This document shows, in pieces, positions 1 through 43,346 of a stretch of 43,346 nucleotides of DNA. The stretch is from Candidatus Eiseniibacteriota bacterium (lineage in GTDB: Bacteria; Eisenbacteria; RBG-16-71-46; JABDJR01; JAWXBZ01): NCBI GenBank assembly GCA_034440375.1, contig JAWXBZ010000218.1:1-43346 (forward strand), written 5' to 3'. The position numbers were made by a program, and so were the translations under genes. Position 1 is the first letter of the stretch. Each line of letters opens with the position of its first letter. The notes under the pieces were generated by a model that saw only the letters and a list, made by a program, of their open reading frames with translations, was not told where the DNA came from and searched no databases.

Positions 1-164
1 GCCACGGTCACATCGACGACGTAGTTGTGGCCGTGACCGCCCGGTGTGGCGCACTTGCCAAACAGCGCCTGATTCTCGGCATCGGAGAGGTCCGGGCGAA
101 ATAGCCGGTGCGCCGCGCAGAAACGGGCGCGGCGGGTCAGATGAACTTCCGGCTCATCCGACAA
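1..164 (-). CDS. 6-pyruvoyl-tetrahydropterin synthase / QueD-family protein (5' part only; runs off the left edge)
   Basis: Not in the ORF track; translated manually from TTG at 164 with GGAGG 6 nt upstream: (M)SDEPEVHLTRRARFCAAHRLFRPDLSDAENQALFGKCATPGGHGHNYVVDVTV. F-x-AAHRL and C-x5-HGHNY are PTPS motifs. Overlaps the alaX stop by 11 nt. Confidence 0.88.
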   Translation of the reverse strand, partial: MSDEPEVHLTRRARFCAAHRLFRPDLSDAENQALFGKCATPGGHGHNYVVDVTV

Positions 165-1404
165 CGAGCACCTCCCGGGCCGCTTGCCACAGGTCCTCGA
201 TGCGGGCGGTCGTGCCGGTCTGTCCCTGGGCCATTTCCGGACGACCGCCACCCTTGCCCCCGACCGCAGCCAGCGTCGTCTTCATCGCGCGCCCCATGTC
301 CTCGATACGATCGTCGGCCCGCGCGAAGACCAGCGCCGTCGAGCCGTCGCTCCCCGGGGCCGCGAGGAGCACGAGAACGCCAGGATGGGCGCGGAGGCGA
401 AGTGCCAGTGCCTTGAGGTCGTCCATGGCGAGGCCGGGGCGTTCGAGCTGGACAATTCGTTGCCCGTCGGCGGCGGCGGCGCATGTGGCGAGAATCTCGG
501 CGGCTTCGCGGTCGAGCCGATCCTCCTCCAATATCTTGAGCCGGCGACGCGCCTCCCGGTGCTCCTCCTCGAGTCGTTCGATGGAGGCGCCGAGGTTCTT
601 GCCGAGGGTGGAAAATCGTGCCGCCGTGCCGCGAATCAACTCGTGCTTCCAGGCGTAGTCGGTCAGGGCCCGCCGGCCGCAGACGAACTCGACGCGGACC
701 CCCTGCTTCACGCTTGTCGTGCCGAGGATCTTGATCGGGCCGATTCGGCCCGTCGACGCCACATGCGTGCCGCCACAGGCCGACCAGTCGTATCCTTCGA
801 TTTCCACGATGCGGATGTCCCCCTCCACCACCGGCGGCTTTCGCAGTGGAAAACGGTGGATCTCCGCCGTCGTGGTCCAGTGAATGATGATCGGACGATC
901 CTCCATGACGATGTCATTGGCCCGCTGCTCGGCGCGAACAAGCTGTTCGGGGGTCACTTCTCCCCGGGAAAGATCGATCGTGACGCTATCGACACCGAGG
1001 TGAAATGAGACCGTTTCAGCCATGGACGTTTCGATGAACGCCTGCGACAGGACATGCTGACCCGTGTGCTGCTGCGTGTGGTCGATCCGCCGATCTCGAT
1101 CGATGGCGCCGATCATCGGCGCGCCGATCAAGGGCAGTGCCCCCGCTTCCACCACACGATGCCAGATGAAGCCATCCTCATCACGAACGTCGACAACCTC
1201 CAGGCTGGCCAGCCGGCCGACGTCGTGCGGTTGTCCACCGGCCGTGGCGTAGAAGGCGGTTTGGTCAAGCAGCAGTTCATGGCCGGGCGGGTGGTTGGTC
1301 GAGGCCGGTGCCGGGCGCCGCTCGACCAGTGTCGCTTCGAATTCGGCGAGAGTGGCATCCTCATGATACAGGCGCCGGGTGACGGGACGGCTCGGGTTCG
1401 ACAT
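154..1404 (-). CDS. Stand-alone alanyl-tRNA editing protein (AlaX-type, with C-terminal DHHA1/C-Ala domain)
   Basis: TRRLYHED, LDQTAFYATAGGQPHDVG, Zn motifs HTGQH and CGGTH, C-terminal GGKGGG. No AlaRS aminoacylation domain. Start moved to ATG 1404. Confidence 0.88.
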   Translation of the reverse strand: MSNPSRPVTRRLYHEDATLAEFEATLVERRPAPASTNHPPGHELLLDQTAFYATAGGQPHDVGRLASLEVVDVRDEDGFIWHRVVEAGALPLIGAPMIGAIDRDRRIDHTQQHTGQHVLSQAFIETSMAETVSFHLGVDSVTIDLSRGEVTPEQLVRAEQRANDIVMEDRPIIIHWTTTAEIHRFPLRKPPVVEGDIRIVEIEGYDWSACGGTHVASTGRIGPIKILGTTSVKQGVRVEFVCGRRALTDYAWKHELIRGTAARFSTLGKNLGASIERLEEEHREARRRLKILEEDRLDREAAEILATCAAAADGQRIVQLERPGLAMDDLKALALRLRAHPGVLVLLAAPGSDGSTALVFARADDRIEDMGRAMKTTLAAVGGKGGGRPEMAQGQTGTTARIEDLWQAAREVLVVG

Positions 1405-1472
1405 GATTACTGCAGTATAGTAGGCGGGGCCGAACGGCCCCAGAAGAGGCAATCCGGCAACTTGAGGAAACA

Positions 1473-1922
1473 TTGGACGACTTTTCGAGATTTGAGACGC
1501 CGATCCGGGTCCGCTACTCGGAAACCGACCAGATGGGGCAGGCCTACTATGCCAATTACCTGGTCTGGTTCGAGGCCGCCCGCGGCCACCTGATGCGGGA
1601 GCTGGGCCTCCCCTACGGCCGCCTGGAGGAGGCGGGTTTCCTGCTTCCCGTGACTCGATTCAGTGCCCGACTTGTTCTGCCGGCCCGCTACGACGAGGAA
1701 CTTCACGTGCGGCTGTGGATCCCGGCGGCGCGGAGTCGCGGAGTCGAATTCATCTATCAGGTCCGGCGCCAGAACGACGTTCTGGCCGGGGGCAGCACTC
1801 ATCATGTCAGCGTCGACCGCTCCGGCCGACCGGTGCGCCTGCCCGATCAGGCCCTGGCTCTGTTGCGCGCTTACCAGAACCGCTGGCCGGTCCCCGGTGG
1901 GAGCACCTACGATCCGATCTGA
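1473..1922 (+). CDS. Acyl-CoA thioesterase, YbgC/4HBT hotdog family
   Basis: RVRYSETDQMGQAYYANYLVWFEAAR motif; TTG start preceded by GAGGAA. Confidence 0.88.
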   Translation: MDDFSRFETPIRVRYSETDQMGQAYYANYLVWFEAARGHLMRELGLPYGRLEEAGFLLPVTRFSARLVLPARYDEELHVRLWIPAARSRGVEFIYQVRRQNDVLAGGSTHHVSVDRSGRPVRLPDQALALLRAYQNRWPVPGGSTYDPI

Positions 1923-2335
1923 ACCTCCCGAAGTACCTGGGCGGCCAACCGATGGGCCACATCGCACTGTGCATCCTCGATCAGGCACTGATCGATCGTG
2001 TGCGGGCAGCCGCAGGTGCAGCGCTCGGTCTTCAGACGCCGGAGGAACTGATTGGATTCAGCGTCGTTGACATCGCCGATCGAAACTTGAAGGTATCCGC
2101 CTTCGCGCGGGATGTCGTCGCGCGTGAAGACAAGATTGGCCGGCAGTGTCGGCACCGGCAAGGCGGTCTGATTCATGCCACCCGCCGTATCGGACAGGAT
2201 CCTGGTGATGTTGTCCTGATCCTTCCGGCTCACCTGCTCGACGGCATCGGTTTTCTTGCCCTCCTGGCAGCCAAGGATGCCGAGGACGAGGGCGCAGCAG
2301 GCGGCCAGGAGGCGGGTCCGATGGTCTTGATTCAT
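1907..2335 (-). CDS. Putative lipoprotein with a C-terminal five-cysteine CTCGC-x6-C-x6-C motif
   Basis: N-terminal hydrophobic stretch ending ILGC (lipobox-like); C-terminal RCTCGCPHTIDQCLIEDAQCDVA; GGAAGGA upstream of ATG 2335. Confidence 0.65.
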   Translation of the reverse strand: MNQDHRTRLLAACCALVLGILGCQEGKKTDAVEQVSRKDQDNITRILSDTAGGMNQTALPVPTLPANLVFTRDDIPREGGYLQVSIGDVNDAESNQFLRRLKTERCTCGCPHTIDQCLIEDAQCDVAHRLAAQVLREVQIGS

Positions 2336-2419
2336 CACGTGCGAATTCCTTCCGGGCATGATTTGGAGTCGATCAGCATGGGCCGACAATGATACCAGAA
2401 GTTCCGGCAGCGGTTCTTC

Positions 2420-2448
2420 TTGGAGTCGACCCGTTGGAGTGCTAGGTT
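2420..2448 (+). promoter_or_regulatory. Putative sigma70-type promoter giving a leaderless HIT mRNA
   Basis: TTGGAG (2420-2425), 17 nt, TAGGTT (2443-2448) with extended TGn; ATG follows 6 nt later with no SD. Confidence 0.45.
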
Positions 2449-2454
2449 TCTTGG

Positions 2455-2799
2455 ATGGACGAGTGCCTCTTCTGTCGGATTGCCGTCGGAACAGTTCCGG
2501 CAAAAGTTGTGTTCGCCGACGAGGAGTTTGTGGCCTTCGAAGATATCCAGCCCCAGGCTCCCGTTCACCTGCTCCTCATTCCACGCCGGCACCTCCCGGG
2601 CCTCAACGATCTGGCGCCCGACGATGACGCGCTTTTCGGTCGGCTTGGCCTCCTGGCCCGGCGACTCGCCCACGAGCGGGGCCTCGCCGAGGCCGGCTAC
2701 CGGATCGTGGTGAACTCCGGCCCCGACGCGGGGCAGTCGGTCTTTCATCTCCATCTCCATCTGTTGGGGGGGCGGCCACTTGGTTGGCCACCCGGCTGA
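2455..2799 (+). CDS. hinT: Histidine triad (HIT/Hint) nucleotide-binding protein
   Basis: CLFCRI, FEDIQPQAPVHLLLIP, GQSVFHLHLHLLGGR..WPPG. Confidence 0.93.
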   Translation: MDECLFCRIAVGTVPAKVVFADEEFVAFEDIQPQAPVHLLLIPRRHLPGLNDLAPDDDALFGRLGLLARRLAHERGLAEAGYRIVVNSGPDAGQSVFHLHLHLLGGRPLGWPPG

Positions 2800-3003
2800 G
2801 GCCTCCGCCGTGCGGATCAAAATCAAGCGGCAGCGGTCGAAGTTCGCCCGGGCCGAGGGGCCAAAGGTATGCCGGCCGGCCGGTGCTGCACCCGTCGGGG
2901 CATCAAATTCTCCCGGTCGAAATCGTTGCCAGTCGGAAAGATACCGTGCCGGGCCCACGCCGACCCCCCATTGCGCCCCCGGCGGCCCGATCCTTGCGTA
3001 TTC

Positions 3004-3030
3004 GGAACTTTGCGTTAATCGACTGGTCTT
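3004..3030 (+). promoter_or_regulatory. Candidate ECF (sigmaE-like) promoter upstream of prkA
   Basis: GGAACTT (3004-3010), 15 nt, GTCTT (3026-3030). An overlapping TTGCGT-18-TATCTT sigma70-like reading is also possible. Confidence 0.3.
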
Positions 3031-3123
3031 CCATATCTTGAATTCAGGGGACCGGTTAACGCCACCCAATGCCAGCCGGACGGCGTCCGCCGGGGCGGGC
3101 CATGGAATCAGGGGGATGTGGAA

Positions 3124-5172
<2,049 letters not shown>

Positions 5173-5209
5173 TCCGGCCCACACCCGCGCAATCGTCGGA
5201 GAGTACGAA

Positions 5210-6310
5210 ATGGTCCTCCGCGTCGACCAGGATCACCACCGTTTCCGCGAGATTATCCGCGGCAGGATTCGCCGGGAGCTTAAGAAATACATCGCCCAGG
5301 GTGACATGGTCGGGCGCCAGGGGCAGAAGCTGATCTCGATCCCCGTTCCAAGCGTCGACCTCCCCCACTTCCGCCTGGGCAAGAACCCGGGGGGTGTCGG
5401 CCAGGGCGAGGGGAACGCGGGCGATCCGGTCGGCAAGGGTGACGAGAGCGAGGTCGGGCAGGCCGGCGACCAGCCGGGTCATCACCTCCTCGAAGTCGAA
5501 CTCTCGCTGGACGAACTGGCGGCCCTCCTCGGCGAGGAACTGGAGCTGCCACGCATCGAACCGCGCGGCACCCGAAGCGTCGTCAGCGCGCGCGATCGTT
5601 ACCGCAGCGTGCGACGCACCGGCCCGGAGAGCCTCCGCCACTTCAAGCGCACCTACAAGAAAGCGCTGCGGCGGCAGATCGCCAGCGGCATCTACGATCC
5701 CGCGCGGCCGGTGATCATCCCGATCAAGGAGGACCGGGTTTATCGTTCCTGGAAGGACACCGAGGAACCGGAGTCGAGCGCGGTCATCGTCTACATGATG
5801 GACGTGTCGGGCTCCATGGGGGACGAGCAGAAGGAGATTGTCCGGATCGAAGCCTTCTGGATCGACACCTGGCTCCAGAGTCAGTACCGGCGCCTCGAGA
5901 CCCGCTACATCGTCCACGATGCCGCCGCGAAAATTGTCGACCGACACACCTTCTTTCACCTGCGCGAGTCCGGCGGCACGAAGATCTCCTCGGCGTACGA
6001 ACTGGCCGGACGACTCATCGACGAAGAGTTCTCACCGGCCGACTGGAACGTGTATCTCTTCCATTTTTCCGACGGCGACAACTGGGGTGGCGGCGACACC
6101 GAGGTGTGTCTGAAGCTCCTCGGCGAGACTCTGCTGCCGGCCGCCAATCTCTTCGCCTATGGTCAGGTTGAAAGCCCCTATGGCAGCGGGCAGTTCATCA
6201 AGGACCTGGAACAGAACCTGAGCGGCGCGGAGAACCTGGTCGTCAGCCGAATTCCGGGCAAGGACGCCATCTACGATTCGATCAAGCAGTTCCTGGGGAA
6301 GGGGCGATGA
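5210..6310 (+). CDS. yeaH: YeaH/YhbH (DUF444) vWA-domain protein
   Basis: DHHRFR N-terminus, GVGQGEG glycine stretch, MIDAS-like [27 protein letters not shown]; lies between prkA and spoVR. Confidence 0.9.
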
Positions 6311-7794
6311 ACACCACCCAGCTCTCGCCGCTCCTGGCCCGGTGGGCGCAGAAGATCGAGGGGGTGGCGGCCTCGAACGGGCTCGATTTCTATCCGGTCA
6401 TCTTCGAGATGGTCGACTTCGAGACGATGAACGAGGTGGCCGCCTACGGGGGTTTTCCTACCCGATACCGTCACTGGCGCTGGGGCATGGAATACGAAAG
6501 CCTCTCCAAGGGGTATCGCTACGGCCTGTCGAAGATCTACGAGCTTGTCATCAACAACAACCCTTGTTACGCCTACCTGCTGGAATCGAACGCGGTGGTC
6601 GACCAGAAACTGGTCATGGCTCATGTCTACGCCCATTGCGATTTCTTCAAGAACAACATCAGCTTCAGCCGGACCAACCGAAAGATGATGGACGAGACCG
6701 CCAATCACGCCGCCCGCGTCGATCGCTACATCGGCGAAGTTGGCCTGGAGCGCGTCGAGTCCTTCCTGGACGCCTGCCTGACGATCGAGGACCTGGTCGA
6801 TCCGCACGCCCAGTTCATTCAGCGACGACGGGTCGTCCGTCCCGGGGGAGAGGATGAGCCGGCCACGGTTCGAAAGCTCCGCTCCAAGAGCTACATGGAC
6901 CCGTACATCAATCCGCCGAGCTTCATCGAAGCCCAGCAGGCGCGCCTGGACGAGGAAGCCCGGAAGATGCGGTCCTTTCCCGAGGAGCCGGAGCGAGATG
7001 TGCTGCTGTTCCTTATCGAACATGCGCCACTCGAACGCTGGCAGCGGGACATTCTCTCGATCATTCGCGAGGAGGCCTACTATTTCGCGCCGCAGGGGCA
7101 GACCAAGATCATGAATGAAGGGTGGGCCAGCTTCTGGCACTCGCGCATGATGACCGAGAAGCTGCTGGCCGTGGAGGAACTGATCGATTATGCGGACCAC
7201 CACTCCGGCACGGTGGCCACGAGCCCCGGTCGTCTGAATCCGTACAAGCTGGGCATCGAACTTTTTCGTGACATTGAAGAGCGCTGGAACAAGGGGCGTT
7301 TCGGCAAGGAGTACGAAGAGTGCGATTCGTGGGATCGAAAGCGTAGCTGGGACACCGGTCTCGGCAAGGGACGGGAAAAGATCTTCGAGGTGCGCAAGAT
7401 CCATAACGACGTCACCTTCATCGACTCGTTTCTGACCGAGGAGTTCTGCCGCCGCCAGAAACTCTTCACCTTTGCCATGAACGACAAGAGCCAGGGCTAC
7501 GAAATTGAAAGCCGCGAATTCATGAAGGTGCGCGAGACGCTCCTCTTCCAGCTCACCAACCACGGCCGCCCGTTCATTTATGTCAAGGACGGCAACTTCC
7601 GAAACCGTGGCGAGCTGCTCCTCTGGCATCGGTACGAGGCGGCCGAGCTGAAACGGGACTACGCCGAGGACACCCTGCGGAACCTCGAGATGATCTGGGG
7701 ACGCCCGGTGCATGTGGAAACGATCATGAGCGAGTCCAGCACCCTGATCTCGTGTGCCGGCGGCGAACTGCTCGAGAGCGAAATCGTCGCTTAG
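6307..7794 (+). CDS. spoVR: SpoVR/YcgB-family protein
   Basis: [62 protein letters not shown] overlap with yeaH. Confidence 0.93.
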
Positions 7795-7825
7795 GGGCCG
7801 CCCGCCATCGCCGACCGGTTCTTTG

Positions 7826-7854
7826 TTGACTTCCACAACGGGTCCACCTACCTT
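7826..7854 (+). promoter_or_regulatory. Putative sigma70 promoter for the GT2-DHS-TMTC cluster
   Basis: TTGACT (7826-7831), 17 nt, TACCTT (7849-7854) in the intergenic region. Confidence 0.5.
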
Positions 7855-7919
7855 AACCTGCTCTCCACCAACGCTTTCCTCCGGCAGCGACCGCCGGTTC
7901 GGTCCCCGATGGAGGTTCC

Positions 7920-8609
7920 CTGAAACTCTCGATCCTGATACCGGCCTACAATGAGGAAGCCACGATCGAGGCGGTGCTGGATGCCGTCCTGGCGGTGGAT
8001 CTACCCGGCACGACCGGCCGGGAGATTGTCGTGGTGGACGACGCCTCGACCGACCGGACCGCCGCCATTCTCGCGCGGCGCGCCTCCGATATCATCCGGG
8101 TGTTCCGACAGGATCGGAACCGGGGAAAAGGCTCGGCCATTCGCAGAGCCATCGCCGAGGCAACGGGCGACATCTGCATCATCCAGGACGCCGACCTCGA
8201 GTATGACCCGCGTGATTTTCCCCTGCTCCTCGTTCCGATTCTCGAACGGGGGGCCGACGCCGTTTATGGCAGTCGCTTCACCGGCAGCCACCGCGTATTC
8301 CTTTACTGGCACTTCATGGCCAACAAGTCGCTGACCTGGCTGGTCAACATCCTGTACGACACGATGCTGACCGACATGGAGACGGGCTACAAGGCCATTC
8401 GGACGCCCATTCTGCGGGAGATGCGTCTCAAGTCAAACACCTTCGACATTGAGCCTGAGATCACCGCCAAGCTGTTCAAGAAGCGACGAAAGGTCTTCGA
8501 GGTTCCGATCAGCTACAATGGCCGGTCGTATGCCGAAGGCAAGAAGATCGGATTGAAAGATGCTTTTATCGCCCTCTGGGCAATATTCCGGTTCCGATTC
8601 AGCGACTAG
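7920..8609 (+). CDS. Glycosyltransferase family 2 (DPM1/polyprenol-phosphate glycosyltransferase-like), probable CTG start
   Basis: (M)[45 protein letters not shown]. The N-terminal motif lies upstream of the ORF-track start 7974, and an in-frame stop is at 7854. Confidence 0.88.
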
Positions 8610-8621
8610 TGCGGGGCTAAA

Positions 8622-9752
8622 ATGAGCGAACTTTCCAGGTATCTTCAGGGGCCTCGGATTGCCCCGAAACCGATCACCGCCGGCATGCGCGCTGATGAAC
8701 TCATCGATTCCACTTTCTTCGCGTACAACGCCGGCAAGCTGGCCCGCGGCTGTCGCCTGTTCGTCGAGAAGATGCTGGTCGACGATTCAACCGTGGGGCT
8801 TTCGATCGCCGGGGCCATGACGCCGGCCGGGCTCGGCGTATCGACGCTTTCGCCATTGATCCAGGCCGGCTTCGTCGACTGGATCATCTCGACGGGCGCC
8901 AACCTGTACCACGACGCCCACTTCGGCCTCGGATTAGCCCTGCACCAGGGAAGCTCGGAATGGGATGACACCAAGCTCCTTGAGGACGGCGTCATTCGGA
9001 TCTACGACGTCGTTTTCCCGTATGACGTCCTGCTTTCCACCGACGCCTTCATCCGGCGGATCCTCGAGGAGCCGCCTTTCCAGAAGCCGATGGGGACCGC
9101 TGAGCTTCACTACCTGATGGGCCAGTACCTGGCCGAACGGGAGGATCGGCTCGGCATCCAGGACACCTGCCTCCTGACCGTGGCCTACCGGGCCGGTGTG
9201 CCGATCTACGTCTCGTCGCCGGGCGATTCCTCGATCGGCATGAACGTGGCGGCCCTGTGGCTGGAGAGTAAAGGGCCGACGATTGACGTCAGCCGTGATG
9301 TGAACGAGACGGCGGCCATTGTCTATGACGCCAAACGGCGCGGCGGACAGAGCGCGGTGCTGATCTTCGGCGGCGGAAGCCCCAAGAACTTTCTCCTGCA
9401 GACCGAACCGCAGATCCAGGAAGTGTTGGGCCTTCCCGAGGCGGGTCATGACTACTTCCTCCAGTTCACGGACGCGCGGCCCGATACCGGCGGCCTTTCC
9501 GGCGCCACCCCGGCCGAGGCCGTGTCGTGGGGCAAGATCGACCCGTCCAAGCTTCCGGACTCGGTGGTGGTGTATACCGACAGCACGATCGGCGCTCCGC
9601 TGTTGACCGCCTATGCGCTCAGTCGCCGGGCGCCACGCCCGCTCAAGCGGCTGTTCGATCGTCGGGATGACCTGATCGGCCGGCTGCGCGCGGACTACCA
9701 GTCCCGACGTGCCGGAAACCTGGAATCGGGCAAGCGCGGGCCGAAGGAGTAG
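8622..9752 (+). CDS. Deoxyhypusine synthase-like protein (probable homospermidine synthase, SpeY-type)
   Basis: [52 protein letters not shown] with the catalytic Lys. Confidence 0.88.
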
Positions 9753-9757
9753 CGCTC

Positions 9758-11844
9758 GTGGGTGCTTCGATGCCGGCCTCGGGTCGTTCGACCTCAAATT
9801 TTCCCGAGCCGTTGGTCCTCGCGGCCATCCTCCTTGGAGCCCTGATCGTCGTCTACTTCCCGGCGATCGGCGGGCAGTTCCTCTGGGACGATGACGCTCA
9901 TGTCACCGCGCCGGCGCTGCGTTCCCTCCCCGGCCTCTACCGCATCTGGTTCGACCTCGGAGCGACCCAGCAGTACTATCCGCTTATCCACACCATTTTC
10001 TGGATACAACATCGACTCTGGGGCGACTGGGTATCGGGCTATCACCTGGTCGGCATCCTGCTTCACGCCGTCAACGCACTTCTCGTCTACGCCGTGTTGC
10101 GGCGGCTCTTGATCACGGCCCCGACGGCGGCGCTGGCCGCCCTGGTCTGGGCGCTGCATCCGGTCATGGTCGAATCGGTGGCCTGGATCACCGAGCAGAA
10201 AAACACCCTGTCGGGCGCGTGCTACCTGGGCGCCCTGTACGTCTGGCTCAAGTTCGACGATTCCCGCCGCCCGCGGGACTACCTGCTGGCCTCCGCGCTC
10301 TTCCTGTCGGCCCTCCTATGCAAGACAGTCACCGCCTCGCTTCCTGCCGCCATCCTGGTTGTGCTGTGGTGGAAACGGGGCGCCCTTTCGATCCGGCGCG
10401 ATGTCCTGCCGCTCATTCCATGGTTCGTGCTGGGAGCCGCGGCCGGGCTGTTGACCGCCTGGGTGGAAACCCACGTGATAGGGGCCCACGGATCGGCCTA
10501 TGACCTGAGCCTTCTTTCACGGAGCCTGCTGGCGGGTCGGATCATCTGGTTTTACCTCGGCAAACTGCTCTGGCCATGGAATCTGATCTTCATCTATCCC
10601 CGATGGATAATCGATCCGGGGCTCTGGTGGCACTGGATATTCCCGATGGGTGCCGTCGCGCTGGTCATGGCCCTCTGGATTTTCCGCGCCCGCCTTCGGG
10701 GAATGCTGGCGGGTTCCTGTTTTTTGTCGGCACCCTCTTTCCGGTCCTCGGATTTCTGAATGTCTATCCGTTTCAATTCTCCTACGTGGCGGATCACTTC
10801 CAGTACCTGGCCAGCCTTGGAATTCTGGTGCCGGTGTCGGTTTTGGCGACGCAACTCCTCCCGCGGCTTCCGGCGGTGGGGCAACGCCTGGGTCTGGCCA
10901 CCGGTTTGGCGCTGCTCGTGGTGCTCGGCCTCCTGACCTGGTCACAGACCCAACGGTACCGCGACATGGAGACGCTTTTCGGTGATGTCCTCAAGCGGAA
11001 TCCGGGCTCGTGGATGGCCCATGTTCACATGGGCACCATCAGGCAGTCGGAGGGGCGTGTCGACGAGGCGATGACTCACTTCCAGACGGCGACGACAATC
11101 AATCCCGATTATTTCGGCGCCCACATCAACATGGGAAATATCCACATGCAGGATGGGCGGACACTCCAGGCCGTCAAAGCGTATGATCGGGCTGTTCGCT
11201 TGAATCCGAAGGACCCTCTGTCTCACTACTCGCTGGGCGCCGCCCTGGCCCGGCTGGGGCGCTCGGACGAAGCGATCGACCACTACGAGCAGTCGCTCCA
11301 GCTTGGGATTGGTCCGGCTCTCGAGTCCGACGCGCGACTCGGTTTGGGGCTGGCGCTGGTGAGCCAGAATCGACCCGTGGAAGCGATCCCTCAACTGGAG
11401 TCGGCCCTGGCGCGGCGCCCCGTCGATCCGGAAGCCCATTGCGGCCTGGCACTCCTGCTCCTTTCGCAGGGAGAGTCGGGCAAAGCGGCCGGCCATTTCG
11501 AACAGGCCGTGCAATATCGACCCGATTACCCGGAGGCGTTGAACGGCCTGGCCTGGATTCGTGCCACCGACGCCAATCCGGCAAACCGGAGTGGGGCTCT
11601 GGCCGTTCGACTGGCCCGACGCGCCGTGGAGTTGACGGGCGGCCAGAACCCCTACTATCTGGACACGCTCGCTGCCGCCCATGCGGAGGCGGGTTCGTTT
11701 CCCGAAGCCCTGGCCGCGGGCGAGCGAGCGCTGGAGCTGTCCCGCGCCGGCGGTCTATCGGATCTGGAGGAACAGATCCAGGACCACCTGTCCGACTACC
11801 AGGCCAACCGGAAATTATCGGTGCCCCCGGTGGGGGACCGCTGA
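9758..11844 (+). pseudogene. TMTC-like GT-C membrane glycosyltransferase with C-terminal TPRs, split by a 1-nt frameshift near 10712 (pseudogene or sequencing error)
   Basis: ORF 9758-10759 has FLWDDDAHV, QYYPL, HPVMVESVAWITEQKN, ALLCK. ORF 10576-11844 continues FLFFVGTLFPVLGF...VADHFQYLA plus TPRs. Adding one base in GCG GG- TTC joins them into about 695 aa. Confidence 0.82.
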
Positions 11845-11862
11845 ACCGCGGCCATCAATCCC

Positions 11863-12954
11863 CTACGGCAGGAACTTGTCGGTGACCTTCAGCTTCTCCG
11901 GGAGGTAGGTCTCGATGACATAGTTCAGCCCGTGCGCGGCCAACGCCTGCTGCTCGGCACGGACACCCATCGAAAGCAGCTTCTCCATCGCCTTCTGCCA
12001 GATCTTGTGGTGCTGAAAGAACGGATCATTCTTGATGGCATCCCGGGCCCGCTTGACGTCGATCTCCTTGAGCGGGTGCGTGGGCAACTCGTAGTCGATG
12101 ATGTCCTGTGGCGTGATCCCCAGGAAGCGGGCCTGCGGCACGCAGAAGAACTCGTTCAGGTGCGCCGCGCTTCCGGAACCGACCTTGAGCGTCCGATATA
12201 TGTTGGCGATGCCGTACGGGTCGCCGTCAACGAAAACATAGACCGGTATCTTCTTGTCGTCGGCCAGGCGGCGAATGAAACGGCGGCAGGCCCGGGTCGG
12301 AACGCCCCCCATCGAGATCAGGATGCAGTTGGATTGCTTCCAGTAGTTGTGCTTGACCAGCCGCTGGAACATGCCGGCCGTTTCGATGACCAGGATGAAG
12401 CTGGCCTTGGTCTCGAACTGAAGATCCTCCACGGTGATGGGGATCGAGTAGGCACCGCTGCCGAACTTGGTGCAGTCGATGCGGAGCGGTTGACCGGTGT
12501 CGCGGTCCTTGTCGATGACGACCAGCTGGCCCGCCACTTCGCCCCCCTTCTCTTCGGGGATGAAGCCAAGCTGCTCGCGATTGACACTGAAGAGCGCCTC
12601 CACGTCGTCCATGACCGTGTCCGACTCCGGCTGTTCCAGAAAGCGGGCTTCGCCCCAGTTCTTCGAAACGTAGTAGGCCTCCCGCTTCGTGGCAATGTCG
12701 TCATTTTCGACCAGCTGTTTGCTCAGGGCCATCATCCGAAGCGTCTGGGCAAATGTCTTCACCGTGTTCACGGTCAGCGTCCGCTCCTTCTTCAAACCGC
12801 GAATCTCGAAGTACCCCTGCTTCGGCGTGTAGCGCACATTGGCCAGCGATCGGATCGGAAACTTCATGGATGGCTTGTCGCGCTTCAGGATTTTGCTGTG
12901 AACATTCTCGGCTTCGGCGACGATTTTCCTGGCGACGGACTTGGCGGCTGCCAT
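11863..12954 (-). CDS. top6A: DNA topoisomerase VI subunit A (Spo11-like)
   Basis: Catalytic-Tyr motif TKREAYY, F..Q.ESD, TOPRIM Glu in VIETAGMF, GGVP..A.R.F, DxD motif DGDPYG, RAEQQAL. ATG overlaps the upstream stop (TGATG). Confidence 0.93.
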   Translation of the reverse strand: MAAAKSVARKIVAEAENVHSKILKRDKPSMKFPIRSLANVRYTPKQGYFEIRGLKKERTLTVNTVKTFAQTLRMMALSKQLVENDDIATKREAYYVSKNWGEARFLEQPESDTVMDDVEALFSVNREQLGFIPEEKGGEVAGQLVVIDKDRDTGQPLRIDCTKFGSGAYSIPITVEDLQFETKASFILVIETAGMFQRLVKHNYWKQSNCILISMGGVPTRACRRFIRRLADDKKIPVYVFVDGDPYGIANIYRTLKVGSGSAAHLNEFFCVPQARFLGITPQDIIDYELPTHPLKEIDVKRARDAIKNDPFFQHHKIWQKAMEKLLSMGVRAEQQALAAHGLNYVIETYLPEKLKVTDKFLP

Positions 12955-13574
12955 CAGGCACGACTCCTTAGAATGGCCCGAACCGGACTGCCGTCGAGGC
13001 CCATGAGCTTTAGCGGCAGGGCGATCAGTTCGTAATCGCCGGGGGGCACATCGGTCAAATCCAGATTTTCGAGGTTGGCGATGCCGTGGCGCCGAAGGGC
13101 GTGATGGGCATCGAGCGACTTCGAGTGAAAGTCGTCCATGGATGGGGTGTCGAGGCCGACGAGCAATACTCCGGCCTTGCCGCAGGCCTCGACGGCGGCC
13201 GGGGTGAAATGGGCGAATGGTGTCGCGTACGGATCGACCGGCCGGCATCGTCTTGTTTTGAAAAGCAGGCGCGTAGCGCCTCCCCACATGAGTCCTTCCA
13301 ATCGTCCGACATCGATCGGCCCATCCCCAGGCGCGTCAAAAACCCGCGCCGGTCCAATGTAAGCATCGAGCGGCGTCTCTCCCATCGTCAGCCCGTGGTC
13401 GGCCACGTGAAAAAAGGCGTCCGCGTGGGTGCCGGTGTGCGGACTCATGGTCAGCCGCGTCACGTTCACGGTATCCCCGCCGGACAGTCGCATGGTCCAA
13501 TCGAAGCCAAAGCGCGAATCACCCGGCCAGACCGCCATCCCGGGGGCAACGGGGGCCGTGATGTCGTAAATCAT
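12954..13574 (-). CDS. kynB: Kynurenine formamidase / cyclase-family metal hydrolase
   Basis: IYDIT.P...MAVWPGD, metal motif HTGTHAD, GLDTPSMD, LENLDL, YELIALPLKL..LDGSPVRAIL. Confidence 0.85.
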   Translation of the reverse strand: MIYDITAPVAPGMAVWPGDSRFGFDWTMRLSGGDTVNVTRLTMSPHTGTHADAFFHVADHGLTMGETPLDAYIGPARVFDAPGDGPIDVGRLEGLMWGGATRLLFKTRRCRPVDPYATPFAHFTPAAVEACGKAGVLLVGLDTPSMDDFHSKSLDAHHALRRHGIANLENLDLTDVPPGDYELIALPLKLMGLDGSPVRAILRSRA

Positions 13575-14818
13575 CAACCGACCTCACCGACCGGCGGCTG
13601 GTATTCCTTCCAGGCTCCGGACTTGAGGATGGACTGGATCTCGGCCACGACGGCATCCACCTCATCCTCGGTATTGTAGAAATGAGGGCCGATCCGGATG
13701 CCGGCGCCCGGCCGGAAATCGACGACGAACTCGCGCGCGATGAGCGTTTTGGCCACGGCATGTGCCTCGGGAACGCCGAGGCTGACCGTGGCACCCCTTC
13801 GGGCGGCTTCGCGCGGGCTGTTGATCGTGAAACCGGCGGCATCCGCCCGGTCGAAGAGCCGCTGCGACAGCTGGAGCGAGCGGGCGCGGATGGCGTTGAC
13901 GCCGATCTCGTTGATGATCCGGTAGCCGGCCGCCGCGGCGTACAGGCACGGCACATGCGGCGTGCCGTTCAGAAAACGGCCGGCGTCGTTCCGGTAGTTC
14001 ATCGGGCCGGGGTCGAACGTGAACGGTGTTTCGTGCGCCTGCCAGCCGCAGAACGACGGCTTGAGCGTGGGGATCAGTGACGGCTTCGCATACACGAAAC
14101 CGGCTCCCGGACCCCCGCAGAGCCACTTCACCGAGCCACCCGTCATGTAATCCACGTCAAGCAAAGTCACATCGCAGGGGACGGTGCCCACCGATTGGTA
14201 GGCGTCCAGCAGCACATGAGCACCGACCTGTCGGGCCCGTCGGACGATCGGCTCGATGTCGACGATGGCGGCGCTCTTGAAGAGCACATGGCTGACGACG
14301 ACGAGTTGCGTCTCCTCGTCGATCGCTTCGAGCAGTTGATCCGTGTCAAAGGAAAGTCCGTCGGCGCTCGGCACGCGAACCAGCCGGGCCCCGCGCCGGG
14401 TCAGCCCCACAAGGAGATACAGGACCGACGGAAATTCGACGTCGGTGGTCACGATCCGATTGCGGCGGCCGGTCCAGTCGTAGCTGGAGGCGATGGCCTC
14501 GACGCCGATCGTGACATTCTGGACCATCGCCACGCTCCCCATTGGAGCGTTGACGATGCGGCCGACCATGTTGCCGACCGTGATCGGCAGCTCCCACCAC
14601 CCCTCGCCCCAGGCCCGAACACCCCGATCCGCCCAGGCGTCAGCGAAGGCACGCAGCTCAGCGTACACGCCGCGGGGCATCGCCCCAAGACTGTGGCTGA
14701 CCATGTAGACGGTGTGCTCGAGGATTGGAAATTCGGCCCGCCAGGGGAGGAGGGCGTCAGCCGTCATGCGCTCCGGCGGCCCGATGGGGCCGTCGCTCTG
14801 CGGGCGGGCCGTCGTCAC
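13574..14818 (-). CDS. kynU: Kynureninase-like PLP enzyme (aminotransferase class V)
   Basis: RAEFP, SHSLGAMP, W...GV..W..GWW, EFPS, LDAYQSVG, PLP-Lys motif GGSVKWLCGGPGAG, GTP; adjacent to kynB. GTG 14818 overlaps the top6B stop (GTGA); alternative ATG at 14767. Confidence 0.75.
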   Translation of the reverse strand: MTTARPQSDGPIGPPERMTADALLPWRAEFPILEHTVYMVSHSLGAMPRGVYAELRAFADAWADRGVRAWGEGWWELPITVGNMVGRIVNAPMGSVAMVQNVTIGVEAIASSYDWTGRRNRIVTTDVEFPSVLYLLVGLTRRGARLVRVPSADGLSFDTDQLLEAIDEETQLVVVSHVLFKSAAIVDIEPIVRRARQVGAHVLLDAYQSVGTVPCDVTLLDVDYMTGGSVKWLCGGPGAGFVYAKPSLIPTLKPSFCGWQAHETPFTFDPGPMNYRNDAGRFLNGTPHVPCLYAAAAGYRIINEIGVNAIRARSLQLSQRLFDRADAAGFTINSPREAARRGATVSLGVPEAHAVAKTLIAREFVVDFRPGAGIRIGPHFYNTEDEVDAVVAEIQSILKSGAWKEYQPPVGEVG

Positions 14819-16575
14819 AGGTTGCGGCTCCGCTCCAGCGTGTCTCGAAGGGTTGCGACGACGTCCTTCTCCTGCTGGTCGCTGAGCTTCAGAATTTCCT
14901 TGAGCGCGATGCCGATGTGCGGGATGTACTTCTCGATATACGAGAGCTTTTTCAGCTCCATCGCCTCCCGCTGGCCGCGGCGGACATAAATACCGAGACG
15001 CCGGCCGCACTCCTGGATGGCCAGCCGGATTTCCTTGATGATCTCGGGATAGTGAGCGATGGCTTCCTTGCTCTCCGAGGTGAACGGTACCCAGACCGAG
15101 GCGATGTGCACCATGATGACCAGGGCCCCCGTCGGCAGGGCCCCGCGGCTCTGCTGAACGCCATAGGACTTCCAAGAGGTGGAGATGACACCTTTCGTCA
15201 CCGCGCAGGCCGACTGCTGATACAGGAGCGGCACGCGGTTGGCGAAACGGTACAGCTCGGCCAGATCGTCGCCGGGCATCTCCTTGACGTTCCACGCCAG
15301 CCCCACCTCGATCAGAAATGGATTGCCGCGGTAAACCTGCGGGCCCCGGCTGTTGGCCGTGTAGAAGTCGGCCTGGAACTGGGTTCGCATGCCGGCCAGG
15401 AGCTGGTCCTCTCCGATTGGCGAGAGGCAGTTGGTGGGCGGCGCCATGAGCTTCGTGGCATTGATCGCCTGGTAAAGTTTTTCGGCTGAATCGCGGTGGA
15501 CGCGCGACGGCGAGGTCGACTCGTCGACCTTCGCCGCTTTCAGGATGTCTTCGGCGGCCTTGGCGCTGACCCGGCTGAATTCCGTCGTCAGAAAGGCCTT
15601 CACGTTTCGGGAAGTGGTGTCCTTCAACATCCGCATCAGCATGCCGAGTTCGATGCCGTGCGGGTGCGGCTTGATCTCCATCGGCTCTTTCGGAAGCTCG
15701 TTGGTGGCCCGCTCGAAAACCATCTCCGGGTCCTTGGGCGCCTTGTACACGATCCGTGCGTGCGGGTTGGCCAGCGCCGTCTGCTCCATGTAGCCGTCGA
15801 CCGAACGTTTGCCGCGCTTGTAGGTGGCCTCCAGCTCGAGTTCGACGCGGGTGCCGTGATCCACATCCCATTCCACCTCCTTGTCCACGCCGACCACCGG
15901 CATGTTCCGGTTGGTGTCGATCTGGATCTCGAAGTGGTGGGCCGGCTTGTTCGCGTCGATCTTGCTGCGGATGATGATCGGCTTGCCGGTCGTGAGCTGC
16001 CCGTACATGCCGGCGGCCGAGATGCCGATCCCCTGCTGACCGCGACTCTGCCGCAGGCGATGAAACTTGGACCCGTACAACAGGCTGCCGAACACGCGCG
16101 GCACCTGCTGGCGCACGATGCCGGGGCCATTGTCCTCGACGACCACCCGGTAGCGGGTCTCGCTGAGCTCGACAATCTCGATCCTCAAATCCGGCAGAAT
16201 GCCGGCCTCTTCACAGGCATCGAGCGAGTTGTCGACCGCCTCCTTGATCGTGGTCAGAAGCGCCTTGGCCGGGTTGTCGAACCCAAGCAGATGCCGGTTC
16301 TTGGAGAAGAACTCACTGACCGAAATTTCGCGTTGGCGATTCGCCATCTCACGGGCATCGGGATGCACACGTACCGATTTGGGGGCGCGTTTCTCGGACG
16401 GCTCCCGTGCCGGCTTCGGCGACGCTTTTCCGGTGGGCTTTGCCGCCGCTTTTCCGGTGGGCTTTGCCGCCGCTTTCGCCGCCCCCTTTCCCGTCTGTAC
16501 AGACTTCGGCGACGGGGCCGGGATTTCTTCGGGCTCCAGAAGAGCCATCTGGGATGACGCAGTTTTTTTCGCCAA
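14815..16575 (-). CDS. top6B: DNA topoisomerase VI subunit B (GHKL ATPase) with a Lys/Ala/Pro-rich N-terminal extension
   Basis: QREISVSEFFSKNRHLLGF, KEAVDNSLDA, EDNGPGI, LYGSKFH..QSRGQQGIGIS, KPHPHG, RFANRVPL, VPFTSESKEAIA; TTG 16575 with AGGAG upstream. Confidence 0.93.
   Translation of the reverse strand: MAKKTASSQMALLEPEEIPAPSPKSVQTGKGAAKAAAKPTGKAAAKPTGKASPKPAREPSEKRAPKSVRVHPDAREMANRQREISVSEFFSKNRHLLGFDNPAKALLTTIKEAVDNSLDACEEAGILPDLRIEIVELSETRYRVVVEDNGPGIVRQQVPRVFGSLLYGSKFHRLRQSRGQQGIGISAAGMYGQLTTGKPIIIRSKIDANKPAHHFEIQIDTNRNMPVVGVDKEVEWDVDHGTRVELELEATYKRGKRSVDGYMEQTALANPHARIVYKAPKDPEMVFERATNELPKEPMEIKPHPHGIELGMLMRMLKDTTSRNVKAFLTTEFSRVSAKAAEDILKAAKVDESTSPSRVHRDSAEKLYQAINATKLMAPPTNCLSPIGEDQLLAGMRTQFQADFYTANSRGPQVYRGNPFLIEVGLAWNVKEMPGDDLAELYRFANRVPLLYQQSACAVTKGVISTSWKSYGVQQSRGALPTGALVIMVHIASVWVPFTSESKEAIAHYPEIIKEIRLAIQECGRRLGIYVRRGQREAMELKKLSYIEKYIPHIGIALKEILKLSDQQEKDVVATLRDTLERSRNL
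16423..16476. repeat. In-frame 24-bp tandem repeat (2.25 copies) encoding AAAKPTGK in Top6B
   Basis: CGCTTTTCCGGTGGGCTTTGCCGC at 16423-16446 and 16447-16470, followed by a partial CGCTTT. Confidence 0.9.
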
Positions 16576-16626
16576 CGGTGTGGACTCCTGGCCAAGGGCG
16601 GGCCTGTCAGATGGTGTGGTCCGGCG

Positions 16627-16656
16627 ATTCTGCGTTGCGAAGGGAGGAAGCGTCAA
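16627..16656 (-). promoter_or_regulatory. Putative sigma70 promoter of the top6B-kynU-kynB-top6A operon
   Basis: Minus strand TTGACG, 18 nt, CAGAAT, about 50 nt upstream of the top6B start. Confidence 0.4.
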
Positions 16657-16699
16657 GACGGACCAGACTTTCCAATCGAAATTTGCCAGAATGGACGCC

Positions 16700-17500
16700 A
16701 TGCCATCCGTCCCCGCTGCCGTCAACGGAACCGTCAGATTTCGCATCGTGCGAATCGCCCGGTTCTGGTTGCTCGCCACCATGGCTTCCATCGGCCTGTG
16801 CCTTGTGGCGGCAATTCGCGTCGGCCGGATCGATCCGACACTGGTGCGGGCGGGCAGCGTCGGTGTGATTGCGCTTCCGCTCCTCGTTGTTGCCGCCGCA
16901 GGGATCCTGATCGGCGTTCTGCTTGATCAGATCATTGGCCGGCTCGGCGATTTGGGTCGCTTAGTCGCGCGGCGGATGCGACCGGATCAAGCACCTCCGT
17001 CCCCCGCAATTCTTGAAACGACTCGAGTCGATGTGACCATGGCGCTCATCGCGCTGGCGGGTTCGTGGACCGCCTTTAAATGGTTGGCAATTCCCCTGAC
17101 CATCCCCGGTCGCGGCGCAGTCAGCGTTCCGATGATCGCCGCGAGCGCCGGCCCGTTGCTCATTCCGCTGTCGATCGGGCTGGGACTTGAGGCGGTGCTG
17201 GGTCTCGCCCGGCTCATTGTCGGCGAATCGGGGCGCTGGTGGTTCACGCGCGCGCTGCTCCGCCTGTCCTGGATCGCATTCGCGGTCATTGTCATTGCCG
17301 GACCCAATCTATTGATCGGCGATCCTCTTGAATGGGCCTCGCGCATTGGCCCTTCGCCGCTATCGGTTGAGTGGCTTGAAGCAGCCCCCCGTGCGATGGC
17401 GGCGGGCTGGCCGCTGGCACAGATTGCATTGGCAGGAATGCTGGTATGGCAGTTACTGACGCTCATTCGGGAGGTACCGCGAGTCTGGCGACGATCGTGA
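16700..17500 (+). CDS. Hypothetical multi-pass membrane protein
   Basis: About six hydrophobic segments; fills the gap between top6B and iaaA. Start ATG 16700 (or 16691). No family recognised. Confidence 0.55.
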   Translation: MPSVPAAVNGTVRFRIVRIARFWLLATMASIGLCLVAAIRVGRIDPTLVRAGSVGVIALPLLVVAAAGILIGVLLDQIIGRLGDLGRLVARRMRPDQAPPSPAILETTRVDVTMALIALAGSWTAFKWLAIPLTIPGRGAVSVPMIAASAGPLLIPLSIGLGLEAVLGLARLIVGESGRWWFTRALLRLSWIAFAVIVIAGPNLLIGDPLEWASRIGPSPLSVEWLEAAPRAMAAGWPLAQIALAGMLVWQLLTLIREVPRVWRRS

Positions 17501-17509
17501 GCGCCGATG

Positions 17510-18463
17510 CTACGTCACGGCGCCGGCTGTTTCCGCGTCGATGCGGGCGTCGACGGCGAGCATGTGGGGAGTGCGCCAGGCGAAAGCCATGCGGGGGGTG
17601 TTGTGGGCGAAGCCGATCCAGCCGGCGCGATCGATCATGATGAGTCCACCCCAGCCGGAAACCTTTCGGCCGAGTTCCTGGATGGCGCGCTGTGCCGCCT
17701 CGGGGGCGACGGCGCCCTGGCCGATCAGATCGGCGGCGAGTTTGGCCAGGCCGACTCGTATGATGGATTCACCCCAACCGGTCGTCGAGACGCCGGCCAG
17801 TTCGTTGTCGGCCCAGTAGCCGCACCCGGGCAGAGGTGAATCGCCGACGCGGCCGGGCCGCTTGTAGAGTGAGCCACCGGTGGACGTGCCGGCCGAGATC
17901 CTGCCGTCCTTGTCGAGCGCCACGGCGCCCACTGTACCGAAGTGGCGATGGCGGAAGGCGTCCTCCGTGCTCATCTTGACATGCCCTTTGCGCTGGACTT
18001 CCCATCGCGAAAGCTCGCGCGGGACAACCAGCACATGATTGGGGTGGAGTGTGACCCCCTTTTCGGCCGCGTACCGTTCGGCTCCCTCACCGACCATCAG
18101 GATATGATCGCCGACGTCCATGATTTTACGGGCGGCCAGGATCGGATTCCTGAGCCGTTTGACCGCGGCCACCGCGCCGGCCCGCAGGGTGGTCCCCTCC
18201 ATCATGCCGGCATCGAGTTCGACCTCACCATCCCGGTTGAGATGGGAGCCGGTGGCGGCATCGAAGGTGGGATCGTCCTCGAGAAGCAGGAGGGCCCGTT
18301 CGACGGCGTCGATGGCGCTGCAACCCTGCTCGAGCAGTTCCCAGGCGGCCTCGGTGGCCAGTCGCACGCCATGCACATGCGCCTTGACCTCGGGGTCAGG
18401 GATGCCCCAGGCCCCGCCATGAACAATGATGGCCGGCCGGGCCCCGGTTGCGGATTGGGTCAT
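17510..18463 (-). CDS. iaaA: Isoaspartyl peptidase / L-asparaginase (Ntn hydrolase)
   Basis: IIVHGGAW, LEDDPTFDA, ELDAGMMEG, nucleophile motif GTVGAVALD, GTSTGG, PGRVGDSP, TGWGE. Confidence 0.92.
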   Translation of the reverse strand: MTQSATGARPAIIVHGGAWGIPDPEVKAHVHGVRLATEAAWELLEQGCSAIDAVERALLLLEDDPTFDAATGSHLNRDGEVELDAGMMEGTTLRAGAVAAVKRLRNPILAARKIMDVGDHILMVGEGAERYAAEKGVTLHPNHVLVVPRELSRWEVQRKGHVKMSTEDAFRHRHFGTVGAVALDKDGRISAGTSTGGSLYKRPGRVGDSPLPGCGYWADNELAGVSTTGWGESIIRVGLAKLAADLIGQGAVAPEAAQRAIQELGRKVSGWGGLIMIDRAGWIGFAHNTPRMAFAWRTPHMLAVDARIDAETAGAVT

Positions 18464-18515
18464 TGAATCCTCTGCTAAACTGCTCGGACGACGGCGCATC
18501 ATACCCGAGGACGTC

Positions 18516-18884
18516 ATGACCCGGAAGCAGTTCGAAAAACTCGTCGCCGAGGCCGTGAGCGCCCTCCCCGACGAATTCCTCGCCCATCTCGGCAACGTCG
18601 ACATCGTCGTCGAGGATTTTCCGGGCCCCGACATCATCGAAATGGAAGAGCTCGAATCCCCCTACGACCTGCTCGGCTACTTCGAGGGCGTGCCGCTCAC
18701 CGAGAGGGAATCGAACAGTGAACCGCTCCTTCCCGACCGGATCACGATCTTTCAGATTCCGATCGAATCGATCGCCACCAGCCGCGCCGAACTGGTCGAG
18801 GAGATCCAGAAGACCGTCGTCCACGAGGTGGCCCACTTCTTCGGCCTGGACGAGGAACGGATTTCGGAACTGGGATGGGACTGA
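18516..18884 (+). CDS. Minimal zincin metallopeptidase (Zincin_1/DUF1025-like)
   Basis: F..LV.EA...LP, LLGYFEGVPLTER, PDRITIF, TVVHEVAHFFG (HExxH). Confidence 0.88.
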   Translation: MTRKQFEKLVAEAVSALPDEFLAHLGNVDIVVEDFPGPDIIEMEELESPYDLLGYFEGVPLTERESNSEPLLPDRITIFQIPIESIATSRAELVEEIQKTVVHEVAHFFGLDEERISELGWD

Positions 18885-18932
18885 GCGGAGACGTCAGTTG
18901 TCGGCGTGAGGGCGTTCGGCGCCGGTGCTCCC

Positions 18933-19645
<713 letters not shown>

Positions 19646-19649
<4 letters not shown>

Positions 19650-20437
19650 GCCGGGGCTCCATGATGCGTGACGTCCTCGCCCAGGTACGCCTCGATGACC
19701 TTTGGATCCTGACGGATGACGGCCGGAATCCCCTCCGCGATCTTGACTCCATGGTCGAGGACGGCAATCCGCTCGCAGATGGACATGACGAAGCGCATGT
19801 CGTGCTCGATCATCAGGATGGTCAGGTTGAAGGGCTTGCGGATTTCCTGGATGAGCTTGAGCAGATCCTGCTTCTCGGATGGGTTCATGCCCGCAGCGGG
19901 CTCGTCGAGAAGAAGAAGTTTTGGTCGGGTGGCCAGAGCCCGGGCGATCTCGAGGCGCCGCTGGTCCCCATACGGGAGGCTCTTCCCAAGCTCGTCGGCC
20001 ACGGCGGTCAGGCCGAGGATATCGAGGAGCCGATCGACCTCGGCCGCCAGTTCGTCCTCTTCGGACATGAAAGCGGGAAGACGAAGCGCCGCGGCGAACA
20101 GTCCATGCTTTGTCCGGCTCTGCAACGCCGTCCGAACGTTTTCCGCCACGGACATGCTGTCAAACAGCCGGATGTTTTGAAACGTTCGACCGATGCCGAG
20201 GCGGCTGATCTGGTGCGTCTTCTGTCCGGCCAGCGAGCGCCCCAAAAAGAGAGCCTGGCCGCTGGTCGGCGGGAAGACGCCGGTGATCATGTTGAAGACC
20301 GTGGTTTTCCCGGCCCCGTTCGGCCCGATCAGTCCGATCAGTTCGCCGGAAGCGATTTCGAGGTCAACGTCATCAACCGCCTTCAATCCGCCGAACTGGA
20401 TGCCCAGTCCGCGAAGCGAAAGGACCGGTACGCTCAT
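19646..20437 (-). CDS. livG: Branched-chain amino acid ABC transporter ATPase LivG
   Basis: FGGLKAV, GPNGAGKTT, RTFQNIRLF, LPYGDQRRLEIARAL, DEPAAGMN, IEHDM. Confidence 0.93.
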
Positions 20438-21486
20438 GCCTTCGCCTCCTCAGGATTCCGCCGGCGCCGAGGTTTGCGTGTTCGGTTGCCCAGCAGACCC
20501 TGTGGGCGCACCAGCATCAGGACAATCAGCAGGATCGAGTAGATGACCATTCGGAGCGGGCCGGAGGCCCGGAGCAGCTCGGGCAGGACCGTCAACATGA
20601 TGGCGGCCAGCGTGACGCCAGTCAGGCTTCCCATGCCGCCGAGGACGACCATCACGACGACCTCGATCGACTTCATGAAGTTGAATGTCTCCGGATTCAG
20701 GTACGAGTCATAGTGAGCGGCCAGAGCGCCGGCCACGCCGGCAAAGAAGGCGCTGACGATAAAGGCCGTCACCTTGTAGCGGGTCGTGGAGATCCCGACC
20801 GACTCGGCGGCCACCTCGTCATCGCGAACCGCCAGGAAGGCCCGTCCGCGGGTCGACTCGACCATGTTGCGCGAGACGATGATGGTGATGGCGGCGGTGC
20901 CGAATACCCAGATGAACGGGTTTTCGAAGATCGAATGGGGACTGCCCGTACCCGGGATATCGGAAAAGCCGAGCGAGCCACCCACCGACCTGGTATTCAG
21001 CAGGATCACCCGGATGATTTCGCCGAATCCGAGCGTCACGATGGCCAGGTAATCACCCTTCAACCGAAGCGTCGGAACACCCACGAGGAGGCCGGTCAGG
21101 CTGGCCGCCACGCCACCCAGATAGGCGCAGCAAGCGAAGAAAAGGACGCCGGCCATCCCCTCCGGAAGATGAAGCGTGCGGACGAGGAACTCCATCCAGG
21201 CGCCATGGCCGGGCTTGGCCAGGTTGCCCAGGTAAAACGAGAGTCCCGCCGAAACGTAGGCGCCGACCGCCATGAATCCGGCGTGCCCCAGCGAGAACTG
21301 CCCGGTGTAGCCGTTGATCAGGTTCAGCGACACAGCCAGCGTGATGCTGATGCCGGAGAGGATGACGATCCGGGCGATGTAGCCCGAAAATGCCGTCTCC
21401 ATCAGGTAGTTCAGCGCGAACAGGACCAGGAGGCCGGCAACGCCGAGGCCGAGATTCCGGATGAAGTCGCGCCGATGGTCGATCAT
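20434..21486 (-). CDS. livM: Branched-chain amino acid ABC transporter permease LivM
   Basis: SLNLINGYTGQFSLGHAGF, LRLKGDYLAIVTLGFGE, VVLGGMGS, RPQGLLG. Confidence 0.92.
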   Translation of the reverse strand: MIDHRRDFIRNLGLGVAGLLVLFALNYLMETAFSGYIARIVILSGISITLAVSLNLINGYTGQFSLGHAGFMAVGAYVSAGLSFYLGNLAKPGHGAWMEFLVRTLHLPEGMAGVLFFACCAYLGGVAASLTGLLVGVPTLRLKGDYLAIVTLGFGEIIRVILLNTRSVGGSLGFSDIPGTGSPHSIFENPFIWVFGTAAITIIVSRNMVESTRGRAFLAVRDDEVAAESVGISTTRYKVTAFIVSAFFAGVAGALAAHYDSYLNPETFNFMKSIEVVVMVVLGGMGSLTGVTLAAIMLTVLPELLRASGPLRMVIYSILLIVLMLVRPQGLLGNRTRKPRRRRNPEEAKA

Positions 21487-21488
21487 GC

Positions 21489-22391
21489 TCAGACCTTTTC
21501 CGGCACGGCCTTGCCGAGCAGACCTGCCGGCTTGAAGAGCAGAATGACGACGAGCAGGACGAAGGCGATGGCATCGCGATAGGTCGAGGAGAGGTACCCC
21601 GACACCATGGTTTCGGAAATGCCGAGGATCAGCGCGCCGAGCACCGCGCCGGGAATGTTTCCGACGCCCCCCAGCACGGCGGCCACGAAGGCCTTGAGTC
21701 CCGGCAGGAGACCCATGAGCGGCTCGATCTTGGGATTGGACAGGCCGACCAGGATGCCGGCCGCCGCCGCGAGCATCGAACCGACCACGAACGTCCACGA
21801 GATGACTGCGTCGATGTCGATTCCCATGAGGCGGGATGCGTCATGGCTGAACGAAACGGCGCGCATCGCCCGGCCGGTCTTTGTCTGGAAGATGACGTAC
21901 TGCAGGGCGGTCATGAGCACGAGCGACACCACGATGATGATGAGCTGGATGTTGGTGATGATCAGGCCGCCTGACTGGAAGATCGGCTTGTTTTCGATGA
22001 GGGTCGGGAAGAACTTCGGGTCGGCGCCAAAGATCACCTGGCCACCGTTTTCCAGCAGAAGGGAGACGCCGATGGCCGTGATCAGCGCCGTCAGCTTGCT
22101 TCGATTGCGCAGTGGTCGGTAGGCCGCCCGCTCGATGATGAATCCGAGCAAACCGCAGATCAGCATGCTGGCGAGCAGAATCAGGATGAAATGAAGCGAG
22201 TCGGCCTGACCGCCCCAGCCGAGCCAGCGCGTCAGGTAAAAGCCGGCCATCGCCCCGACCATGTAGACATCGCCATGGGCGAAATTGATCAACCGCAGCA
22301 CGCCGTACACCATCGTGTACCCGAGCGCGATCAGGGCATAAATGCTGCCCCACGCCACGCCGTTGATCAGCTGCTGCAGGAACTCGGTCAT
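21489..22391 (-). CDS. livH: Branched-chain amino acid ABC transporter permease LivH
   Basis: QQLING..WGSIYALIALGYTMVYG...INFAHG, GRAMRA, KAFVAAVLGG, KPAGLLG. Confidence 0.93.
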   Translation of the reverse strand: MTEFLQQLINGVAWGSIYALIALGYTMVYGVLRLINFAHGDVYMVGAMAGFYLTRWLGWGGQADSLHFILILLASMLICGLLGFIIERAAYRPLRNRSKLTALITAIGVSLLLENGGQVIFGADPKFFPTLIENKPIFQSGGLIITNIQLIIIVVSLVLMTALQYVIFQTKTGRAMRAVSFSHDASRLMGIDIDAVISWTFVVGSMLAAAAGILVGLSNPKIEPLMGLLPGLKAFVAAVLGGVGNIPGAVLGALILGISETMVSGYLSSTYRDAIAFVLLVVILLFKPAGLLGKAVPEKV

Positions 22392-22422
22392 GTCGTTGTC
22401 GGACTCGCGGTCGGCGCGATGA

Positions 22423-23631
22423 TCAGGGCTCGACCCGTTCGGCGAACTTCAGGGCGCCATTTTCGATCTTCAGGACGACCAGGGCCTTCCGGGCATTGCG
22501 CAGGGCATCGATCGTGATCGAACCCGACACACCTGGAAAGTCCTTCGTTGCGGCCAGCGCATCGCGGATTTTCGGCCCCTCGGTGCTGCCGGCCCGGCCG
22601 ATGGCATCCACGACAAGCCGCAGTACGTCGTAGCCAAGAACGGCCATGGCATCGGGAACCTCGCCGCCGTGGGCCGCCTTGAACTTGATGATGAAGTCCT
22701 GGATCACTGGATTCGGGTCGTCGCTGGCGTAATGGTTCGAGAAATAGGCCCCCTCGATGGCCGCGCCCCCCACCTCCATCGTCTTCGGGCTGTCCCAGCC
22801 GTCCCCGCCGAGCATGACGGCGGAAAGACCCAACTCGCGGGCCTGGCGGGCGATCAGGCCGACTTCCTCGTAGTAGCCGGGCACGAAAAGAATCTCGGGG
22901 TTCGTACCCCTGATCTTGGTGAGCTGAGCCTTGAATTCGATGTCCTTTGCGCTGTACGCCTCCTCGGCCGTGATCGTGCCTCCGAGCTGCGTGAAGGTTT
23001 CCTTGAAGTACTTGGCCAACCCGACCGAGTAGGCCGATTTGACATCAGTGAAAATGGCCGCGGACTTCTTGCCGAGTGAGTTGTAGCCAAACTTGGCCAT
23101 CACTTCGCCCTGGAACGGATCGATGAAGCAGATCCGAAAAATGTAATCACCCTTCTCGGTAACTTCGGGATTCGTGGACGCCGGCGAGACCATCGGAATC
23201 TGTGCCTGCTGCGCCACCGGCGCCGCGGCAATCGAATTGGATGAGGCCACTTCGCCGATCAGCGCCACGACCTTGTCCTGCTGGATGAGCTTCAGCGCCG
23301 ACGTGCGGGCCTCGGTCGACTGGGACCGGTCATCCTCCGTGATGAGTTCAACCGGCCGACCAAGGACGCCGCCCGCCGCATTGATCTCCTGGATGGCGAG
23401 GCGGGCCCCCTTGTCGCACGACTGCCCGAAGTTGGCCGTGCCGCCGGTCATCGACGCAAAATGTCCGATCTTGATGGGGCCTGTGGATGCACCGCCGCCT
23501 GATTTCTTCGGTTCTCCCGAGCCGCCGGTTCCGCTACCGCCCCCCTGACACCCGACCGCCAGCACTCCGACCAGAATCGGGGCGACGACGAGGAGATTGA
23601 AACAATTCAAGACGGAACGAAAATGGGTCAT
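22423..23631 (-). CDS. livK: Branched-chain amino acid ABC transporter substrate-binding lipoprotein (LivJ/K-type)
   Basis: Lipobox AVGC, Gly/Ser linker, IKIG...MTG..A.FG, INAAGGVLG, FRICFIDPFQG, GGDGWDS. Confidence 0.88.
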   Translation of the reverse strand: MTHFRSVLNCFNLLVVAPILVGVLAVGCQGGGSGTGGSGEPKKSGGGASTGPIKIGHFASMTGGTANFGQSCDKGARLAIQEINAAGGVLGRPVELITEDDRSQSTEARTSALKLIQQDKVVALIGEVASSNSIAAAPVAQQAQIPMVSPASTNPEVTEKGDYIFRICFIDPFQGEVMAKFGYNSLGKKSAAIFTDVKSAYSVGLAKYFKETFTQLGGTITAEEAYSAKDIEFKAQLTKIRGTNPEILFVPGYYEEVGLIARQARELGLSAVMLGGDGWDSPKTMEVGGAAIEGAYFSNHYASDDPNPVIQDFIIKFKAAHGGEVPDAMAVLGYDVLRLVVDAIGRAGSTEGPKIRDALAATKDFPGVSGSITIDALRNARKALVVLKIENGALKFAERVEP

Positions 23632-23702
23632 ACCGGCCCCCTTCGGAGGATTCGTGGCGGACGGAGTGAGCGGGTGAGTCAAAATCCCGCAAGTGCCAAC
23701 GG

Positions 23703-23731
23703 AAAGTACGTTTAGCCCAACTCAATGTCAA
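23703..23731 (-). promoter_or_regulatory. Putative sigma70 promoter of the liv operon
   Basis: Minus strand TTGACA (23731-23726), 17 nt, TACTTT (23708-23703), just downstream of the yceI terminator. Confidence 0.6.
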
Positions 23732-23758
23732 GATGCGGTAATGCCACTCCGGGACATG

Positions 23759-23792
23759 AAAAAGCCCGCCACCCAGGTTGCGGGCGGCGGGC
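23759..23792 (-). terminator. Rho-independent terminator after yceI
   Basis: Minus strand GCCCGCCGCCC-GCAACCT-GGGTGGCGGGC-TTTTT: 11-bp stem (one G-U pair), 7-nt loop, U5 tract. Confidence 0.85.
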
Positions 23793-23820
23793 GGAAAGTC
23801 ATCGGGGTCGGTGGGTGGCC

Positions 23821-24450
23821 TTACTTGCCGGCCGGCTTCGCCTCTTCGGGCTTGGCCTTTACCGTCTCGAGGGCGATGGTGATATCGACCTTTTCGGCGA
23901 CGGCGAGGCCGCCGTTGTCGAGGACCTTGCTCCAGCTGACGTTGAAATCCTTGCGGTTGATCGTGCCGGTCGCTTCGAAACCGGCGCGCTGACCGCCCCA
24001 CGCCTCGGTGAAGCCAAGGACGGTGTACATCAGCTCGACCGGCTTGGTGATGCCGTTGATGGTCAGATCGCCCATGACAACGCCGGTTTCCTTGTCCTTG
24101 GGCTTCACGCTGGTCGACTTAAAGGTGATCGTCGGAAACTTGGCCACATCGAAGAAATCCGGGGACTTGAGATGGCCGTCGCGCTTGTCGTTATCTGTGT
24201 CGATGCTGGCGGCATCGATCGTCACGTCGATCTTCGTCTCCTCCAGCTTCGCCGGGTCGAGCATGAGGGTGCCATTGAAATCAGCGAAACGGCCCATGGA
24301 CTTGCTCACGATGTTGTGGCGAACGGTGAAGCCGACGGTGGAATGGCCGGTGTCGATGTCCCAGGTTTCCGGGGCGGCATTGGCGGTGGTGGCTATCAAG
24401 CCAACAGTCAGGACAGACAGGGTCAGGCGGCCGAAAGCAGTCAGTGGCAT
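23821..24450 (-). CDS. yceI: YceI-family lipid/polyisoprenoid-binding secreted protein
   Basis: Signal peptide ending ANA, WDIDTGHS.VGF.VRH, SIDTDN.KRD.HLKS.DFFD...FP, GDLTI.G.TKP, INRKDF; GGAGG SD. Confidence 0.92.
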   Translation of the reverse strand: MPLTAFGRLTLSVLTVGLIATTANAAPETWDIDTGHSTVGFTVRHNIVSKSMGRFADFNGTLMLDPAKLEETKIDVTIDAASIDTDNDKRDGHLKSPDFFDVAKFPTITFKSTSVKPKDKETGVVMGDLTINGITKPVELMYTVLGFTEAWGGQRAGFEATGTINRKDFNVSWSKVLDNGGLAVAEKVDITIALETVKAKPEEAKPAGK

Positions 24451-24556
24451 GAGCAGACTTCCTCCAATGATCAGAGTGGACTGGACTTATAAAGTAAGGG
24501 GTCGCGTGTTAGAACACGAAACAACCCCGCACGGTTCTGGCTTTCTGAATATGAAC

Positions 24557-24583
24557 CTAAGTCATTATTTTTAAATGAGTTAG
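24557..24583. promoter_or_regulatory. AT-rich imperfect inverted repeat (candidate protein-binding or recombinase site)
   Basis: CTAAGTCATT-ATTTTTA-AATGAGTTAG: 10-bp arms with one mismatch and a 7-bp spacer. Confidence 0.5.
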
Positions 24584-24592
24584 ATCCTTAAA

Positions 24593-25573
24593 TCAAAGCC
24601 ACCGGAAAACGCGAAAGACCGCCAGCATTGTAAATACGACCAACAGCAGAATTCCGAAAATGTACCAGAACCCGAACGGGTCGTGGGCCCAGGGTATTTT
24701 ATCGAAGTTCATCCCCCAGAGGCCCGCAATCAAGGTCAGCGGAAGGTTCACGGTCCCGATGACCGTGAGAATCTTCATGACCTCATTCAGCTTCTGCTGG
24801 GACTGCAACCAGTAGACCTCCACCGTTCCATTGACCAGGTCTCGATAAGTCTCGACCAGTTCGGTGAGTCGGATGAGATGATCCTGCACGTCGCGGAGGT
24901 AAACGCGCGTGGACTCCGCGATGACCGGATAGCCGCGCGAACCGAGGGCACTCACGAGGTCGCGCTGCGGGCCGACGATGCGACGCAATGCCAACAGCTC
25001 CTTCTTGATCTGGAAGATCCCCTCGAGCGTCTTTCGATCCAGGCGCTCGAAGAGGTCGCGTTCGGACTCGTCAATTCGATTCTCGATGGAATCGAGAACT
25101 GGAAAGTGCGTGTCGACCATGAGGTCAAGCAGGCTGTAGAAGAGATAGTCTGTTCCCCGCTCCAGGGTGCCGGCGTTGCGGCTGCACTTTTCCTGCAGCG
25201 CGTCGATCTCGGGGCTCTGATCCTCGTGGACCGTAACCAGGAAGTTCGTGCCCAGGAATCCGTCGATTTCGCGCAACCGGATGTCCCCACCCGACGACCC
25301 ATCAACCGCGTGAAACGAGAAAAAAAGAGAGTCGGGATACTCATCCACCTTGGGGCGCTGGGTGCTGTGGTGGCAGTCCTCGACAGCCAGCAGGTGGAAA
25401 TGAAACCGTTGTCCCATGTCTTCCAGCGTTGGAATGTCGATCGTGTCGATGTCGACCCAGAGTCGACTGCTCGGATCGCCGAGGAGTTCCGGCAGGTTGT
25501 CCGGATACCCCTCGATCCGATCGAGGCTACCGTTTCGAAGAAGTCGGGAAACGATGCCCATGCCGACCGACAT
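24593..25573 (-). CDS. corA: CorA-family Mg2+/Co2+ transporter
   Basis: WVDI, FHLLAVEDC, QRPKVDEY, NEVMKILT, signature GMNF, two C-terminal TM helices. Alternative start at 25561. Confidence 0.92.
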   Translation of the reverse strand: MSVGMGIVSRLLRNGSLDRIEGYPDNLPELLGDPSSRLWVDIDTIDIPTLEDMGQRFHFHLLAVEDCHHSTQRPKVDEYPDSLFFSFHAVDGSSGGDIRLREIDGFLGTNFLVTVHEDQSPEIDALQEKCSRNAGTLERGTDYLFYSLLDLMVDTHFPVLDSIENRIDESERDLFERLDRKTLEGIFQIKKELLALRRIVGPQRDLVSALGSRGYPVIAESTRVYLRDVQDHLIRLTELVETYRDLVNGTVEVYWLQSQQKLNEVMKILTVIGTVNLPLTLIAGLWGMNFDKIPWAHDPFGFWYIFGILLLVVFTMLAVFRVFRWL

Positions 25574-26543
25574 AGAAGGAACTGATGACGAGCAGCCCCA
25601 GGAGGAGCGACCAGGTGAGGATGGTTCGGGGAGTGGAGTCCAAGCCGGTCATCGTGCCGCCGGCCAGGAGAACGATGGCAGCCAGGCCGGCCGTGATGCC
25701 CCAGGCCAGTCCAAGGACTGCGCCGATCGTCCATCCCTGTCGAAGGAGCCGGTGATGGATATGCTTGCGGTCGCGTAACAGCGGGTTTCGGCCGGCCAGC
25801 ACCCGACGACCGATCGTCGTGGCCGTTTCGACGATCGGAACGGCAAGGAGGAGCATGACCGCCGAAAAGTGCTCAAAGCCCCGGCCACCGGATGACATCA
25901 GGAGCGGCAGGGCAGCCAGGCAGAAACCGAGGAAGTTGCTTCCGGCATCCCCGAGGTAGACGCGCGCGGGCGGCAGATTGAACCAGAGGAAAGCCAGGCT
26001 GCCACCGGCCAGGGCGGCCGCGAGAACGGCCGCGTCAATGTGGCCCGCATTTCTGGCCAGCGCGAATGCGGCGCCGGCCGCGATCATCGCCACCCCGCCG
26101 GCCAGGCCGTCGACCCCGTCGATCAGATTCAGTGCGTTGGCGCCGCCGACGAGACAAAAGACAGTCAGGAGCCCGTTGCCCCAACCTGGTTCGATGAATC
26201 CGACCGACAGGCCCAGTGCGTAGGTAACACTGGCAGCCACGATCTGGCCGAACAGCTTGACCAGGGGGCTGAGTGTGCGGCGATCGTCAAACCAGCCGAT
26301 CAGACCAATCAGGCTGCCGCCGGCCAGGACCGGAATGAGTCCTGCCGCGGAGCGATGAGCCGAACCAACCGGCAATCGTGTCGCCAGAAGCGCCACCAGG
26401 AGCGTGGCGACTGCCAGGGCCAGGCCGCCCAGCCGCGGCGGACGTTCGTTGGAAGTCGCCAGCCCCATGCCCCGGGGAACCAGCAGCCAGAGCCAGACCA
26501 GGGTCAGCAGACAGACGGTGAGACCGATGCTCAGGTAGGACAA
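25527..26543 (-). CDS. MraY/WecA/TagO-family undecaprenyl-phosphate GlcNAc-1-phosphate transferase (GT4)
   Basis: PRLGGLA, GWFDD, NALNLIDGVDGLA, FNLPPARVYLGDAGS, DRKHIHHRL. Confidence 0.88.
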   Translation of the reverse strand: MSYLSIGLTVCLLTLVWLWLLVPRGMGLATSNERPPRLGGLALAVATLLVALLATRLPVGSAHRSAAGLIPVLAGGSLIGLIGWFDDRRTLSPLVKLFGQIVAASVTYALGLSVGFIEPGWGNGLLTVFCLVGGANALNLIDGVDGLAGGVAMIAAGAAFALARNAGHIDAAVLAAALAGGSLAFLWFNLPPARVYLGDAGSNFLGFCLAALPLLMSSGGRGFEHFSAVMLLLAVPIVETATTIGRRVLAGRNPLLRDRKHIHHRLLRQGWTIGAVLGLAWGITAGLAAIVLLAGGTMTGLDSTPRTILTWSLLLGLLVISSFYVGRHGHRFPTSSKR

Positions 26544-26635
26544 GCGCTATTCTCCCGGACGGTTTTCGGACGGCGTTCGGCGCCCGGTTCATCCCGGCAC
26601 CGAATTTACCCTGTGAACGCTAAACGACGGTGCTC

Positions 26636-27796
26636 ATGCTGACAAGGCAACCCCCCAAATTCTTTATCGGCCGACTCCATCTCCTGCTGTTGATTGCCCT
26701 GCTGAATCCGGGGGAGGCCGGGGCCCACGATTTCGGCGTCACCCCCGGAAAGGTGGTGGTTGACGGGACCACCGTACAACTGACTCTCGAGCTCCACCCC
26801 ATGGATCTGATCCAGAATGTCCTGGCCGAGGAAACGGACCGGGACCGATTCGATGACCTGGCCGAGGTCCGCCGCCACGCCTCTTTGATCCGTGGCTACG
26901 TCGTGCCGCGCGTTCGATTCGCTGCCGACAACTCCCCGATCGTCCTGACGGCCGACCCCGGCTGGCCCTCCGACGACATGGCCATGACCCGGGTCGATTC
27001 CACCGGGAAGGTGGTGGCGGCGTACCTGCCGCTCCGCCTGACGGGCCAGCTGCCGGCCGGGGCGGCGATTCTCGGGATGACTTTTCTGCTGTTTGGCGAG
27101 GGGGAGTTTGTTCCATTGTTCAACATCGTCATCACGGATCCGGACGGTGGAGCCGTCCGGACCGAATTTATGAAAGTGAATCAGTCGGTTCTCGTCGATT
27201 TGAGCCCCTTCCGGGCGCATGCGGGGGGGGACAAGAGCCTCTCAGCGATTATCCTCGATTTCGTGCGGCTCGGCTTTACGCACATTGTGCCGCTCGGCCT
27301 CGACCACATCCTCTTTGTCCTGGGACTCTTCCTGCTCGGCGGCGGCTGGCGCCCCCTGATCAAGCAGGTGACTGCCTTCACGCTGGCGCATTCGCTGACA
27401 CTGGCGCTGGCGATGCTGAATGTGATCCGCCTCCCCGCCCGCGTCGTCGAGCCGATCATCGCCCTTTCGATCGCCTACGTGGCGGTTGAAAACCTGTATC
27501 GTCGCGACGTCAACCGGGGCCGCTGGCTGGTCGTCTTCGCGTTCGGGCTGGTTCATGGCCTGGGGTTCGCCGGGGTCCTTACGGAACTGGGCCTCCCACC
27601 GGGTCGATTTCTGCCGGCCCTGATCGGCTTCAACGTCGGCGTCGAGGGTGGACAGCTAACCGTGCTGGCCCTGGCCGCCCTGGCCACCTGGCCCCTGCGT
27701 GACCGCACCTGGTACCGCCCATGGGTCACCCGACCGGCCTGTATTCTGATTGCGGGGGTCGGTCTCTTCTGGGCGGTGGAACGGGTTCTGCGATAA
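26636..27796 (+). CDS. Signal peptide + extracytoplasmic domain + HupE/UreJ-type membrane domain protein
   Basis: Signal ending AGA|HD; GFTHIVPLGLDHILF, TAFTLAHSLTL, VEPIIALSI, FGLVHGLGFA, FNVGVEGGQL. Confidence 0.85.
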   Translation: MLTRQPPKFFIGRLHLLLLIALLNPGEAGAHDFGVTPGKVVVDGTTVQLTLELHPMDLIQNVLAEETDRDRFDDLAEVRRHASLIRGYVVPRVRFAADNSPIVLTADPGWPSDDMAMTRVDSTGKVVAAYLPLRLTGQLPAGAAILGMTFLLFGEGEFVPLFNIVITDPDGGAVRTEFMKVNQSVLVDLSPFRAHAGGDKSLSAIILDFVRLGFTHIVPLGLDHILFVLGLFLLGGGWRPLIKQVTAFTLAHSLTLALAMLNVIRLPARVVEPIIALSIAYVAVENLYRRDVNRGRWLVVFAFGLVHGLGFAGVLTELGLPPGRFLPALIGFNVGVEGGQLTVLALAALATWPLRDRTWYRPWVTRPACILIAGVGLFWAVERVLR

Positions 27797-27809
27797 ACTC
27801 CCCGCTCCC

Positions 27810-29273
27810 ATGAATCGACGAACCTTCCTGATCCAGGCCGGCGCGGGTGGCGCGGCAATCCTGTCATCCGGGGCGTGGCTTTCCGCCGAATCCGGAGCGG
27901 CACCGGCGCTGGCTGACAGGCTGGCCACGCTCGTGGCTGAACTTGAGATCAAGTTCCCCTATGCCTTCGCGCTGTACACCCGAGATGAGTCGCTGACACT
28001 CGAAGTGAGCGACGACGGGAATCGGCTGACGACGACCGGGCCGAACGAGGGAATCGTGGCGGGGATCTGGGATGGCGGCATGATGCGCGAGGAAGCTACC
28101 TCGATGGCGAATGACGCCGGGATAAGGCGGCTGCGCGACCGCCTCCTGGCGTTTCCGGCGCCGTTGTCGAAGAGTGTGGACATGGATCCAGGGCCGCCGA
28201 TCGTCACGGATCTCACGGAGGCCGGTCGCATTCCGATCGATAGCCGGAGCCTTACCCGGCGGCTGGATGACCTGGCCTCGCTCCGCGCGGCCGTTACGAA
28301 ACGGAGTCCGGCCCTGGCCATGGTGCGACTCGAATCGTTGCAGGGCTCCAGCGAACGGCTCTTCGTCAATCGAACGCGGCGCCTGTACCAGAAACTTTCC
28401 CGTGCCGGCATCGGCGGCGTAGCGATGGCCAGGAAGGGTTCCGGTCGACCGGGCTTTCTCTTCATCCGCCATCGTGGAATCGGGGGCCTCGAGCACGTCG
28501 AATTGTCCGGGCCGGTGGTCGACCGCTGGGTCGAGCGCACCGAACGGCTGGCCGGCGCCCTCCCACCCGAAGCCGGTGAAATGACGGTGGTCACCGAGCC
28601 GAATGTGACCGGCGTCGTGGCGCACGAGTCATTCGGCCATGGCGTCGAGCTCGACATGTTCGTCAAGGGTCGGGCTCGGGCCGCGGCTTTCATCGACAAA
28701 CCGGTCGGCTCGGCCATGGTGAACATCACCGACGACCCGACCCGGGCCGGCGCCTGGGGCTTCTATCACTTTGACGATGAAGGGTGGACGGCCGCTCCGA
28801 CCCGCATCATCGAGAACGGCATTTTCCGACGCGGGCTTTCCGATTCGTTCAGCGCCCGGGCATCGGGTTTGCCCCGCACGGCCAACGGCCGCCGCGAAAG
28901 CTGGGATCACAAGGCGTACGCCCGCATGAGCAACATCTTCTTCGAGCCGGGGCAACAGACGCGCGAGGAGCTGATCCGCGGCGTCACGAAGGGGCTGTTG
29001 GTCGGGCACTTCTCCTCGGGGATCGAGGATCCCAAGGGGTGGGGCATGCAGGTGGTGTGCCAGTACGGCGAGGTGATCGAGAATGGCCGATTGACCGGCC
29101 GGGTCGTCGCCCCCGTGACCCTTTCGGGATATGTGCCCGATGTCCTTGGTTCGGTCGACGGTGTCGCCAACGATCTCGAACTGCCGCCCGGGACCTGTGG
29201 CAAGGGGTACAAGGAGTTCGTCCCCGTCTCATCCGGCGGGCCGACAATCCGCTTCAAGGCGCGGGTGTCGTAA
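27810..29273 (+). CDS. tldD: TldD-family metalloprotease with an N-terminal twin-arginine signal peptide
   Basis: MNRRTFL plus Ala/Gly-rich h-region; HESFGHG.E.D (HExxxH), DDPT, FDDEG, TANGRRES, RMSN, C-terminal CGKG...VPVSSGGP. Confidence 0.88.
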   Translation: MNRRTFLIQAGAGGAAILSSGAWLSAESGAAPALADRLATLVAELEIKFPYAFALYTRDESLTLEVSDDGNRLTTTGPNEGIVAGIWDGGMMREEATSMANDAGIRRLRDRLLAFPAPLSKSVDMDPGPPIVTDLTEAGRIPIDSRSLTRRLDDLASLRAAVTKRSPALAMVRLESLQGSSERLFVNRTRRLYQKLSRAGIGGVAMARKGSGRPGFLFIRHRGIGGLEHVELSGPVVDRWVERTERLAGALPPEAGEMTVVTEPNVTGVVAHESFGHGVELDMFVKGRARAAAFIDKPVGSAMVNITDDPTRAGAWGFYHFDDEGWTAAPTRIIENGIFRRGLSDSFSARASGLPRTANGRRESWDHKAYARMSNIFFEPGQQTREELIRGVTKGLLVGHFSSGIEDPKGWGMQVVCQYGEVIENGRLTGRVVAPVTLSGYVPDVLGSVDGVANDLELPPGTCGKGYKEFVPVSSGGPTIRFKARVS

Positions 29274-29276
29274 CGG

Positions 29277-30575
29277 ATGCCGACGCCGAAGAATCCGATC
29301 GAGCGACTGAAGGCCATCCCCGGCCTCTCGGCCTGGGTGGTGTCGAGCCGCCGCACCCGACGCGAGGAAATCTACTTCCGCCGGAACGAAACCGAGAGCC
29401 GCCGCTCGGTGGAAAACCTGGGCGGACGGGTCGACCTCTTCACGACGAACGGTGATCGAACCGGTCGCGGCTCGTTCGATATCCAGGCCGGTGATCCCGC
29501 GGCGTTTGACCGGCAGATTGAAAAGGCCATGACCCTGGCCAGGCTCGGCAGCGAGTTGCCATTTCCCCTGGCCGGAAAATCCGAGTACGGCAAGGTATAC
29601 CTGCTCGACCCCGAAGCGCGCGACAGCCTCGAGACCATGCCCTCGCGAGCCCGGGCGGCGATCCAGGAAGGGGTCGGACGGACCAGGGACGTCCGGCTCG
29701 CCGCGGCCGAGGTCTTCGTCACCAAGACAAACACGGCGGTGATCAACAGTGCGGGGGCCGCGGCGGAAAACGACGAGTCGAGCTACTTCGTCGAAGTCGT
29801 GCTGATGGCCGGTTCGGGCGCCGGGGAACAGGAACACCAGGCCAGGTGGCGAAAGCGGCGCTTCGAGGACCTTGATCTGGCGACTGCCGTTCAGCGCGAA
29901 GGGGAACGGGCCATCGATCGCCTGTCGGCGGTCAAGCCGTCGGCAGGGGCCACGCCGGTTGTCTTCGGCCCGGAACTGCTGGGCGACATGATCGCATTCC
30001 TGGTGCCGCTGGCCTCGGGGGCCAGCGCTTTCCGCAAGGACGGCGCCCTGACCATCGGAGAGCCGATCGCCGAACTCGGCGCTGATGCCGGCGATCCGCT
30101 AATCGTCGAGCTGGACGCCCTCTTCCCGTTCGGCCCCTTGTCGTACCGGATCGACGCCCTCGGAACGGCCGGGACAAATGTTCGGATCATCGAGAACGGT
30201 ACGTTTGTCCGACCGCATGCCGACGCGCAGTTCGCTCATTACCTGAAACTGGACCGGGCCACCGGTGCGCCCGGTACGCCGCAGCTGCCGCTCGGAAAGC
30301 TCGCGTCGGCCGACCTCCGACGCGATCGGTACCTGGAAATCGTGTCGGTATCCGATCTCGTCCCCTCGCGCGGCTCGGGGCGCTTTTCCGCCGAGATCCG
30401 GCTGGGCTACGAAGTGACGGGCTCGACCCGCCGCCCGGTGGCCGGCGGCACGCTGACCGGCAACGTGTTCGAGGTCCTGAGCCGGGCTCGCTGGTCGAAG
30501 GAGGTGTCGCTCCACGACCGATACGTGGGACCGGATCTCGCCCGTGTCGAGAGTGGCCTCACGGTGGTCGCGTGA
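29277..30575 (+). CDS. TldE/PmbA-family partner subunit
   Basis: Follows tldD by 3 nt; lacks HExxH; SY.ID..G, IIENG, SG.FS.EIRLGY, GG..TGN as in PmbA-type C-terminal domains. No signal peptide. Confidence 0.78.
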   Translation: MPTPKNPIERLKAIPGLSAWVVSSRRTRREEIYFRRNETESRRSVENLGGRVDLFTTNGDRTGRGSFDIQAGDPAAFDRQIEKAMTLARLGSELPFPLAGKSEYGKVYLLDPEARDSLETMPSRARAAIQEGVGRTRDVRLAAAEVFVTKTNTAVINSAGAAAENDESSYFVEVVLMAGSGAGEQEHQARWRKRRFEDLDLATAVQREGERAIDRLSAVKPSAGATPVVFGPELLGDMIAFLVPLASGASAFRKDGALTIGEPIAELGADAGDPLIVELDALFPFGPLSYRIDALGTAGTNVRIIENGTFVRPHADAQFAHYLKLDRATGAPGTPQLPLGKLASADLRRDRYLEIVSVSDLVPSRGSGRFSAEIRLGYEVTGSTRRPVAGGTLTGNVFEVLSRARWSKEVSLHDRYVGPDLARVESGLTVVA

Positions 30576-31738
30576 GGCGCCGCCCGGCGCCCCTTCGATT
30601 GGTCGCGGCGCTCCTCACCGGCACCCTGATGATGGCCGCGGGGGAATCCCGTGCGAATCGCATTCTGATACCGGAAGAGATGTCGCTGTCGGCAGCGATC
30701 GACTTCGCCGTTCCCAACGACACACTCTCACTGGCACCTGGCACCTACGAGCGGACGCCCGACCCCTTCATCAAGGCCATCGTCATCGAGGGGCGGGTAC
30801 CGGACGATCCACCGGTCATCCGACGACTCGAGGCGGGCGAAGTCACCCTGCGGCATCTTCATTTTGAACCGGACGGGCCAAGCAGCTTGAACCCGATCCT
30901 GCTCCGTCTGCTTGGTTCGGCGCGTCTTGAGAGTTGCGTGTTTCAAGGATTTGGGATGACGGCCATCGACATCCGGGATGAAGTCGGTGAGCACGACTGG
31001 CTGGTCGTCATCGACAATTGTCGGTTCAGCGAACTCAACGTGGGGATCGAGGCCGTTCTCGTTCACGACGGAAGTCGGATCGAGATCCGTGACACGCTTT
31101 TTGAGTCCAGTTTCTTCGGTATCAATCTGGTCACACCGGCGCGCGACTGTCCGACGGAACCTGGGGCCGAACCGCCTCCGTTCGGTGGCGGACCGGCCCG
31201 GATCAAGCTGTCGCGAACAAATTTTTCCGGCATGGCCAACGCAACCATCCTGGCCAGAAATGCCGCCTGGGCTCTCGACCTGATCGATTGCACGATCGAG
31301 GAAAGTCCGCTTGGCATCTGGCTTGATCGCGCCGGGGCCCGCATGGATCGACTGGATCTGCGCGGGCTCGTCGGTTCGAGCACGGGAATTCGCGCCATAT
31401 CCAGTCGACTTGAGATGACCTCCAGCCGGGTGCATCAGCATGCCATCGGCATCGAGATGACGGACGCCGAAGGTTGCGAACGACCCGCCGGCGTTATCGG
31501 GGGAAGCCTCGTCGGTTCCTGCCGGCTGGATACGAATACCCAGAGCCTCGCGACAACACATCCAATCAACGCGGACTACAACTGGTGGGGCACGTTGATC
31601 TGTTCCGAAGCGCAGGAATTCATCCAGGGCGTCACGGTGCGTTTTCTCACCGACGCCACCGGCACGCAAATCATCGAGTGTCTGACGCCGGTTGAACCCG
31701 CCACCTGGAGCCGCATCAAGGCCCGTCTCGCTCCATGA
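30572..31738 (+). CDS. Secreted right-handed beta-helix (pectin-lyase-like fold) protein with a C-terminal TPVEPATWSRIK motif
   Basis: Signal peptide; SLSAAID.A...DTL.LAPGTY start typical of beta-helix proteins; repeated IDNC.F/IRDT.F strands; A.YNWWG; GTGA overlap with tldE. Confidence 0.7.
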   Translation: MRRRPAPLRLVAALLTGTLMMAAGESRANRILIPEEMSLSAAIDFAVPNDTLSLAPGTYERTPDPFIKAIVIEGRVPDDPPVIRRLEAGEVTLRHLHFEPDGPSSLNPILLRLLGSARLESCVFQGFGMTAIDIRDEVGEHDWLVVIDNCRFSELNVGIEAVLVHDGSRIEIRDTLFESSFFGINLVTPARDCPTEPGAEPPPFGGGPARIKLSRTNFSGMANATILARNAAWALDLIDCTIEESPLGIWLDRAGARMDRLDLRGLVGSSTGIRAISSRLEMTSSRVHQHAIGIEMTDAEGCERPAGVIGGSLVGSCRLDTNTQSLATTHPINADYNWWGTLICSEAQEFIQGVTVRFLTDATGTQIIECLTPVEPATWSRIKARLAP

Positions 31739-33483
31739 AGCAGCTGAATCGACTCGCGCCGTACCTGGCGCGCCACCGCCGTGAATTGATCCTGGGCGGT
31801 TTCGCGCTGCTTCTGACCAATGCCCTGAGTCTGGCGACGCCCTGGATCCTGAAGCAGGGAATCGACGGCTTGAGCGCCGACATCGATTCGAACCGGCTGC
31901 TTTTCCTGGCCGGACTCCTGGTCCTGGCCACGCTGCTGGCCGGGGTGGGTCGCTATTTCATGCGCCTCTGGATGATCGGCATGTCGCGGCGGATCGAGTA
32001 CGACATCCGGAACGATTTTTTCCGCCACCTTTCCACGCAATCGCCCGACTTTTACCAGCGTCACTCGACCGGCGATCTCATGGCCCTGGCCACCAACGAC
32101 CTGAGTGCCGTGCGCAACGTCCTTGGCCCGGGAATCATGCACGGCCTGAACACCTTTGTGACGTTGATCGGAACCCTGTCGCTCATGCTCGTCATCTCGC
32201 CCTGGCTCACCCTCGTGGCCATGATCCCGATGCCGCTCGTGTCGGTGGTCATGGGGCGGTTCGGCGCGCTCATTCACGACCGGTTCGAGGAAGTGCAGCG
32301 CCGGTTCGGCGAGATCACCGCGCGGGCCCAGGAGTACCTGGCCGGCATTCGCGTAGTGAAGGCGTACGTGCAGGAAGAAAAGGCCATGGCCGATTTCGAC
32401 CGAATGAACCGGGAGTTCGTGGGCGAGAACATGCGCCTGGTCCGGATCTGGGGCTTTTTCTATCCCTTCATGTCGTTTCTCTCCGGCGCCGCGGCGGCCA
32501 TCGTGCTGTATGTCGGTGGCCGCCAGGTCATCGCCGGCCAGATCACGCTGGGCGACTTCGTGGCCTTCAACACCTACCTCGTCATGCTGATCTGGCCGAT
32601 GATGGCCCTGGGATGGGTGGTCAATCTCGTTCAGCGCGGCGAGGCCTCGATGGGGCGTCTCAACGCGGTTCTCGATCAACCTCCGGCCATCGTCGACGGA
32701 CCGAATCCGGTATCGGGCCCGATCGAACGAGGTGAGATCATTTTCGAGAATGTCCGGTTCGCCTACCCGGGCCGGCCGGATCAAGAGGCCCTGGCCGGCA
32801 TCGACCTGGTGATCCCGGCCGGCTCGACGCTGGCCGTGGTCGGGTCCACCGGCAGCGGTAAGTCAACGCTGGTGCAGATGGTGCCCCGGCTGACTGACAC
32901 CACCACCGGCCGGATATTGATCGACGGCATCGACGTGCGGGAGCGGCGCCTGGCCGACATCCGCTCCGGCATCGGTTTCGTGCCACAGGAAACGTTTCTC
33001 TTTTCCGACACCGTGGCCGCCAACATTGCGCTGGGTGTCGAGGAAGCCACCGAGCGACAGATTCGCGAGATGGCGGAGGCGGTGCGCCTGTCGGTCGACA
33101 TCGACGAGTTTCCCGGCGGCTATGCAACGCTCGTCGGCGAGCGGGGCGTCACCCTTTCGGGGGGCCAGAAGCAACGGACGGCCATCGCCCGGGCCATCCT
33201 TCGGCGGCCCCGAATCCTGATCCTGGACGATGCGCTCTCCAGCGTCGACACGCGGACCGAGGAGGAAATCCTGCTGCGGATCCGCGAGGACATGCAGAGC
33301 CGGACGACACTCCTGGTTTCGCACCGGGTGTCGACCGTGCGCCATGCCGACCGGATCATCGTGCTGGAGCGGGGTCGCATCGTTGAATCGGGAACGCACG
33401 ACGAGCTCCTGGCGAAGAACGGGCGTTACGCCGATCTGGAACGTCGCCAGCGCCTGCGCGAGGAGATCGAGGCCACCGCATGA
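31735..33483 (+). CDS. ABC exporter half-transporter (TMD+NBD; MdlA/YheI-like)
   Basis: STGDLM, GIRVVKAY, Walker A GSTGSGKS, VPQETFLFS, LSGGQKQR, degenerate Walker B LILDDALSSVD. Confidence 0.92.
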   Translation: MKQLNRLAPYLARHRRELILGGFALLLTNALSLATPWILKQGIDGLSADIDSNRLLFLAGLLVLATLLAGVGRYFMRLWMIGMSRRIEYDIRNDFFRHLSTQSPDFYQRHSTGDLMALATNDLSAVRNVLGPGIMHGLNTFVTLIGTLSLMLVISPWLTLVAMIPMPLVSVVMGRFGALIHDRFEEVQRRFGEITARAQEYLAGIRVVKAYVQEEKAMADFDRMNREFVGENMRLVRIWGFFYPFMSFLSGAAAAIVLYVGGRQVIAGQITLGDFVAFNTYLVMLIWPMMALGWVVNLVQRGEASMGRLNAVLDQPPAIVDGPNPVSGPIERGEIIFENVRFAYPGRPDQEALAGIDLVIPAGSTLAVVGSTGSGKSTLVQMVPRLTDTTTGRILIDGIDVRERRLADIRSGIGFVPQETFLFSDTVAANIALGVEEATERQIREMAEAVRLSVDIDEFPGGYATLVGERGVTLSGGQKQRTAIARAILRRPRILILDDALSSVDTRTEEEILLRIREDMQSRTTLLVSHRVSTVRHADRIIVLERGRIVESGTHDELLAKNGRYADLERRQRLREEIEATA

Positions 33484-35294
33484 CGCCCGAAGCGCATCCC
33501 GAGGAGGAGATCACCGGCAAGGCGTTCGACCGCCGGCTGATGAGTCGATTACTTGGCTATCTCGCGCCGCACCGGGTGTCGGTGATCCTGGCCACCCTGG
33601 TTCTCCTCCTGACGTCCGCACTCGAACTGGTCGGCCCCTGGCTGACGCAGATGGCGATCGACGAAGCCATTCCCGCCCGCGACTATGATCGGCTGCTGAT
33701 CCTGACGCTGGCCTTCTTCGGCGCGCTGGCCGGGGCCCTGCTGTTCACCTGGTTCCAGACCTGGATCATGCAACGGGTCGGTCAACTGGTGATGTACGAC
33801 ATGCGCCGGAAGATCTTCAGCCACCAGATGGGGATGTCCAGCGCCTGGTTCGATCGAAATCCGGTCGGTCGGATGTTGACGCGGCTGACCACCGACGTGG
33901 ACGTCCTGAACGAAATGCTGACCTCGGGAGTGGTGGCCCTGTTCGGCGACCTGGTGACACTCTTCGGCATCCTCGGCATCATGTTCTGGCTCGACTGGCG
34001 TTTGACGCTGGCCACCCTGGTGGTGATGCCGCTGCTTGTCCTCGTGACCGCCTGGTTCCGCCGGGGCGTCCGGGAAACCTACCGGCTGGTCCGCACCCGT
34101 ATAGCCCGGATCAACACTTTCCTGCAGGAAAACATCACCGGCATGTCGGTGGTGCAGATCTTCGGCCGCGAAGCGCACCGCAACCGGCATTTCGACCGGC
34201 TCAACGCCGACCACCTCGACGCCCACATCCAATCGATCTTCTATTACGCCGTCTTTTACCCGCTGGTCGAATTGATCTCGGCCATCGCGCTGGCGCTGGT
34301 CCTCTGGTACGGCGGAATCCGGCTGCTGGGGGCCTCGAGCGATGCCGCGCCGCTGACGCTGGGCGTCCTGGTGGCCTTCATCCAGTACGTCCGCCGATTC
34401 TACCGGCCGATCATGGACCTGTCGGAAAAGTACAACATCCTCCAGTCGGCCATGGCATCGGCCGAGCGGATCTTTCGGCTGCTCGACACGGAGGACCGGA
34501 TCCCGGCCCCGGAACCACCCGCGGCATGGGAAGGGTTTCATGAGTCAATTGAATTTCGAAATGTCTGGTTCGCATACAAGGGCGAGGACTGGATTCTTCG
34601 CGATGTTTCGTTCACCGTCCGCCATGGCGAGACAGTGGCCCTGGTTGGCGCCACCGGCTCGGGCAAGACGACCATCATCTCGCTCCTCTGCCGCTTCTAC
34701 GACATCCGGAAGGGATCGATCCTGATTGACGGACACGACATCCGAACGCTGGATCTCCAAAAGCTGCGGCGTTCGATCGGCCTCGTACAACAGGATATCT
34801 TCCTCTTCAGCGGAACGATCGCCGACAATGTGCGACTGGGCGACAACGACATCACGGTGGAAGCGGTGGCGGAGGCCGTCCGGCACGTCAATGCCGCCGG
34901 TTTCATCGAGGCCATTCCGGGAGGTCTGCAGGCGAGACTCGGCGAACGGGGCGCCTCGCTCTCCACCGGCCAGAAGCAACTGCTCGCGTTCGCCAGGGCG
35001 CTGGCGCATCGTCCATCGCTACTGGTGCTGGACGAGGCCACCTCGAGCGTCGATACCGAGACGGAGCAGTTGATCCAGGTGGCCCTGCACCGTTTGTTGA
35101 CCGGGCGCACCTCGATCGTCATTGCCCACCGGCTGTCAACGATTCAGGACGCCGACCGGATCATGGTTCTGCACCGGGGACAGCTCCGGGAGCAGGGTTC
35201 GCACCGCGAACTGCTTCGGCAGGGGGGGCTCTACTTCAAGCTGTACCAGCTCCAGTACAAGGACCAGGAGATCGGGACGCGGAGCGAGGCCTGA
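33480..35294 (+). CDS. ABC exporter half-transporter (TMD+NBD; MdlB/YheH-like), heterodimer partner
   Basis: GR.LTR.T.DV, GATGSGKTT, degenerate signature LSTGQKQ, LVLDEATSSVD, IAHRLST; ATGA overlap. Confidence 0.92.
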   Translation: MTPEAHPEEEITGKAFDRRLMSRLLGYLAPHRVSVILATLVLLLTSALELVGPWLTQMAIDEAIPARDYDRLLILTLAFFGALAGALLFTWFQTWIMQRVGQLVMYDMRRKIFSHQMGMSSAWFDRNPVGRMLTRLTTDVDVLNEMLTSGVVALFGDLVTLFGILGIMFWLDWRLTLATLVVMPLLVLVTAWFRRGVRETYRLVRTRIARINTFLQENITGMSVVQIFGREAHRNRHFDRLNADHLDAHIQSIFYYAVFYPLVELISAIALALVLWYGGIRLLGASSDAAPLTLGVLVAFIQYVRRFYRPIMDLSEKYNILQSAMASAERIFRLLDTEDRIPAPEPPAAWEGFHESIEFRNVWFAYKGEDWILRDVSFTVRHGETVALVGATGSGKTTIISLLCRFYDIRKGSILIDGHDIRTLDLQKLRRSIGLVQQDIFLFSGTIADNVRLGDNDITVEAVAEAVRHVNAAGFIEAIPGGLQARLGERGASLSTGQKQLLAFARALAHRPSLLVLDEATSSVDTETEQLIQVALHRLLTGRTSIVIAHRLSTIQDADRIMVLHRGQLREQGSHRELLRQGGLYFKLYQLQYKDQEIGTRSEA

Positions 35295-35312
35295 CGATCC
35301 CTTTCGGGATCG
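35295..35312. terminator. Hairpin between convergent genes (possible bidirectional terminator or stabiliser)
   Basis: CGATCCC-TTTC-GGGATCG: perfect 7-bp stem, GAAA loop on the minus strand, no U tract. Confidence 0.45.
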
Positions 35313-35313
35313 A

Positions 35314-37827
35314 TCACGGGCTCAGGATCATCCGCCGTGTCGACACCGTTTCACCCGCCTCGAAGCGATAGAAGTAGACGCCAGAGGCTGCCGGACGGCC
35401 ATTGTCTCCGGTGCCGTCCCAGCCGACTTCGTGCCACCCCGCGTCGAACGGCTCATCCAGCAGGCGTCGAACCAATCGTCCGGACGGTGACACGATCGTC
35501 AGCCGCACCTTCTCCGCCGCCGAAAGGCCGAAGCTGATCACCGTGAGTCTCTGGAATGGGTTCGGGGAGTTCGGCAACAGCGTGGGATGGAGCGGCGGCG
35601 CCGACAGCCCGGGTGCCGCCGACAGCGCCGTGATGGAAAAGACCGCGTCGCTCATGTCGAAGGCCAGGTTCACGGCATCGTGGGCCGTCACCCGGACGAG
35701 GCCCTGCATGGTGGTGACATTCGGAATCGACCAGAGATAGTTGCCGTCGTTCGGCTCGCCGTTCGCGATCGTGGTCCAGTTGGCGCCGTTATTCGTGGAG
35801 TAGGCCAGGTCGACGCCAGTCACGGCAACGTTATCGGAGGCCGTCCAGGTGATGCCCTGAGTGCCACCTTCGAGCAACACTCCTCCGCCGTTGGGCGCCA
35901 GCACTGCCACCACCGGCGCTACCAGGTCAACCCGAAGCATCCGAAGCTTGCCGGCTCCCCAGCTGGCATTGGGCACCGCGCCGGTGAAGCCGTCGACGAG
36001 CGCGTCCGCGGCCAGTTTGGCCTTGACCTGGGCCGGTGTCATGGTCGGATTGTCGGCCAGGTAGAGGGCCACCCCTCCGGCCACGTGCGGCGACGACATG
36101 CTCGTCCCCTGCTGCGTGAAGTGAACGCCGTCCGGATTGATCAACGGATTGCTGATGCCCGTTGTCGCCGTCGAGCGCGACGAAACAATGGCCGTGCCGG
36201 GCCCGGTAATGTCGGGCTTCATGACGCCGTCGCGGCGTGGACCGGGGCTGGAAAACCCGGCCAGCATGCCGGCGGACGTGGCGCCGACAAAAGAGTAGTT
36301 GCCAGTATCGATGGACGGCCAGCTCTGCCTGGAAGTGAACGCGCCGACGGTCACGACATCGGTGCCGGTTCCGGGGCTGCCGATCAGCTCGGCATTATCG
36401 ACGTCGGAAGTGAAGGTTACGGCCGCGCCGGTCGTGCCCAGGCTGAAGTCAGCCAGCCAGAGATCGCACTCGGTCGAGGCATTCGTCGAGACCGGCGTCA
36501 ACGTGATGGTCCAGACGCCGGCCCGCGGCGGCCGGGCCGCATTCGAGTCGTAGACCTGGATGAAGATGTTCTGGGCGCCCGAAGCCGAGGGGGTCAGGCC
36601 GTTCTCGACATAGATGTTTCCCGCCAGAGACGCCGCGCTTCCGCCATTCAGGCCTTTGGCGACCGGGCCAACCGTGACTGGCGAGGGCCCGGGCGAGGTC
36701 AGCGTGACGCTCATGTTGTCCGGCCCGTTGTAGAAGGCGTCGATCAGTATGTAATCGTTGCCGGCGCCGCCGGCGGCCGTGAACGCGGGCACATTGACGG
36801 TGACGGTTGACGCCGGGCCGGGCGGAACGAGCTGCTCGGCGTGCCGACCCGTGTTCCCCTCGTTGCCGGCGCTGGCCACCACGATCTTGCCCGGGCCGGT
36901 CAGGGAGCTGATGCCCGTGTCCAGCCCTTCGGTCCCGTCATGCGAACCGTACTGGCTACCCAGCGACAGGTTGACGACCGCCGGGCGGCCGAGCGCAGCC
37001 GCCCGCTGGAAGATGTAGTTGACACCGTCGATGACACCGTTTCCGCTGAAATTGGTAGCCACCACGATGATGTCGGCCCGGGGAGCCATGCCGATGAACC
37101 GATTGGCCGGCTGGCCGTTTCCGGTGGCCGACCCGTCACCGGCGGCACTGCCGGTGACATGTGTACCGTGGCCACTCGCATCCGTTTCGGTGCAGGTACC
37201 GGCGTTGATCTGCGCCTGCGTGCACTCGTTCCCGTATCCGAAACCGGCCGGTGGCGCGCCGGCGCTGTTCTGATCCCAGATGCTCAGGATTCGGGTGGTG
37301 TTATCCGGATTCCTGAAATCACCGTGGCTCCAATCCACGCCCGAATCGACGATACCGACGATGACGTTGGCGCCGGCCGAACCGGTGAAATTGGGGGAGG
37401 CGGCGCTCCAGTAGTTGGGCGTTGCGAGCGTGCCGGGCACCGATGCATCGTGGAGCGGCTTGAGCGGTCGGGAGGCCACGATTCGGGAGAGGCCCGGCAT
37501 GGCCCTCACCTCGTCGAGGCGGGAGAGTGGCACCCGGACCGTGCGGACATTGTTCGACAACCGGCTGCCGATCACCACGCCCAGAGCCTCGAGCTCGACA
37601 TCGGAGGCGTTACCCTCGACCATCAGGTCGATGACCGGACCGGTGCCCGGCTGATCGTGGAGTACGAGACCCGGAGGAACCGGGTCCGAATCGTTCAACA
37701 GGGCGAGGCCCGGCGATTGGATGGGCCGGGCAAACACCGTGAGTGGAAAGTCGAGGACGAAGACCAGTACCGGGATAAGTGCGATCAGCCGTCGGAAAGT
37801 TGTCGGGAGCAGGGGTCGCAGGGTCAC
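35314..37827 (-). CDS. Secreted S8 (subtilisin-like) serine protease with an inserted domain, an Ig-like domain and a C-terminal FlgD/T9SS-like domain
   Basis: Triad IVDSG / HGTHVTG / GTSMSSPHVAG, oxyanion SAGNEG, FSSPGP..DG..KPDI; tail PNPF...WDG....GRPAASGVYFYR; GTG 37827 with GGAGG. Confidence 0.92.
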   Translation of the reverse strand: MTLRPLLPTTFRRLIALIPVLVFVLDFPLTVFARPIQSPGLALLNDSDPVPPGLVLHDQPGTGPVIDLMVEGNASDVELEALGVVIGSRLSNNVRTVRVPLSRLDEVRAMPGLSRIVASRPLKPLHDASVPGTLATPNYWSAASPNFTGSAGANVIVGIVDSGVDWSHGDFRNPDNTTRILSIWDQNSAGAPPAGFGYGNECTQAQINAGTCTETDASGHGTHVTGSAAGDGSATGNGQPANRFIGMAPRADIIVVATNFSGNGVIDGVNYIFQRAAALGRPAVVNLSLGSQYGSHDGTEGLDTGISSLTGPGKIVVASAGNEGNTGRHAEQLVPPGPASTVTVNVPAFTAAGGAGNDYILIDAFYNGPDNMSVTLTSPGPSPVTVGPVAKGLNGGSAASLAGNIYVENGLTPSASGAQNIFIQVYDSNAARPPRAGVWTITLTPVSTNASTECDLWLADFSLGTTGAAVTFTSDVDNAELIGSPGTGTDVVTVGAFTSRQSWPSIDTGNYSFVGATSAGMLAGFSSPGPRRDGVMKPDITGPGTAIVSSRSTATTGISNPLINPDGVHFTQQGTSMSSPHVAGGVALYLADNPTMTPAQVKAKLAADALVDGFTGAVPNASWGAGKLRMLRVDLVAPVVAVLAPNGGGVLLEGGTQGITWTASDNVAVTGVDLAYSTNNGANWTTIANGEPNDGNYLWSIPNVTTMQGLVRVTAHDAVNLAFDMSDAVFSITALSAAPGLSAPPLHPTLLPNSPNPFQRLTVISFGLSAAEKVRLTIVSPSGRLVRRLLDEPFDAGWHEVGWDGTGDNGRPAASGVYFYRFEAGETVSTRRMILSP

Positions 37828-38024
37828 GAGAACCTCCAGAAGTTCGATGTCGGCACGGACACGAGGCCGACGGTCGCAACAAGCTTCAAACAAGTTGTCG
37901 GCCGGAAGGTTCGCGGAATGATCGAATCAGTGGTTTCATCGAGCCAAATGGCAACGCGTTACGAGCAGGCTCGATTCTTAAGATCGGGTGCACGGACCCG
38001 ATCATTGCGAATCGATTGGCGCTG

Positions 38025-39878
38025 CTAGCTGGCGCCGCTCGATCCACCGCCGGAGGCGCCCCCCGAACTGCCACCGCTGAAGCCGCCGCCGGAGCTGGTG
38101 GAGGACGAGAGGGCGCTCTCCACCGCCTTGAGGTTGGCCTGCAGGCTCGCCAGGTTGGCCTGGATTGAATCCAGATTTTGCGTCACCGACCCCAGACGGT
38201 TCAGGTCATGGCCGGTCAGGATCCAGGCCGGCGTCACGAACCGGTCGGGTTCCTGCTCCATCAGTTTCTTCAGATTGGCCAGGTAGCTCTTCGACACGCC
38301 GAGCGCCGTGGCGTAAACAAAATGGTAATCCCACAGCTTGTAGTGTTCGGCCGGGGCGTCCTTCATGGCCGAGAAGTCGGACAGAAATCTCCGGTACGCC
38401 TGCCACTGCCGGGCCCTTCGCAGTGGCCCGGGCCGCCACTTCGGGATTCCGGCACCGCAGATCACGCCGAAGAGGCCGGCCGTTACGCCGGCCAGGATGC
38501 CTGTGACGAAGACAACCGGGTTGTTGCTGAACGCGCCGACCAGTATCAAACCGGACATGAGGGCGATGCCGCCGCCAATCAGGAGAAACATCCACCCGCC
38601 ATGATTGCCGACAAGCAGGGTCTCCTTCTCCTGTTCGTACCAGGCCCGTGGGTTCGCCACCCAGTTCTGCATCCAGGTCGGGTTCTTTCGGAAGAACTTT
38701 TCCATTTCGTCCGGCTTGACCCGGTCATCGCTCAGCCGCGCCTCTTCCAGCATTCGCCAGGCATCCCGCTCGAACGGGGTCAGTTCGTCGCCCACGGGCG
38801 GTCGGGCCAGGACAAAGTCAACTTCGCGCCCCCCGCCGAAAACGAGAAGTTTCGGCTTCTCGCGTTCCTCCAGTTGAACAAACCCCCGTCGGGCAAAGTC
38901 GAGGAGCGTGGCGCCGAAAGCCTGGGGCCCGGCGCTGACGCCCGGTGGCGACTGATCGAGAAGAAACGGCACCGCGCCGGGTGGAATTTCCTCCGGGGGC
39001 TCGCGAAAATACTCGCCGATGCCCGCCACATCCGGCTCGACCCCGTACGCGCGGTACGTGCGGAAGGCCCACCAGGAAAAGGCACCCGCCAGGAGGCAGA
39101 GCAACGGCGCAAGGACCGTCGGAAAGGGTGGGCGCGGCGGACGCGAAGCACCACCCGATTCCCGAAGAGTTTTGCGGACATTGTCGCGGTAGCTTTGTGT
39201 TTCCACGGAGGTTTCGCGGAGCCATTCCTCGTATCGGGCTTTAGTCCCCTGCGCGAGGGCGGGCACCCGGGCGGGATCGAACAAAACGCGTGCCCGCACC
39301 CACTCATCCCCTGACAGCGACATGAGCGTGACATTGGCCCGACCCGAATCGGCCTTCACATCCATTTCACCGACCCGGCCACGCTCGGTGATGAGGAAGA
39401 CCTTGAAGAGTTCGGCCGGGCCCGGGAGAAGTACCGTCAGATCGTATGAGTCGACGACGGCATGTTCCTCCTCGAGGACCATGCGGTCGAAGAGCGCCGC
39501 GTCGGTCGCCCGTGTGATCTCGCCGGTCAGCTGATAGTGAATGGCGAATGTCCGGATCTCGTCCCGGGCGTCATATTGCCAGTGGATCGCATTGTCCTCG
39601 ACGCGCACGTTACGGATCGATCCGCCGTCGGCGGCCCGAACGTCGACCAGTCGTCCCTCGCCACCGGAACGGGGAGTCATCGGCACGAAAGCATTGTGGA
39701 ATTCGCCGTCGAAGCGGTACTCGCGGATGTCGACGACATCAACCGTCCCATCGGGGAGGATCGACACCACCTGGCGGATCGACGCGTATCGATACGACTT
39801 GGCCCCGGCCGTCGCCCCGAAGGGGAGGAATACGGCCAGGGCCAGAAGAATCGCCAAAGGTTGGATGCGGATCATCAC
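38025..39878 (-). CDS. DUF2207-family membrane protein
   Basis: Signal peptide, I.PDGTV.V....YRFDG, ATLLD.ARRG, W.AYRRFLSDFS, LWD...VYATALGV, Ser/Gly-rich C-terminus. Confidence 0.82.
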   Translation of the reverse strand: MMIRIQPLAILLALAVFLPFGATAGAKSYRYASIRQVVSILPDGTVDVVDIREYRFDGEFHNAFVPMTPRSGGEGRLVDVRAADGGSIRNVRVEDNAIHWQYDARDEIRTFAIHYQLTGEITRATDAALFDRMVLEEEHAVVDSYDLTVLLPGPAELFKVFLITERGRVGEMDVKADSGRANVTLMSLSGDEWVRARVLFDPARVPALAQGTKARYEEWLRETSVETQSYRDNVRKTLRESGGASRPPRPPFPTVLAPLLCLLAGAFSWWAFRTYRAYGVEPDVAGIGEYFREPPEEIPPGAVPFLLDQSPPGVSAGPQAFGATLLDFARRGFVQLEEREKPKLLVFGGGREVDFVLARPPVGDELTPFERDAWRMLEEARLSDDRVKPDEMEKFFRKNPTWMQNWVANPRAWYEQEKETLLVGNHGGWMFLLIGGGIALMSGLILVGAFSNNPVVFVTGILAGVTAGLFGVICGAGIPKWRPGPLRRARQWQAYRRFLSDFSAMKDAPAEHYKLWDYHFVYATALGVSKSYLANLKKLMEQEPDRFVTPAWILTGHDLNRLGSVTQNLDSIQANLASLQANLKAVESALSSSTSSGGGFSGGSSGGASGGGSSGAS

Positions 39879-39884
39879 GTCGGA

Positions 39885-39913
39885 ACGTTAGCCGCTGGCG
39901 TCGTCGGGATCAA
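39885..39913 (-). promoter_or_regulatory. Putative sigma70 promoter giving a leaderless DUF2207 mRNA
   Basis: Minus strand TTGATC (39913-39908), 17 nt, TAACGT (39890-39885), 6 nt, GTG 39878; no SD. Confidence 0.5.
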
Positions 39914-39945
39914 CGGGCGGGACGTTCGGTGCGAGGCGACCAGCG

Positions 39946-41301
39946 TCAGCCGCCGTTTCCCCACAGTTTCCGCCACCAGGAGTCACTTTTCGGCCTGGAT
40001 CCCAGCTTCATCTTCCGGCGGATGTCGGCCAGATCCCAGCCGGTGAGCCCGGCCAGTGTCTCGGCCTCCCTGTCCTGGCGGGCGCGCAGATTTCGGAAGT
40101 AGTCGCGGGCCGCGGAACACTCCCCCGCCTCTCCCTTCCAGGGATGACGGACGATGTAACGCCCCTGGAAATTTTCCCGGTCGCCGGTTTCCTGGAAGAC
40201 CAGGTCCTCGGGAAACGTCTCGGCGGTATAGCGGACATGCAGCCGCGTCAGTTGAACCGGGACGGCGCCGCCGCGCGTGTCGTTGGCCTCATCAAGCCAG
40301 AAGACACCGAGCTCGCGGAGCTCGGCACTCGACAGCGGGTCGGAGGCACAGGGGTCGCACCACCCCATGTTCCAGGCATATTCGGTGAAGACGGCCCGCC
40401 CCCCCTCCTTCGCCAGCGCCCGCTCGAACAGGGCGCGGTAGACATCAGCAAACTCGGTCAGGGCGAACTCGGGAATCTCGACATCCGAGGGGATCTTGAT
40501 CGTCCGGTAGTTGGTGGTCTCGACGCGCCCTTCGCGCGTCATGAGATACACAATCAGGTCCTGGGCTCCCTGCGAATTAGCCATGCCAAGCCGGATCGGC
40601 AGCATGAACCGGGGCGATTCGAAGGCGAACTGGAGCGGACGGAGCCACGACAGGCCCGTGGCGGCCTGTTCCTTGAGATTGACCCTTGCCACGAAGAACT
40701 TGAGCCCCTGCCGGATATAGGGCTGCAATGCCCGTCGGGCGCCCGCCGGCACCCGGTAGCCGCTCTCGATCAGCCAGGTTTCGAGACCCCCCGATTCGGT
40801 GGCCGAGAGGATGACGATGTCGTACTCGCCCACCGTGTACTGGGCTTCGACGGTGACGCCGAGCGCCCGGCTTCGCTCGTCACGCAAGGCTCCAGCCATC
40901 GGGGGAGCAGCCGACTTGGCCATACCCCAACTCTCCGCCTCGTACACGCGACAGGGATCGGGGTCGTGGTACTCGACGAGGCGCGGGGCGCTGAAGGCAT
41001 CGAGATGTTCGAACAGCGCCTTGTCGGCCACGTGGATCTGCCCCTCTTCCAATACGACCGGCACCGGGACGACCAGGGCGAAGTCCTTCATCTCCCCCTC
41101 GAAGTCGTTGAGCATCGACATGACGGTCTTGTTGTCGTGCCGCACCACCGCCACCTGGGAGGACTTGTTGTACAGCTTGACGTCGGCCCGGGCCACGTAG
41201 AAGCCGCAGAACGCCTCGGCGTCAGGAACCTGGAGCAGCAGCCCCGATGACGCAGCGCCGATAACGATCAACAGCAACAGTTTCCGGATGAGATGTGGCA
41301 T
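39946..41301 (-). CDS. DUF2330-family secreted protein
   Basis: Signal ending AEA|FCGFYV, DFALVVPVP, SAPRLVEYHDPDPC, VGEYDIVILSA, LPIRLG, EYAW....CDPC, LTRLH.RY, NFQGRY; GGAGG SD. Confidence 0.82.
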   Translation of the reverse strand: MPHLIRKLLLLIVIGAASSGLLLQVPDAEAFCGFYVARADVKLYNKSSQVAVVRHDNKTVMSMLNDFEGEMKDFALVVPVPVVLEEGQIHVADKALFEHLDAFSAPRLVEYHDPDPCRVYEAESWGMAKSAAPPMAGALRDERSRALGVTVEAQYTVGEYDIVILSATESGGLETWLIESGYRVPAGARRALQPYIRQGLKFFVARVNLKEQAATGLSWLRPLQFAFESPRFMLPIRLGMANSQGAQDLIVYLMTREGRVETTNYRTIKIPSDVEIPEFALTEFADVYRALFERALAKEGGRAVFTEYAWNMGWCDPCASDPLSSAELRELGVFWLDEANDTRGGAVPVQLTRLHVRYTAETFPEDLVFQETGDRENFQGRYIVRHPWKGEAGECSAARDYFRNLRARQDREAETLAGLTGWDLADIRRKMKLGSRPKSDSWWRKLWGNGG

Positions 41302-42097
41302 TCGAACCTCCCGTGGGAATCCACTTATAGCGACCGGCGGGCAACCACCGATCAATCAGCGGAACAAGCGGCGAACAGAGAAACAGGGCCCAGATAAGAC
41401 CGTTGGTGCGGAAGAGGCCGTACTGCCAGACGGCCGCGAGTACCGCCACCAGAAAGGCGTAGAGGATCCGTCCGCGCGGGTGATTCGGAATCGTCATCGG
41501 GTCGGAGATCATGAAAAATGCGAAGAGGAGGAGAGAGCCGTTGGTAAGCTGATGCAGGAAGACCGCCGGTTTCTGGCCGAGGATCATGACGCGAAGGGCC
41601 ACGATACCGAGAAAGAACCCAAGGAACGCCCAGCTGATGTCGCCGCGGCGGGCCTTTGTCGTGACCAGTGTTCCAAGCATGAAGACCCACGCGGCAATGG
41701 CAATGTCCTGCCCCCACTGGCCCGAGGAAGTCCAGCTGCCGGGCAGGAAGAGGAGCGCCAGGACGACGCCCAGGTTGCCCGGATTGAAGACATGCTTCTG
41801 GCCCGTCCGAATCACGAACTTGGCCGCGATGGCGGCGCAGGCGGCCATGGGATGTACCCAGTTGGAATCGGCCCGGAGCAGCAGGGAAAGGCTGAAGGCC
41901 GTGATCAGCGCGCTCAGGTAATTGATCGAACCCTTGAGTTTCAACTGATGAATGAACAAGGCCTGCGTCGCGAGCGCCGAGACAATTGCCAGGGCGATCT
42001 GTTCGGGGCGGATGGCAAAATCGCGGAAAAAGGCGCCAAGGCCCAACAGACAACCGAGTAACGCGATCTGGAACAGGCGGGGATCCTTGAACGACAT
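41222..42097 (-). CDS. Orphan RnfD/NqrB-like membrane protein
   Basis: DPRLFQI, SALIT..SL.LLLR, KHVFNP.N.G, LLFAFFMISDP.T.P; multi-TM; overlaps the DUF2330 start by 80 nt. Confidence 0.78.
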   Translation of the reverse strand: MSFKDPRLFQIALLGCLLGLGAFFRDFAIRPEQIALAIVSALATQALFIHQLKLKGSINYLSALITAFSLSLLLRADSNWVHPMAACAAIAAKFVIRTGQKHVFNPGNLGVVLALLFLPGSWTSSGQWGQDIAIAAWVFMLGTLVTTKARRGDISWAFLGFFLGIVALRVMILGQKPAVFLHQLTNGSLLLFAFFMISDPMTIPNHPRGRILYAFLVAVLAAVWQYGLFRTNGLIWALFLCSPLVPLIDRWLPAGRYKWIPTGGSNATSHPETVAVDRYRRCVIGAAAPGS

Positions 42098-42155
42098 CAG
42101 CCCTCCATGCGGCGGAACGGGGGCTCTTACCCGCCCTGGGACAGGCTATTCCCGG

Positions 42156-43346
42156 TCAATCCGCGCGTGTGACTTCGGCCGCCCCGTAGCGACGGGCCAC
42201 ATAATCTTCCAGCAGGCGGATGAACTCGGGGACGATTGCGGGACCCTTGAGGGTCAGGGCCAGCTTCCCGTCGATGAAGACCGGAGCCTTCGGATCCTCC
42301 CCGGTACCTGGCAGCGAGATGCCGATGTGGGCATGCTTCGATTCGCCCGGGCCGTTGACCACGCACCCCATGACCGCAACCGACAATTCCTCGACCCCCG
42401 GGTACTGGCCGCGCCAGGAAGGCATCCGGTTCAGGAGATAGGTCTGGATCTGATCGGCCATATCCTGGAAGAACGTACTGGTCGTCCGGCCGCATCCCGG
42501 GCAGGCGGTCACCTGGGGGTTGAAGGCGCGCAGTCCCATCGATTGCAAGATCTGCTGGCAGACACGGACCTCTTCGGCCCGGTCACCGCCGGGGAGCGGT
42601 GTCAACGAGGAACGAATGGTGTCCCCGATTCCCTCCTGAAGCAGGACGGCCAGCGCGGCCGTCGTGGCCACGATCCCCCGGGCTGCGAGGCCGGCCTCGG
42701 TAAGCCCCAGGTGAAGCGGGTAATCGCATCGGCCGGCCAGCCGCCGGTAAACGTCGATCAGATCCTGAACGCCGCTGACCTTGGCCGACAGAAGAATGTG
42801 ATCGTGCCCGAGTCCGGTTTCCTCCGCCAGTTCCGCCGAGCGGATGGCGCTCTCGACGATGGTCTCGAGCATGACATCCCGGGCCGGCTTCGGCTCCGGG
42901 AGGCGGGCGTTTTCGTCCATCATCGAAGTCAGGAGCTGCTGGTCCAGGCTTCCCCAGTTGACGCCGATCCGAACCGGCTTGTCGTGATCGATGGCCACGC
43001 GGACCATCGTCTGGAAATTGTCGTCATGCCTCCGGCCCACGCCGACATTGCCCGGGTTGATCCGGTACTTGTCGAGGAGTCGGGCGCACTCCGGGTAGTC
43101 ACGCAACAGGAGATGCCCGTTGTAGTGGAAGTCGCCGATGATGGGAACGCTCACCCCCCGATCGGCCAGGCGGCGGACGATTTCGGGGACGGCCGCGGCG
43201 GCCGCCCGGGTGTTGACGGTGATCCGGACAAGCTCCGAACCGGCCGCGTGGAGGAGAGCCACCTGCGCCGCGGTGGCTGCCACGTCCTCCGTGTCGGTAT
43301 TGGTCATCGACTGGACGACGATCGGGTGCCCCGAGCCGACGGTCAC
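42156..43346 (-). CDS. ispG: (E)-4-hydroxy-3-methylbut-2-enyl-diphosphate synthase (5' end outside the window)
   Basis: [72 protein letters not shown]. Confidence 0.95.

Follow-up and report, generated by a model that had tools for sequence, protein, structure and literature searches.

In the window, by which we mean the whole stretch of 43,346 nucleotides analysed here from a Candidatus Eiseniibacteriota bacterium, the genes for the two subunits of an archaeal-type topoisomerase VI (Topo VI) are separated by two kyn genes. Open reading frames and family profiles give the minus-strand order top6B, a gene for a kynureninase-like PLP enzyme, kynB (arylformamidase) and top6A, in agreement with the four minus-strand reading frames and gene families described in the initial annotation. 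The arrangement does not occur in this genome only, an outcome that would have undone that annotation: each of the 10 species genomes of the order, drawn from two families (f1 and f2) and six genera, has kynB between top6B and top6A. We infer that a kyn cassette was inserted once, in an ancestor, into a vertically inherited top6B-top6A operon and that kynU losses followed, with no functional link between the inserted genes and Topo VI, and we regard this account as probable. The features of the region are as follows.

14815..16575, minus strand: top6B (NF003218, Pfam)
13574..14818, minus strand: kynureninase-like gene ('kynU'; Pfam KYNU_C and Aminotran_5)
12954..13574, minus strand: kynB (near-cut-off TIGR03035 score, Pfam Cyclase, similarity to 4cob)
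11863..12954, minus strand: top6A (three Pfam Top6A domains)
16627..16656, minus strand: sigma-70-like promoter match upstream of top6B (TTGACG, 18-base spacer, CAGAAT)

The top6B product scores 702.9 bits against NF003218 (cut-off 274) and 555.7 bits against TIGR01052 (cut-off 380.7), contains the Pfam domains Topo-VIb_trans (E = 2.3e-55) and HATPase_c, and matches M. mazei Top6B (2q2e_B) with E = 2.2e-152. Following the motif definitions and Top6B box names of PMC7671362, we found a GHKL/Bergerat ATPase with its N, G1 and G2 (GxxGxG) boxes and a transducer with its switch lysine, all conserved in the alignment to 2q2e_B (N, EAVDNSLDA; G1, EDNGPG; G2, GQQGIG; switch-lysine stretch, FTSESKEA). 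Top6A carries the Pfam domains TP6A_N, Topo_VI_alpha and TOP6A-Spo11_Toprim, each above its cut-off, and matches M. jannaschii Top6A (1d3y) with E = 1.9e-115; the alignment places the tyrosine of the 5Y-CAP domain in its catalytic RxxY/FY context (KREAYYVS), the Toprim glutamate in IETAG and the DxDxxG motif in DGDPYG. Alignment with these solved archaeal enzymes bears out the earlier statement that both subunits keep their catalytic motifs. An AAGGAG sequence lies 8 bases upstream of the top6A start. Top6B has a Lys/Ala/Pro-rich N-terminal extension of ~60-70 residues and starts at a TTG (16575), with an ATG at 16548 as the alternative; the TTG is favoured because the N-terminus aligns with that of Top6B in a relative (G001). 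That bacteria can have an archaeal-type Topo VI was known before in a general way; PMC8837201 reports the enzyme "in some bacteria".

The kynB product narrowly misses the TIGR03035 cut-off (214 bits versus 223.05), with a match that covers 2-205 of the 206 positions. It is similar over its full length to solved KynB enzymes (4cob, E = 6.4e-53; 4cog, E = 2.2e-51; 4cz1 also matches), is matched weakly by isatin hydrolases, and contains the HxGTHxDxxxH motif, present as SPHTGTHADAFFH, which we take to bind the metal ions. All 10 genomes of the order share the pattern PH.G.HAD...H without variation, and each has only a single strong kynB match.

Identification of the second gene as kynU stood for the family and fell at the level of the equivalog. 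The protein matches KYNU_C (PF22580) at 64.6 bits (cut-off 27) and Aminotran_5 at 121.6 bits, and among solved proteins it is closest to P. fluorescens kynureninase (1qz9; 158.9 bits over the full length), ahead of a cysteine desulfurase (87.8 bits). In the alignment to 1qz9, GGSVKWLCGGPG corresponds to GCTYKYLNGGPG, DAYQS to DLAHS and DFRPGAGIRIG to DYREPRIMRFG, and the residues that presumably serve as PLP-binding lysine, Asp and substrate Arg are present, as they are in the f2 copies. However, the TIGR01814 score of 136.8 bits is below the equivalog cut-off of 246.4, and we therefore call the gene kynureninase-like. Related copies score 130.3 (f2, G002) and 120.9 bits (G036, from a cassette away from Topo VI), compared with 413.7 and 451.6 bits for the canonical kynureninases of G001 and G003. 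On these scores, the gene belongs to a subfamily that is distinct from canonical kynureninase and lies outside the equivalog. Its homologues at 54-58% identity number more than 100 and carry the name 'kynureninase' at JGI and 'aminotransferase class V-fold' at NCBI. A large kynureninase-like subfamily of putative activity, regularly paired with KynB, is flagged here.

Stop and start codons overlap firmly at two of the three junctions, where the sequence reads TGATG both between the kynU stop and the kynB ATG (13576-13572) and between the kynB stop and the top6A ATG (12956-12952). At the third, the top6B stop shares GTGA (14818-14815) with an in-frame GTG of kynU, but an ATG at 14767, preceded by GGAG, could be the kynU start instead and would leave a gap of 47 bases; the overlap is therefore uncertain here, and the earlier claim of junctions without any gap holds for the other two. 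Given these overlaps, co-expression of the kyn genes with Topo VI can reasonably be expected, and co-transcription and translational coupling of the four genes are predicted. The candidate promoter proposed upstream of top6B did not hold up: one sigma-70-like site was found, against a mean of 0.8 in shuffled sequences, and since this count matches the shuffles, the match is no evidence of function. It falls in the ~220-base stretch between the top6B start and a long plus-strand open reading frame, for which a Pfam search gave no match and which would be divergent from the operon only if it starts near 16792, as seems likely. The operon is bounded downstream as well, by a convergent TPR gene (10576..11844, plus strand).

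Within the order, the kynU-like gene shares the slot with kynB in 6 of the 10 genomes (G000, G002, G004, G005, G007 and G009, the last with the arrangement split across two contigs). The junctions of relatives are tight too, with 4-base overlaps in G001, G002 and G003. The dN/dS ratios are 0.10-0.40 for kynU and 0.13-0.34 for kynB, compared with 0.07-0.31 for top6B, and indicate that the kyn genes are functional and under purifying selection.

The initial annotation was correct that kynA is absent from the window; the gene for TDO, its product, is on another contig of the genome (C184), beside an M48 peptidase gene, so that the clustering of kynA with kynB and kynU that marks a kynurenine pathway operon is not seen. 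No TDO was found in six of the 10 genomes of the order, namely all four of genus g3 (93-98% complete), G006 and G009. The kyn genes are under purifying selection in these six genomes as well, and a plain reading as a route from Trp to anthranilate therefore fails there. In G003, a cluster encodes 3-HAO, a canonical kynureninase, an FAD monooxygenase (putative KMO) and TDO, without kynB; in G001, 3-HAO, a canonical kynureninase and TDO are encoded close together on one contig. The sole kynB of both genomes is the copy in the Topo VI operon, from which kynU is missing. NadA is present in all five genomes tested, and the kynurenine route is therefore not the sole way to quinolinate.

At 20 loci of the class outside the order, no kyn gene was found within 1.5 kb of top6A. 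A single one of 80 cross-phylum Topo VI loci has such a kyn gene; this locus (L033) shows the same three-gene arrangement as G001, at the same identities, and the other 79 have none. Among 80 metagenome kynB loci, a Topo VI context was seen at two (L159 and L160); L160 comes from a relative whose kynB is 74% identical and whose genes run top6B-kynU-kynB. Topo VI is found in 40 of the 61 class genomes. Of the 30 genomes outside the order that have top6A, 19 are without kynB, including 11 of 11 in family f9, and six class genomes have kynB without top6A; the suggestion that kynurenine metabolites are functionally linked to Topo VI thus finds no support. Both top6B and top6A were located in 72 of the 80 cross-phylum loci, where the gap between them is below 300 bases in 55 and ranges from 357 to 6154 bases in 17. 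The wider gaps hold genes for M32 carboxypeptidase (7 loci), DJ-1/PfpI (2), a PilZ protein (1) and methyltransferases (2). To judge from these loci, the top6B-top6A junction is permissive and has been filled several times by different genes, and we found no paper that describes unrelated genes between two Topo VI subunit genes. At 4 of 17 class kynB loci outside the order (in G017, G028, G034 and G036), a gene of the same kynU type immediately precedes kynB on one strand, forming a free cassette away from Topo VI. Of the two alternatives in the initial annotation, the second, insertion in one lineage followed by streamlining into the operon, is supported by the presence of kyn genes in the slot throughout the order and nowhere else examined, and by the other genes that occupy it elsewhere.

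It is likely that events ran as follows. In the ancestor of the order, a pre-existing cassette of a kynU-like gene and kynB would have been inserted between top6B and top6A. The inserted genes would be ordinary metabolic enzymes, with KynB serving as the sole arylformamidase of each genome and, in some relatives, probably completing a TDO-KMO-kynureninase-HAAO cluster encoded elsewhere. The inserted genes would be transcribed from the Topo VI promoter, and translation of these genes and of their neighbours is probably coupled through the overlapping stop and start codons. Expression of top6A would require read-through from top6B, and because of this dependence the slot would be both stable and permissive and the kyn genes would stay. 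The kynU-like gene would have been lost several times later, including in both genomes found to have a canonical kynureninase. Topo VI itself would probably act as a decatenase beside a single gyrase-type enzyme and would need nothing from the kyn genes. Against a single insertion, the kynB tree appears to separate families f1 and f2, about four independent clean losses of kynU are required, some genomes keep kyn genes although no TDO was found in them, and all 10 genomes have retained kynB across deep divergence, an outcome that selection for linkage would produce too.

Retention of kynB in the slot in every genome despite divergence to 43% identity, together with stop/start overlaps maintained in several relatives, is what would be expected if the linkage were selected since Kyn products are needed along with Topo VI in replication and growth, for example quinolinate for NAD, or the clearing of N-formylkynurenine and kynurenine that arise from oxidised tryptophan. 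Purifying selection in the six genomes without a detected TDO fits a substrate that does not come from enzymatic Trp oxidation, and the sequence of the window was found in microbial-mat and sediment metagenome runs. Such adaptive co-regulation nevertheless seems unlikely to us: 19 of the 30 other class genomes with Topo VI do without kynB and six have kynB without Topo VI, unrelated genes fill the slot in other lineages, NadA is present in all five genomes tested, and kynU has been cleanly lost from the slot in 4 of the 10 genomes. A selected linkage in which the arylformamidase, often with a non-canonical kynureninase, clears formylkynurenine and kynurenine of non-TDO origin (from photo- or ROS-oxidised Trp), or feeds NAD synthesis, during chromosome replication and decatenation is compatible with the data because kynB is kept in all 10 genomes, selection on it persists even where a TDO was not detected and an AU test (p = 0.093) allows two captures; we consider it improbable.

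Two captures would mean that f1 and f2 gained kynB independently, or that one family replaced its kynB in place with a foreign copy, and repeated capture at the same junction would suggest a site preference or selection for linkage. The kynB proteins of f1 and f2 are 43-47% identical to each other, whereas many outside arylformamidases share 50-55% identity with the kynB protein of the window; taking both kyn genes of the window, identities are 50-58% to outside proteins and 43-51% to the f2 copies. In a quick kynB tree, f1 is nested among outside arylformamidases, and f2 groups with four unplaced metagenome proteins (P0093, P0099, P0102 and P0114; SH-aLRT 98). Constraining f1 and f2 to form one group, which was chosen after the kynB tree had been seen, made that tree 25.8 log-likelihood units worse; at an AU p of 0.093, the single clade is not rejected, though not comfortably so. 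The kynU tree, by contrast, holds a split of f1 plus f2 of the order from all other sequences (SH-aLRT 83). Family f2 sits on long stem branches, of 0.47 substitutions per site in the kynB tree and about 1.3 in the kynU tree, so that faster evolution in f2 explains the low identities. Both genes also have the same order, orientation and site in the two families, for which one event is the simplest explanation. Independent gain or replacement is thus a doubtful explanation, and we retain the single insertion.

Recruitment of the KynB-like and KynU-like proteins to Topo VI as accessory or regulatory subunits, with Trp catabolism no longer their main role, is suggested by the position of their genes between the subunit genes, the apparent translational coupling and the six order genomes in which no TDO was found. 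This is highly improbable, since the metal-binding motif of KynB and the KynU residues aligned to the PLP lysine, Asp and Arg of 1qz9 are invariant, KynB is the only enzyme in G001 and G003 able to complete the TDO/KMO/kynureninase/HAAO set, and most bacterial Topo VI operons are without such a gene. An artefact of assembly or binning, or the chimera against which the initial annotation had cautioned, is hardly credible even for a metagenome-assembled genome in 264 contigs, because among the four sequencing runs compared over the junctions (X2, X4, X6 and X7, all distinct from X1, the possible source of the window, and with X6 giving short pieces only) contigs from each of X2, X4 and X7 span all three, a metagenome contig of 111,540 bases (L159) is identical to the window with the same four genes, and the slot is also filled in nine related genomes.

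Taken together, the arrangement is a gene-order variant of known systems and of modest interest. If it arose by insertion, it offers an example of a gene fixed between the two subunit genes of one enzyme and riding their promoter across a whole order. Were the linkage selected, a small-molecule damage-control or cofactor route would be tied to a DNA-topology enzyme, and, were it adaptive, tryptophan-derived metabolites would have a new connection with chromosome topology. Independently of the kyn genes, these uncultured bacteria commonly have a Topo VI, which is strongly conserved, beside a single gyrase-type enzyme.

In archaea, top6B and top6A are usually adjacent. Like the archaeal Topo VI operon of Sulfolobus, Methanosarcina and Methanocaldococcus, the present one encodes both subunits with all domains and catalytic motifs, with B upstream of A on one strand; unlike it, it resides in a bacterium and has its B and A genes separated by one or two metabolic genes. 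Top6B also differs from the solved archaeal chains in its basic N-terminal extension, the alignment to 2q2e_B beginning at residue 63 of the window's protein. As in M. mazei, the genome has one gyrase-type enzyme beside Topo VI, and the bacteria of this class are therefore candidates for the use of Topo VI as the decatenase in place of Topo IV; the M. mazei enzyme is described as a preferential decatenase in PMC8837201. With the bacterial kynurenine pathway, whether in its anthranilate branch or as a Trp-to-quinolinate route, the system shares a KynB close to solved kynurenine formamidases and a TDO in the genome, but kynB lies away from kynA and the kynU-like gene is of a separate subfamily. 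The order is also reversed, kynU preceding kynB here, whereas kynB precedes a canonical-type kynU in 40 of 42 ordinary metagenome loci with both. Housekeeping operons of mixed function, such as rpsU-dnaG-rpoD, likewise combine functionally unrelated genes behind a shared promoter, in an order that is stable over long times. Unlike in rpsU-dnaG-rpoD, the unrelated genes here split the two subunit genes of a single enzyme.

The initial annotation had described the gene order top6B-kynU-kynB-top6A on the minus strand, and this assignment stands, with domain and profile matches for all four genes. They form four head-to-tail open reading frames (11863-16575, minus strand), where kynU denotes a kynureninase-like gene, set apart from canonical kynureninase:

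14815-16575, minus strand: gene 1, top6B, Topo VI subunit B; NF003218 at 702.9 bits (cut-off 274), Pfam Topo-VIb_trans and HATPase_c
13574-14818, minus strand: gene 2, kynU-like, class-V-fold PLP enzyme with a KYNU_C domain; TIGR01814 at 136.8 bits (cut-off 246.4)
12954-13574, minus strand: gene 3, kynB, arylformamidase; TIGR03035 at 214 bits versus 223.05, solved KynB 4cob at E 6.4e-53
11863-12954, minus strand: gene 4, top6A, Topo VI subunit A; three of three Pfam Top6A domains

This gene order is no assembly artefact. All three junctions are bridged by contigs from each of three sequencing runs (X2, X4 and X7), and identical copies of the four genes lie on a 111,540-base metagenome contig (L159), which disposes of a chimeric assembly. 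Among the 20 sequencing runs listed with the window's sequence, none is of RNA. The catalytic motifs claimed for both Topo VI subunits, named here after excerpts of PMC7671362, indeed align with archaeal structures. The junctions had been described as gapless. This holds for kynU/kynB and kynB/top6A, which both read TGATG, with one base common to stop and start, and which have Shine-Dalgarno-like GAGG and AAGGAG 7-8 bases 5' of the starts. At top6B/kynU the GTGA overlap is present, but an ATG at 14767, 17 codons on, is an equally good kynU start and the overlap is thus uncertain. The candidate promoter did not survive, since the lone sigma-70-like site upstream of the operon (1 found versus 0.8 expected) is a match at chance level. 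A convergent TPR gene bounds the operon downstream; upstream lies a long plus-strand ORF with no Pfam match, which is divergent only if its start is near 16792, as assumed here. The further neighbours encode deoxyhypusine synthase, a PMT_2 membrane protein, an isoaspartyl peptidase/asparaginase and a branched-chain amino-acid ABC transporter, and none of the next neighbours is tied to Topo VI or kynurenine function.

The arrangement was followed through the order to which the genome belongs (10 species genomes from two families, f1 and f2, and six genera). All ten hold top6A, and in all ten the sole strong kynB match lies directly upstream of it. Nine carry top6B upstream of kynB-top6A on one contig; in G009 the arrangement is split between a contig ending in top6B and the N-terminal part of kynU and another beginning with the C-terminal part of kynU, followed by kynB and top6A. 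The kynU-like gene is present between top6B and kynB in six of the ten (the window's genome G000, four genomes of genus g3, and G009), and the slot is without it in G001, G003, G006 and G008. Junctions overlap by 4 bases in G001, G002 and G003 and are separated by gaps of 2-250 bases in the other relatives, figures that depend on the start codons chosen. In G006 the two parts of the top6A match lie in different frames, with the break near residue 317 (locus L119, 13248-14332); about 10 kb off there is a second fragment (2907-3170), which has one TGA and spans residues 267-364. Either a frameshift in the gene or an error of long-read assembly could account for this. The kynU frame of G004 overruns its expected stop by about 80 codons, into kynB.

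In the class loci fetched outside the order, the kyn genes are absent from this position. Among 61 genomes sampled from the class, top6A occurs in 40 and kynB in 27; none of the 20 top6A loci fetched outside the order is within 1.5 kb of a kyn gene, and all 17 kynB loci there are away from top6A. A cross-phylum survey covered the best 80 of at least 567 Topo VI matches, the named records being MAGs labelled Acidobacteriota, Candidatus Eisenbacteria, Latescibacterota, Krumholzibacteriia and others, although such labels are unreliable. Within these best 80, kynB occupies the slot only at L033, whose three-gene arrangement and identities are the same as in G001. The interval between top6B and top6A is below 300 bases in 55 of the 72 loci with both genes placed and 357-6154 bases in the other 17. 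Among the wider gaps it holds an M32 carboxypeptidase in seven loci (L087, L091, L096, L100, L104, L106 and L110), a DJ-1/PfpI protein in two (L089 and L109), SAM methyltransferases in two (L104 and L107) and a 1212-residue PilZ-domain protein in one (L090). No Pfam family was found for the gap ORFs tried in L056, L070, L095, L099, L120 and L121, nor for three of the four tried in L107, the fourth being the methyltransferase, and the 1717-base gap of L111 has no same-strand ORF of at least 70 residues. The assorted genes in the wider gaps indicate that the subunit junction has been filled repeatedly by unrelated genes. Separately, a Cyclase-family gene with 33% identity to the window's kynB lies convergently downstream of top6A in two MAG loci labelled Acidobacteria, a proximity that may be due to chance:

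L054, 3443-4063, minus strand: Cyclase-family gene, about 76 bases from top6A
L045, 4552-5172, minus strand: Cyclase-family gene, about 2.7 kb from top6A

As to the origin of the inserted genes, four of the 17 class kynB loci outside the order (in G017, G028, G034 and G036) carry a free-standing cassette away from Topo VI, in which kynB is immediately preceded, on the same strand, by a kynU of the same subfamily (43-51% identical to the window's), the gene order of the operon. Of the phylogenies proposed in the initial annotation, the kynU tree separates the order (f1 plus f2) from all other sequences (SH-aLRT 83), with a very long f2 stem, but in the kynB tree, a quick tree, f1 and f2 are not joined. 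A second capture, or a replacement in place, could leave such a split; we consider it unlikely. Forcing f1 and f2 together costs 25.8 log-likelihood units with an AU p of 0.093, for a group named after the tree was seen, and a joint kynB clade is not rejected. We infer instead one ancestral insertion of a kyn cassette. The cassette would have entered between top6B and top6A once, after which f2 evolved fast and kynU was lost about four times.

The kynU-like subfamily is very large, with at least 8000 candidates at E <= 1e-20; among the homologues listed as P0131-P0240, many are 54-58% identical to the window protein (13574-14818, minus strand). They are named kynureninase by JGI and only "aminotransferase class V-fold PLP-dependent enzyme" by NCBI. 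The subfamily falls below the TIGR01814 cut-off. The top solved relative of the operon protein is Pseudomonas fluorescens kynureninase (1qz9), matched over its full length at 158.9 bits, with the runner-up at 87.8. The steady pairing with kynB suggests that these proteins are a putative but real type of kynureninase.

The rest of the pathway is unevenly distributed. A genome search for kynA, as had been proposed, located TDO on another contig of the window's genome, adjoining an M48 peptidase. TDO is present in four of the ten order genomes (G000, G001, G003 and G008) and 3-HAO in the last three of these. In G003, TDO clusters with 3-HAO, canonical kynureninase and an FAD monooxygenase, and in G001 a stretch of about 6 kb contains TDO, 3-HAO and canonical kynureninase; neither cluster contains kynB, so that the operon copy completes the route there. 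Both genomes are among those without the operon kynU. In G008, 88% complete, the best candidate for a canonical kynureninase proved to be SufS. All five genomes tested have NadA, so quinolinate does not depend on the kynurenine route alone. TDO was not found in the four g3 genomes (G002, G004, G005 and G007), G006 or G009, which are 93-98% complete except for G009 at 75%. In these six, purifying selection is seen on kynB throughout and on kynU in five; dN/dS is 0.10-0.40 for kynU, 0.13-0.34 for kynB, 0.06-0.18 for top6A and 0.07-0.31 for top6B. Active-site residues are kept in the kyn proteins of the order, TDO-less genomes included. A search for IDO (PF01231) as a stand-in for TDO gave no match in five genomes and none in control genomes either.

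The initial annotation had offered two readings, a functional link between kynurenine metabolism and Topo VI or a lineage-specific insertion. Outside the order, 19 of the 30 top6A-positive class genomes have no kynB at E <= 1e-20, including all 11 of family f9, and six class genomes have kynB without top6A, among them G054, which is flagged as unpublished and is counted in the class tallies of top6A, kynB and GyrA/ParC-type genes. This co-occurrence pattern speaks against a dependence between the two systems. Taken together with kynB in the slot throughout the order and in none of the class loci outside it, these results support the lineage-specific insertion and do not support the functional link. 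Our literature search found no paper joining "topoisomerase VI" with "kynurenine" or with "Eisenbacteria".

Bacterial Top6B carries an N-terminal extension of 60-90 residues outside the solved archaeal chains (16291-16575, minus strand, in the window), which is basic and rich in Lys, Arg, Ala and Pro. Many lineages have within it a short stretch similar to the beta-sliding-clamp-binding motif, in the variants QLSLV, QMDLF, QPDLF, LPLF, QEELLF, QAELSF and QATLDF. The candidate pattern, written after the sequences were seen and applied to lineages that are not independent, matches 19 of 65 loci versus a mean of 0.28 and a maximum of 3 in 500 residue shuffles:

Loci with the candidate clamp motif in Top6B: L041, L063, L067-L071, L073, L076, L079, L080, L093, L097, L114-L116, L118-L120

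The window's version, QMALLEPEE, is degenerate and fails the pattern. Complex prediction of the window's Top6B N-terminus (95 residues) with the DnaN of the same genome scored 0.53 versus 0.21 for the best of three controls, a pass in a range (<=0.60) that holds only 5 of 78 solved complexes and all 4 passing mismatches (of 180). Of the 78 solved complexes 51 attain the mark, as do 2 of 108 mismatched pairs; in the prediction the runs agree in at least 22% of contacts and the partner's pLDDT is at least 35. The prediction hints faintly at binding of DnaN; clamp-peptide complexes have already been solved, and the pass may reflect the model's memory. Should the motif be genuine, it would connect bacterial Topo VI with the replisome.

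The window's Top6A (11863-12954, minus strand) is unusually close to that of Methanocaldococcus jannaschii (1d3y, E 1.9e-115, 388.8 bits over 301 residues) and scores lower against M. mazei (230.1 bits) and Sulfolobus (163.7 bits). The protein is 68-86% identical across bacterial MAGs whose labels name several phyla, which suggests that there may be a single bacterial Topo VI clade, strongly conserved and with a specific affinity to archaea.

Overall, two known systems are seen here in a variant gene order. On the kynurenine side, 42 of 80 metagenome kynB loci hold both kyn genes, and in 40 of the 42 kynB comes first, followed by a canonical-type kynU with only 25-32% identity to the window's; in contrast, the Topo VI operon has the kynU-like gene first and kynB second. 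On the topoisomerase side, the proposed search for gyrAB and parCE found, side by side on contig C8 of the window's genome, a single gene of the GyrA/ParC type and a single one of the GyrB/ParE type. Across the 61 class genomes, those with a PF00521 match have one GyrA/ParC-type gene each, regardless of whether they carry Topo VI (rows with two matches being fragments), and there is no anticorrelation that would make Topo VI a substitute for a lost Topo IV. This single gyrase-type enzyme indicates that Topo VI is an extra type II enzyme and no Topo IV replacement. Excerpts of PMC8837201 describe both gyrase and Topo VI in M. mazei, with Topo VI as a preferential decatenase. The window's genome likewise has a gyrase-type enzyme alongside Topo VI, and by analogy a decatenase role is likely for its Topo VI.
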